Part shown: positions 1 to 64,000 of the stretch, piece after piece
Position numbering within the stretch: the stretch's first letter is position 1
How the letters are laid out: the number at the start of each line of letters is the position of its first letter
Assembly: GCF_000143415.4 (NCBI RefSeq)
Contig: NW_003314292.1
Coordinates: 250,825 to 314,824, forward strand
Direction of reading: 5' to 3'
DNA: 64,000 nucleotides
From: Selaginella moellendorffii
Taxonomy: Eukaryota > Plantae > Lycopodiophyta
The notes under the pieces: model-generated
Databases searched by the model: none
Seen by the model: only the letters and a program-made list of their open reading frames with translations
What the model was told of the DNA's origin: nothing
Translations under genes and position numbers: made by a program

Positions 1-760
1 ATCGTCCACAATGGCAGCAAGGTGATCGACATATTACCTGTGCTAAGAAGTTAGAGAGAGCCCTCTTCTCTCTCTCTCTCTCTCGGTACCTGCATGCTTC
101 GATGAAAGGATCTCCTCCGCACCCTTGCTCGTTCCTCACTGCAACGAACGCCAAAAGCCGTCCACCGCAAGAGATTGCAATGCCGGACTTGGTCTTCTCG
201 AGCACGAACTTGTCATCCAGGTACTTCTCCAGCAGCTTGAGCAGCATAAGGCGCCTCTGCTGCTCGTGAGCATACGCCTTGGACGACTCACGGCATAGCT
301 CATCCACAAACGCTGAATCCTGTGGGCGGACCTCGGTTTCTTGGCACGAATCGAGGAAGTTGGCGAAGACGGGAGAGATGAGAGGCAAGGGCAGGCCCTG
401 TGCTGTATCTGGGCGGCAGTTCAGGAAGACCGGCGGCTTCTTCATCTGATGCTCCAGCGTGAACTCAGCGGAATCCAAGGCAAGATGCGAAGGCGTGGAG
501 TTTTTGAGCCGGCGATACGCATCCGACTCGAAGTAGCTGGACCGGTCTCCATGTAACTGAGCGAAGAACTTGCTCACATTCTTGGCTAGCAGCGCGGGCA
601 CTCCACACACAAGAAGCTCTGCACAAGAGAACGTACGCAATTCATCCACTTCATCGATGCCCCCTTTCAGCAAAGCTTTCAGCGCTTTGTCTGCCAATTC
701 AGCTTTTCCCTTGGGGAGAAGCGACGCCTGGAAATCCCGCAGATTGCCCTCTCCCGCCAT
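1..760 (-). CDS. 5' part of a Crinkler-like / fungal-type REase-fold protein with a SAM-like N-terminal header; possibly a pseudogene; runs off the window edge
   Basis: Manual translation from ATG at 760 (not in the ORF track; frame stays open to the edge): MAGEGNLRDFQ...ALLKGGIDEVDELRTFSCAELLVCGVPALLAKNV (SAM-like)...FLNCRPDTAQGLPLPLISPVFANFLDSC...VDELCRESSKAYAHEQQRR...FVAVRNEQGCGGDPFIEAC. Likely GT-AG intron at 89-38. Confidence 0.55.
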   Translation of the reverse strand, partial: MAGEGNLRDFQASLLPKGKAELADKALKALLKGGIDEVDELRTFSCAELLVCGVPALLAKNVSKFFAQLHGDRSSYFESDAYRRLKNSTPSHLALDSAEFTLEHQMKKPPVFLNCRPDTAQGLPLPLISPVFANFLDSCQETEVRPQDSAFVDELCRESSKAYAHEQQRRLMLLKLLEKYLDDKFVLEKTKSGIAISCGGRLLAFVAVRNEQGCGGDPFIEACRYREREREKRALSNFLAQVICRSPCCHCGR

Positions 761-855
761 CCGCGACCAGGAGCCCTAAAATCGCTTCTAGCCTGGAGTT
801 CCACAACCCTAATTTAAAACCCAAAACCCTGATTTAGGGTTCTTGGGATGAAGCA
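761..855. promoter_or_regulatory. 95-bp bidirectional promoter with telo-box-like motifs
   Basis: Divergent ATGs at 760 (-) and 856 (+); contains CCCTAAA, AACCCTAA, AAACCC and TTTAGGGTT. Confidence 0.5.
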
Positions 856-2762
856 ATGGCTATGGCGATCGCCCGGTGTTCCTGGGCGCCCTGGCCCCCG
901 CATTTCCACTGTCGGCGGCTCCAGGTCGGGAATCGGGCGGCGGCGCTGCGTTTACAGGTGCGTGGAAGCCTTCGTTCGTTCGAATGAGAGCGATTGTTTT
1001 GATAGGCTCTAGGCACGAACAAGGCGGCCGTGGTGAAGCTAAAGAAGAAGAAGAAGAAGAAGAAAGTCGAGAAGGCTTCTTCGCAAGAGCCAGAGCATGA
1101 CGATAGCGAGGAAGGAGATTTCACTGACATTGTGGATATGGCGGAATGGATGAAGAACAAGCCCCCGGGATTTGGGATTGGAAAGGAGTATGACACTGCT
1201 CTCGAGGAGGAAATCTTGGAGGAGATGGACAAGGGGAGCGCTGGTGCGGGGGAGAAGAAGAAGAAGAGCTCCGAGAAGCCGGGAGATCAAACTAGTGCGA
1301 ATCCAATGGGAAGAATTTCGCTCAAGGATGGTAAAGTTGTGGAGGGGAGTGGCAACAAATCGACCAGGACGAGAAAGCCAGGCAAGTCTTAAAGTTCGTA
1401 TCTCGCAAGCTAGGAATCTTTTTTTCTTTCTTTCGTGCTCATGACTTGCGAAGAACTTTGCAGTAACTTTGATTGTATCACACAGAGCCACAAGTTGAAG
1501 GAATCAAGGTGAAAGTCACTCACTTACCAAGGAAGAAGAACATCTCAAAGGACTTGCGACTGGCTTACAAGGGAGTGCCCGGCCTTTTGCAAATCAGACC
1601 AAACGAACTCGCGAACAACAAGACACGGGAGCCTGTTTGCAAAGGATCCGCCATTCTCACTTTTGCCAAGGAAAGCAACGCGTTAAGGTGAGAAAATTCT
1701 CTTTCTTTGCTCCCTAAGCTGGTTTCTCTCTCGTTACAGATTCATGGAGAAGTTTAAAATCCGCAAGCTTTTGTTTGGAAAGCTGGAAAAGCTCCCGACT
1801 TACGAGCTGCACATTCCAAAGAACGAGAAGAAAAAGACGGCCAGTGACACTACTGTAGAGATCGGAGACGACGAAGCAGAAACAGGGATGGTATCAATCG
1901 CAGCGCCAGTTGAGGATGAGAGCTCACTTTTGTCGATGCATGATGCGTCAGAGGATCGTAGCAGTAACGACGAGGTACAGGAATCTGTAGCGGATGCAAT
2001 CATCGAAGACGAACAGGACGAACAGGACGAAGATTGTGATGACGAAGATGGTGACGAGGAAGAAGAAAACTTCGAAACGTCTTCTCTGGCTGTTGGAAGC
2101 AAACTTGAAGAATTTGAGGACAGTGAGGAGGAAGACGATGACTTTGGCGACGAGGAAGAACTTGAAAGCTCCGGAGAATGGGTCGAAGAAGAAGAAGATG
2201 AAGAAGATGGCGAGGGAGATCATCACGATCAAGCTCTCGAGGCTAGCAGTGACAACACACACTTTGTGGAAGTTGACGTTTCGGTGCCATTGACCGCAGA
2301 AGATCTCGGCGGTGATCCAGACGAGGTGATCTTGAGCAGCAACGCGAGAATTCTGGAGCTGGATACGGAGATAAGCAAGCTCCGGAAGATCGTCAAGAAG
2401 AACCGAAAGAAATCGTCGGTGGCAGAGCTGGAGCAGCAGATCCTCAAGCTGCGAGAGGAAAAAATCGAGCTTTTGGAGAAGCGAGTTCTTGCTCGAATCG
2501 TCGCCGCCAGGGAAGCTTTCAAAGCTCGACGCGAGAAGAAGAAACTGGCCGCCGCCGAGGAAGAGTCTTCCAAAAGATCTGGAAGGTATGTTTCTCATGC
2601 ATTTTTTTTCTTTCGATTCACCACATTGTTTCCAGCGATCGATCAATCGATCGAGCTATTCTTGCTTCCTTGGACTAAAAAAATCGAAGTTTTTTTCGCA
2701 GTCGCTTGAGAATGGACGACGAGAAGTTCCGCGAAGTCGTCGCCAAGCACTTCTCGAGATAG
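856..2762 (+). CDS. Plastid-targeted RRM-like RNA-binding protein with a long acidic linker (multi-exon)
   Basis: Transit-peptide-like exon from ATG 856; motif WMKNKPPGFGIGKEYDTALEE; RRM-like VKVTHLPRKKNISKDL...PVCKGSAILTFAKE; Asp/Glu-rich tract; last exon SRLRMDDEKFREVVAKHFSR* ends at TAG 2762; GT-AG introns. Confidence 0.7.
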
Positions 2763-3184
2763 AAAGTAAAAAAACGACGTTGACCCTCACACTGTTAAAA
2801 CCAGCAAAGAGAGGGAATATACGCCGGCAATTTCTTCTTCCTCGTCAAGATGTGGACTGGAAACCCTAGCCAGTGAGACATCCATCGATCGAGAGGAGCG
2901 CGAGGCGAGCAACGCGCTCACGGAAGAATCTCCGTGAATGCGCCCAAGAGCAGCACTGGATTTGGCTCCATCCGGCGTGCATTCAAGGCGTCCTCACGCT
3001 GGCGCTGGCGCTGGCGCATTCGCCACTCCCAGGTACAAAGATTTCTCGCCCGCCGCGGAGAGTCGAGGGTGAATCGCTCGAATCCGTGGCCAATCGATGC
3101 CCGCACGGCCTGGCGCCGTGGAGCCGAGGGTTTGCTTGCCAGAGCTAGAGGTAGAAAGGAGCTAGGAAGGGGAAGATCCAGGGA

Positions 3185-5233
3185 ATGGCGGCGCTGGACG
3201 GGGAGGAGCGTGTTCTAGCCACGGCACAGCACATTGTGAGATCGCTGGGAACCACAGATGCCACGACCGACGACATGATAGAGATCCTCTCCAAGTTTGA
3301 CAATCGCTTCCACGAGCTCCTCTCCAAGAAGACGATCGCGAGCGCTTCTTCGACGTCGGAGCTCCCGGATGGCTTCGCGGATAGCCTGGATGCCGCGGAG
3401 GAGGTGATCATGCGCTGGGACAAGGCCTCCTCCGACGCTGCGTGGACGAAGATGATCTGGGATTCGAATGACGACGCTGTGGACTACCTCCACGCCGTGG
3501 ACGAGGTCCAGAACATCTTGGAGAGCTTGTCACTCTCGCAGAGAAGAGCCGGGGTGGAGCGAGCGCAGACTTTGCTCCACGTCTCCATGGCTCGGTTGGA
3601 GGACGAGTTTAGATGCCTGCTCGAGACGACGAGCGGGCCAGTGGATCCAGAGCGGCTGCTCGACTCCTTCGCGAGCTCGTCCATGGCTGCTGCTGCGTCC
3701 TCGTCTTTCAACTCCAACTGTGACGACGATGGTGAAGGGTCTTCCATCGCGGGGACCTACCGTGACGAGGAGGGCGAGAACAGCTCCGACGATGACAACG
3801 ACGAGGACGTTCCTGTTGCTCGGCCAGTGACCGACTTGAATCCGGTGATCGAGCTCCTGCCACCCGACGTGGTGGAGAGTCTCAACGATATCGCGAAGAG
3901 GCTCGTCCAGGGGCACTGCAAGCTCGAGTGCTGCCAGATTTACGGCAGCGTGAGAAAGGTGGTGCTGGAGGAGAGCCTACAGCGGCTGGGGATGGACAGG
4001 CTCGGCATCGACGAGACGCAGCGGATGCCGTGGGAGCTGCTCCAGAACAAGATCAAGAAGTGGATCCAAGTCATGGACGTTGGCGTCAAGGTGCTGTTCG
4101 CGAGCGAGCGGCAGCTGTGCGACCAGGTGTTCGAAGGCATCCCCGGCGGGGTGGAGGAGAGCTGCTTCGCGGAGCTGGCCAAGGGGATCATGATGCAGCT
4201 GCTGTGCTTCGGCGAGGCGGTGGCCATCGGCAAGCGGGAGACGGACAAGCTCATCACCATCCTCGACATGTACGAGAAGCTGCGGGACTTGCTGCCGGAG
4301 ATCCACTCCATCTTTTCCGGGGAGAGCTGCCTGAGCGTCCGAGAGGAGGCGTCCGGGGTGCTGCTGCGGCTGGGGGAGGCCGCCAAGGGGACGTTCGCCG
4401 AGTTTGAGAACGCGGTCCAGCGAGATCCTCCAAAGACGCCGGTGCCTCGAGGAGCGCTCCATCCGCTCACTCGCTACGTGATGAACTACCTGCGCTTCCT
4501 CCTGGTTTACGTCGACACGCTCAAGAAGCTCTTCGGGGAGAAGCCGGCGGTGCCAGTGGTTCCCGGTGACGAGTTTGCTCGCGGCGGCGGTGGCTACTAC
4601 GGTAGCAGCGACGAGTACTACCACCACCACCACCAGTACTCGAGCGTCCCGGCGGAGAACACGTCCCCGCTCGCGGTCCAGTTCATCTGGATCATCCACC
4701 TCCTCGAGGCCAACTTAGACAACAAGTCCAAGCTCTACAAGGATCTGGCGCTCACGAACCTCTTCCTCATGAACAACGTGAGATACATCGTCCAGAAGGT
4801 GCGTCACTCAGAGCTGAGCTCGCTGCTGGGCGACGACTGGATGCGCCGCCACTCGGCGCAGGTCCGGCAGCACGCCAAGAGCTACGAGCGATCGGCGTGG
4901 GTGAAAGTTCTTGCCTGCCTCAAGGACGAGGGGATACGATCCGGGGGGAGCTTCTCCACCGGGGTGTCCAAGGCGGTGCTCAAGGAGAGATTCAAGAGCT
5001 TCAACAGCGCGTTGGAGGAGATCCACCGGACGCAGTCGGGGTGGTGCGTCCCGGACTCGCAGCTGCGGTCGGAGCTGCGGATCTCGGTGGCGGAGAAGCT
5101 CATCCAGGCGTACCGCGCGTTCCTGGGGCGGTATAAGATCTACCTCGAGAGCGAGAGGAATCCGCAAAAGTATATCAAGTATACGCCCGAGGAGCTGGAG
5201 AAGATGGTGAACGATCTGTTCGGTGGCTCCTAG
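3185..5233 (+). CDS. EXO70: Exocyst subunit Exo70 (intronless)
   Basis: 682-aa ORF with MARLEDEF, GALHPLTRYVMNYL, LFLMNNVRYIVQK, LKERFKSFN, KYIKYTPEELE. Confidence 0.97.
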   Translation: MAALDGEERVLATAQHIVRSLGTTDATTDDMIEILSKFDNRFHELLSKKTIASASSTSELPDGFADSLDAAEEVIMRWDKASSDAAWTKMIWDSNDDAVDYLHAVDEVQNILESLSLSQRRAGVERAQTLLHVSMARLEDEFRCLLETTSGPVDPERLLDSFASSSMAAAASSSFNSNCDDDGEGSSIAGTYRDEEGENSSDDDNDEDVPVARPVTDLNPVIELLPPDVVESLNDIAKRLVQGHCKLECCQIYGSVRKVVLEESLQRLGMDRLGIDETQRMPWELLQNKIKKWIQVMDVGVKVLFASERQLCDQVFEGIPGGVEESCFAELAKGIMMQLLCFGEAVAIGKRETDKLITILDMYEKLRDLLPEIHSIFSGESCLSVREEASGVLLRLGEAAKGTFAEFENAVQRDPPKTPVPRGALHPLTRYVMNYLRFLLVYVDTLKKLFGEKPAVPVVPGDEFARGGGGYYGSSDEYYHHHHQYSSVPAENTSPLAVQFIWIIHLLEANLDNKSKLYKDLALTNLFLMNNVRYIVQKVRHSELSSLLGDDWMRRHSAQVRQHAKSYERSAWVKVLACLKDEGIRSGGSFSTGVSKAVLKERFKSFNSALEEIHRTQSGWCVPDSQLRSELRISVAEKLIQAYRAFLGRYKIYLESERNPQKYIKYTPEELEKMVNDLFGGS

Positions 5234-5588
5234 GAAAGACAGAGTATAAGACCTAAGGTTTAACGGCATCTTTTCAGAATCTAGGGTTTAGGTTCATATG
5301 AGTTAAAAATCCTAGACTTCCCAAAAGATGCTAGTATTTTTAAAAAAAATGTATATGTATATTCCTTAATGTACGGATTAAAACAATATCATTCTCATAA
5401 AGTGAAAATCGCGAAATTATACATATGAATGCCCAATGTAACTTTTAAATCATTTGCCTCCCCAATGACTCCATTGTAAAATTTAACTATATGCTTTTAA
5501 CATTTCAAAAGCACAGTGTCTATATCGTTCACTATGGCATTGCAGGGATCCACCTGTTACGCTCTGTAACATGCAAAACCTATTATAA

Positions 5589-5821
5589 TCCCAAAAATGC
5601 TAGTATTTTTTAGAATCTAGGGCGTGAAGAGAAGCATCTTTTGGGGAATCTAGGGCTTGCAAAGATCGCTCCCAAAAAAAAGTTGGTTTATCAGGAGATT
5701 CCACTTCTCCAGTCCCAAAAATGCTAGTATTTTTTAGAATCTAGGGTGAAGAGAAGCATCTTTTGGGGAATCTAGGGCTTGCAAAGATCGCTCCCAAAAG
5801 AAAGTTGGTTTATCAGGAGAT
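5589..5821. repeat. Tandem duplication, ~124-bp unit, two copies
   Basis: tcccaaaaatgctagtatttttt...gttggtttatcaggagat starts at 5589 and 5713; partial copies near 5266-5340. Confidence 0.85.
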
Positions 5822-7328
5822 CTTGTTCGCATTTTCGCAGGTATGTGATGCGATTTAGTTCCGACGAGGTGAAAGGACGAGCTAATGGAAAAAACGTGGC
5901 ACGCTAGTGGAGGAAAGAAAGGATCGCTCGCTAGTGGACACCATGATCCGGCGAGAAACGAATATGAATCTCTGGGATTTTTTTTTTTTTTTTTTTTTCC
6001 TTTCTCTGTCCGTGGGTTCCTCTTTATTTTCTTTCGTGTGTGATTTCCAACCAGACTACCTGGCTGCCACGGCAAAGTTTTTTCGCGAGATTCATCCGGC
6101 CAGCCAGCCAGCAAACACCAAAGGAGTGGCAATAATTGTGGCATCGAAAGGGAAGAACAGTGCGAGAACAAAACAAAGGTAGGTAACGAGCAAAGTTTTT
6201 TTTTTTTTCACTTCTTCCTCGAATGGATCCACTGACTCGAATTTACCCGCAAAGCTTCTTGGACAGCGCGAGAACAAAACAGGGAGTCTCGCAGAGAGGT
6301 AGAAAGTTTCTCACTGCTTCTGCGAGCTCCGAGAATTTTTAATCGTGGAGCTTTTTTGGAGCGATTCTCAACTGTCGGTGGCCACTGTTTAGAAAACAGG
6401 CAAGTCGTCGACGAACCCTCATTCATTCCCCGATTTTTATTATTCTATGGATTTTCAATGTGGCTGTTGATGGTTTCTTATATAGTTCTTGCAGAGATTC
6501 CAATATCGTTTTGTTTTGGTTGTTTTTTTTTCTCTTCAGGACCACAAGCGACTGTGCTTCACCAGCTGGGATTGAAAGCCACTTGTAACAACCAACAACA
6601 ACAGGCACAGTCGCGAAAAAGGCAGAGGAGGAGATAAGAAAAACGAGAAGAAAAATCGATGGATGTTTGGCCGGAGGCGGACAAAATCTGTACCCGGAAA
6701 TTTGGAAGAGGTAAAGTAAGCTCTCAACCTTGCTTGAGATCTTGGTTTTCTATGATCGCGCAGGGCCAAATGGGACCTTTTTCCTGCTGGACGAATTGAA
6801 AGATGGGAGCCAAAAAAAAAAAGGAAAGAAAAAGAGAACACAAGGAAGACGACGAACAATTGAGGAACCCGTGTCTATTATTGCGCGAGGCCGGCCTTCT
6901 ATCCCATCGCTGTGAGTTGTGTCCGATCTACGCAAAGAGGTACATGGTTTTGGATTCTCGGTTGATTTTTCCTGTTTCCTTTTATCTCCAAGCTTGTGGA
7001 TGTGAATATCCATCCATCTTCTTCCGAGCAACAGGTACTTGGCTTTACGACTTGGTGCGAGCCGAAAAAATCCGTCTTTTGGTTGACTGACTTTGGATCG
7101 CTTCCATCTTTCTTTCTCGGCGCAGTTAATTCGCTCGGACGGACTTCCTGGAGCTAGAATTTCGGTAGCTCGCTCGAATTGAATACGATCAAAGGTGTGT
7201 GTGCACCATTTTTTCAAAGGTTTCTTCCAGGAAAAATTGGTTTTTTCAAGGAAAAATTGGTTTTTTTTTTCAGGAAAATTTTCTATCTGTGACTCAGAGT
7301 TTTCTCCCTCCTTTCCGGGAGAGAATTC

Positions 7329-7820
7329 ATGATGGGGGACAAATGGAGCGGCGGGGTGACCCGAATTGTGGACGCCCCGGCCGCCAAGTTGTGGGAGCTA
7401 GCCTCGGATTTTTGCGGGCTGTGCAAGTGGATGCCCCTGATCGAGGAGTGCCGGCGCATCCAAGGCGATGGCGACCGAGCTCCCGGCTGCGTGAGGCTCG
7501 TCGTAGGGACCTCCCTCCCGCGCGATGACGGCCAAAAGTCCTGGATCACGGAGAAGCTTGTGGCTATGGATCCCAGCGCTCGCTCGTTCACGTATGTTCT
7601 CGAGGATGGCAACATCGATCCACTGTCGAGCGGCTACAGTTCCACTTTCACGGTGTCGGCGAGCGAGCAGGACTCGGCAAAGTCGAGGGTGGAGTGGAGG
7701 TTTGAGATCTCGCGCTGCGAGACGAAGAACTCACGCGAAATTATCGAGTTTATGGAGGCTGTTTTCGCCAAGAACATCGCCTCCCTTGTTCTTGCCGCGT
7801 CAGAGTTGCAAGAGAGCTAA
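7329..7820 (+). CDS. SRPBCC/START-fold polyketide cyclase-like (lachrymatory-factor-synthase-like) protein
   Basis: KWSGGVTRIVDAPAAKLWELASDFCGLCKWMP...PGCVR...WITEKLVAMDPSARSFTY...SRVEWRFE. Confidence 0.9.
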   Translation: MMGDKWSGGVTRIVDAPAAKLWELASDFCGLCKWMPLIEECRRIQGDGDRAPGCVRLVVGTSLPRDDGQKSWITEKLVAMDPSARSFTYVLEDGNIDPLSSGYSSTFTVSASEQDSAKSRVEWRFEISRCETKNSREIIEFMEAVFAKNIASLVLAASELQES

Positions 7821-8571
7821 AGTAAGAAGAATATAATCAATCAACTCTCTCTCTCTCTCTTTCTAAGCGAGCGAAATCACAAAAAGAATGGGTTGAAATC
7901 GTGTTTCGTTCAAAGGGGAAAGCTGGAAGAACGAGTAAAGTACTCCAAAGGATATATATACAGCAGTACTGTGAAGGCAATGGTCGCACTCGCGGGAATT
8001 ATATGGTTTCCCTCAATAGAGGGTGATTGTACATGCACACATAGATACCGTTGGAATAAGTAAAAGGGAGAAAAGACGAAAAAGATACGTGGTGGTCTGC
8101 CCTAACTTAGAACAAATGGCCCGAAAAGGTGGCGGCCCCAGCTAGGGTATACGTCTTTGACAGGGAGAGAAGAATGGAACGCCAAGTACTACACTAGCTA
8201 GCGTGGAAAAGCAACGGCCTAGGATAGGGAGGCCTATCTAGGGCTCAGATCTTTTCTACGGCTAGATTTCGCCACCACCCTGCGAGGAGAGAAAAAAAGA
8301 AGATGACCACTTTAAACTCTCCCATGGGGGAGCGGTACTTTGACAAGGACAATCCTATATATACGAAGGGTTATAACTCCACAATATCTAAGGCATACCT
8401 CCCTCGGCAAATACCTTGGATGTTATCAAATGCTTTTGTACGGTGTGTGTCGTTCGACCGTTCCCACACTTGAAAGGGATCATCTCCTTTTCCAATCACC
8501 GCCGTACTGCCCTAGTCGCTCGCTTTTATCTATAAAAGATGGGAATGCAGGGGCCGTACCGTACGGGGCGC

Positions 8572-8854
8572 GGGGGGGGGGGGGGGGGGGGAGGGTTAAA
8601 AATTTCCCCCCACGCCGTCCAGCTGGGATTGATTCGCGAGCGGGTCTATCAATCGGTTTCGGAGAAGGGGAAAGGTGGCGGGGCTTTAGGGCTAAATCGA
8701 ACTTTGCAACTTGCTACTTGGGTGGCCTGGAGAATCTCGACGAACTTTATATGGAGGTTGAAAAGTTGCGATTGATTTGCTCGTGGCCTGATTGTCGATG
8801 ACCTTTTCTTCCTTCCTTTGACACCCGCACACACCCACACACACACACACACAC
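8572..8854. repeat. Poly-G run (~20 nt) and (CA)n microsatellite
   Basis: G run at 8572-8591; CA repeat at ~8836-8854. Confidence 0.85.
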
Positions 8855-9911
8855 AAACACGAGCGGACCCAGTTTTATATAATTCCGTGCACTAAGCATG
8901 TGATCAACGAGCCCAATGCGTGTGTGAGTCCGAGAAAGACTAGCGACCCTGTGTGATTGTCCTCGCTCGCTTAGCACTAAAAACATGCCATCCAGCTGAT
9001 AATAATATCAATTAGCCCAAAACAAGAGGGGAACAAACAACAAGCCCCCAAGATCGCCCGAGATCTTTGCCTTTATCGTAGCGAACCTTGACAAGGTACC
9101 ATACACTTGTTTAATCTCTTAGCACATTGTACCTTTTTACCCCATATAAAAATCTATCAAAGCGAAAGAATCGATCTACGCAATCCGATGCCCAATCAGA
9201 ATCTTCCCCAACTAAACAAAAATGGCGTGGCCTGGGCCTATCCACGTCGCCGATGTAAGCAACCAGGGCCGTTGATCTGTCGCATTGTTGATATTTGTAT
9301 AGCGCAACGTGTGGGACTCTCTAATGGCCAAAAGGCCAAAGAGAAAGAGGACCGCATTATAAGATCTAGAGTTTAAAACGTGAATATTTCCGAAGGTCCA
9401 AAGTCGTGGGTATCAAAAAAAGGTGCCTTGGAGGATCAATGCTATTGGGTTTAATAAGCCTTGGATTAGCCAATGCCCTAAGGGCATAAAGAGTCTTTAT
9501 CGGTGTGAGTAAGTTAAACTAAACACTGTGGTGATTCGATCTCCAGTTAAATTATTGTTTACCGAGGTCTTGTTGCGTCTAATTTTTCTTTTTTTCTCTT
9601 TTTTCTAATCTATCTACTGGTGCTGAGTTCGATCCACCAACCGCAAGTGGGCGTCCCTTTGATTGATCAAAAAAATTTCTTCTCAAACCATGTGATATTT
9701 TTTCCACGAGGGGAGGCGTGGCCACTCCCAATGCCAAAGAAATATATATTTCCTAATGTCTCACTATATGGAGAAATATGCACACGATACATCTATCAAG
9801 TGTCATAGACTTATAGTATAGCCACATCGGTATCGGCCAATGTACGGAAGTGGACCAAAACTTTGGGCCCCCCGGCTGCACGTAAGCCGCGCAGTACAAC
9901 GTCCCATCCCC

Positions 9912-10126
9912 AATCCGACGGAGTACGGCGGGCCACGTTCGTCGTCCGCCGTTCGTGTGTTGGGACATCTCCTGCCGTCGGATGGAGCCGGATCCGACGG
10001 CAGGATTCGTCCACATCGTGGCGGGATCGGGAGTGGGCATCTCGACGGCTGCGAATCCGCCACGCGGCGGCGCGGGAGTGGCGGAATGCCTCGCCGCTCT
10101 GGCCGTTGGATGGGGCCGATCCGACG
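9912..10126. promoter_or_regulatory. GC-rich cluster of ATCCGACGG-like motifs, including a perfect 14-bp inverted repeat, upstream of AP2
   Basis: tcctgccgtcggat-N8-atccgacggcagga at 9970-10005; related ccgttggat-N7-atccgacg at ~10103-10126; aatccgacgg at 9912. Confidence 0.45.
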
Positions 10127-11544
10127 ACCTGGGATTCGCTTTCGGAGATTAGGCCTTATTTTTCGTTCTTCCTGTGCTGCTCTCGCTGTCTTGCGATAGT
10201 CGCCGAGCTAAAAGCGCGCGATCGCAGTGGCCCAGCGCAGAGATTAGCAGCGGCAGTAGCAGCGCCAGCAATCCAGACTCCAGAGGCAGCGATCAGAGTG
10301 AGAGCGAGAGAGAGAGGGAGGAGCGAGCGAGTGAGCGAGAGCGATGAAGTGTGTGAATGAGGGCAGTACGCACGTCGCGGATTCGCCAGGGGGGAGGAGC
10401 TGCGAGAAGAACAAGGGAGGAGGAAGATCAAGAGGAGGGCTTTCTTTCTGGCATTCAAAGATGTGATCTTTCTACAGGTGAAAATCACTGCTTGTGACGC
10501 TCATCACTCCCATTTTCTTCCAAATCTCTCTTTTCTTTCCTTCTTCTTCCCTTTGTCCCTTCTTCGCTTCTGCTGCAAACAACAACGCCATCCTTGCTTG
10601 TCCCAGCTTTTGCCGGAGGCTTGTCCGAGCTTCTTAATTTGGTTTGCGTTGTTGACCCAATCAATCCATCCGTCACCCTTGCTCTTCCCATTTTTTCTCG
10701 TCTCGCCATCGATCAATCAATGCCATACTGGGTGATCAGATAGATGCATAGATTTAAGCTTTGCCACTTATGGGATCACCGACGAAATATCAGCTTTTCC
10801 TTTTCTTCTTTCCACTCCGGCTTTGGCGAGCTGCCTGTCAATTGATCAAACGTTGGCCACTGCTGCTGTGCTCCAAGGATTCCATTCCATCGCTGTTATG
10901 AGCTGAGCTGAGGATTGGAGCCAGCATTCTTTTCTCTCGCTCACTTTTCTCCGTTCTTCTTCCATCATTTCCTTCCACACTGCTGCCCGACAACTTGTCA
11001 CGGCTTCGTTGGCTTCTCGAGTGTTCCGTTCTGCGGCACTCCAGCGCGTTTGTCGATTTGTCCATAACCTCCAAGCCCAGACTCCATCCATAGCTATACA
11101 AAAAGCTTCCACTTTCTTTGATCATCTCTCCATTTCTTTCTCGAGAGCTTCCATCTTTTCCCTCGGCCAGTTGCGAACAACTAAGGCAGCTAGCAGACAA
11201 ATGTGGAAGCTTTAAGAATTGACAAGGGCCTATCTGGTTTTTCTGGTTTTGTACAACAATCCATCGCTCCCACAGCAAAGAAATGCCGAATTCTCCTCCT
11301 CCTCCTCCAAACATCTTCCAACAGTCCTTCCAGCCAAACCAGCGAATGGGATTCTTGAGAGTACTGCTGGGACTGGGACAGTGGTAGCGAAAGTTTTCTC
11401 CGTTTCCTATCTTTATAATCTCTCTGGCTATGGAGGACAGGATGATGGAGAGATAGTCTCGTCGAGAAGCAGCATAAAAGTGAAAAAAAAGAGACAAGAA
11501 ACCTTTGAGAAACGAGATCCTAGGAAGGAGTTCTAAGGAAGAAG

Positions 11545-14500
11545 ATGATGTTGGACCTTAACGAGGCACCGCTGCTAGCGCTTGGAAGTGGTGGTGGTGG
11601 CGGTGGTGGCGGTGGTGGCGGCGGTGCCAGTGGTGGAGTGGAAGCTCCTCTCGCTGCCTTGAACGATGGAAAGCAACAGCAACTCCTCGGTAGCAGTAGC
11701 GTGATAACTCCGCGAGCTGGGAATCAAGGCGACAGTAGTTTGTCCGCCAGGCGGCCAAGAGCTTCTTCATCTCCAGGATCATCCGTGGATGTCACGATTG
11801 GCCTCGCGGCTGGATCAGCAGTAGCAGCAGCAGCAGCAAATCTTCCACTATCCAGTGCTTGCGATCAAGTGGAGACCTCGCAAGTGAATTCCGGTACGTC
11901 GAGCTCCGCGGTGGTGACGGTGGCCACAACGGGGGGCGGCGGAGGAGGAGGAGCTCGGCTGGAGCTCCGTGCCGGCGCAGCCACGGAGTCCGGCAGCTCC
12001 GAGGATTTCGAGGAGGCGTCCAGCAAGGCAGTGGATCCGGAGCTGGAGGTGTTCGAGGAGATCGATGGCGCAGTGAAGCGACAAAGAACCGCGGTTTTGT
12101 TCTTCGAGTCGAGAACCACTGCTGGCAGTGGTGGCGAGAGTGGTGGCGGCGGTGGCGGCGGCGGCTCCGCTGTGGAGCGGAATTGCGCTATATTCGTGTC
12201 GTCTCCCTCGGAATCCAGCGACGAGAGCTGCAAGATCCTGGGAGTTGGAGGTCACGCTGGAAGTGACACTACTCTCATCGGTGTTAGCGATGGATTCCAA
12301 TGCAAGGACAAGGCGGCGCTCATCACACGCCAGCTCTTTCCACTCGAGTCGTCGACGTCTCCTTCGACACACGCCGCCACCACCACGGCGGCGACGCCGA
12401 CTGGAGCAGCGAGTGTCTATGGATTCGGCGCTGGGAAATCCTCCCCGTGGATGGGATTGGAGTTCCATCAGCGAGCTTTGTCCGAGACCTCCGGACGACT
12501 GAGCGATGTGTGTCAACCGCCAAAGAAGAGCCGGCGTGGCCCGAGATCGCGCAGCTCCCAGTATCGCGGAGTGACGTTCTACCGGAGAACTGGGCGATGG
12601 GAGTCTCATATCTGGTGAGCGATTGTGGATTTCTTTTCTCTTTCTTCAGATCTGGATTCGATCAAACTCATGTTTTTCTTGGTTGAATTTGCAGGGATTG
12701 CGGAAAGCAAGTGTACTTAGGTGAGCCAACTAAAAAAATGGTTGTTTTTCTTAAACTGATGTGCTCGAACTTTTTTTTTTTCCAGGTGGTTTTGATACAG
12801 CTCACTCAGCTGCCAGGTGAGCGAGTGTTCTATCCATTTCTTTTTTTCAAGTTGGAGGGATCGTTGTTGGTTCTTACTTTCCTGACGATCTTTTCGATCC
12901 AAGTTCTCGTTTTGTCTTCTCTCCTCTGAAGTTCGGATTTGATTGACGTTTGTTTCTCCAGAGCCTATGACAAAGCTGCTATCAAATTCCGAGGACTGGA
13001 TGCTGACATAAATTTCAGCCTGAGTGATTACGAAGATGATATCAGACAGGTAAGCAGCAGCAGTAGCAGCTGCAGCGAGACGCGCGCAGCTCAATCAGAT
13101 ATCGTAAATGGTCTTACAAACTCTCTCCTTTTTTACTCCTGCCTTTGCAGATGGCACACCTCTCGAAGGAGGAATTCATTCACATCCTGCGTCGTCAAAG
13201 CACCGGCTTCTCGCGAGGGAGCTCAAAGTTCCGGGGCGTAACACTTCACAAATGCGGCCGCTGGGAGGCGAGAATGGGACAATTCCTCGGGAAGAAGTAC
13301 GTAGTTTTCCTGGCAATCGTTTTTCTCTATCGATCCTCTCAAAAAAATCTCCAGTGTCACTGATGTTTTAGTACGTTTTCCTTCTTTCAAAGGTACATAT
13401 ACCTGGGACTCTTCGACAGCGAGGTTGAAGCTGCAAGGTAGTATTATCTTATCTCGCAGCGCTTTTGCGAATCTTTTTTTTCTTTTGTTCGTGACACTAA
13501 TCTTGCAACTGGCAGTGCAGGGCATACGATCGAGCCGCGATCAGGTGCAATGGAAGGGACGCTGTGACGAACTTCGATCCCAGCTCGTATGAGAAGGAGG
13601 GTCATACGGAAGGAGGCGGTACGTATACGTAACCAGCTCGTCTTTCTTCGTCGTCCTGGTCGTATCATCTTTGTTAGTTCGATGCCTTTTCGATCTTGAC
13701 TGATTGATGGCGACAGAGCATAGTCGTCTTTTTCGTAGAAATCGTGGTGGCAAGTACTACGTGGTCTTGAAAAGTCCTCTCTCTCAATTGATTTTTTTGG
13801 TGTGTCATGCAGGCGTGAGCAGTCATAACTTACAGCTTGATCTTGGGATCTCGCTCTCAAGCCCGTCTGATCAAAGGCCAGCAGTCGAGGGAGGATCAGA
13901 CGCTTGGAAGCGAGTGAACTCCTCGGAGACTGGATTGAACTGGCCGGTAAATCAATCTCCCTTTATCCATCGTTTTCACTGTGCCAGAACACTAAACACA
14001 AACTTGATGCGTGCACAGGCAGCCGAAGCTCCTTATCGCGGCAGCATAGATTCAACGTATCCTTCATCGCATCTCGGCCACATCCACGATTCCTCCCCGA
14101 GCAAGGTTGGAGGTTTTCTCACTCGGGAGTGTGCTAGCTAAGAGCTTTGACGATGGTGGCTGCAGGATCATCACCAAGTTACATACAGGCTCGAGGACCG
14201 GAATCGCTTGTTCTCACCCCTGCAAGAACACCATCTTCCCCAGCAGCAGGAGCAGAATCACACTCACCACCTCCACCACCAACACCAGCAGCATCTAAGT
14301 TGGAACCTACATCCGGATCACCACTCGGCCCTCCGGAGCTACAGCGCTCCCGGACCCGGTTTGTCAGCTCCGACTCCAGCTCTAGCTCCAGCTCCAGGCC
14401 ATAGTTTTGTAGCTCCATCAGTGGCATTTGGAAGCTCGCAGCAGCACCAGTGGATCGGTGGCCACCCCGCGGGATCGTTCGCCGCCACTCCAGTGTTCCA

Positions 14501-14631
14501 CCACCACCACCACTTTCAGGTATGCAGTGTAGAGTTTCCCCGCGAAGTTAACCATTCGTTGGCGTTAGGCCACACAGCAACCGGGTGATCTTGCCAACAA
14601 TGCCCACAGAACCTTGTACCATAGCTCATAG
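11545..14631 (+). CDS. AP2: euAP2 (APETALA2/TOE-like) transcription factor with two AP2 domains
   Basis: N-terminal EAR MLDLN; TRQLFP; [31 protein letters not shown]; small exons DCGKQVYLG and [10 protein letters not shown]; [41 protein letters not shown]; LDLGISL; last exon ends at TAG 14631. Confidence 0.95.
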
Positions 14632-14817
14632 GAACACTGAGTTTTGCGTGTAGTAGTATAAGTGTGAGTGTGGCTTTGTTTTGCAATAAGCAAAGGTGGT
14701 GGGGGCATCTAACAGAATATCCGATCCATTGACTTTGACCAAGGCCGACTTTAATTATTTTGACCTTTGACCCGAGAATATGCTTTTGAGTATTCCTGCT
14801 ATCTTGAATGTTTGGCT

Positions 14818-15615
14818 ATGGCGGTGGCGATCAACCCGGCATCGATCTTGTTGCCGGGGCGGGCGCGATCGATACGAGGTCTGTGCTCTTCCAGTCCGGT
14901 CGCGGGATCTTTGGCCACCGAGGAGGAGCAGCGCCAGCAGCGAAGAGCGCTCAAGGACGCTCTGGCGGAGCGGCTGGACGATAGCAAGGGGAATCTAGAC
15001 GAGGAGTCGCTGCGATTGATCTCGTCGCTGGAGGTGCTGAGCCCCCTGGTGGATCTCTCCCAGGTGCCGCACCTCTACCGCGGGTGCTTCCAGGGATTGC
15101 GCGCCTCGTTCAAGAACTCGGGGAGGAAGGGCGAGGTCCAGAAGGAGGTGGGCTTCTCCGGCGCGGTGGTCACGCTGGGGCGGGCGACCTTCAACGTTTA
15201 CAAGCCGACGAGCCTGGAGATCGTGCTGGGCACCACGTACAATCACGTCGGATTCACGGGCGAGGACGATTACTCGCTCATCATCCAGTTCCGGGTCGCG
15301 GGCCGCGACGATCTCGAGGGAATGCTCGTGAACCGCGCGAGGTTTAGCATCTCTGCGCCCAAGAGGATGGATGTGCTCTTCCTCTCGTCGACGATGAAGC
15401 CCAGGTTCTCCAGGGATTTGGGGGCGTGGATCGATTTCTTCCGGCGCGACAATGCGAGCATCAGCGAGGAGGATGGATCGGTGGATGCCACTCTCCCGGC
15501 GGCCAAAGGATGGCTGGATTACCTCTACCTGGACGAGGAGATCAGGATCACGAGAGGGAATCGAGGCGGCGTGTCAGTCGTCCAGCGGCTCGACGAGCCT
15601 GTTATAAATATCTAG
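14818..15615 (+). CDS. PAP/fibrillin-domain plastid lipid-associated protein (intronless)
   Basis: Transit-like N-terminus; LISSLEVLSP; C-terminal KGWLDYLYLDEEIRITRGNRGGVSVVQR. Confidence 0.85.
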   Translation: MAVAINPASILLPGRARSIRGLCSSSPVAGSLATEEEQRQQRRALKDALAERLDDSKGNLDEESLRLISSLEVLSPLVDLSQVPHLYRGCFQGLRASFKNSGRKGEVQKEVGFSGAVVTLGRATFNVYKPTSLEIVLGTTYNHVGFTGEDDYSLIIQFRVAGRDDLEGMLVNRARFSISAPKRMDVLFLSSTMKPRFSRDLGAWIDFFRRDNASISEEDGSVDATLPAAKGWLDYLYLDEEIRITRGNRGGVSVVQRLDEPVINI

Positions 15616-16166
15616 TACAGTAGAGAATTTTAAAATAAAAATGGATATAGCCGTTTGTTTCTAGGGCTAGGGTATTTCGATCGATGGAGCTGAGATGGCG
15701 CTCTGGCGCGAGCTGAGCGCTTGCATCGGTCGAGTCGCGATCGCGCTCGCATTTGTGAGAGGAATCGCGGTTGTTAATCAGGTACTTCGATCAATAGCAC
15801 CGAATTCGATCGCATTCTTGTTCGATGGATCTTTTTGCTGCAAAGCTCTGTGCATTCAAAGAAATCTTGATCGCTTTCATGTCTATTTCTATTTCATCAT
15901 GCACGAGATCGACGAGTTTGATCGGAATGTGTGAGATTTTTTTCTTTGGTTTTTCCTGACACACAATGTGTGTTCTCGTGACATACGGTTTCTTTTCTTG
16001 GTGCTCACAAGAATTTGGCATACATTTTTTTCGTCTTGTATTCAAGAGACTTTTGCTTCACTTCATGTGTTCCTGACACATAGAATGGTTTCTACAAAAT
16101 ATAGATAGATTTCTTTTTTCTTTTCTCTAACCAAATGCTTGCTTGCTTCTTCTCAGGCGAGTCCTA

Positions 16167-18017
16167 TCATCTGCTCACTCGGCAATTGAGGTCGGGGCTC
16201 CAGTCCTCGCTTCCAACACAATGGGTACACACGAAAAGTCCGCTGGGATCGACTTTGTCCTTGATTTTCTTGAGGGCGTCGTAGTTGCTGCCGAAGAAGG
16301 ATTGCTGCCAAGAGGGCTCGTTCCTGTTGGCCTCGTTCATGTAGCTTCCGGAGCCAGGGGTCAAGTCGGTCAGCATTTTGTAACCACTGCTCATCTCCGA
16401 CGCAAGGCTCGACTTGGTCTCCATGGTGCTGTTCTCGGCGAAAGGCCTCACGTAGAGAACATGCAAGAGGGCGTTTCGCCAGGCAGGGTTGACGGCGTTG
16501 TCCTGGGCTTTGGAAACTTTGCCTCCACCGACGAGATATCCCGAGATCCGCTGGAAGCCCATCTCTCCGAGTGAAACCAGTGCTTCCGCGAGCTTGTAAG
16601 GTGATTTTTCAGCAAGGGTGCGAGGGATCAGCCTGGATGCTTCAAGCTGAGAGAAACCAGACGGGAAGCCGCATTTACCGTTTGTGCACTGGTTCTCGAG
16701 GTGCCATTCGTAGTACGAGGAGAACTCCTTGATCTTACCACTGACGACGACGAGCTCGTTCTTCCAGCCTTCAACGTATGCAAGCAGGGGCTGGAGCGAC
16801 TTCTCTGCAAAGGCCATGTCCTTGTTGGGGAGAAGATACTGGGCTATCAGAGTCTTGCCGGCAGCGATGAAGAAGCCTCCCCATCCTGCGTCGGCCATGG
16901 ACGGGTTTAAGCTGATGACTTTGGCAAGCAGATCCTTGAAGGCGGAAGAAGTGCTGTTGGGACCTGTGGTGATGATATACGACGCGAAGACGAGGTTCGT
17001 CAGTGCCGGGTGTGCAACATAAGTGACCGCTGTGACAACACCGAAAGTACCTCCGCCTCCTCCTCGAAGCGCCCAGAAGAGCTCCTTGTTCTGGCAGGAG
17101 TTTGCCACCACCAGTTTCCCATCGGCTGTGACGACGTCGTACTCCAAAACGTTGTCTGCTGCGAGACCAAAGGATGGAGAGAGCTGGCTGTGGCCACCTC
17201 CTTGAGGATACCCACCGGCAGCTCCGACTGAAACACATTGAGCTCCTACGACGGTCCTCTTGTTCTTATGCGCCGCGGCGTAGACCTCCTCCCACTGGAC
17301 ACCGGCTCCGACTTTCACAGAAGGGGTGTTCTTACCGGTGTGGCAGCTCTGAGACCTGGGGGTCCTCAAGGCGACCCAAGGATCTTGAGCTTCCGGCGCT
17401 TCGACTTCATACTCGGCGAGCTCGTGGAATTTGTCCGAGAAAGTGATATCCTTGAGGTGATGGACCCAGATGCTGAGAGACCCCGGGGCCGTGTTCTTTC
17501 CCGTCATGTCGTGGCCGCTGTTCTTGATGACGAGTCGAAGATTGTGCTGCGACGCGAACGAGACTGCCTTTTGGACTTGAGACACTGTGGACACATCGAC
17601 AACATACATTGGTACGGCACCTTGCAAACATTCCGAGGCTCTGTCGCCCCGCAGCAGGCAGCCTTTGTCTCCATCCATCTCCATGTTGGGGACTTGCAAC
17701 GCGCTGGGCTGGTCGGATCTCCAGAAGGGGTCACCCGAGTTCTCGGTGACGAGCTTGCAAGCATTCTCGTCGAAGTAAGGATCATGGCAAGGGAAGCCCA
17801 GCGGCTTTGCTGCTATCAGTGCTCCTCCGACCGACGCATTGAAACTCTCCCACGTCTTGGCGTCTGGCCAGCATTCCTGCGACGGGAGACACCGGCATGA
17901 TCCTGCTGCTGCTGCTCCACGTAACGACAGTGGGAGGAATGTTATCATCAACACAATGACTAGCAGCTGGTAGTAGTGGCGATCATCCTCAGCAGCACTG
18001 GACGCCATACTCTCCAC
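16167..18017 (-). CDS. Secreted FAD-linked oxidoreductase (BBE/VAO fold), fungal isoamyl-alcohol-oxidase-like type, intronless
   Basis: Signal peptide; CRCLPSQECWP; RLVIKNSGHD (His-FAD); GAQCVSVGAAGGYPQGGGHS (Cys-FAD); LFWALRGGGGGTFGVVT; YMNEA; KDKVDPSGLF. Confidence 0.93.
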   Translation of the reverse strand: MESMASSAAEDDRHYYQLLVIVLMITFLPLSLRGAAAAGSCRCLPSQECWPDAKTWESFNASVGGALIAAKPLGFPCHDPYFDENACKLVTENSGDPFWRSDQPSALQVPNMEMDGDKGCLLRGDRASECLQGAVPMYVVDVSTVSQVQKAVSFASQHNLRLVIKNSGHDMTGKNTAPGSLSIWVHHLKDITFSDKFHELAEYEVEAPEAQDPWVALRTPRSQSCHTGKNTPSVKVGAGVQWEEVYAAAHKNKRTVVGAQCVSVGAAGGYPQGGGHSQLSPSFGLAADNVLEYDVVTADGKLVVANSCQNKELFWALRGGGGGTFGVVTAVTYVAHPALTNLVFASYIITTGPNSTSSAFKDLLAKVISLNPSMADAGWGGFFIAAGKTLIAQYLLPNKDMAFAEKSLQPLLAYVEGWKNELVVVSGKIKEFSSYYEWHLENQCTNGKCGFPSGFSQLEASRLIPRTLAEKSPYKLAEALVSLGEMGFQRISGYLVGGGKVSKAQDNAVNPAWRNALLHVLYVRPFAENSTMETKSSLASEMSSGYKMLTDLTPGSGSYMNEANRNEPSWQQSFFGSNYDALKKIKDKVDPSGLFVCTHCVGSEDWSPDLNCRVSR

Positions 18018-18715
18018 TCAAGCTTTCAGTACTTCCGCACCTGTATCAAGCAGTTAAATACACCAACAACACCGAGAAAGAGGGAGGTATGTGCTCGATG
18101 CTCATGGATCTTTGGTCTACACTTTTTGACTGTTCTAACGCTTTCCGCATCATTGAATCGCCGCCTTATCGCGTTTGTGTTTGTGTGTGGTTTTCAGGCT
18201 CTTATTTTACTCGTAAAGGATTCTGTCCCTGCCAGCTTACAGTTGCTGAAACGTATTTTAGTGGCTAGTGCTCTTCACAACACATGGTTTAAACGATCAC
18301 GGGCACGTCTTTCCCAGTGTGAGCGGAGCGGAGTGGAGTGTTTGGACTTTTCTGTAAGAGGTCTGTTATTCTCGATGCACTTCTTTTTTCTAACGCTGAG
18401 AATTATAGCTCTGTGGTCAGTGCCCGACACGCAAGTCCACCGAGAATGCCCCAGAATTGAATAGCCGCAGGTTTCACATGTCAAAACGTGAGCCATGGCT
18501 TTCTGTCGGTATCACTCCCAGTGTGAGCGGCAGCCATACCACAACTTTACAGCGCGGTTTGCTCTTCGTGGGTCCTCATGACTTGAAATAGCTGTTGTTG
18601 TTGTTGCAGCAGCCTGCAATGCCGTAGTGCTTCTGATATTACTTTACGTAAGCATTATGTCGTCGCGCACTACCGAAGGTAAACCAAGTTTTATCACTTT
18701 AGCTAATGCTCACTT

Positions 18716-20632
18716 GTGTTTTGCACAAAACGCGCCAGGGGAGACCACATTGATCATGCTGAGGGAAGCTCAATTATGTCAGTGGATCAACTAAAAGTGA
18801 TAAGGTGCTCCACAGCAGGTGCCATATATTCTCCCAGCAAAGACATTCAGCTCTCCAACATTCTTCTACAGACTTATGCGAAGTGCGGGGATCTGTTACA
18901 TGCACGCTCGGTGTTCGATGGCATCTGCGACAAGGACATCATCTCATGGGTCTCTATGCTCTCTGCTTATGCCCGAAATGGACATCTGGAGGAGGCCAGA
19001 GCACTGTTCCAAGGAATGCCACAGCGGAACTCGGTGGCTTGCACTACTATGCTGGTCGCTTATGCCCGGAGCGGGCAAACTGACGAGGCAAAGCGAGTGT
19101 TTGACGACATGAAAGAGAGGAACTTGGTGACCTGGAACGCTATGCTCGCTGGCTATGCCAGGAAAGGACACTTGGTCGAGGCGAAGCTGCTGTTTCAGAT
19201 TGCTCCAGAGAGGGATGTGGTTTCATGGACGACAATGGTTACTGCTCATGCTGAGAAAGGCCACGTAGAAGACGCGAAGAAATACTTCGAGAGAATGCCA
19301 GAGCGAGACTTGGTTTCCTTCACTACTATGCTGACTGCATACGCAGAGAACAGCCGTTTTCACGAGGCCCGGACTTTGTTTTCCAGGATGCCAGAGCTCG
19401 ACTTGGTATCCTGGAACGCAATGCTGGTGGCTTATGCTCACGAGAACGACTTGGAGGGTGCAAGGCAGGTGTTTGATCGGATGCAAGAACGAAACATGAT
19501 ATCGTGGAACGTGATGCTGTCCGGGTATGCTCAGCGCGGGGATATAGAAGAAGCTCGAAGAGTTTTCGACGCTATGCGGGTCCGCAATTTGGTCTCGTGG
19601 AACGCGATGCTCTCGGCACTCTCCCGCGGCTGCGAGCTCCAAGAGGCCAAGATGGTGTTTGACAGAATGCCGCAGCGGGACGTGGTCTCGTGGAACACCA
19701 TGCTGTGTGCATTCGCTGAGAACGGGGAGATACAGTCGGCCAAGAAACTCTTAGACAGCATGCGCGAGTGGAACTTGGTGTCCTGTACGGCGATGCTGAG
19801 TGCTTACTCGGAAGCTGGCGAGCTCGAGAACGCGAGACACGTCTTCGATCTCATGAAGGAGCGGAACGTCGTTTCCTGGACAGCCATGCTCTCGGCCTAC
19901 GCGCAGAATGGTCACGTCCGGGAAGCCAAGCAGGTTTTCGACGCCATGGGAGTGAGGAATGTCTGTAGCTGGACAGCCATGCTCTCGGCCTACGAGAAGA
20001 ACGGCCAGCTTGAGGAAGCCAAGCAAGTTTTCAGCGCGATGACGGACAGGAACCTCTCCTCGTGGAACGCGATGCTGGCGGCTTACGCTCGGAACGGGCA
20101 TCCGGGGAAAGCTCGAGAGGTGTTTGAAGGGATTCCGGAGCAGCGGAACACGGTGTCGTGGAACGCGGTCCTGGCGGCCTGTGCGAGCAGCGGGGAGAGC
20201 TCCAGTGGCGCCATGGAGATGTTCTACACGATTGCGCTGAGTGGCGACGCAGGGGACGAGATATCTTTCGTGTGCATCCTGGTTGCGTGCTGCCACCTCG
20301 GGGAAGTTTACACTGGATGGCAGCTTTTCCAGTCCATGGCCAGGGACTACGGCTTGAAACCGGCCAAGCAGCACTACTGCTGTATGATTGATCTGCTGGG
20401 ACGGGCCGGATATGTGGAAAGTGTGGAGGAGCTCATCGACAGTATGCCTTACGTGCCGGACGAGTGCGAGCGCACGGCCTTTCTCCGAGCTTGTGGAAGC
20501 CGCGGAGATACCACTGCTAGTTTACAAGCCCTTGGGAGCGTGGAGGAAAACAAGGCTACTGCTGCTACTGCTTCTTCCTACGTTCTTCTATCCAACACCC
20601 TCAAGCAGCGGCAATTCGTGAACATCCAGTAA
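18716..20632 (+). CDS. PLS-class PPR protein rich in short 31-aa repeats, E-like C-terminus, no DYW
   Basis: About 15 repeats of the form VSWNAMLxAYAxNGxxxEAxxVFxxMxER; HYCCMIDLLGRAG; SYVLLSN. First ATG is at 18776. Confidence 0.93.
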   Translation: MFCTKRARGDHIDHAEGSSIMSVDQLKVIRCSTAGAIYSPSKDIQLSNILLQTYAKCGDLLHARSVFDGICDKDIISWVSMLSAYARNGHLEEARALFQGMPQRNSVACTTMLVAYARSGQTDEAKRVFDDMKERNLVTWNAMLAGYARKGHLVEAKLLFQIAPERDVVSWTTMVTAHAEKGHVEDAKKYFERMPERDLVSFTTMLTAYAENSRFHEARTLFSRMPELDLVSWNAMLVAYAHENDLEGARQVFDRMQERNMISWNVMLSGYAQRGDIEEARRVFDAMRVRNLVSWNAMLSALSRGCELQEAKMVFDRMPQRDVVSWNTMLCAFAENGEIQSAKKLLDSMREWNLVSCTAMLSAYSEAGELENARHVFDLMKERNVVSWTAMLSAYAQNGHVREAKQVFDAMGVRNVCSWTAMLSAYEKNGQLEEAKQVFSAMTDRNLSSWNAMLAAYARNGHPGKAREVFEGIPEQRNTVSWNAVLAACASSGESSSGAMEMFYTIALSGDAGDEISFVCILVACCHLGEVYTGWQLFQSMARDYGLKPAKQHYCCMIDLLGRAGYVESVEELIDSMPYVPDECERTAFLRACGSRGDTTASLQALGSVEENKATAATASSYVLLSNTLKQRQFVNIQ

Positions 20633-20783
20633 TGCACTTCGTAATCTTTTTTGTTACTCTTCTTTGGAAATAACTAACATTGTCTATTTCATCTTCAACA
20701 TCTGAAGCTCACACTATTTGGAAAATATGAACAGCTTACAGGGCTCGGGGCAAAAATGAAATTATGATACTTTTATAAGCTCA

Positions 20784-22371
20784 TCAGACATGAATGGCAT
20801 TGCCATTTGAGTTGAGGATGGCTTCAATGACAGCAACATCAATAAAAGCTTCTCCAGGACTACTGCGCTTATCAGCTTCTCCTCCCTGCATAAACTATTT
20901 AGTATATATACATAGACAACATTTCAATGGTACCAATAATACCTGTGAAAGGTCGTGAATGAATGATCTCAATTCTTCCTCAACTCCACAGCAAGGATAA
21001 AAAATTGAGTTTTTACCCACCGAAGTAGCATGCGACACCTGTATTAGGTTAGTATTTGATGGAGAATTTGGATTTGAATATCGCTCACCATAAAGCCTGG
21101 CTGACCATCTTGAGTATCTTGATCGACTTCAACTGTACCTTTTGTTCCAACAATTTTCCAGCTCATCTAAATTTCCAAGGTTCATCATCTATAAAATTCT
21201 CTGAGCAAAACAGAACATACCTTCTTAGTTGTACAGGAAAACGAAATCATCAAAGTCCCGGCACACCCGTTTTCCAGCTCACTGCAAACGTAAGACTTCG
21301 ATTTAGCAGCCAAAACAATTCAAGAGAATAAGAAAACTTACAACAAAGCAGACACATTGTCTGGAGGAGGTAATGCTTCATCTACATGGCGGCAGATTGC
21401 TGAAACAGATTTTACTTCGGAACCAGTGATCTGAAACAGAAAAGTATGAACGTAAGAACGGGTTTGTTTTTCTTTTTCTTTAGAAAAAATGCAAATATTA
21501 CCACTCGAAGCCCTGCAATTTGGTGAACAGCTCCATCCAAAACATATCCACCCTGTAATTTTTATCGAAACACCGTGATAGATTAATTATATCATTTACC
21601 TTGAGCTCTCTTCGCCAAATGCTTGAAAATGATGACCGTGAGATGTTCATTGGACTTTCAACCGTTACTTCCACCGCCACCATGTGTCCTATGTCCTTCG
21701 CCAACTTGTGAGCCTGTGAAAACAAAAAATTCTTAGAATATATTTTATTTTTCTGAGCAATATTAATTACCTCCACAAGTGCGCGCTCAAATCTGTAGTT
21801 TTCAGCTATTGCCCACACAGGTCTCATGGTGCCCAAACTTTCATAGAAACTTGTCAAACCCTGAGCTTGTTGAGTACTTGGAGCTATAGGCTTTTCTGTA
21901 GCTTCATGCGTTAGCCAGATCATAATAAACATGGTAAGCTTGTACCTTGAATAACATGTTTTCCTGCCTTGAGTGCCTGCATCACAAACTCTCCCTAACA
22001 TCAAAATAAAATGGTTAGAAGTTCTGTCTGATATTATTACAGGCAATTGCATATACCTGCACTTGTGGCTGAAGAACAATCGCTACTGCAAGGATGGTAT
22101 CATCACTGAGAATGTCATCTAGGCCCTGTTGACCCCACTTTGGCTGAACTCCTGGAACACAATCCTTGATCAAGGACACTGATCGCTCCGCAGATTCCTA
22201 GAAAAATGAGAGATTTATCATGCAAGGATCCTGGGAAAAATAGCCTAGTACCTGTGAGCGACTCCACAGCGCCTTGAGTGAGACTACATCTGTAAGCTTG
22301 GTGGAGAAGAGAGGGAAATACTGCTTCTGTGCAAAATTTCCAACCCCTATTAGGGCTAAACTAGGTGCCAT
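20784..22371 (-). CDS. Gfo/Idh/MocA family NAD(P)-dependent oxidoreductase (multi-exon)
   Basis: MAPSLALIGVGNFAQKQY (Rossmann motif); EKPIAP; WAIAENYRFE; about 10 short GT-AG introns; stop TGA at 20786-20784. Confidence 0.85.
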
Positions 22372-22522
22372 CGCTGTGAAAAAGGAAGAGACTCCCCTCT
22401 ATTTATATTAGAAAAACAACCATTATACGCTCTTAATTAAAAGGAGTTATTTTCCGTTAATCACAGTATATATATATATATATATCGATTTTTCCAGGTT
22501 TGGGTGAAGAAATCATGATTAT

Positions 22523-24772
22523 TCAAGTGCAAGGTGGTAAAATTCTGTCACCGGCATTAGAACATATACAAGCAAAGATGTTTTGCATCAACACGCACGC
22601 AGCTGCTAAGTCATCTTCCTCATCACTCGATTCGGCTAGAGACTTGAAAGCGATCAATCCCAGCTCCAAGTTCTTCCACTTCATACAAGCACCTAGAATG
22701 GTGATCCAAGCCATCGGAGTTGGACCACACGGCATAGCTCTCACCACCGCCATGGCCTCTTCCACAAAACCAGCTCTTCCAACAAGATCCACCAGGCAAA
22801 CGTAGTGATCCACGTCAGGCTCCACTCCATATCTGGACTTCATCACCCCGAAGAGCTTCTTCCCTTCCTCGACCAGCCCTGCGTGGCTGCAAGCTCCAAG
22901 AACCGACGAGAAAACCATACCATCTGGTAACACTCTCTCGACTTGCATCGCTTGGAACAGTTCTAACACCATCTCCGCGTTTCCGTGCAGGCTGTATCCC
23001 AATATCAGCGAGCTCCACGCGACTAGACTCGATTTCCTGCTGCTCGAGGCATCAAATATGTGTTTCGCATCGACGCAGCAGCCACATCTGCCATAGAAAT
23101 CCACCAAAACATTGGCCACGAACTCGTCGCTGTAAAACTCGTCAAAACCGTACCTGGAGAGCTCGCCGTGGATTCTTCTCCCGGAGCACAACGCAGCCAG
23201 AGCTCCGCAAGCCATCAAGGCAGCCACGAAAGTCCGGGGATTGGGAAAAACTCGGCCCTGCCTCCTCAGCTCAACGTAAGTTTCCAGAGCCAGCGAGGTC
23301 TCGCCCGCCTCGACGTAGCCAAGGATGAGAGAGTTCCACGAGACGACGCTGTGCTGCTCCATCCCCTGGAAAACCCTCCGACAGTCCTCCATGCTTCCAC
23401 ACTTTGCGTACAAGTGGACGAACGTGTTGGCGACGAACAGATCCTTCTCGGCTCCAGTGCTACTGGCTTGAGAGTGTAGCGCCATGGCTTTCTCAAGGCA
23501 TCCAAGCTTCACGAGCTTCCCACTGTCTTGGACGCCTCTTTCGTTGGCTGCCAGGCACGAGCACGCCATGAGAGCAGCAACAAACGATCGCGAGTCGGGT
23601 TCTTCGCCAAGGCTTGTCATGCGAGAGAAAGCCGAGAGAGCTCGCTCTGCCTCTCCATTCTCAACGTAGCCGAAGAGCAAAGAGTTCCAAGCTACGACGT
23701 CCCGGACGGCCATCTTCTCGAAAACCTTCTCGGCATCTCGGAGACTCCCGCAGAAGGCGTAGAGCTCGAGCAGCGCAGTGGAAACGTACAAGTCGGAGCT
23801 CCAGCCACCTTTCTCTGCCTGTGAGTGAATCGCTCTTCCTCTTGCTAGACTCTCGACTTTGACTATCTTTCCAGAAAGTTTTGTGCCATCTTCTCCGGCT
23901 GCCAAGCTTGCACAGGCCTTGATCACCGCGACATAAGTTCGAGCATTCGGCCGAGCACAAGAAGAACTGTCAAGCATCCGAGAGAAAAGCTCCAGAGCTA
24001 GCTCGCTTCTCCCATTCTCTACACACCCCATGATCAAAGCAGTCCAAGAAACCACGTCCCTGCCCTGCTGCTCCATCCCCTCGAAGATCCTAAAAGCGTC
24101 CACCAAGCTCTCACACTTGGCAAACATATCCACGAAAGAGTTTGCCACGAAAGTATTTCGGTGATCGAGAAGAGCAAAACTCTCGATTTTCACGGCTAAA
24201 GCTAGGCTCGTATCTTTAACGATCCTGTCACCGCCATGTTGGTGTGCTTCTTCTTCTCTTACGGCCAAGCTCGAGCAAGCCATGGCCGCCGCAACCAAAG
24301 TCCGAGCATCACACCGTCCTTCTGAGCTCCCGGAGAGACGATCGCCTTCTACCATCCGAAAGAAGAGCTCCAGCGCGAGCCCGGGGCGACCATTCTCCGT
24401 GTAACCGACGATGAGAGAATTCCAAGACGCGGCACTGTGGACCGGCATTCTCTCAAACGCGGCGATCGCGTCCAGCAAGGCGCCGCATTTGCCATACATG
24501 TGACTGGCGCTGTTTGCCACGAAGATAGAATCCTCCGCCAAGCAGCCATCCCTGGCAGCATCGCTGTGGATCCTCTTACCCAATTCGAGCTCCTTGGAGG
24601 CGCCGCAGCCCTTGAGCGCCGAAACCACGAGAGATACCTCCGCTGGCTCTAGCGCCGTGAATCCTGGATCTCGGTAAGCGCACCATAGATTCCATAGCCG
24701 CGAGAGACAAGCCCTCTTTCTCATCCATCGCCATTCAAAATTTAGGGCTCCATGAACCCAAAAACCTTTCAC
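22523..24772 (-). CDS. PLS-class PPR protein with E-like C-terminus, no DYW
   Basis: P/L/S repeats (FVANSFVDMFAKC, DVVSWTALIMGC), SVLGACSHAGLVEEG, HYVCLVDLVGRAG, WITILGAC. The true start may be a downstream ATG (~24724). Confidence 0.93.
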   Translation of the reverse strand: MKGFWVHGALNFEWRWMRKRACLSRLWNLWCAYRDPGFTALEPAEVSLVVSALKGCGASKELELGKRIHSDAARDGCLAEDSIFVANSASHMYGKCGALLDAIAAFERMPVHSAASWNSLIVGYTENGRPGLALELFFRMVEGDRLSGSSEGRCDARTLVAAAMACSSLAVREEEAHQHGGDRIVKDTSLALAVKIESFALLDHRNTFVANSFVDMFAKCESLVDAFRIFEGMEQQGRDVVSWTALIMGCVENGRSELALELFSRMLDSSSCARPNARTYVAVIKACASLAAGEDGTKLSGKIVKVESLARGRAIHSQAEKGGWSSDLYVSTALLELYAFCGSLRDAEKVFEKMAVRDVVAWNSLLFGYVENGEAERALSAFSRMTSLGEEPDSRSFVAALMACSCLAANERGVQDSGKLVKLGCLEKAMALHSQASSTGAEKDLFVANTFVHLYAKCGSMEDCRRVFQGMEQHSVVSWNSLILGYVEAGETSLALETYVELRRQGRVFPNPRTFVAALMACGALAALCSGRRIHGELSRYGFDEFYSDEFVANVLVDFYGRCGCCVDAKHIFDASSSRKSSLVAWSSLILGYSLHGNAEMVLELFQAMQVERVLPDGMVFSSVLGACSHAGLVEEGKKLFGVMKSRYGVEPDVDHYVCLVDLVGRAGFVEEAMAVVRAMPCGPTPMAWITILGACMKWKNLELGLIAFKSLAESSDEEDDLAAACVLMQNIFACICSNAGDRILPPCT

Positions 24773-24876
24773 CCTTAGGGTTCTAACGTTAAAATTTTGA
24801 TTTTAAAACCCTCAGGGTTTTAGTTAGGGTTCTAGCATTCCCGCCAGAAACCCTAGCGCAGGGGATCGCTCGATCG
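24773..24876. promoter_or_regulatory. Short bidirectional promoter (PPR / PORR1) with telo-boxes
   Basis: TTAGGGTT, AAAACCCT, TTAGGGTT and AAACCCTAG within ~100 bp between divergent genes. Confidence 0.5.
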
Positions 24877-26058
24877 ATGCTGCCGCGCCGCCGCATTCTC
24901 GCGCGGTGCTGCTCCTGGCGGCGAGATTCGCGGCGCGACAACCGGCGCCTGTCCTGGGAGGAGCGCGCCAACGCAATCTACCAGCGCGACAGGCACTGGG
25001 ACAGGGCCGTGAGGTGCGAATCGGCGGCCAACATCGTGAGGAAGGTGATGGCGGTGCTCGAGTCGCGCGACGCGAGCATCATGAGCCTGGAAGACCTCTC
25101 GCGCTCCAAGGCCAAGCGGCGCAAGAAGGAGATCATCCGCGAGGTGGCCGCGCGCTTCCCTCTCGTCTTTAAATTCCGGAGGGACGACGACGGCGAGTTT
25201 TGGGTGGAGCTCACGCCCGCGGCCGAGGAGATCTTGCGCCAGGAGCACGCCGCCATCGCGCAGCACGACGACATGGAATCGCTCGCCAAGCTCAAGAAGC
25301 TCCTGATGATGGCGCGCGACCACCGCATTGGAATGGAGAAGCTCGGCCATCTCAAGCACGATCTCTTCCTCCCGGACGATTTCAAGCGCCGCTTGATCCC
25401 CCAGCACCCGGAGAGCTTCCGGATCATCCCCGCCACCACCACCACCACTCCCAAAAGCCTGGGATACGTCGAGCTCGTCGGCTGGGAGCCCGGGCTGGCA
25501 GTGACCGCTCGCGAGCTCTCGGCACCGGTCCAAGCACCCCACGCCTTCCAAGTCGATGCTCGGGGCCAGCAGCTCGACCACCCCCGCGTCCAGCGCTTCC
25601 AGGAGCTCCCATTCTTCTCGCCATACGAGGACCCCGGGAGGATCGAGTGGAAGAGCCTCGAGGCCGAGAAGCGAGCGCTGGCAGTGCTGCACGAACTCCT
25701 GAGCTTGATGCCGATGAAGAAGGCCGTCGTTGGTCGCTTGAATCTCATCCAAAAGGAGCTCCAGCTGCCGGCAAAGTACTTGCATCTCGTCGGCCTCTAC
25801 CCCTGGATCTTCTACGTCTCCAAAGTCATTCCCGAGAACAACACCATCTTTCTCCGCGAAGGCTTCGACCGATCCAGGCTGAGAGTCCCCAACCGGCTGT
25901 CCGCTGCCAGGGACGACCTCCTCCGCCTCATGGAGACCGTCTACGAGAGAGAGCTCGGCGGACCACCTCGGACAGTGACGCTGGAGATCGCCGACGAGGA
26001 CAAGGAAGATATCGACGATTTCTTCGTGGGTTTTCTTGGTAACCTCCGGGACTTGTAG
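24877..26058 (+). CDS. PORR-domain (WTF1/WTF9/RPD1-like) organellar RNA-binding protein 1
   Basis: RFPLVF; KLKKLLMMA; DLFLPDDF; FQELPFFSPYED; EKRALAVLHELLSL; YPWIFYVS; IFLREGF. Confidence 0.9.
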   Translation: MLPRRRILARCCSWRRDSRRDNRRLSWEERANAIYQRDRHWDRAVRCESAANIVRKVMAVLESRDASIMSLEDLSRSKAKRRKKEIIREVAARFPLVFKFRRDDDGEFWVELTPAAEEILRQEHAAIAQHDDMESLAKLKKLLMMARDHRIGMEKLGHLKHDLFLPDDFKRRLIPQHPESFRIIPATTTTTPKSLGYVELVGWEPGLAVTARELSAPVQAPHAFQVDARGQQLDHPRVQRFQELPFFSPYEDPGRIEWKSLEAEKRALAVLHELLSLMPMKKAVVGRLNLIQKELQLPAKYLHLVGLYPWIFYVSKVIPENNTIFLREGFDRSRLRVPNRLSAARDDLLRLMETVYERELGGPPRTVTLEIADEDKEDIDDFFVGFLGNLRDL

Positions 26059-26093
26059 GGCGGTAAGTTCTCCTCCTCCTGGATCCTGGAAAG

Positions 26094-27164
26094 ATGTCCC
26101 CGTTGAGAGTGGCGGCGCAGAGGTTTCTTCGAACTGGGTCCTTGATGCAAACCGTCGAGGAGAATGCGGTCGAGTTTCTCATCCCGCCCACCCATCGAGT
26201 CAAGGTACTGGATCAAGTGGCTCTCGAGGACCGCCGGATCGAGGCCGTGAAGCAGCTTGTAAGCCTGGTTGCCGAGCAGGAAGCCCAAGTTCTCATGCTG
26301 AAGAAGCGGGACACTAACCGAGATACGCTACTGGGAGTTGCCACCAAGTACCCGGGCGTGTTCCAGGTTCACGACGAGCAGGACGGCCTCGGCAAGTTCA
26401 TCTCGGGAACCAAGTACATCGACCTTACTCCCGAGATGGACAAGCTTTACAGGGACGAGCTCCGAGTGATCAAGTCGCGGGACGAGCTCCTGTCAGTAAA
26501 CATCGTCAGGAAGCTGCTGATGATGGCTGTAGAGCAGGAGATATCACTCACCAAGATTTCGTGGCTGGCGGCCGACTTTGGCCTTCCTCGAGACTTGGAC
26601 ACCGGCCTGGTCCACAGGTACCCGAAGTTTTTCAATGTGAGAGAGACCAACCGGGGTCCGGTGCTCAAGCTTGCGTCTTGGGACCAGGATCTCACGGTGA
26701 CGAGCAGAGAGAAGACGTTGCTGTTTAGCCGGGCCTTCCCAAAGACGGGCTTTCATCTGGTCGAGCGTCCCCGGCGTCGAGGCTCCAAAACCTTCCAGAG
26801 GTTGGAGTTTCGGTCCCCTTACGAGCCTTGGCAGAAGCCGAACGTCAGCAAAGGATCCCCGGTTGTCGAGAAGAGACACATCGGTGTCGTTCACGAGGTG
26901 CTCAGCCTGCTACCGAGGAAGAGGATTGCTCTCTCCAAGCTGACGCTGTTGAGGGCCGAGATGAATTTGCCGAAGACGTTCTGCTCGTATCTGGTGAGAC
27001 ACCCCGGCATTTTTTACGTGAGCGGTGCCGTCGAGCCTCCACTGGTTTTCTTGAGAGAGGCCTTCTTCCAGAACGAGCTCAAGTTCAAAGGTCCCGAGGA
27101 TTTCATCCGCGACAGGTACCTGATCCTCATGCAGCGCCAACCGGTCCTTGACGAGACCAGCTGA
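26094..27164 (+). CDS. PORR-domain protein 2
   Basis: KYPGVF; VRKLLMMA; DFGLPRD; FQRLEFRSPYE; EKRHIGVVHEVLSL; RHPGIFYVS; VFLREAF. Confidence 0.9.
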   Translation: MSPLRVAAQRFLRTGSLMQTVEENAVEFLIPPTHRVKVLDQVALEDRRIEAVKQLVSLVAEQEAQVLMLKKRDTNRDTLLGVATKYPGVFQVHDEQDGLGKFISGTKYIDLTPEMDKLYRDELRVIKSRDELLSVNIVRKLLMMAVEQEISLTKISWLAADFGLPRDLDTGLVHRYPKFFNVRETNRGPVLKLASWDQDLTVTSREKTLLFSRAFPKTGFHLVERPRRRGSKTFQRLEFRSPYEPWQKPNVSKGSPVVEKRHIGVVHEVLSLLPRKRIALSKLTLLRAEMNLPKTFCSYLVRHPGIFYVSGAVEPPLVFLREAFFQNELKFKGPEDFIRDRYLILMQRQPVLDETS

Positions 27165-27195
27165 GAAAAAAATCGTTGTTCGCCTCTCGAGCTGC

Positions 27196-29280
27196 TTAGA
27201 AGAATGGATCGTTGAAACCGTCGAATGGTTTCTTCTCCCAGAATGGTTTGGACACGCGCTTCTTCCTCTTTCGTTCCAGCGGCGGCTCCTCCTGCGGACT
27301 GGGCTGAAGTGCCTTCCAGCTCCAGGAATCACCACCACCTCCTCCACCGATACTGACTTGTCGCCTTTCGTCGTCAGAGTTTTCGTCATCGCTACAAAAT
27401 CCCAGCTTCGCTCCCAGACTTGGCTGCTTTCCAGGTGTTACAGAAACATCTTTCGGACTTTCATCCTCGTCATCGAAGCCCAGTTGCAAAAATATCTCTG
27501 AATCTGGTACTCTATCTTCAACAGCTGTTGCAGGCGCTACCGATTGTCTTCCTTCTTCGTCGGATTTCTCGTCGTCACTGAAAAGTCCGAGCTTCTTCAG
27601 GATGACAGCTCGAGAACGAGGATTGGCACCATTCGTCAGCGGTGCATTTGCTCCCTTGACAGGATCCACTACTGTTGCTGCTTCGACCACCTCGGCAACT
27701 TTAGCCTGTGACACGTCTCCTTGACGAGTTTGTAGAGCGCATCCTTGCGGAGCCGGAGGAAATGGGAAGCTCCAACCAGTTTCCGACACTGGCTGCCGTG
27801 GCGCGACAAAGCTTTCCGCACAGATGCCTCTCACTTCCCTCGGACGGCTCTCCCTGAACACCCTGAAGTCCATAAGCCTGCCAAACTCTTGCTTGATGGT
27901 GAAGAGAGGATGCTTCTCAATAAGTTGGCCCTTCCGGTAGTACTCCTTGAGGAAGACGACGTGCCGATCGCCCCTCATGCTCACGTAGAAGATGTGAGGG
28001 AAGCGGCAGAGCATGTCTTCCAGCTTCTGGGGAAGACCAAGATCACGAGTGAAGAACCCGACGTGATCTACGTACGCTTTCTTCTCGACTGTCAAGCTGA
28101 GGAACTCGTGAAAGATGGCAACCACACGCTTCTGTCCTTCCATGGACCGGAGGTCGAGCTCGGCGACAGCCTCGTAGGGGCTTGGGAACGGAAGCCGCTG
28201 GAAGCTCAAGATCCTCTTCAGAATGCTACGGTGGAGAACGGTGTGTGGCTCAACGCAGATCCTGAAGCTGTACTTGTCACGATCTCCAGCCTTGCCGCCA
28301 CCTTTCATCCTTTGGTTGAGCTCTCTGGTGGTAACAGCGAGAGCTTTATCGTATGCTGCTAGCTCCAAGTAAGCTCCGGTGACCGTAAAGTACTGCGGAT
28401 ACTTTGGCAGGATGGCCGTCTTAAAGTTGTCAGGCATCCACAAGCTCGATCGTATGTGAGAGAGCTTCGTGAGAAGAACTCGATGCGCGGGCACCATCAT
28501 CAAGATCTTCCTCAGGTTCCGGACGATGAGAGGCTCGTGGTATTCCCTCATAACTTTTTCTTCCTGGTCGATCAGGAGCTCCGCCTTCTCTGTAAACTCG
28601 AGCCATCTTACTCGCCTGTCCTCCTGGTCGCTGGAGATCTTAAAAACTCCTGGGAAGCTATTGACGAAATCCGCAAAGAGCTTGGCCTTTGGAAAGCCGA
28701 GGTCTCTGGCTAGCCTAGTAAACTCCGTGGACGGTATCACATGCCCATCTCTGGACGCTAGAATGAGCTTCACGTTCCATACCATTCGCATTCTCGTCTC
28801 CCGCCGGAGATGGACGTCCAGAGCTGCAATCTTTGGCCTCTGGCTGAGCTGCTTAGCTCGGATCTGCTTTCTGACCTTCTTGGCGAAGTTCTTCCTGGCC
28901 CTTGCCATGCTCTTCTTTGCTCCTCCCATGAATCTCTTTTGGATTCTCCACGGAGTGCTCGAGACAGTGGGAAATATCTGGGGCACAAGCAATCTCGCGG
29001 CCCCAGCACATGGAAATACTCGACCGCAGCAGTGTAGCCGACGATTTTGCGACGAGAAGATCGTTCGAAGAGGCAATGGCGATCCATCCCGAATCGATCT
29101 TGCTGCTCCAGACCCTGGAAATATTCCAGCGCAGCCGTGTAGCAGGCGATCCCCGGGCGAAAATGCTGGACGGGGAGGCGACGGAGCTCCATCTCGCAGC
29201 GATCTAGGGCATGGCAGGAGGAGCCTCCGCGCGCCTAGGCGCTGCATTCTCCCATACCTCTCGGCGCCATTCCATGCCAT
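27196..29280 (-). CDS. PORR-domain protein 3 with an acidic repetitive C-tail
   Basis: FPGVF; LRKILMM; FQRLPFPSPYE; QKRVVAIFHEFLSLTVEK; FPHIFYVS; VFLKEYY; tail has three LGxxSDDExS-like repeats. Confidence 0.9.
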   Translation of the reverse strand: MAWNGAERYGRMQRLGARRLLLPCPRSLRDGAPSPPRPAFSPGDRLLHGCAGIFPGSGAARSIRDGSPLPLRTIFSSQNRRLHCCGRVFPCAGAARLLVPQIFPTVSSTPWRIQKRFMGGAKKSMARARKNFAKKVRKQIRAKQLSQRPKIAALDVHLRRETRMRMVWNVKLILASRDGHVIPSTEFTRLARDLGFPKAKLFADFVNSFPGVFKISSDQEDRRVRWLEFTEKAELLIDQEEKVMREYHEPLIVRNLRKILMMVPAHRVLLTKLSHIRSSLWMPDNFKTAILPKYPQYFTVTGAYLELAAYDKALAVTTRELNQRMKGGGKAGDRDKYSFRICVEPHTVLHRSILKRILSFQRLPFPSPYEAVAELDLRSMEGQKRVVAIFHEFLSLTVEKKAYVDHVGFFTRDLGLPQKLEDMLCRFPHIFYVSMRGDRHVVFLKEYYRKGQLIEKHPLFTIKQEFGRLMDFRVFRESRPREVRGICAESFVAPRQPVSETGWSFPFPPAPQGCALQTRQGDVSQAKVAEVVEAATVVDPVKGANAPLTNGANPRSRAVILKKLGLFSDDEKSDEEGRQSVAPATAVEDRVPDSEIFLQLGFDDEDESPKDVSVTPGKQPSLGAKLGFCSDDENSDDERRQVSIGGGGGGDSWSWKALQPSPQEEPPLERKRKKRVSKPFWEKKPFDGFNDPFF

Positions 29281-29695
29281 AAACCCTTAGGGCACCCAAA
29301 GGTTTTACTCTGTTACCGATAATATTCTAAAGAATATCCCCTGGCAGAGAATATACGATTGGGCATATTACCGCACAGCAAGAGAGCATAGAGTTCCTCT
29401 TCTCCGTTTCTTCCGCTGCTTTGGCGCCGTAGTAGCTACTAGCCGTTCTTTGATCGATTCCTCCCTTTTCCCCAGATTCCTCCTCAAGTAGGCGCTCCAG
29501 CGCGAGAGATTCTAGCGGCGCTAGCGAATTTCTTCCCCGATTGTCTGCCGGGAGTGGCGAAACTCGTGGCGCATTGCAGATATTTCGAGGCCGTCGGCGA
29601 AGAGCGCGTGGATCGATATTTCTTGGCATTTTTCCCTTGTTCTAGGCTAGGTCGAGCAAGCGCGCGGCGAGAGGGGTGGGATTTCGGGAGAATCG

Positions 29696-31414
29696 ATGGA
29701 GCAAGGGCTATGGGTGTGCGATTCGTGTACGTTCCACAATGCGGCGGTCCAGCGCGTGTGTGCTATGTGCGCCCAGCTCCGGACGACGCAGGGAATGCAC
29801 TACTTTGGAGATCTCTACAGGGCATCGACGAGCGCGGCCGCCGATGCTGCTTCCACCGCCGCCTCCTCCACGCCGGAGAGGTCGAATGGCTTCTCCGTGT
29901 GTAGCGTCCCTCGCCTCGTCGCGGGGGCTCTCTCGGGAGCGCTCACGGGGATGTTCGCCATAGGTAAGTCTTAGAACGTAAAATTTTTGATCGATCGACT
30001 TAAGATCCAATTGTGTTTGATTTTTTGTTTGTTTCTCTTCAGTGGGAGCTCTCACTGGAGCAGTGACTGGCGCTGTGGCGGGGCGGGCGACTGATAGTGG
30101 GCTGATTCGTGGAGCTGGGCTTGGGGCCGTCGCTGGAGCCGTGCTCTCGGTGGAGTTTCTCGAGGCTTCTCGTGCTTACTGGCACTCTGAGCGATCCGGT
30201 TCACGATCCAGGGCGTCACTGGTGAGTCTTTCTTCCACTCGTTTATTTCTCTTGGCTTCTCTTTTGGAAATCTCACGTGTGGTCTGGGCTTGCATTTCAT
30301 CCGATCGTGAAAGGAAACTCATGCATTCTTCCTGGCTGGGATATCGTTATGTTCTTTGCTTGGATTGCTCGGGCAAGTTTAAAGTTTTGGTTTTGCTGCT
30401 TTGCTTGCTCGCTTTTGCTCGCTCGCTTTTGCCTTCCAGCTAGCTTTCCTGTCGTCGTTTTCGTTCGTTGCTTGCTGCGATATCTTTCGCACAAGTTTGG
30501 ATAAAGGTGTGATCTTTGCTCGTCTCCTTGCGTTTCTTGTTTCTTCTCTTTTCACTTCTCGGGTGTTACGTCCTTTTGTGCGCTTGTAGGCAGAGTTTGT
30601 GGAGGACGTCTTAAACGGCAGGTTCATGCACGATCAGGTTGGCCCAGCATTATTGACTGCACACCATTGGCAGGTTTTTTGTGCTTTTTTTTCCAGAGAG
30701 AAAAAAAAATTCTTCTCTTTTTTCCGAGGAGAAAAGTAGCAATAGCTATAGATAGATAGATCTCAGATCATCAGGAACTTTTGGATTGCTTTCTGCCGTG
30801 GCTAACTCAAGCAAATTCCAGGTGAACATTGACGACATGACTTACGACGAGCTGTACGACATGTTTGGCCCCGCCGAAGGGACCAAAGGAGCGTCCGAGG
30901 CTTGTCTCAAGGAGCTCCCATGGCACACGGTGACCACCGAGAACTGTGTGGATGGCTTCGGCGACTTTGTGTGCTGCGCGATATGCTTACAAGTAAGCGC
31001 ACGCCTATCCCGATATCTCCTTTCGCTTTCGCAGAATTTACTATCGCAGAGATAGAGTGCAGAGCCATGCTTGCTTGCTCGCTTTCCTTTTCTTCGCCAT
31101 GGTTTCTTGTGTTTCGTGCATTCAATGCTGGTGGGTCTGTCACTCCGGGGATCATTTAAGTCGCTGCTTGAGTTGGAGTGATCGACTGATTGTTCGTGCC
31201 TGGCGTCTGTTTGAATCGATGGATCGACCACTAAAGCTCGAACTTTTGTGCTCTTTTTTCGCTGCTCTGTTGGGGAAAAAAAAAACTCTAGGAGCTTCAA
31301 GGTGGGGAGATTGCGAGGTGTTTGCCACACTGCCAACACACGTACCATATGGACTGTGTCGATAAATGGCTGGCGAGACATGGCTCTTGTCCTGTGTGTC
31401 GGCAGGGAATCTGA
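29696..31414 (+). CDS. NEP1-interacting-protein-like membrane RING-H2 E3 ligase with an N-terminal RanBP2-type zinc finger
   Basis: [20 protein letters not shown]; [40 protein letters not shown]; CAICLQ|[37 protein letters not shown]; stop at 31414. Confidence 0.88.
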
Positions 31415-31590
31415 CGGGATGCGCTCCCAGAATATGCCCTGACCCAACTGTACATAGTTTCATTCCTCCGCAGGGATTTTTTTGTGTATTCCAGTGCTAT
31501 CGCGATGGCCGGATGCGTTTAATTAAAGCATTGTTAGTCTAATCATGGTCTTGATTCCCTCCAAGCTTAATATTTCTAGGGCTTTTGGGC

Positions 31591-33368
31591 ATGGCGTGGG
31601 CGGATCTTCTCCAGTCCCCCTCCGCCGCAACGGTGAGCGCCGCGCTGTGGGTTCTTGATCGATGTAGTGATTGCGGATGGTTATGATCGGCAGGGAGCGG
31701 CTCTTGTGGGATTCTTGAGCTTGCTCGCATTGCTGGAGGCTGTTCTTCCCGGGCAGCGCGTGTCTGGGGTGGAATTGGCGGACGGGACGCGGATAATCTA
31801 CAAATGCAATGGTCAGATCGATTGCATTTCGAGCTTCTTTTCTGATTTCTTGCTGGGAATGTAGGTTTGCTGTCGCTTGTGGTGCTCTTGGCGCTCCTGG
31901 GAGCGGCGGTTCCTCCAACGGTGCGTATGCTTAGCAATGCGGTACTTTGGTGGAAGTGGAATATTTTTTCTATAATCTGACATGATGGGAGCTTAGGTTC
32001 TTGCGGATCGTGGACCGGAGCTATTCTCGACAACTTTGACACTTTGTGTCCTGGTAAGCGATGATAAGAGGATTTCTTACGTTGACTCAAAAGCTACTTT
32101 CAGCTGTCGATTGTTCTATGCCTGGCTGGCTACGCATCCAAAAGTCCAAGCAGCTCTTTGAAATGCCAGTCTTCCGGAAATGCTCTTCACGACTGGTAAT
32201 GGTGTTTGAGATTTCTAGTGAGCAGTAGTAACTTGATGCGTAATGCTACAGGTGGCTTGGGCTTCAACTAAATCCTCAGTTTCTTAGCATTGACATCAAG
32301 TATGTTGCTTTTCCTTTCTCTTTCTTTCGTTTCTTTCGTTCATAGAATCCTCATGGTGATTGTTGCAGATTTTTCTGGATAAAGGCTGGAATGATCAGCT
32401 GGCTCCTGATAAATTTTTCAATCGCAAGCAAGCAGATCGAACAGGCCGGATTCCTGACTCTTCCAATGGCTTTATACCAAGTTTTCTGCACGGTAAGACG
32501 GTGCATTTGATGCTTTACAGTGCGTAATTTATGCTTCTGCTTGGTACAGATCTACGTGCTGGATTTTTTGTGGTACGAAGAATACATGACCTCAACGTGC
32601 GTACTTGTGCTTTACTTCACAAGAGTATCTGAGACTTTAATTTTCACTTTGTCTGCAGGTGGGACATTATTGCGGAGAAGTTTGGCTTCATGCTAATTTT
32701 TGGTGACATGGTTTGGATTCCCTTTACGTTTAGCATCCAGGTATGGATTTTGTGAAGCATAATGGGGCCCCATGCAAGTATATGTAGGGATGGTGGCTGC
32801 TTCATAACAATGCGGAAATCACTCGAATGGCTGCATTTTTAAATGCTCTTGTCTTCTTGGCAGGGTATTGTTTCTCCAGTTTTACTTATTACGCTGAAGC
32901 TTGATTGTTCCAGGTATGCAATATTTAGAGGTGCAAACAAGCAAAAGCACGAGTTCAAGAAGAACCCAAAGGCTCCAATATGGGGGAAACCACCTGTTCT
33001 CATCGGAGGAAAACTTCTCGTCTCTGGATACTGGTGAGTAATAAATGTAGACAGAATTCCACCTCACATTTGTCGAATTTATAAAGGGGGATTGCAAGAC
33101 ACTGCAACTATCTAGGCGATTTGCTTCTGGCTTTATCGTTTAGTCTTCCTTGCGGGACCAGGTACCTGGCATAGCTATGTCGATCAATTCTCAAACTTTG
33201 TTTTCTCTGTGCAGCTCGATAGTTCCATATTTCTACCCCATCTATTTGTTCATTCTTCTCGTCTGGAGAGAGCGACGAGACGAAGCAAGATGCAGAGCCA
33301 AGTACAAAGCTGTGTGGGAAGAATACTGCAAGGCGGTGCCATGGAGAATTTTCCCCAGGATCTATTGA
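31591..33368 (+). CDS. FK: Delta14-sterol reductase (FACKEL/HYDRA2, ERG24 family; multi-exon)
   Basis: [24 protein letters not shown]; WWLGLQLNP; [27 protein letters not shown]; [12 protein letters not shown]; KLLVSGYW; RHCNYLGD; [10 protein letters not shown]; [10 protein letters not shown]. Confidence 0.93.
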
Positions 33369-33516
33369 TCAGTTAAGCTAAGGTCGCTTGAAAGCGACAT
33401 TTGGAATCTCATGCCAGTCGACACGTGGAAAGGTTACGCTGGTTAGTTGTGGTGGAGGAGCGAGCACAGGTTTCTTTAGCTAGACGCAGGTGTAGAGAAC
33501 AGGAGAGGCTCCTGGG

Positions 33517-34964
33517 ATGTGGAAGCTGATTCTTGTGGGATGTGGGATCTGTGGAGCTTATTTTGCCGGAAGAGTGGGAGTTTGGAAGCTCAAGGAGCAG
33601 GTTGCAAAGAACGCAGCTGGGGCTGAATCGTCACCCATGACAGTCATTGCAAAAGGTGTTTTGTGCGTGCAGGATCACATCGGACCTTGGTCGGCCGCGG
33701 ATGTTGTACTTGGTCTTGCGGCCATGGCAAAGGTAAGCTCTCTTTCTTTCGTATTGTTTACATTCTTGGAAGGAAGCTTATGGTTTGTGACAACTTGTAG
33801 ATCACCGAAAACGATCCCATGGAAATTCCTGGTCATCCAAGTGAGTTAGCGAGCGATCCCGAATTTATGGTAAGAGCACAACACTGGAGAGCAATGGCTG
33901 AAGCCGTCTACGTCGCAGACCCGGCCTCGTTCTCGCTCTTCTCGCATCTGCCCGAGTCTTCCATAGTCACAGCCGTGTGGAATCCCGAGCAGGAGTCCAT
34001 GCGGCCTGCGTTTGCTCTCTCAGTGGATCACTCGTATGGAGCACTGGTTCTCTCGGTACGTGGGACTTCTCACGTGATTGACATCCTTGTCAGTGCAGGA
34101 GCCATGCCAGCTCCGTTCGAGTCCGGGCATGCACACGGCGGATTTGCTCGGGCGACAGACGCACTCCTGGAAGAAGTGAGGCCGCACATCCGGCAAGTTT
34201 TACAGGAGGACAGCTGCCTGGAGAAGCTGGTTATAGTCGGGCACAGCATGGGAGCAGCAGTGGGGATCATGTGTGGACTGAAGCTGCGAGACGAGCACCG
34301 CAACCTCGAGTGCTGGGGCTTCTCGGTGCCGGCCAGCGTCAGCTTGGAGCTGGCCAAGGAGTGCGCCAGCTTCGCCACCTCCTTCGTCTGCTTGCACGAC
34401 GTCGTCCCCCGATTCTCCGTGGCTTCCATCGAGGACCTCCGCAAGCGAGTGTGCAACTTCGACTGGAAGAGAGCCGACGAGATCGCCAACCACGACGAGG
34501 ACTGGCAGAAGATCTCCAGGGCGGTGGACGCAATGCAGATGTTCCAGAGAGCCCAGGACAACGTGGACGATTTCGGAAGCAGGGTGTGCAGCGAGCTGAG
34601 CGGAGGTGGATCAAGCGAGCAAAAACAGGGAAGTTCTTGCGAGGAGGGAAAGTGCGAGGGTGAGAGCTCCATCGAGAAGAAGGGGCCCGTGGTTCTGTAT
34701 CCGCCAGGGAGGCTGCTGGTTCTAAGCAGCAGTCCGCCAGGGTGTGGAGTAACTCCCGGCCAGCGATCCGGCGTCGCCGAGCAGAGAAACTATGGAGCGT
34801 TTCCCACGTTCGAGCAGGCCAAGAATGTGGAGTGGACGATGCACGAGGCGTCGCCGGATGAGTTCTCGCAGATGATTCTCTCGCCGTGGGCTGTCTCGGA
34901 TCATGTGCTGGGAAACGTTTGCGAGGGGATCAATTTCTTCGTGAAGAAGAATAGGAAGAAGTAA
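33517..34964 (+). CDS. Lipase class 3 family protein (2 exons)
   Basis: N-terminal hydrophobic anchor; LVLSVRGT; AHGGF; IVGHSMG nucleophile elbow; DVVPRFS; LYPPGR; SDHVL. Confidence 0.9.
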
Positions 34965-35233
34965 GAGCGCGAATCTCAGAGCATATTCCAGGAATATTAA
35001 GTTTATAGGGTTTATAAAAGTTTGTGAGAGTATGCTAAGGTTTATTCTCTTTCCTGGAATATTAAATAGCATATTCTAAGAATATTTAACTCTCTTAGCT
35101 ATTTAAGCTTTTATTCTCTTAGCTCGCAGATCTCATCTCTGAGTCGTGAGTTTTCCGAACCTCACCCTCAGAGAGCCCGTCCTGAAGAGCTCTTCATTGA
35201 TGAAGAGCTTTGCAAGATGTTACAGGATTTCCT

Positions 35234-36290
35234 GATGTCATCTCCACCGCAGTCTCGGTCAAGTTCGGGGGCGACGCATGTCCAAGCTGCCACCGCAAGC
35301 TCGGAAGATCGACTGATGGAGTTTCTGGCCTGTTTCCTTGGAAAGGCTTCTGGGACCGAAGACCGGTGTTCATGGCACCCAAGATTTTTCTTATGCATCT
35401 CTGTTTTTTTTTGTTTTTTTTCTTTCTAGGTGCACAAGGAGGAGTCGATACGTCTTGTAAATGAATGAGGAGCTGCGAGCCGTTGTAGAGGAGCCAAGCG
35501 TCACTCCAGAGATCGCCACTACGATCAGGATACTGCTCGAAGGCAAGAACGAAGACAAAGTTCCCGGGATCCAGAAGTTATCGTCCTTGAGGACTGTAAG
35601 TGGTCCCCTTCGAGTTTACTGGCTTCTAGGTATGCGTGCGCTCTGGAAGAGATGTTCATCTTCCGGGAGAGAACACAGGAGAGCCTCCAGACGCTTACTC
35701 CTCTCACGGATTCCTTCGATCAGGTTTGGATTTCCTCGAGTGTAGCTGATGGCTTTGTCCCAGTTGATGCAGGGCGTTTTCTCCAGGCAGCAGATTCTCG
35801 TTCTTGGCCTGTTTCGAAGGGAAGTTCTTACATTGAGCTACGAGGTCGTGAAGTAAACACGCATGGCTTCCAGTTCAGATAACAGCCGAGATGGGATGGG
35901 GTGTAAGAGAAACACATCAAAGCACAATCTTCGCAATGGGGAGCTGTCTGGAATACCGAAAGCTGCAGCAGACGCCATGCGTACTTGGATCTACGACCAT
36001 TTTGACAATCCGTAAGGTTTTTTTTGTTTTATTTTATTTTAGTTCTAGAATTAATCAGGAATTTAACTTGCAGGAGACCGGGCAAGAGCCAGAGACAAGA
36101 ATTCTCGAGACAATGGAATATAACAATGAGTCAGGTTGACAATTGCTTTGCCAACGCGAGAGTGCCATTGGTATATGTGATACGAGCTTTTCAAGCTGGA
36201 ATCTGAGTTTTTTTCTTCTTCCTCATCTTTTAGGCCCACGAACTATATAGACTTGCACTTGGCGAGGCTGAACCTAACACAGTTCTTTAG
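35234..36290 (+). pseudogene. Divergent BEL1-like TALE homeobox, copy 1 (homeodomain readable, upstream frames disrupted)
   Basis: Spliced GIPKAAADAMRTWIYDHFDNP|RPGKSQRQEFSRQWNITMSQVDNCFANARVPL aligns with BEL [21 protein letters not shown]|YP...QVSNWFINARVRL, with the intron at the same position. Confidence 0.7.
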
Positions 36291-36899
36291 AATGAGTTAT
36301 TAGAAATCTTGTTTTCTTGCAGGTCCACAAAATAAAATAAAATGTGAGACCAGATTGCTATTTACCGGCGAACGAATCGATTTACACGTCCGCTTTGTAA
36401 TCCATCTTGAGCACAAGATGATCAAGCATGCAATGAAAACACGGAGACATTTATGTTATTCTGAATCCAATAAAGGTGGTAAAAGGTTAAAAGCAAATAT
36501 TTGGAAGTTTAGGGTTCTTATTCAGAATATAGCACACTGACCGCTCTTGTGCTAGTGGTGCAAGCTCTTTTACCATTGAAGAATTTTTGGAGCAACTCCT
36601 GGATTTTTGGATATACAGGTTGAACCAAAAAGCCAATAAAAACCATATTATGGATCCCTCAGCCACTTTTCCATGGGCTCCATGTGCAGAAGGTGGTATT
36701 GAAGCCAAATACCATCAAACAGTGAGTCAATCTCAAGGGTGGGTTGGGTAGTTGATAAGAGCATCCTTTTTGGACTCAAGTGCTCTGGGATTGCTGCTGA
36801 TGCCTTTCTTCCTTTTGAACTCTTGGATGAAATGGTACGCAATCATATTATGGTACAACACCGCAATATATCCACATTCTTCTTGTCCTCATTATTATT

Positions 36900-37560
36900 G
36901 GACTCATAAGATGCATATGATGGAGTTGATTTCTCTTCTAAATGAGGAGCTGTGAGATGTTGTAGGGCTGCCAAGTGTTACTCTAGAGATCGTCGCTACA
37001 ATCATGATGCTGCTCCAACCAAGGCAAGAACAATGACAAAGTTCCCATGAACCAGATATTATCATCTTTGAGGACTCAACTCCAAATTTACTGGCTTAGA
37101 GAAGATTTAAGCTCGTTAATGCAGAGGTATGTGTGCACTCTGGAAGATCTATATTCATCCACCGGGAGAGACCTCACTAGAGTCCAACTTACTCCTCTCC
37201 TGCATTCCTTCAGTCAGGTTTAGATTTCCCCTGAGTGTAGCTCTGATGGTTTTTGTGCCAGTTGAGGCTGGTGGTTTTCACCAAGCAGCAAAGTTTCATT
37301 CTTGGCCTCTTTCAAAGGGAAGTTTTCATATTGAGCTACGAGGACTTTAACTTGAAGCAAGTGTCAGGAAGAAGAATTCTCAGAGGCAATGGAATATATT
37401 ATAACAGGGAGACTGGGTTGACGATTGGTTTACGAACACCTTGCTATAGTTTCAAGCTGGAATCTGAGGGTAATGTTTTTTCATTTACGGGCTCTCGAGC
37501 TCAACAAACTTGCACTTCGCGAAGCTGATTCTAACACATGCATGGATTCAGAGGACAAGT
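36900..37560 (+). pseudogene. Divergent BEL1-like homeobox, copy 2 (internally deleted remnant)
   Basis: Shares aatgaggagctg, cttggcct-tttc-aagggaagtt and attgagctacgagg blocks with copies 1 and 3; helix-3 remnant WVDDWFTNT. Confidence 0.6.
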
Positions 37561-37824
37561 GAACCTTTTGGATGAGTGATTAGAAATCTATATAGATATC
37601 GATATGACCAAAAATTTATGTAAAAAGTAAGGTGGAAGTGGGCACTGGCCGAGGTCATTTCCCTGGTTTGTTCTCATTGCTTCATTTTCTTTCCTAGGTG
37701 TAGGTCTCGACTCAATGCAGCTCTTTCAGATCGATCTTCTTCCAGGTGAGCAAGAAAGAAAAAAAAATTCTTTTCATCTCCAGACTGCACTACATAATTG
37801 GGTTTCTTTCCACATATGAGGTCA

Positions 37825-38850
37825 TGGATCTCCTCGCCAAGTTTTCCAAACCTCCCCCTCATAATGAAGATGAAAAGATTTGCCAGATGTTTCTCCTCGT
37901 GTCTCCGCAATCTCGATTGAGTTACGCCACTGTAGGAAGTCCCCTTGCAAATGCCAAGGATCTGGAGCTCCTGAAAAGGGAGAGGTCTGTTTCCTTGGAA
38001 CTGATTCTTGAAGAACTGGAAAAAGCACAATGAAAGCTCCAACCATGCAAAAGAGACACTGGTGAGAAGATTGATGCAAGATCTTCTTCATGTTTACTAT
38101 GTTTTATCTATGGAGTTGATTCGTATTCTAGATGAAAAGCTACGAGCTGTTGTGGGGGAGCCAAGCGTCATAGTCCTTGAGGACTGTAAGTGGTCACCTT
38201 CAAATTTTTCTGGCTTGATTCAGTCGGGTTTGGATTACCTCAAGTATAGATTTGATGGTTTTTTGTGCCGGTTGAGGCAGGATGTTTTCACCCAGTAGAT
38301 TCTCATTTTTGGCCTCTTTCAAAGGGAAGTTTTTGCATTGAGCTACGAGGTCCTGAACAAGAACACATGCATGGCTTCCAGTGTACTGATTGTGTCTTGA
38401 TAAGCCACATTGATCTTCCAGATGCCTACAAGCACAGGATGGGGCATAAGAAGAGAAACACGACCCCAAAGCACACTCTATGCAATGGGGAGCTATCTGG
38501 AACAAGAGGGTGTCTCTCGAAAGCTGCAGCAGATGCCATGCATACTTGGATCCTCGACCATTTGGGCAATCCGTACGTTTTCTTCTTTATTTTCAGATTT
38601 TCATTAATCAAGAATTTAGCTGCTTGCAGTATGCTGACCAGGAGCCAGAAAGGTAAATTCTTAACGCAACATGGAACATAATAAGGAGACAGGTTGACTA
38701 TTGGTACTTGAATGCAAGAGCACAAGTATCCGCTAGCTTTTCACACTCTTGAGGTTTTTTTTAATTTGCAAGCTCACAAGCTGAATAGAGTTTCGCTTGA
38801 GGAGCTAACAAAGTTGCACCTGGCGATGCTGATTCCAACATGAGTTAGAG
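37825..38850 (+). pseudogene. Divergent BEL1-like homeobox, copy 3 (frameshifted)
   Basis: RGCLSKAAADAMHTWILDHLGNP|MLTRSQKGKFLTQ, then a 2-nt shift, then WNIIRRQVDYWYLNARAQ. Confidence 0.7.
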
Positions 38851-41172
38851 AACAAGTGTGTTGTCAAAGCCACACATAAATCTCAGTATGTTTGGATCAT
38901 CACAGTGCAAATAAACACCAGTCTATATTAGCATTACTGGATGGTTTGGACAAGCTGGTTTTTAGGCCCAACAGCGCATGAACGAACTTTGGTTTCATGT
39001 GGCTGTTTATTACATGGGAGCACTTGGGACAGTGTTTTTGGAACCGGAAAGCCAAACAAACTTCTTTTGAGGGAACTTCTATTATGGCTACACTCATGCC
39101 ATATGTTATCACCTTATCTTCTACAAGGAGATGATGATGGAAGTTGTAGAAAAATTAGCCATGAGGCCTCTCTCGCTCACTGCCACTAGCACTCTCAAAG
39201 TAGATGGAGTTTCTCATGCTCCCACCTCATTTCAATCACAGCATGCCTGATTCCTGGCTAAACTCAAGTCCATCAGACTCTTTTGATTATGAGTTGACAT
39301 CAAGAAAGCGAACCAGGTATAACACTCGAGGCAGTTTTGCTCCACCACCTTGAAATCTCAGATCCAGGATAGAACAGAACAGCTACACCACCTTCTGGCC
39401 CCTCCTCTGTGAACCAGCCAACACACCAAAATCATGGCCATGGCAGAGGAAGTAACTTGTCTAATTGTGGTCGCTATGGTTTTTATTCTACTTCCTTAGC
39501 ATGCTAACACCATATATATAAGTGCGTTGAGAGAGGCTGAGCAGAGCATTTTTCATGATATTACATTCTAGTGTTGTGCTTACATAACTACATTTTCGGT
39601 CTCATGCATCTACACAAAGACATATAGAAAACTATTTCCAACTGGCTACACAAAACGAAGTGCCCGAAGTCTCTATGTCGGAAAGTACATGCGATCTTGA
39701 TGATTGTGAGGAACTAGTAGATGAAATGGATGGATCACAAAGGCACTTAACAATCAAAATGTTATGCGAGAAGTTACACATATAGAAATGTTTATGCATT
39801 CGAAGTACTTTGAAAAAAGTATTAATTCCATTGTTTTTTAACAGTGTTCGGGCCTGAAATAGAATCGCTTTATGATAAATTATTCCGCTGCCCAACTAAA
39901 TTGGTTTCAGAAATTTATGAAAAATGACTATATTTGCTCATTTAAAATTCACAACCCTAATGCAGCCACTGTAAAAGGCATTTAGATATTAAAAAGTAGT
40001 AAATAACATTTCAATCTCAACACAATAAAACCTATATTGATGAAAGTAATTGGTTTTTAGAATGCTTATATCTCATTAGCCTGGATAAAGCAGAAAATAA
40101 TACTGTATTTATCAGTAAGAACTTCATTCATAGAGAAGTTTTACATCAATTAGAAGGGCCAAACTTCTCTCCTTTATTAGGAGATTTTGAGGTTTTATGA
40201 TCCACTTTAAGTGACAAAATCATAGCACTACTCCCACAACAAGATTATATTGAAAAGAATACATCTCATGTAAAGCACATTAATGAATGTTTTGATGCCT
40301 AACAAATGTAGTGGCATGTATGTATACAGATCTAGTCAACCTAATAACTGCCTATTCTTAAGTGAAATCCTATTACCTTCAATTTGGAACATGACTATTC
40401 AAACCAATTTTTTTTGGTTAATTAATTCCATAATTGAATTTTCCCTCATCTCCCAAGTGACCACTGCAAGGTGAAAGTGGTTTTATTAGTGTCATAAAGA
40501 CCTTTCTTATACTAATATGGTGGCCAACTCAAAAACGCGATGTATGCGATGGAAAATGGAAATGCAAGCTAGATTAAGATGGATGCTTGCATGAATTCTT
40601 GGCTAGTAGAAAATAGATATATTCAATTAGTGTGGAAGCAAAAAGCTGGTATACCTATGTGTTAACCTGTATGGTATAACCTATTTATTTTCTTTAAAAA
40701 TATCCTCACTTAAAATTGACATACTAAAGCAATTTGCACATGCCTCAAAATATATGGACGACCTGCTCATTATCAATAGACCTTAGCACGAGTTGATTTT
40801 AGGATTATAAACAGGGTCGGAAAATATAAAATAAGTTTTAAAAGAAGAGATAGTAACAACATATGTCTAATAGAAAATACACCCTGAAAAAGTATGATAA
40901 ACAAGATAAGCTTCCTTTTAACATAACAAAATACCTTCATTTAGCACCTATTTCCACCTATATGTTCACAAGTTGCCCTCATGCCATATACTTCATTTAG
41001 AGTAAAGATCGCAATCAACTCAATTAATCAGATTATAGAGGTTTTTGCCAAGAATGGCTTTCAGCAGCATTGACTTCAACATTACATACTTAAAGCACTT
41101 AGCAAGGACTAACTTTCTATACAATAGTACATTTTTCATAGAGCAAAAGGAGAAAACACTGTATCTCAGATA

Positions 41173-41226
41173 TATGGTGGGTGGTAGCACCCACCACAGT
41201 GGGTGCTACCACATGCACCCACTATA
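41173..41226. repeat. Hairpin / inverted repeat
   Basis: gtggtagcacccac-caca-gtgggtgctaccac (14-bp perfect stem, 41181-41212), extendable with a bulge. Confidence 0.8.
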
Positions 41227-41896
41227 GTGGTACCGTGAGAAAGTGGAGGTATCTTCCCAGCGAACTACACTAGGCACCATCACAATATAGAATCAGAATG
41301 AATATTCTAATATAAACTTAATTCTTTAGGGCAACCGTGAAAACCATGAATCAATTTGTTTGGGATGGCAAATCCAGCTCATTCATTCATGCTGTATCAG
41401 GTACTCGATGCTCTTACTCCCACACTGCTCACTGTTCGTGAATTATCTAAGCTTTTTGCAAGTAAATGATCTGTGAAAAGCTTAAACTTCAGGAACTGGA
41501 GGTAAGCAAACCGAAGATCATACAAGAAAGCAAAGCTTTCTTGGTATGAACAGGTAGGACAATGTCCAGGCCTTTCCAAGTCACATGATGGCAGTACATA
41601 TTCAGACGATGTTTTGTTGATATTTTGGATGATTCTTTTTGGGTGTTAGCCCCAGGGTGAGAATCACTGCCGCAGTATGGAGTGCAACCTTGCAATCCAA
41701 AAATTCACATATTTCCTGGCTCTTGGAGTCATCTCGGCTTAAAATCTTGTTTTGTGTGCGTGCAGGAAACAAAAGTTTATTATATCTCATCGGTTTCATG
41801 AGCCTTGAAACTTCAGCCAAGGGACAAGACAAGACATCAAAGGCTCTCATTCGATCGCACAAGACAGTTATTCTATCAGCTGAATTCGGCGCCGTT

Positions 41897-42252
41897 TCAG
41901 CTTATTCCATCCCGTGCTGGGATCTTCTGAAACATCTGATTTGCGCGGTCGAAATGGCCGCAGTCGAGACACCCTGGATCATCACATTTAATCAATCCAA
42001 TCGAACCTTGCTCAACGTGACGGGATTCCACTGCGGCATTTTTTAAAACAGCATAGAACAGCAGTGCCTTGTCATAATGCCCGGTTTGGGTAAGTGCTGC
42101 AAGCGTGATGTTGAGTAAATGTTGGGGTTCTCGATCTGCTGGAACGCAGCTGCTACCTCGCATAAGCTCCCGAGCCGTGCATACATTTGGATGACGAGAA
42201 TTGCGAGAGATGTGCTCCAGCTCGAGCTGCTCCCATTGATCTGGGCGTGCAA
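41897..42252 (-). pseudogene. PPR gene fragment
   Basis: LVIQMYARLGSLCEVAAAFQQIENPNIYS, then a frameshift, then NITLAALTQTGHYDKALLFY...GHFDRANQMFQKIPARDGIS*. Confidence 0.75.
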
Positions 42253-43052
42253 GTCGCCGGGGAGTTCACTCAGTCATTCATGAAATGTATAGTGAAAAAC
42301 TAAATTTAAAAATATTCTTTTTAATTTACTTGAGGGTTAGAGCTTTGCTCAACTACCTTTAACATAAGTATAAATCAATAATACTTTACCCTTGGATTCA
42401 GCTTGATTGGTGCTTGTAATGCTGAACTTGTAATGCTAAACTTGTAATGCTGGTCTTGTAATGCTGGTAGTGTCCAAGTACAACACGTAACAAGTTTCAG
42501 ATAGTGAAGACTGACTGGGATTGCCATGACCACTACAAAGTCAAGGTGGTCTTGCCAAAAGCTGGACAAATTGCAGTAATATGGTGAGACGCTGCATTAC
42601 GTTTCTCACCGGAACTAGTTGGACAATTCAAGCAACAAAATTCTCACAGCCATACAGTGCATATCGAATATCGCAATATTATTTAAAGTCCATGTATAAT
42701 CAACACGTTTTTCCAGTTCTAGCAAGTCAAATAAGCTTTGACACTCTATTACCTTTTCTCTCTCCCAGTGAAGATCATCGCTTTAATGGCTCTGCAGCGA
42801 ACGAACTTTCCACAAAAAAAAGCTTCTAGGGTCTCTGCTCACAAGAACAGAAAGTATACTCACTGCTTTAAATCAAAAGGAGGTTTAACATTCAAGTTCA
42901 AAGCTCATTGTGGAGCTTGAAGTTGTCATTCAACATTTGGGGTGGTTACAGCGAATAAACTGAAATTGAAAACGAAAACTACCAATGCTGCAAACACTTG
43001 CACAGCAAATTATTGTCAATCCTTTTATTTGGAAGATGTCCAAAGCCTAGCT

Positions 43053-43457
43053 TCAGTTCTCCACAGCGTTGGGATTTCCAGAGTCCCTGCAATTCGCACA
43101 ATAATTCAGTGTGGCCTCGCAATTGCCCCCATCGAATGCATGGCTTCCGCAGAGTCGACAAGGCTGGTTGTCATACACATGGAGAAACTGCTGCTTGAGA
43201 ACTGCCCCACTCACGGATGGATAGTTGCCATCGCACCTGAAAATTGCGGTGCAATGGCCAGAAACACGAGAAGTGAAGCCATTGTAGATTGTTCCGTCGG
43301 TGTAGCGAGAGATTGCTCGTCGGCAATCGGCCTGGTTGACGCGAGATCCACAGAGTCCAGAGCCATTGCAGTTGTCGTTCTTGGCACAGCTGGAGGAGCC
43401 AAGAAAGATCACAAGAAGAATAGCAAGAAGAGAGAAGAGCTTGAGAGAAGACTCCAT
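43053..43457 (-). CDS. Secreted cysteine-rich KP4 killer-toxin-like protein, copy 1
   Basis: Signal peptide, then NCNGSGLC...CRLCGS...EATLNYC, compared with KP4 NCRGSSQC...CRVCGS...QLTVNY; 10 Cys in the mature part; TATA box (ctatataaa on - strand) at ~43532-43540. Confidence 0.75.
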   Translation of the reverse strand: MESSLKLFSLLAILLVIFLGSSSCAKNDNCNGSGLCGSRVNQADCRRAISRYTDGTIYNGFTSRVSGHCTAIFRCDGNYPSVSGAVLKQQFLHVYDNQPCRLCGSHAFDGGNCEATLNYCANCRDSGNPNAVEN

Positions 43458-44696
43458 TCGACTATGTTAGAAAGAATGCTGTAATGAGGAGCTGAAGTAT
43501 GAAGAATGATTTTGCCAATGGAATGGTCTGGTTTATATAGGGGTATTTTGAAGACTGCGTCATACAGAGTTTACACGATCTCCTGATTTTTAAAGTATTT
43601 TCTAATGCAAGAATTTGTTTACAATTAGAACATGCTAGTTGAATAGACTCGCACCAGCATGGCACATTCGATTGTCCCCCCATTCCTGTATCAGGTACTT
43701 CGATTTTCTTACTTCCACACTGTTCGCTGTCCGTGAATTTTCGGAGTACACAATAAGCTGTCTACAGGCTCTTGAATTCCACCGATTTAAGGCTGAGCCA
43801 TCCTTTGCATTTAACAAGTTACGGGATTCATCTACAGATGATAATTTTGTTGTTTTTCTCGGCTGGTTCTTCTCCGGGTGCCAAAACGTGACCGCAGTAC
43901 TATGGAGTGCTCGAAGAAAACCTGGCAAATCCAAAAGCAATTTTAAGTACTTCACATCGCTTGGAATCTACAATCCCGCTTAAATCTTGTTAAATCTCAT
44001 CAGAATTTTACCAAGAAACAAGACAAGGCAAGCTTCATCGATCGCTCGCATAAACAGTTCGATAAGAAAAAGAAAGAAATCAAGAAACTCAAATAAGACT
44101 GTTTCCTCTAGCCTTTCTCGTTGTAATCTATCAGCTGAATTCGTGCCATGCGCCACCAGGTGGAGTTTTGGTGACAAGGACACAAAGAGCTATACGTGCT
44201 TCACTTCAGGCTGGAAGAACGCTCGAACTTGTCGTGGGTGTTCCTAGGAATACGTTTGTGAGTGTTTAGTAGAGCGTTTAGGGAGGATACCGGTAACGCT
44301 CGACAGTGTGTTTGGCCGAGACTAACCAATCGTCAAATCTCTCTCCTCTCTCTGTGTTTTCGTTTGCGCACAATTTTTTGCTCAAAAAATGTTATAACAA
44401 ATATGGATTCAGCTTCATTGGTGCGCCTGTATGGAGCATGTCAAACTTGTAATGCTGGTAGTTTCCAAGTACAACACGTAACAAGTTTCAGTTGACTACC
44501 AAGTCAAGGTGGTCTTGCCAAAAAGCTGGGCAAATTGCAGCAGTTAAATTATAATATGGTGAGACGCTGCATTACGTTTCTCACCGGAACTAGTTGGACA
44601 ATTCAAGCAACCGGGAGTCAAGTAAAACAGAAGTCAAAGTTTAATTGACTAGCTAGAACTTGAAAAAAGTGTTGTATGCACGGACTTGGAGCCACC

Positions 44697-44759
44697 TACG
44701 CCCGATCATTCCAGATAATGCTTGCATCCTCTGTATTACCGCGGCTGCTGGCACAGAGT
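44697..44759 (-). other. Nuclear insert of a plastid 16S rRNA fragment (NUPT, 63 bp)
   Basis: Reverse strand reads actctgtgccagcagccgcggtaatacagaggatgcaagcattatctggaatgatcgggcgta: the 515F region with the plastid/cyanobacterial-type ACAGAGGATGCAAGC. Confidence 0.9.
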
Positions 44760-45024
44760 GTCGATTGCGATATTTGATAAGTGAAGATCATCGCTCTAAT
44801 GGCTGTGCAGCGACGGTCTCCGCTCACGAAACAGAAAGTATACTCACTGCTTCAAATCAAAAGAAGTTTATCAATCAAGTTCAAAGCTCATTGTGGAGCT
44901 TGAAGTTGTCATTCAGCATTTGGGGGGTTACAGCGAATAAAAAGCAAACACTAACAACACTGCAAACACTTGCACAACAAATTATTGTCAATCCTTTTAT
45001 TTGAAACATGTCCAAAGCCTAGCT

Positions 45025-45429
45025 TCAGTTCTCCACAGCGTTGGGATTTCCAGAGTCCCTGCAATTCGCACAATAATTCAGTGTGGCCTCGCAATTGCCC
45101 CCGTCGAATGCATGGCTTCCGCAGAGTCGGCAAGGCTGGTTGTCATACACATGGAGAAACTGCTGCTTGAGAACTGCCCCACTCACGGATGGATAGTTGC
45201 CATCGCACCTGAAAATTGCGGTGCAATGGCCAGAAACACGAGAAGTGAAGCCATTGTAGATTGTTCCGTCGGTGTAGCGAGAGATTGCTCGCCGGCAATC
45301 GGCCTGGTTGACGCGAGATCCACAGAGTCCAGAGCCATTGCAGTTGTCGTTCTTGGCGCAGCTGGAGGAGCCAAGAAAGAGCACAAGAAGAATAGCAAGA
45401 AGAGAAAAGAGCTTGAGAGAAGACTCCAT
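45025..45429 (-). CDS. Secreted cysteine-rich KP4 killer-toxin-like protein, copy 2
   Basis: Same protein as copy 1 except an I->L change in the signal peptide; TATA box retained. Confidence 0.75.
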   Translation of the reverse strand: MESSLKLFSLLAILLVLFLGSSSCAKNDNCNGSGLCGSRVNQADCRRAISRYTDGTIYNGFTSRVSGHCTAIFRCDGNYPSVSGAVLKQQFLHVYDNQPCRLCGSHAFDGGNCEATLNYCANCRDSGNPNAVEN

Positions 45430-46202
45430 TCGACTATGTTAGAAAGAATGCTGTAATGAGGAGCTGAAGTATGAAGAATGATTTTGCCAATGGAATGGTC
45501 TGGTTTATATAGGGGTAATTTGAAGACTGCGTCATACAGTGTTTACACGATCTCTTGTTTGTTAAAGTATTTTCTAATGCAAGAACTTGTTTACAACTAG
45601 AACATGCTATTTGAATAGACTCGCACCAGCAGTGGGCTAGAGATCGTCACAGCTAGCACATTCGATTGTCCCCCCATTCCTGTATCAGGTACTTCGATTT
45701 TCTTACTTCCACACTGTTCGCTGTCCGTGAATTTTCGGAGTACACAATAAGCTGTCTACAGGCTCTTAAATTCCACCGATTTAATGCTGAGCCATCCTTT
45801 GCATTTAACAAGTTACGGGATTCATCTACAGACGATCGCTCTCGCATAAACAGTTCGATAAGAAAAAGAAAGAAATCAAGAAACTCAAATAAGATTGTTT
45901 CTTCTAGCCTTTCTACGTGCTTCATTTCAGGCTGGAAGAACGCTCGAACTTGCCGTGGGTGTTCCTAGGAATACGTTTGCGCACGCCAATTTTCTAGTGT
46001 TTTAGTAGAGCGTTTAGGGAGGATGCCGGTAATCTCTCTCCTTTCTCTCTGTGTTTTCGTTTACACACAATCTTTTGCTCAAAAAATGTGTTTCCAAGAA
46101 ACCGGGATTACGAAGCAGTCAAAGATAACCGGTAAAAGGTTAAAAGTAAAGAATATAAAAGGTGGTAGCCCTAGAACGCGTGGGAAAATTTTCTCTATCG
46201 CA

Positions 46203-47181
46203 TCAGTTATTGGCCAAGACCAAAAAGCCCAAGGACACGTACAAGAGGAACACCGGATAGATGGCCAGAGCCTTCCGGCTACCCGGCACAGCGGAGCTCA
46301 TGAAAGGATACACCGCCCAGGAGCTCCACGCCACCGTGACGAGCACCACCACGCTTCTAAACAGCTTGTTGTCTCGGACCATGCAAATCGCCGCTCCAAC
46401 AGCCAGCGGGAAGAGGCAGTAGCCCAGCACGCTCAAGCTCTGGAAGAAGATGATGCTGCCACCCTGCAAATCCATCGAGGGATCCATCACTCGGTCACTG
46501 GAGCTCGAAAACAATGGAGAGAACTTACCAGCAAGACTACGTTCACTGTGAGAACCACCGCTCCGGCCGAGAGAACCGCGAAGACGGTCGCGAAAACTTT
46601 GGCCTGGAACACGAGAGAAAAGATCACAAGATCATTTTGGATCGAGAGGAAAGAAACTGCGAAAATCTTACCCGATCCGCGGAGGCCGAGTAGGAGAGAA
46701 CGGTTGCGAGGAAGATGATGAAGAAGAATGGCCCCCAGAGATCCCAATCCTTCAGCGCCTTGCCAGCGTCCTTGCGGTATGGATTTGGAAACACCACATT
46801 CTTGAGGTTCTCAAACACCTGGTTGATATCGCGCTTGAGCGTCTCCCACACTGGCTCCGTGAGAGTGTCATAGCCGGGGCCGCCCCCAAATCCCGTCATC
46901 ATCGCTGGAGAGGTCTCGGAGGAAGAGGAGGCATCGAGATTGGCCGCTGGATATGACGGAGGAGGAGGAGGCGGAGGAGGAGGAGGAGGAGGAGCTCCTT
47001 TGGATTTCGCTGCCGATGCCACCGGCGTGACTGGAATTGTGGCGCGCGGCGGGCTGGGCGGCCTCCTGGAGCTGGAATCTACCGGCGCCGCGGGCTGGAC
47101 ACTTATCTGGAAGAGATTCTCGATCTCGTCGATGTCGGACTGCGACGACGCGTGGAGCGGGATCTTCTCGATGTCGGCCAT
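46203..47181 (-). CDS. Yip1-domain protein (YIPF6-like), 3 exons
   Basis: [11 protein letters not shown]; [14 protein letters not shown]; [12 protein letters not shown]; [20 protein letters not shown]; [13 protein letters not shown]. Confidence 0.93.
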
Positions 47182-47294
47182 GATCCAGCTCCCGCAGATC
47201 TAGATCGATCGATTGGTATCGCGCGCGCTAGGGCTTAAGAATCCAAAGAAGAACCCTAATTCCTGAAGACTTTAATAAAAGGAGATTACATAGT

Positions 47295-48710
47295 CTAGTC
47301 GCAAAGAAGGCTTTGTTTGCTTTGATCGTTCTCACATTTTCCATTGGTCAAATGCTCGTCGATCGCCACCACTGGCTCAGGGATCTCGTCGCCCATTTCT
47401 TTGAGCGCTTTGAGCTTTCGATAGCCAATATCCGTGCCAAAAATCCTGCCAAAAAGAGATCGTAGATCACACCACTCTCGAGAGAAAGAAAACGAAGATC
47501 TTAGAGCGCGTACCAATCCATGTAAGTAAATGTCGAGGAGTAGTTTCCGGACTTGGTGTAGAGAAGCCTGTGGTGGTAGTCGTGAAACTCCGCGCTGCGA
47601 GAGAGCTCACAGTAAGATCGCACAAAGAAAGGAAAATGGAGCTGCGTGATCTTACCCGCCATAGAGAGGAAGAAACTTGGAGGGGCTCCAGGGGAAATCA
47701 TAGCCGCAGTGTGCTTCAATGGTCTCCAAAACGCGAAGGCTAATCCAGAGCCAGAGCGTGAAGAGATGAGGGCCTGTTATAGCTGGTCCGAAAATCGTTG
47801 CAAAGCCCAGGAACAGGATCTCTGCGGGATGAGCGTACTCCGACGTGAGACCGAATGGAGTAGCATATCTATCAAGAACAGGAAAAGAGATGGTAAGTCA
47901 AAAACCGGAGGAGCAAACTTACTCATGATGAACACAGTGGACATGCTTGTACAGCCACTTGGTGTGAAGAACTCGGTGGCCCCAGTAGAAGATAAAGTCC
48001 TCAAGGATGAAGTAGGAGAGGATCTGGAACACGACCGTCTTCCTGCAGCAACAGGAAGTCAATCCTTTTGTTTCATTTCTTTTTGACGCGAAGAAAAGTA
48101 AAAAAAAACACGAGAAACTTTGCTATCACATACCGGTTCTTACCATGAAGGCAAAGGCAGCTTGCTTGTAAAGCCCATGTACTTGAAAATTGGATACGAG
48201 GCTCCCATCAGCGGAAGATTCACGCAAGTGTGATAGAAGAGCAGCCTCACAAGGCATTTCACTTGCGCGGCGTAAGTGTTGACTTTGTTCTACAAGACAA
48301 AAATCTTTGTCAATGAAGAATCCTTCCTAGAGATGAATCCACGCTATAGAAAATGACGTCAGTTAAAACTTGTTCTATAGTTCTAAAGCATGTTTAAAAA
48401 GAAAAACTCTCGAGAGTAAACACAAAAGGAGGAATAGCGAACCTGGATCTTATACTTTCGCAGGCCAGCAATCTCCATGAAGAGATAGGGCAGGCCAAAG
48501 GAGAAGAAGACGAATTCGTGAAGAACAAAGCTCCCAATGGTGACAAGCTGGAGTTCGCTATAGTTGTCGATTAAGTACTGGAGCAACAACAAGAGAGATC
48601 TCGCATCAGATTTCGCGAACTCCAAGCGCCTACATTGGAATGGCATGCAATCCGGAAGGAAAAGAAGATACCTGCCAAGCGGATTCCAGCCAAGAAGACG
48701 GTGCCGCCAT
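47295..48710 (-). CDS. SMO2: Sterol 4-alpha-methyl oxidase (SMO2 type)
   Basis: MAAPSSWLESAWQ|YLIDNYSELQL...VLHEFVFF; EDFIFYWGHRVLHTKWLYKHVHSVHHE; YAHPAE; EAHCGYDFPWSP; FHDYHHRLLYTKSGNYSSTFTYMDW|IFGTD. Confidence 0.95.
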
Positions 48711-48974
48711 CGCTCTTTCCAGCGCTCGTCCGTCACACAGTGGTTTCCTCAAGAGAATTCCTCGCAGAGGCGCTCCATCGCGCACAGATCCAGGGAGAAC
48801 GCGCAGAGATCTCTCGCAAACCCTAACAATCACGGCACACAAAGATCATCCATCCTTCGCTTTGTGTCCCGGATGCCACGTGGGCAGACAATTAAAAAAT
48901 AGGCATCTTGGGGGAATCTCGCCCGTGAGCGCTGCCACGTGGCAAAACGAAAATCAGTGGCGGGAGAGAGCGCT
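48711..48974. promoter_or_regulatory. Bidirectional promoter with two G-boxes
   Basis: CACGTG at 48877-48882 and palindromic TGCCACGTGGCA at 48933-48944, between SMO2 and the monooxygenase. Confidence 0.6.
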
Positions 48975-50826
48975 ATGGCGAATGCGATGGCTATGGCGGC
49001 CCAGATTCCATCGCCTTCGTCTCCTTTCCTCCGTAGCGCTGGCGCTGGCGCTAGGGTTTCGTCTTTCTCCTCCGGGGGTGCCGCATCGCTGTCATGTCGA
49101 TCGAGATCTTCTTTCACGCGGAGATCGATTCGTGTCAGTGTTAGCGGCGCCGCCGCCGATCGACCGGCGGAGGATGCCAGCGGCGCAGGGCAATCCGTGA
49201 ATGAGGTACACATGATCGTCATCGTTGGCGCAGGGATTGCTGGATTGGCAGCGGCTTTGGCCTTCCAAAGGTACTTTAAATTCTTTCTGTCGTGCGTCTT
49301 TGTTTCTAGCGCCCCATGCGATGCCTCTCATACTTTTCCAGCTCTTTTGTGCCAGGCTTGGGCTGCAAACTCTTGTTCTCGAGAAAGCTAGCGATTTAAG
49401 AGCTGGTGGAGCAGCTTTAACGATTTGGAGGAACGCTTGGCGAGCTCTTGACGTACTCGGAGTTGGCGAAGAATTGCGTAACCAATACTATCTCCTTGCT
49501 GGGTAATGATCTTGGTTTCTTCTTCATTGGAGGAACTTGTTCTAGCTATCAGCTCACAGAAACCTTTTCGCTACTTTTTTCTTTCGTCGCAGTTCCCACG
49601 TCGTGTCTCTTCAAGGCAAAGTGATCCACCAGCTAAGCTTTGGGAATTGCTCGAGGGGCGGGTGAGTTTTCCTGACTTGTAAGTGTTGCTCGTGCCTGGC
49701 TTTGCGAATCTGTGCAGAGGTTGTCTCATCACTTTCAAATTTTTTCTGGCTTGCCAGGCTGAACGAGGTCCGAGCGATCGAAAGGAGTGCGCTGCTAGAA
49801 GCACTGGCAAAGCCGTTGCCTGCCGGAACCATTCGATTTAAGTCCAAAGTTGTCAATGTACGTAAAGGCACCAAGAAAACTTACAACGAAGTCGAGCTCG
49901 AGGATGGAACTATTATTGCCAGTAAGGTAAGGTGTCGATTCCATCCAATTTTTTCCAGTGGGATTCTTAGAAGTTAAAGTTGATCCAGGTTCTTGTAGGA
50001 TGTGACGGCGTCAGGTCGGAAGTTGCAAAGTCCTTGGGTGTCAAGGAACCAAGTTTTGTAGGACAGTGTGCAATACGCGGCGTTGCCGACTATCCAGCGG
50101 GACACGATTACGGTTCAATGCTGCTACAGTTTCTGGGGCGAGGAAGTCGAGCAGGCGTCGTTCCAATCTCTTCGACCAAAGTTTACTGGTTCGTGTGTTT
50201 CAAGTCTTCATCAGCAGGTACGTTGTAGTTTTGAGACACCGTTTCGTAAGTTCTGAGATTCTATTCTTCCAGTTGTGCGAAAGGTGGAGCCAGAAGTGTT
50301 GAAACAAGAAGCTCTCGAGCACCTCAAGAGCTGGTGCAAGAAAAACCTCGAGGAGTTCTCCAGCCTCATCGAAAACTCTCCCAATCACACGGTCACTCGG
50401 AGCGCCCTCCGGCACCGATGGTCGCTCCCGCTCGTAAGTCCCTCGCTGGCTGCTGACGGCATAACTCTGGCAGGAGACGCGCTCCATCCCATCACTCCAA
50501 ACCTGGGCCAAGGCGGCTGCCTCGCCTTGGAAGACGGTGTCATCCTCGCTCGAGAGCTCTACAACGCAGTGTTTGCGAGGAAAAGCATGAACGCCGAGGA
50601 CATGGACACCAACATCAAGTGTGCTCTGGATGCTTACGCCAAGCAGCGATGGTATCGCTTCTTCCCACTCACAGTTAAGTCGTTCTTCATTGGATTTCTT
50701 TCGATGCTCGAGCTCTGGCCTGTGATCTACGCTCGCGACTCATTTGGTGTCAAGGTTGCTCTACAGCCAGACAGGTTTCTAAAGCACACTCTATATGACT
50801 GTGGAGAGCTACCGATTCCAAGCTAA
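48975..50826 (+). CDS. Plastid-targeted FAD-dependent monooxygenase (MO/CTF2-like, group A flavin hydroxylase)
   Basis: Transit peptide; IVIVGAGIAGLAAA; VLVGCDGVRS; LAGDALHPITPNLGQGGCLALEDG; YDCGEL. Confidence 0.92.
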
Positions 50827-51694
50827 AATCAATAAACTATCGTCGCAAATGCTTAGTGACAATAGCTCGTGAACTCTTGTCGCAAATGCGTAGTGACAAT
50901 AGCTGTGACAATAGATTAATGAAACTATTGTCGCAAATTTGGTACGAAAAGGATTTCCTTTTCCTGCCACTTGTCATTCTGACGTGGGAATCTCAACAAA
51001 AAAAGGAAGAGATTATGACATGGGGAGTGGGCGATTATGACAAGTGGTGGTGTTTGGGGCCGTTGGATTCGGGCCCGTCAGGTGAAGTGTGGTGCTGGCC
51101 CGTGAGCTGCCCGTCAAAATTCCCGTGTCTGAATTGAATGGAGATCGATACAACGAGGAGCGAGTGATCCGATGATCCATTGTGTCTGTGGTTGCGAGGT
51201 CGGCCATAGCGATGCCGGAATCGCGACGATCGCACGGAGAGCGAGCTCTAGACGAGCGATTTCTTGGATGCTAAGCTAATCGAGCTCCAAAATAGGGCAA
51301 AGGAGCTCCAGATCTTACTTAAAAGGAGTGCTGCGGCTATGGTGGAAGGATCGCGCAGCTAGGGTTTACGCGGCAGAGGTAGCGCCAAGCTTTCGGCTAG
51401 GGTCTGTTTTCTTGGTGATTCCCTGGCGTTGGAGGGGAAATGCGGCCATCTGGAACAGCCGATGCCTTCTTTCCAGCCGCGGCGATGGCTGGGATCCGCG
51501 TATCGGCTCCTGCATTGCGCTCTTCTTGATCGATCCGGGCAGTTTATTTAAGCTGCGCGATTCATGTGTCTCCTGGACCGATTCTTCGCCACAGTGCTCT
51601 CCCGGCCGCGAATTCGTCGTCAGCTGGATCGGATTGAGTGGAAGAAGAGGTCGTCGGCGTCGTCAATAGCGAGGAGGAGGATTGGGGCTTGGCA

Positions 51695-53688
51695 ATGCTC
51701 AAGGGGATTGCCGTGACATGCAGGGATCTGAATGGAAGGAGGAGCGCCGAATCTGGCCAGATGAGGCCGCCGGCTGATCATCACAAGGCTGGGAAGCTGA
51801 GGTTTCCGATGCTACCGAGATCACGTATCAATGTGTGGCTACTGCGAGCGAGCACTAGCATCCTGCTGTGGACGTGTATCATCCAGCTCACTGCTCTGGG
51901 CGAGCTATGGCGTCCTCGATTGCTTGGGGGGCGATCGTCTTGCAACGAGCAGAAGGAGAGCGTGTCACCCATTGTTCCAATCTATCCGCCACAGAGTGAG
52001 TGTTTCCTCTTCCTTGTTTCTTTTTTCTTTCTTGATCTTGCTTATAGTCTTGTGCTCTTTGTGCTTCCAGGAATATATAAAAACAATGGCTACCTGATGG
52101 TTTCTTGCAATGGAGGACTTAATCAAATGCGAGCTGCTGTAGGTGGAGATTGATTCTATGCGTTTTATTTTTCTCTATCGTTTTTGTTCTCATTGTGAGC
52201 TTATTCGTGTTCTTCTTGCTGATGTAGATCTGTGACATGGTCACGATTGCCAGGCGCTTGAACGTGACTTTGGTGGTTCCGGAGCTTGACAAAACGTCGT
52301 TTTGGGCCGATCCCAGGTGGCTATAGAATTCTAGTTCAAGTTGGCGCTGATTAAACAATTGCTTGTCTCTCTCTTGCAGCAATTTTGATGACATTTTTGA
52401 CGTAGACAATTTCATCTTCTCGCTGAGGGATCAAGTCAAGATCGTAAAAAAGCTTCCGTCTAAATTCGATCGTTTAGTAGAGAATAAGAGCATTTTCACG
52501 CTTGCGCCGATTAGCTGGTCAAATGAGACGTACTACGATAAGCAGGTCTCGATTTCCTTGCCTGTTTCGTTTGTTTTCTTGACTGATCACTTTTTTGTCC
52601 CTGGCGCAGATCCTTCCTTTAGTTCGTAAGCAAAAGGTTATTCGCTTGAACCGAACTGATGCTCGTCTAGCAAACAATGGGCTTCCCTCGGACATGCAAT
52701 TGCTGAGATGCAGAGTCAATTATCACGCTCTTCGATTCACACCCAAAATCATGGCACTCGGGCAAAAGCTAGTCAAGATTCTACGATCAAAGGGACCTTT
52801 CCTGGTTCTCCACTTGAGATATGAGATGGATATGCTCGCATTTTCCGGTTGCACGCACGGATGCACGAACTCTGAAGCGGAGGAACTTACTACAATGAGG
52901 TGATGCATTCTTATCTTGAAAGTTCATACGGCGCTCATATTATTCTGGTTCACAGGTATGCATTTCCGTGGTGGAAAGAAAAGGTCATAAACTCGGAGCA
53001 AAAACGAAAAGACGGGCTTTGTCCACTGACTCCGGAAGAGACCGCATTGGTTTTGCGAGCTCTGGGATACAGCAACAGCACGCAACTTTATATTGCTGCT
53101 GGGGAGATTTACGGCAGCCAACGGAGGATGCTGGCCTTACAAGCAGCCTTCCCAAACATTGTGAGTCCCTCGTTAAAGTATTGGTTCTCTGCTCACAGTG
53201 TGTGACTTGCGCTCCAGGTTCGCAAGGAGATGCTATTGACTCCGGCCGAGCTCAGGCCGTTTTACAACCATTCCTCGCAAATGGCAGCGCTGGATTATCT
53301 CGTCTCACTGGAGAGCGATGTTTTCGTCCCTACGTACGATGGAAACATGGCCAAAGTTGCCGAAGGACACCGGAGGTAACTTCTTTTTCTCTGGAAACCT
53401 CTGAGGATTCACAGCCAAGGAGTTGGCTCGTTTTGCAGGTATCTTGGATTCCGCAAGACTGTGCAGCTGGATCGCAAAGTTATAATCGACCTGGTGGATC
53501 AGCTGAGAGATGGTGCCATCTCCTGGGATGAATTCTCCATCGCCATCAAACAAGCTCATAAGTTCCGGATGGGAATGCCGAAGAGACGACGAGTTTTTCC
53601 AGACAGACCGAAAGAAGAGGACTACTTTTACTCCAATCCTCACGAGTGTCTCTGCAAGCCTTCATCGGATTTGAGCGCCACCGATTGA
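51695..53688 (+). CDS. GT106 / O-fucosyltransferase family protein, RG-I rhamnosyltransferase (RRT)-like
   Basis: [18 protein letters not shown]; [21 protein letters not shown]; [15 protein letters not shown]; CPLTPEE; MAALDY; [15 protein letters not shown]. Confidence 0.93.
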
Positions 53689-53768
53689 TAACAATTTTTT
53701 TCGCCTATGGTATATTCTTGTATAGTAGGAGTCGAATAAAAGGTGTTCTCAGATTTTCTTTAAATGTT

Positions 53769-54644
53769 ATGGCGCCATTGCTCGTCGCGCTTGGCTATGG
53801 CGCCGGCAAGAATGGCTGCGTTCCGCCGCTGCCGCGCGAGAAATCCTCGCGGCGGAGGCCGCGGATGGTGCTCACGGGGAGGCGCCAGCTTGTATTCTCG
53901 CCGATCGTGCTTCTTGGATTTGCCCCGCCGGTTCTTCTTGCGAGCGAGGGAGATCGGCAGCGGCATTTCGCCGTTGACGAGATCGAGGTCAGTGTTCTTG
54001 CTTGGATTTCCTGGAAATCTTCCCTGAGATTGATGATTCTTTAGCAAATTATCCGCCAAGACATCGAGGACAGGCAGTATTACGTGACTGGTGATCTCAC
54101 CAGGAGCATCTACAGCGACGATTGCCGGTAATCTCTTCGCAATTTCTTTTCTAGCCATTGCTCGCAATCATCCATGCTAAAACTTTTTTAGATTCATCGA
54201 TCCAACTACGAATGTCCAAGGTGTGGATTCCTACGTTGCGGCAGTGAAATCGCTGTTCGATCCGAGCGACTCCAAGCACGAGCTCTTGGAAATCCGCGTG
54301 ACAAGCCCGACCACAATCGAGGCGAAATGGAGGCTCCAAGGGTATGTATAGAACTTTAAAAGCTTTCTTATAATCATTTCCGGATACTTTACTGCTTGGA
54401 TCGCTATCCAGGTCGCTCAAACTTCCTTGGAAACCCCACATTGCAGCTTACGAAGGTAAGAAATCTTTCCTAGATTTTTTCTTGGATTTGCTGCGTTTTT
54501 TTTTGTTTTTTTTTGTTTTGGTTCATTCTAGGAACAACCACATACACCCTCAACGATGATGGTTTCGTTGCATCGCACAAGGAAACATGGGACATCTCAC
54601 TGCTGACGGCATTTATCGAGTTTCTGACGCCTTCTTTCCGTTGA
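53769..54644 (+). CDS. Plastid-targeted DUF2358/SnoaL-like protein
   Basis: Transit peptide; DIEDRQYYVTGDLTPGIY; FIDPTTNVQGV; LKLPWKPHIAAYEGTTTYTLNDDG...HKETWDIS. Confidence 0.8.
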
Positions 54645-54710
54645 TCATAAAAGGCGGTACCTAGGTACTATAAATTTTTGCCCTCAGGGTTAAGGCAACT
54701 ATCCTCTTCG

Positions 54711-57700
54711 ATGGCGAGCGCAAAAGCAAGCGCTTCTTCTTCGTCTTCCACTGGAGCTCAGCCGATGAGGAGGCCGGGTTATGGCCAACAGGGAACGCCT
54801 GTCCGCCTCACCTGTAACCATTTTGCCGTGACGCTCTCTCGAGGAATGGATGTAGCGCAATACAACGTGAGTGTTCTTTCTTTTCCTCTCTCTCTCTCTC
54901 TCTGTGTCTCTCTCTGGCTGCTGACCCAGCATTTTGCAGGTGAAGATATCATATGCTGATGATCCTAACGACAAGGTTCTCGTCGAGAAAGGGGCGAACC
55001 GCCGAGTAATGGACAAGGTCCGGGCCGAGCTTGAAAAAAAACTCATTTTTGACGGAGAGAATACGGCGTACGTGCTCGGCGATCTCTCTTTCGGCGACAA
55101 GGAAATGGAAGTCACGCTCGACAAGGCAATGGGAGCATCTTCCTCGTCTGGGGGCCCCGCGAAAAAGAGAAGAGCGGATGCCAGCTCTTACAAGGTGAGG
55201 ATCAAGTTCTCAACCAAAGTGGACTTGGGCATCCTTATGAGGAAGGAAGATCTTCATTTGTCTCGGGCGCAAGATGCATTGAGGGTCCTTGACGTTCTTG
55301 TTCGCGAACAAGCCGCCAGAAGGTATGAATAGCGTTTCTTCTCGTCAAAGACTATCTCTTGTTTGGCAGGGAGTACGTGTTACTGCGTGAGAGCTACTTT
55401 CATCAGTCCCTTGGTCCAGTAAAAGATGTTGGAGAAGGGGTGGAAAGCTGGAGTGGCTACCACGCTAGCTTCCGACCTTGTTCTCTGGGATTATCACTGA
55501 ACTTGGGTAAGTTGCAAAAGAGTTCTTTTACAATTTCTTAATGCTTGTCAAAGCAGATCCGTCGACAACAATCGTCATCAAGCCCCAGTTGGTGCACGAA
55601 TTTCTTGCGGAGTATTTCGATACATCTCCAGGAAGCATTCGTGCCGATCACTTGACCCGGGTATGTCTGATGACATCGCTTTTCGTCAACTAGTTCTTGA
55701 TATTTGTGCAGGCGAAGAGAGTGCTAAAGGGAATCGTGGTGCAAGTTTACACTAAGACGAGGCACAAAATATTCGGTTTTAGCGATGAACCAGCATCCTC
55801 TCAAAGGTAATCACTGTCCTTAGCTTCTTGATTGGCGTTATGAAGTGCTCGACTTCACAGATTTGAATTGAAAGAGAAAGGAGCCGATGGCACGTTTAGA
55901 CTGAATTCAACGACAGTTCTTCAGTACTATCAAGCTAGATACAACGAAACCTTGCAATTCCCCAACTTGCACTGTGTCAACGTAGGGAAAGCCACGCGAG
56001 CAGTTTATGTACCGATGGAGGTAAACATGGTGTCCATCGATAAGTTTTTTTAAAAGAGATGTTGCAGTTCTGTTCGATTCTGCCTGGACAACGATATAAA
56101 AGAAAGCTGAGCGGGAATCAGATTCGCAGGCACCTTGACCAAGCACGACTGCTGCCGAGTGATCGTGCTAATGTGATCAACTCGGTTCGTTTTACCCAAA
56201 ACAACCAGCGGAATCGAAACCTCACTTTTGGTGGTTACAGGGCATTACGCAACTACTGTCAAATTCAAGCGTGGAATTGCAGTCCCTCAACGTCAAGGTT
56301 GACAGCAAAATGATGTCAGTTCAAGGACGTGTTCTTCCGGCGCCACTGGTTACGACTTGTTTCGCGATGTCATCGTTCTCATGTATGCTTCTGCAGCTCA
56401 AGTTTGGACACCGGGACGTACCAGTCCAGGGTGGGAGGTGGAACTACAACCGCGATGTAAGCCAACGTCGTGCCTGAGCATTATCGTAATTTTCCTGCTA
56501 CAGACCGTCGCCCGAGCTGCCCTTCCTGTCAAGGAGTGGATTGTTGTTTGCTTTAACCGCAAAAAGAATCCTTTCAGCCATCAAGACGTTTCTCGGATTG
56601 CTAACCAGTTGAAGGAATGTTGCGTGCAGAAGGGCATGGTGAGTGAAGACTTTAGTCTGGTCACGAGGCTAAAGCACGGTTTTTCTGTGCAGGCTGTTGA
56701 GAATCCCGGTCTAGTGTTGGTAGAAGATCCAAGCTTTTCTGAGCATCCAGGTTGGGAAAGGGTGGATATGATGGTTGCCAAGATGCGGAAGAATAATCCT
56801 AATCCCGGTCGTCGTCCGGGGTTCGTTCTCTGTCTTCTTCCGAGCAAGGAATCGGATGCCTACGGTACATTTATTTTGTTCACAGCATATCTTGTAACTC
56901 AAACTAGTGTTTGCTTTTGCTGTGCAGCGCCATTCAAACGACTCTTTTTGACGAAAGAAGGAATTCCGAACCAGTGCATAGCACCCCAGAGGAATCCAAA
57001 CAATCAATACCTGACGAACGTCGTTTTGAAGATGAATGCAAAGGTGTGTCTCTGTTTCTTTGTTGCGGCATTTCGGCAAATTAACATCTTTTTTGTTGTT
57101 CAGTTAGGGGGCTACAACACGGTTTTAACTAGTGAATTTAAGAAAGAATTGCCAAAGCTTTCATATGCACAAACCATGATCTTGGGAATGGACGTGTCGC
57201 ATGGATCTCCATTTTCCCACACCCCGTCGGTCGCGGCTGTAAGTTGTGTCGGGATTTGCACCTGCGTCCTTACGTTTTTTTCGGTAAGCAGATGGTTGGC
57301 TCTTTTGACTGGCCAAGGATTACGAGGTACTCCGCTCGCGTGATGGCGCAATCGGCAAAACAGGAAGCGTTCGCCAACATTCCATCGATGCTGGAGTAAT
57401 TCCTTTTTTCCTGATCATTGAGAATCTAATCTCTTTCTTTCGCAGGAGCCTCTTGAAGAACTTTAAGAACTTTCAGGGCGAGAAGGGTTGCTACCCTCAG
57501 CAATTGATTGTGTTCAGGTTCGGTCTCTTATCCCAAACCGTGTGCTAATTATTTGTATGACTTTAAATCAGAGATGGAGTGAGTGAATCCCAGTTTGAGA
57601 GCGTCCTCACCGGGGAACTGCAAGACATCATCAAGGTACTGTCATTTGCCTGATCCTAGCAACGCCGCTCCATGCCATTCTTTCCAGACTTGCGAAGGTC

Positions 57701-58399
57701 TCGGCATCAGGCCGAAGATAACTCTGGTCGTAGCACAGAAAAGGCACCATACCCGTTTCTTGCCGGTGGGGCAGCAGAAAAAGAATGTCGAACCTGGTAC
57801 GTCAACAAACAAGTTTCTGTTCGTGACGCTCGGAAAAACTGCAATTGCAGGGACCGTTGTGGACCGCGACGTCGCACATCCTACGAATTTCGACTTCTTC
57901 CTGTGCAGTCACTTCGGCATGCTCGTAAGCACAGGAACCGTTTCACTGTTCTATAGTAACTGGAAAAGTTTGTTCCAGGGAACAAGCAGGCCGACGCACT
58001 ACATCGTGCTCTACGACGAGATTGGTTTCAGGCCGGACGAGATCCAAATGACCATCAACAATCTGTGCTACACGTAAGTTCCTTGTCAGCAATTTGGAAA
58101 CCTCGAAACTTACACGTGTGTTTTGCTCACGCAGCTACGTCAAGAGCACGACAGCAGTATCAGTGGGTAAGTAGTTTGTCCCAGTTTGCAAACCAGATTT
58201 CCTGATCTCGTTTTCCTCTGTCGCAGTTGCGCCGATCAACTACGCGCATCTGGCCGCGAAGAAAATGAAGAACTTTATGTCGCTGGACGGCTCCGAAACG
58301 GGGTCACTTTCATCCGCCGCTACCAGAGAGTCAGCACCGCCGGTCCCGGTTTTGCCAGAGCTCCAGGGCAACGTCGCCAACACTATGTTCTTCGTCTAG
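54711..58399 (+). CDS. AGO: Argonaute, divergent AGO4/6/9-clade (~20 short introns)
   Basis: RRPGYGQQGTPVRLTCNHF; PAZ YVPME|FCSILPGQRY; GRWNY; LKMNAKLGG; ILGMDVSHGSP; FRDGVSESQF; QKRHHTRF; GTSRPTHY; PINYAHLAA; MFFV*; TATA box at ~54669. Confidence 0.95.
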
Positions 58400-58602
58400 G
58401 AGAGAGGAATCGAAGAGCTCGCGCGCTGCGGTAGAGTTTCTCGTTTTTTTTACTAAAGCATTCCACTGCGAGAGATTATAGCAGGCAAAGCTTGGAATTT
58501 TTCATTCCAAGAGATTTTTTGCGTGGAGAAGTCCACAGCAACATCGGGTTTTACATATTTATATAGAAGGGAAGGTGCGATGAAAAGAATGGCGGCTTTT
58601 CT

Positions 58603-59996
58603 TTACATGCTTTCGAGAACCTTGAGCGTCTCCATGGCGTGCTTCTCGGGCTGGAACTGGTTGTTGAAGACGAGCCGCACAACACCTTTTTTGTCGATCA
58701 CGTAAGTTTGCCTTCCCGGCAGCGAGCCAAAGAAGTCGCCGGGGATTCCCCAGTCCTTTCTCAGCTTGTTTCCTTCGTCGGTGAGCAGCGTGAATGGAAG
58801 CCGGTATTTCTTCGCAAATGCCTGCGAATAGCGAAAGATCCAACGTTAGAACTCTGAAACTTTGGAGCACTAAAGCTAAATACTTCGATCGGCTGGCCAG
58901 AAACTATCAGAGAACTCATAAATACTCTCACCAAGATTGGAAACACAATCCAATCTCTAGGGAACAAAATTCTTAGCAAATGATCTAACGGAACTCGCAA
59001 AACTGGAAGATCTCTGAAACATTTGAGCACAAAGCTGAAAGCGTCGATCGGCTGGCCAGAAACTATTAGAGTGAACACTCGGGGAAACTCTCACGATGTA
59101 TGGAAACACAAAACCAAGTATATCACAATCCAATCTGGTATAATCTGAAACTTTCAAAAGCAAAAAGCTTCGATCGGCTGGCCAGAAACTATCAGCAAAG
59201 TTGATCGAGAAACTCTCTCAAAACCCAATCCAATCTTGAAACTTTCGAGCACAAAAGCTAAGAGCTTATCAGTGACCACTTCGAAAAGCTCGTAAAAACT
59301 CTCACACAAAACCAATCCAGCAGTCCAAATTCTAAGATCTCTAAGACCTTGGAAGACGAAAGAAGCTGGGAATCAAGCAATGTACCTTGTGAGACTCTGG
59401 AGTATCGGCACTGATGCCAATCACTTCCGCTCCAGCCTTCCTGAATTTATCGTAAGAATCCCGAAACGCGCAAGCCTGATCGATCAGAGATTAGACAAGG
59501 CAAGGATTTTATTTTATTTTTCCTACCTCTTTGGTGCATCCTGGCGACTCATCGGCCGGATAGAAGTACAAGACCACAGGCTTGTTCTTAAACTTGGATG
59601 AATTCACCACTCGCCCCTCCTGGTCCTTGAGATTGAACGAGGGGAGAACATCGCCCTGGCTCAGCTGCACGTAATCCCTTGCTCAGAGCCCTACACTATG
59701 AATCTTCTCAGGAATCCATCCATCCCAAGATTGGCACTCGAAATTTTTTTGAGAAAATCCTCGCAATGCGGGCATCTTACCTTGCAGCTCGTGGAAAGAA
59801 GCGTCCTGGACGGCGATTTCGCGACTCCCAGGCCGCAAACCCTGCGAAACAAGCTGGATTCCGCGGCGATTGACGAGCTGGCGAGGCATGGAGGCCGGAG
59901 AATCGCTGCGCAGGAGGAGGATGCCGGGGATTTGCGAGGCGCAGCGGCGGCGAGCACTGCTCCTCCACAGAGCGGAGCCGCTGACGAAGAAGCCAT
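58603..59996 (-). CDS. PRXQ: Peroxiredoxin Q, chloroplastic
   Basis: Transit peptide; KPVVLYFYPADESPGCTKE|ACAFRD; AFAKKYRLPFTLLTDEGNKLRKDWG; LPGRQTYVIDK; NNQFQPEKH. Confidence 0.95.
58850..59320. repeat. Degenerate minisatellite inside the last PrxQ intron
   Basis: Exact 23-mer tcgatcggctggccagaaactat at 58885, 59044 and 59170; the flanks also repeat (tgaaac..gagcac.aaagct, caatccaatct). Confidence 0.85.
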
Positions 59997-60443
59997 GGTT
60001 TTGGGCTTCTTTGCTTTCAAAGCTCTCCCGGTTTATTGGCCGTTGGATTGCTCTCCAATTGGACGGTCATGATTTTATATAGCCTTGCGAGAATTGAACT
60101 AAAGATAAATAATGGAGATTTAAGTAATGTGAATCTCCGGAAGGGCCTAGAGATATCTCTTCCAGGTCTGGAACTACGTGGCACGTTTTGGAGGCTCGGA
60201 AGCCAGGCCTATCGCGAGAAAACGAACGCCCTGTGAGCTTCCACGTCGAGGCATCTGGGGCCGTCCATTCTCAAACACTCCAGCGCAACGTGGGAGTGGT
60301 GGTACTTTTACTTAAAGGAGAGTCACTCGCTCGCTGGCTGGAAATCCTTTTAGACACAGGGAAGAACACCACCTACATTGGCGTGTGAGTTCTTCCCACT
60401 TTGTTGGAGCGCCAGGAGCGATCGCGAGCTTGAGTTGGGTTGA

Positions 60444-61419
60444 ATGGCACAGGCTGCTCTTCTCTCGCGCGTCACAACAGCCCTCAATGGGATCGCCCAG
60501 CAGAGGCTTTCATCGACGAGATCAAATGCCATTGGGGGATCATCGCAGCAGCTCCTAGGACAGAGGTTGGGTGTGGTTGTGACACCGCAGCATTTCAGCA
60601 GCGCTAGCAGGATCGTTCGCACCTTTGCTCTCAAGAGCAAGGCTCCGGCAACGAGTAAAAAGGTAGCCTTGAAGAAGCCACTCTTTCCACTACGTGTAGC
60701 GATTTGAGATTTACATTGTTTTGGGCAGTCGAAGAGCACTGTCGAGGATGGCATCTTCGGGACCTCTGGAGGGATTGGATTCACCAAGCAGAATGAATTG
60801 TTCGTGGGAAGGGTCGCAATGATCGGCTTTGCAGTAAGTTCCTCTCAATATGACAGTAACGATTACGTAGTAATCTTGCAAATCGTAGGCCTCGCTGCTT
60901 GGAGAGGCAATCACTGGAAAGGGAGTCCTGGCACAGTTTGATCTGGAGACTGGGATTCCATTGAACGAGACGGAGCCTTTGCTGCTCTTTTTCATCCTCT
61001 TCACCCTGTTGGGAGCCATTGGTGCTTTGGGTGACAGAGGAAAATTCGTTGACGAAACACCAGGGCCTATCATCGAACCGGGCAAAGGGTTTAAATCCGC
61101 CATTGGGCTGAAAGAAAAAGGTAACGTATTTCTCTAATCATCTCAGTGATCATATTTCTATGGTTTGATCACAGGCCCAGTGTTTGGATTCACCAAATCG
61201 AACGAGCTCTTTGTTGGTCGGCTCGCACAGTTGGGAATTGCGTTCTCTATAATTGGTGAGCTTATAACTGGCAAGGGAGCGTTGGCGCAGCTCAACATAG
61301 AGACTGGAGTGCCTATCACTGAGATTGAACCCCTTTTGTTGTTCAACATAATCTTCTTCTTCATTGCAGCCATCAATCCTGGGACGGGTAGGTTCATTGC
61401 TGATAATGAAGAAGAGTGA
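60444..61419 (+). CDS. PSBS: Photosystem II 22-kDa protein PsbS (4 exons)
   Basis: VEDGIFGTSGGIGFTKQNELFVGRVAMIGFA; GPVFGFTKSNELFVGRLAQLG; AINPGTGRFI. Confidence 0.97.
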
Positions 61420-62420
61420 ATGTACGGACTGATTTTGTCACAAACAACCTTAATTAAATGTCCTTAAGATTTATTATAATCCAGTGGGGAATGATCAAAA
61501 CATGTCACCAAACTGACAGCTCGGCCCAGAGTTTGTATAAGTGTCACTAGGCATCAGGCCTCAAATATTAATCATGTAGAGTCCCAACCAAGAAAGAAAC
61601 ATCACTGACAGATTTCCTCAACTGGCTACAAAAACCATCAGAAATCCCATGGTGAGGGCATTGAAGTGCAAGAATGTGCTGTAGCCCATTCCCCACATTA
61701 ACACCCTCTCACACAACAATGATTCAACTCAAGGTACTTGTATGGGGTGTTGCAAACCTCAAGACCTCTCTCAATGGAAAATCCAAATCCTAACTCAAAT
61801 TATAAGTTTTATCACACTTCCAAAAGATAATTTTTAAACATCTATGTTGTCATCCCTTTTATAAGTCTCAAATCCACTTGGATCCCAACCACTTGATTGT
61901 TAATCCCTTTGAATCATTAGAAAATTTTATATGCCACTTAAGCCACCTTGTGTCATGAATATGATTGTAGGTATTAAAGTTATTTATTGGCAAGTCTTTT
62001 AAGATATTTTTTTCTTATTACCATGATAGTAGGAGGTTAGTATTGTTAATTCTCTTGTTAGTCACTCTTTATTGAATTAAACTGTGTGATAAATATAAAG
62101 TAAAAACTCTTATATATTTTCTTATTGATCATATTTAGCTTAGTAGTTTTCTTTGCTCTGTTTTGTGTTAGTCAAGTGTCCAAATTCATAATTTAGTGCC
62201 ATTCTATATTTAGTAAATTTCGAGTTAGTTCTAAAGACTAATTCCTTATACTAATGGCTTGATAAGAACCCTTATATATTGAGTACTAGTCCCTCAATAT
62301 TGTTATGTAATAACTTACTATTTCTGTTAAACACTTTCACTATTATGTGATCTTAGTTTCAATCCCATTAACAAAATGTTTAGATTTATTAATGAAGCAT
62401 ATCTATGAAATGTAAAAAAT

Positions 62421-63989
62421 GTATGAAGTTTGGGCTTAGACCCAAGTTAGATACAAAAAAAATACACACCTAGCAAAGAGCTAAATAATACCTTAGGTTG
62501 GTTAGCCATACTCAATCTATCTATTATCCTTATTATACATTTGAAACCCCTATATAAAGCTTTTACTTTTGTCCTAAAAAATAATTTTTAGGACAAACTT
62601 GAAGACTTATTAAATATAGAATGACACTAAATTGTAAATTTGGTACCACTATGTTTAAGCATGTTAGCCATATCCTTACATTAGGCCACTAATATAGTTT
62701 TTGCTTAACCATACGACAAAATTTAACCTTTAGATACATGTGCCAAGGAAAACAAAGTAGGACCTAAGTTTTAGGGCCTTGGGCTATTTAATAAAGGAAT
62801 AGTGCTAAACTCCTGAGAGTATAGATAAAAAGTTAAGGAACATGAGTAGAGAGCAATATTGAAATAGTTTTAAAGAATCTAAAATGTCAACACTAAGATC
62901 TAGTAATTCAGCTTATGGTATAAAGTTAAAACTATATGCACTATATTTGGTATTAGAATATTTGTCTTAATGAGTACTATTTAACAAGAATGGGCAATTA
63001 AGCTAGTTGCATATGTAAAGATGAGAATAATGATTTAAGTGGGTATATATTTAGTTTTTGTGGCTTCATATTTCTCCTCGAGTATCAATTTTGGCTATAC
63101 CATTTTGTACTATATTGTATAAGCTTTCATTTTGGCTTATTTGATCAATCTTGAGATATACCATTTGTATGAGATACACCTAGGCTCGTGAGTGAAATGA
63201 GATATATTAGCAACTTAAAGTTATACTTTGAGTTGGTAAGATTGGTAATTACCATTAATTATTACCATAAAAATAAGCTTCCCTTGGTTTGCCATGAGTG
63301 GCAAACAGGCCAGTCTATGGCTATTTAGCATGATATTAGTAGTGATCCTTCCTAATGCATGATTATGAACAAGATTGTAGACATTTTTCTATTAATTTAA
63401 GTAGTTATTGTTGTAATTTTTTAAAACTTTTCTTCCACAATGGCAAAAGATCAGTATTGCTAAACCATTTATTAGTTTCCACTCAAGTCAGTTGAGAAAT
63501 TATTCATCACATGTTCATTTTACTTAATGAGTATAAAGACAAAAATTTTAAGTGCTTTAGAAAAACTCATTCTTTAGCTTGCACTTGCTATTGTTGTTAG
63601 TGTTATTGAGCCTAGTCCCTTAATATTTGCTAGATTATAATTTATTATTTGTTAGATACTCTCACTATCATTCCCCATGTGATATTTATAGAAAGTATCT
63701 AATGTTTTACTTAAATATATTTATGAATTTTAAAGAATGTCTTAAATACAATGATATTGTTTTCACATTCGAATTTATAATCTAACACCATTTCATATTT
63801 AGTAAGTTTTCAAGTATGTCCCAAAGACTATCTCCTAGGACTAAAGTAAAAGCCTATAGCAAATTTATGTATAATAGAGATAGTAAGTAGATTAGGCATG
63901 GCCAACTAGTCTAAGGTATTTTTTGGCTCTCTATTAAGTGTATCTATTTTTGTTTTGCATTTAACTTGGGTCTAAACCCAATTCCATAC
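62421..63989. mobile_element. Degenerate non-autonomous element with long (~210-bp) terminal inverted repeats (MULE/foldback-like)
   Basis: 62421 gtatgaagtttgggcttagacccaagttagatac... is the reverse complement of ...gcatttaacttgggtctaaacccaattccatac 63989; homology continues inward to ~62630/63780; AT-rich, CpG-depleted, no ORFs. Confidence 0.6.
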
Positions 63990-64000
63990 CATGCTAGCTA

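Follow-up and report, generated by a model that had tools for sequence, protein, structure and literature searches.

A tandem pair of MU117 genes in the lycophyte Selaginella moellendorffii: predicted KP4-type fold and likely interkingdom transfer

Mosses took genes for KP4 killer proteins from fungi and use them in the development of their own cells (PMC12382754, PMC11228847). A tandem pair of small, Cys-rich genes in a 64,000-nucleotide stretch of DNA, the whole of which we call the window, raises the question whether a vascular plant holds genes of the same kind, and with it the questions of which family the proteins belong to, how the genes came into the genome and what they do. An earlier note on this DNA had proposed, for what appeared to be a lycophyte, an amplified and horizontally acquired pair of KP4-like toxin genes. 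The host is indeed a lycophyte, as the window lies in scaffold GL377596.1 of Selaginella moellendorffii (assembly GCA_000143415.2). Our analysis leads to a different sequence family, MU117, and we regard as the best explanation of the whole, with a probability of about 0.7, that the pair encodes secreted-type proteins of KP4 fold which were transferred between kingdoms and whose favoured role is extracellular and antifungal.

The gene pair, its transcripts and its surroundings

Both genes lie on the minus strand at a spacing of 1972 bp, as open reading frames with exactly the coordinates given in Table 1, and RNA reads run through them without joints, in agreement with the two intronless 134-aa genes described earlier. 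The two proteins differ solely by I17L, within the N-terminal hydrophobic stretch or signal peptide, and the coding sequences differ at 6 of 405 nucleotides (five silent changes and the I/L replacement). The mature part, which starts at about residue 25/26, comprises ~105–109 aa with 10 Cys and is identical in the two proteins, and its three nucleotide differences are all silent (3/3), while the flanks carry indels and 3.5–8% mismatches; on both points the earlier description is accurate. Read by inspection, the N-terminus opens with a charged n-region (MESSLK), continues in a hydrophobic core of 14 residues and closes with a c-region of small residues (SSSC/A), and a hydrophobic, non-conserved N-terminus likewise precedes the conserved domain in 18/18 aligned relatives. 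The product is, by this layout, probably a secreted-type protein, as the earlier note proposed. An eleventh Cys, C24, falls within the c-region of the putative signal peptide, and the aligned relatives do not conserve it.

Table 1. Positions of the features of the gene pair within the window
Feature	Position	Strand	Basis and remarks
MU117 gene copy A, CDS of 134 aa + stop, single exon	43053..43457	-	ORF; Pfam MU117 match; same as annotated GL377596.1 gene
MU117 gene copy B, CDS of 134 aa + stop, single exon	45025..45429	-	ORF; Pfam MU117 match; I17L vs copy A
Putative signal peptide of copy A, codons 1-25	43383..43457	-	by inspection: MESSLK, hydrophobic LFSLLAILLVIFLG, then SSSC/A
TATATAAA box of copy A	43532..43539	-	40-47 nt upstream of last RNA-seq read end, 43492
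TATATAAA box of copy B	45504..45511	-	same alignment column as the box of copy A
Copy A transcript, about 577 nt, unspliced	42916..43492	-	RNA-seq molecule ends; depth up to 918 in run X23
Copy B transcript, about 560 nt, unspliced	44905..45464	-	RNA-seq; depth up to 2232 in run X23 (raw reads, 12% of the run read)
Tandem duplication unit A, cassette of about 1.97 kb with copy A	42577..44551	-	direct repeats + alignment
Tandem duplication unit B, with copy B; upstream part shortened by deletions	44552..46030	-	direct repeats + alignment

Over the 120 nt that precede the ATG, the copies agree at 118 of 120 positions and can be aligned free of gaps. The TATA box reported for this region holds up, since TATATAAA stands 40–47 nt upstream of the last read ends. 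Copy A gives a transcript with zero depth on both sides and no joints, and with the first mate on the plus strand, which indicates minus-strand RNA; the RNA molecules of copy B start at 44905/44908 and run to 45461/45464, again with no joints. Reads are strand-correct and unspliced throughout, and none falls between the two genes. Expression, which the earlier note had left as a point to be checked, is evident from these discrete transcripts, amounting to roughly 590 and 265 RPKM in the two RNA-seq runs and placing the pair among the more abundant transcripts of both samples.

Constraint on the coding sequence is strong. Between copies A and B, dN/dS is 0.059; among four DNA versions that encode the identical protein there are 9 silent and 0 replacement changes (P about 2e-6), and 17 of the 19 variant letters found within the CDS in RNA reads occupy third codon positions. 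Paralogous loci show the same contrast, with flanks 84–95% identical as against 95–100% for the CDS, and four of five versions encode the same protein. Purifying selection thus acts strongly on the coding sequence, and the flanks around it decay. Direct-repeat families D1–D5 and D7 recur at a spacing of 1721–1994 bp, and the two genes represent a local tandem duplication within a small multigene family of S. moellendorffii; the amplification proposed earlier is real and extends over several loci.

The MU117 genes are found on scaffolds of 1.8–2.1 Mb between Yip1 and Lipase_3 genes, and one locus has an allelic partner 98.5–99.8% identical to it. The surrounding region, 35–46 kb of the window, had been described as an island of pseudogenes. 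It is AT-rich and free of long ORFs, but no pseudogene could be identified in it, the ten longest ORFs of the 35–42.6 kb flank giving no Pfam match. A fungal-type family, intronless genes and an AT-rich, gene-poor region might together suggest that the genes come from a contaminating fungus or from faulty assembly, and to this reading we attach practically no weight. It is contradicted by the megabase scaffolds, on which intron-containing Yip1 and Lipase_3 genes stand on either side, by the several loci including the allelic pair, and by homologues on 46–178 Mb chromosomes of other plants; moreover, the stretch is present in runs from five separate studies and is transcribed in the raw RNA-seq of a sixth. 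Both physical integration into the host genome (megabase scaffolds, allelic pair) and expression (abundant, strand-correct transcripts) are observed.

Sequence family and predicted fold

By its match to the profile, the Selaginella protein is a member of Pfam MU117 (PF15474, 'meiotically up-regulated gene 117', a fungal family), which is a sequence family separate from Kp4. Both copies score 72.1 bits where the curated cut-off stands at 30.4 (E 7.7e-20), with residues 29–123 matching profile positions 2–105 of 105, and the MU117 match is found in all relatives as well (18/18). Besides Mug117 of Schizosaccharomyces, the family includes proteins of Mortierellomycota, Umbelopsis, Pezizomycetes and lichen fungi. 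Across the alignment of relatives, C45, C69 and C75 never vary, and C30, C36 and C103 hardly do. Each of the ten Cys aligns with one in the Mortierellomycota proteins, with which the Selaginella protein also has the C-terminal motif NYC..C.DSGNPN in common. Fungal and Selaginella proteins alike consist of a putative signal peptide and a single domain of ~105 aa encoded in one exon; the Selaginella genes differ in having a vascular plant as their host, in their amplification into cassettes and in their very high expression.

Could the protein nevertheless belong to the Kp4 family proper (PF09044), comparable to the moss genes that came from ascomycetes, whether through an independent acquisition or through an event shared with mosses? 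The mature part has 10 Cys and, with ~105 aa, the same length as the KP4 of Ustilago maydis virus (UmV-KP4, PDB 1kpt), which is also its best structural match, and four of 18 relatives give faint, sub-threshold Kp4 matches (best E 0.015). The Selaginella proteins themselves, however, have no match to Pfam Kp4 at E<=10, while MU117 reaches 72 bits; a PDB sequence search with the protein returned chance-level matches that did not reach KP4, and the family profile run against PDB sequences missed 1kpt at E<=10. It is in Mortierellomycota, not in ascomycetes, that the nearest relatives are found, and in a published classification of the KP4 structural superfamily the moss KP4s stand with Pfam Kp4 proteins in structural Group 1, the PF15474 cluster being placed in Group 3 (PMC12382754). 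As judged by the Pfam test, membership of Kp4 is already contradicted and we consider it very improbable; the KP4 sequence motifs to which the earlier note had pointed find no support in these searches either.

The relation to KP4 instead appears at the level of the fold, for which the evidence is a predicted AlphaFold (AF2) model. Confidence is high over residues 40–120 (pLDDT >86) and low at the N-terminus, and the elements follow in the order H42-50, E62-66, E69-75, H84-96, E104-108 and E113-119. The antiparallel sheet packed on two helices that characterizes the KP4 superfamily (PMC12382754) is present in the predicted model. Foldseek returned 1kpt_A, the Ustilago KP4, as top match (E 1.4e-3, probability 1.0, 104/105 columns), with an E-value and TM scores (0.49 by query, 0.59 by target) that are marginal, and VIA-align likewise ranked 1kpt best, with Z 8.5 and an rmsd of 2.6 Å over 91 residues. 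Its next six matches, Zt-KP4, LDL lectin, DUF26, Y3, DUF26 and Gnk2, all belong to the KP4 superfamily and have Z 6.7–4.7, after which scores drop to 2.9. In the Atlas, the neighbours of the Selaginella protein are the Kp4 and MU117 clusters. With 1kpt at the top in both structural comparisons, the KP4-like fold proposed earlier is supported, and we describe the Selaginella protein as a predicted KP4-type alpha/beta sandwich whose link to KP4, as far as the model goes, is real at fold level only and not at that of the sequence family.

The structural match to the 105-aa mature UmV toxin extends from end to end, and both proteins are small and of secreted type. KP4 has ten Cys as well, like the mature part of the Selaginella protein, a number that would suit the five disulfide bonds of the KP4 superfamily. 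Significant sequence similarity between the Selaginella protein and the KP4/Kp4 family is absent, and the two fall in Group 3 and Group 1, respectively. The moss KP4 genes offer a parallel, being fungal-type genes in a non-seed plant (PMC12382754, PMC11228847); their hosts are mosses rather than lycophytes and ferns, and their nearest fungal relatives are ascomycetes (PMC11228847), in contrast to the Mortierellomycota of MU117. The second-best structural match (8acx, Z 6.7) leads to the Zt-KP4-1/ECP2 (Hce2) effectors of plant-pathogenic ascomycetes. Zt-KP4-1 is a secreted, Cys-rich protein of KP4-fold type that inhibits fungal growth (PMC12382754), and these effectors differ from the Selaginella protein in showing 10–17% identity to it and in belonging to Pfam Hce2 and Group 2. 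Among plant proteins, the same fold class includes DUF26/Gnk2 (PF01657, 'Stress-antifung'; ginkbilobin-2 and the PDLP/CRK ectodomains), with Z 4.7–6.1 and TM 0.50–0.53 in the Atlas structure matches. Like the Selaginella protein, these are secreted or extracellular and rich in Cys, but the Selaginella protein has no Pfam match to DUF26 and the structural scores stay below those of KP4. DUF26 forms a large family in plants, passed on vertically, whose domains have six Cys each.

Distribution, phylogeny and possible routes of transfer

MU117 is patchy in plants and broad in fungi. Searched exhaustively, 1.84 billion representatives yielded no more than 64 matches, and together our searches covered libraries of 1.84 and 5.8 billion proteins, clustered or word-indexed. 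Named plant matches come from lycophytes and ferns only, namely Selaginella, Diphasiastrum, Ceratopteris (three genes) and Adiantum (two species). All other named matches are fungal (at least 10 genera of Mortierellomycota, Umbelopsis and many Ascomycota), save for one nematode entry; in the same 1.84 and 5.8 billion proteins there was no named match from algae, bryophytes, seed plants or other eukaryote groups. One clade of unnamed metagenome sequences, from short ENA contigs on which no informative neighbours were found, is left without assignment. Every homologue that was checked has a single exon. Outside plants, the closest relatives come from Mortierellomycota and Umbelopsis, to which the plant proteins are 50–57% identical, as against 31–42% to ascomycetes; within plants, the Selaginella protein is 81% identical to that of Ceratopteris (Pteridaceae ferns) and 56% to that of the lycophyte Diphasiastrum. 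An acquisition confined to Selaginella does not agree with the presence of MU117 in ferns and in another lycophyte, and because ferns and Diphasiastrum carry the gene, any transfer is probably old.

The trees, which rest on only about 100 alignment columns, group plants with Mortierellomycota and Umbelopsis (84/63) among ascomycete lineages in the first analysis, with a plant clade at 89/79, which is not firm support, and Selaginella joined to ferns at 97/92. In a denser, ascomycete-rooted tree, the plants stand beside the Mortierellomycota clade without being nested in it and form a polytomy or grade, and the nematode copy groups with the Mortierellomycota clade. An AU test of lycophyte monophyly, a group named after the tree had been seen, gave p 0.078 and did not reject it; a claim of plant-to-plant transfer is for that reason not made.

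Horizontal acquisition is plausible for this fungal-type family, as the earlier note had proposed. We consider it likely that an interkingdom transfer involving early-diverging fungi of Mortierellomycota/Mucoromycota type brought MU117 to lycophytes and ferns, most probably in the direction from fungus to plant, and such a transfer would have been old enough for the base composition of the gene to turn host-like. An alternative without any transfer is that MU117 is an old eukaryotic gene kept in fungi and non-seed vascular plants and lost elsewhere. The lack of nesting of plants in any sampled fungal clade, the host-like composition (CDS GC 0.51 against 0.49 for the window) and the occurrence in both lycophytes and ferns are in keeping with this, but it would require many independent losses, named matches from algae, bryophytes and seed plants or further eukaryotes are missing in the 1.84 and 5.8 billion proteins searched, and the higher identity of plants to Mortierellomycota than to ascomycetes puts the plants inside fungal diversity, so that we judge vertical inheritance unlikely. 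Slightly less so, and still doubtful, is that the gene passed in reverse, from a plant to an ancestor of Mortierellomycota/Umbelopsis, or that it was acquired several times or handed from plant to plant among ferns, Selaginella and Diphasiastrum. The plant grade that stands beside one Mortierellomycota clade when the tree is rooted on ascomycetes, the closeness of Selaginella to ferns in both identity and tree, and the nematode entry that carries the gene all fit such a history. The wider family, in contrast, is fungal and includes many Ascomycota, so that a fungal source is more likely; the AU test did not reject lycophyte monophyly, and paralogy with differential loss would give the same pattern. 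A broader version, to which we grant a similarly small chance, has MU117 as a mobile gene exchanged repeatedly among Mortierella-like root-associated fungi, ferns and lycophytes, soil animals and possibly from plant to plant; if true, a KP4-fold toxin cassette would be common to soil organisms that live in contact.

Possible function and wider meaning

On the favoured reading of a transferred, antifungal gene, each copy would give rise to a pre-protein of 134 aa whose putative N-terminal signal peptide directs the mature domain to the apoplast, where the disulfide-locked and protease-resistant protein could act as a ligand on the outside of other cells. Secretion to the apoplast as an extracellular ligand is a weaker element of this proposal than the transfer, and so is the favoured action itself, by which the protein may inhibit fungal hyphal growth through interference with Ca2+ uptake or through binding of cell-surface glycans. 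This action is suggested by analogy with UmV-KP4 and Zt-KP4-1. Because the Selaginella protein has no significant sequence match to Kp4 or KP4, any transfer of function from KP4 proceeds by way of the fold, and lectins make use of this fold too (4nds, 5v6i, 4xre). Membership of MU117 says nothing about activity, since its members are of no known function: all that is known of S. pombe Mug117, from which the family has its name, is its up-regulation in meiosis, and the literature searched yielded no MU117 protein with demonstrated activity.

It is possible, if less probable than an antifungal role, that the protein is not a toxin and serves as an endogenous signal in the Ca2+-dependent tip growth of the plant itself, a role that moss KP4 is reported to have, or as a secreted glycan-binding lectin. 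Moss KP4 modifies the Ca2+ gradients of moss cells, according to the account of Guan et al. 2023 given in PMC12382754. Further, three of the seven structural neighbours bind carbohydrate (LDL lectin 4nds, Y3 5v6i and mannose-bound Gnk2 4xre), and the very high expression in two samples would suit a constitutive housekeeping or structural role. Amplification with birth-and-death turnover is, however, more typical of defence genes, and Gnk2 is described as an antifungal type of plant protein, which makes lectin and antifungal action compatible with each other.

No report of MU117 in plants, or of MU117 or KP4 in lycophytes and ferns, was found in the literature searched. Our findings indicate that, besides the KP4 genes of mosses, lycophytes and ferns possess MU117, a second and sequence-unrelated branch of the KP4 fold superfamily, and that in Selaginella it is amplified, gives abundant transcripts in two samples and encodes an almost invariant protein. 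This raises the question whether early vascular plants were armed by a toxin from fungi of Mucoromycota/Mortierellomycota type with which they have long been associated. If the protein is antifungal, a small, disulfide-locked protein that is naturally expressed in a plant would be of practical interest, and Selaginella and Ceratopteris offer tractable systems in which the role of the widespread fungal MU117 family can be studied.

Two transcribed genes on a lycophyte scaffold

The two intronless genes described in the earlier note lie exactly at the positions it had given (see table), and both proved to be abundantly transcribed when two raw stranded Selaginella moellendorffii RNA-seq runs were mapped on window 42300–46300 (4001 letters). 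Two sharp-edged transcripts, at ~42916–43492 and ~44905–45464, were separated by zero depth and contained no splice joints, and all first mates fell on the plus strand, the RNA therefore coming from the minus strand. Depth peaked at 2232 from just 12% of the reads in the run, expression was roughly 590 and 265 RPKM (family members mapping at no less than 97% identity; two runs), and MU117 depth was ~100 times that at the beginning of the adjacent Yip1 gene (Yip1 ~1%). The same stretch was also present in contigs of runs from further studies. Each of the two genes is intronless, has a promoter of its own and is transcribed abundantly.

MU117 genes of the window
Feature	Position	Strand	Description
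MU117 gene copy A	43053-43457	-	ORF, 134 aa
MU117 gene copy B	45025-45429	-	ORF, 134 aa

The encoded proteins differ solely at residue 17 (I/L), within the N-terminal hydrophobic stretch. Their mature parts are identical, with ten cysteines (C30, 36, 45, 69, 75, 100, 103, 113, 120 and 123), while an eleventh, C24, lies in the presumed signal peptide's c-region; aligned relatives do not conserve it. As determined by tblastn, these are the only MU117 copies in the window, and they lie within a tandem duplication that repeats every ~1.97 kb. Six of 405 coding nucleotides differ, five of them silently, and the three differences in the mature part are all silent, as the earlier note had observed. 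Indels in the flanks were likewise found: the 3' UTRs differ by 7.8% plus two indels, and the region 121–400 nt upstream by 3.5% plus a 22-nt indel. Over the 120 nt ahead of the ATG, TATATAAA included, 118 of 120 positions match.

Variant letters in the RNA reads fell at third codon positions in 17 of 19 cases within the CDS; L35F and L17I (window 45327, 45381) were the exceptions and the only replacement variants. Many expressed variants (e.g. 43173, 43170, 45268), nearly all third-position, are absent from the five assembly copies compared (the window's two and three at other loci); they must stem from paralogues that are also expressed or from another strain.

The surrounding 35–46 kb stretch had been regarded as an island of pseudogenes, a description we could not sustain: it is AT-rich and without long ORFs, but none of its ten longest ORFs has a Pfam match. 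The end of the window (62001–64000) is very AT-rich as well, with a GC content of 0.287 vs 0.49 overall. Flanking the pair are an intron-containing Yip1-domain gene (46203–47181, minus strand), the first exon of which encodes a 12-proline run, and a class-3 lipase. Assembly GCA_000143415.2 (S. moellendorffii v1.0) has exactly this protein annotated on scaffolds GL377596.1 and GL377586.1, and GL377596.1 at ~290 kb is identical to the window in reverse orientation. Given this match and the flanking genes, the lycophyte host is correct and fungal contamination is excluded.

Family assignment and predicted fold

Both copies score 72.1 bits for Pfam MU117 (PF15474), where the cut-off is 30.4, and align to positions 2–105 of the 105-position profile. 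Neither matches Kp4 (PF09044) in Pfam even at E ≤ 10, which rules out the Kp4 family membership proposed earlier. MU117 is matched by 18 of 18 aligned relatives, with faint Kp4 matches in four (best E 0.015). Since neither the protein nor the family profile reached the Ustilago maydis virus toxin KP4 (UmV-KP4) in PDB sequences, the motif resemblance pointed out in the earlier note is not statistically supported as a sequence relationship.

With the family alignment as input, AlphaFold2 gave a model that was confident over the mature domain (pLDDT >86 for residues 40–120), with its elements in the order helix-strand-strand-helix-strand-strand. The best solved match in Foldseek was UmV-KP4, PDB 1kpt (E 1.4e-3, probability 1.0, 104/105 columns, 23% identity). 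The independent aligner VIA (48,161 chains) also ranked 1kpt first (Z 8.5, rmsd 2.6 Å, 91 residues), followed by Zt-KP4 (6.7), an LDL lectin (6.2), DUF26 ectodomains (6.1 and 5.1), the Y3 lectin (5.9) and Gnk2 (4.7), after which scores drop to 2.9. ESM Atlas neighbours occur in mixed Kp4/MU117 clusters. A structural survey assigns a PF15474 cluster to 'Group 3' of the KP4 superfamily; proteins carrying the Pfam Kp4 domain, and a cluster with the moss KP4s, fall in the separate Group 1 (PMC12382754). Taken together with the structural matches and the Pfam result, the modelled protein is of KP4-type fold, within the KP4 superfamily, and not a Kp4 family member.

Gene family, selection and origin

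An identical protein is encoded at four places in the Selaginella genome, the window's pair among these. One solo copy adjoining a DEAD-box helicase is present as two alleles, 98.5–99.8% identical, and a paralogous pair adjoins a DNA glycosylase gene. The four DNA versions of the protein differ at nine sites, all silent (random-placement probability ~2e-6), and dN/dS between copies A and B is 0.059; judged by these substitutions, purifying selection has evidently held the protein nearly constant. Flanks at paralogous loci are only 84–95% identical and truncated gene fragments lie close by, which indicates birth-and-death turnover of a 1.5–2 kb cassette. Such fragments sit beside intact copies at the paralogous loci L001 (1608–1718) and L003 (1300–1543), one being a CDS 3' end (87% identity) and the other a 5' half (84%). 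A more diverged member at L003:4962–5366, scaffold GL377586.1, carries 7 amino-acid changes, 4 in the signal peptide, and shows a dN/dS of ~0.19–0.29 vs other copies; a Pur_DNA_glyco gene lies next to it, and the locus is a paralogue of the window's pair rather than an allele.

Of 1.84 billion cluster representatives scanned exhaustively with HMMER, only 64 proved to be relatives. Named plant members belong to Selaginella, the lycophyte Diphasiastrum and the ferns Ceratopteris and Adiantum (two species), all on large chromosomes or scaffolds; the remaining named matches are fungal, save one nematode entry, and protein database searches found no bryophyte or seed-plant members among the homologues. 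All homologues checked have a single-exon structure. The three Ceratopteris genes on chromosome 21 (C. richardii 21G014800, 21G015900 and 21G016100; proteins P0002, P0118 and P0007) have close gene numbers, which suggests a local cluster as in Selaginella. The nematode entry, P0119 of Mesorhabditis belari (100 aa, partial; GCA_958450365.1, 5.96-Mb contig, L010:6001–7703), is annotated near a Sulfotransfer_2 gene; its gene spans 1703 bp, so introns are implied, and in the tree it groups with the Mortierellomycota clade; it could be another interkingdom transfer or contamination.

The closest non-plant proteins (50–57% identity) come from essentially every Mortierellomycota genus and from Umbelopsis, and conserve all ten cysteines and the C-terminal NYC..C.DSGNPN motif; ascomycete members, Schizosaccharomyces Mug117 included, are 31–42% identical. 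In a maximum-likelihood tree of 67 domains, plants and some metagenome sequences group (89/79) as sister to Mortierellomycota plus Umbelopsis (88/87), the pair lying among ascomycete lineages (84/63). When sampling was made denser and the tree was rooted on ascomycetes, the Mortierellomycota clade remained (89/91) and the plant lineages collapsed to a polytomy beside it. Selaginella groups with ferns (97/92), not with Diphasiastrum, which old paralogy explains equally well; the AU test does not reject monophyly of the lycophytes (p 0.078, the group having been picked after the tree was seen). These relationships support a transfer across kingdoms, between early-diverging fungi and non-seed vascular plants, most probably from fungus to plant because the family's wider range is fungal; the tree itself demonstrates neither which way the gene moved nor how many transfers took place. 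Foreign origin, as proposed earlier, is probable, but the acquisition is not specific to this plant, as Diphasiastrum and ferns also carry MU117.

Possible function

Public annotation already lists both genes as hypothetical proteins with an MU117 domain. Our literature search (a large land-plant HGT survey lies outside it) found no paper on MU117 in plants, and no MU117 protein with tested activity was found in the searchable literature. The moss KP4 transfer is a parallel case of a fungal-type KP4-fold gene in a non-seed plant, although the Selaginella case concerns another sequence family, other plant lineages and other nearest fungi. The earlier observation was largely right, and its interpretation held as regards the KP4-type fold, the likely secretion, the amplification, the selection and the probable foreign origin.

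The product combines a secretory-type N-terminus, with a putative signal peptide, and a domain of ten cysteines predicted to adopt a KP4-type fold. A role in the plant's own Ca2+-dependent growth, like that reported for moss KP4, and activity simply as a lectin are serious alternatives, which together seem somewhat less probable than the antifungal role. Amplification with birth-and-death turnover, as seen in this family, is more typical of defence genes, and we favour an antifungal role for this reason, at a probability of about 0.4. It is favoured also because UmV-KP4 and Zt-KP4-1 inhibit fungal growth and the Gnk2-type domain is characteristic of plant antifungal proteins (PMC12382754). The mature protein would reach the apoplast as a compact ligand locked by disulfides and act there on the surface of other cells; if antifungal, it may do so by interfering with Ca2+ uptake or by binding glycans.
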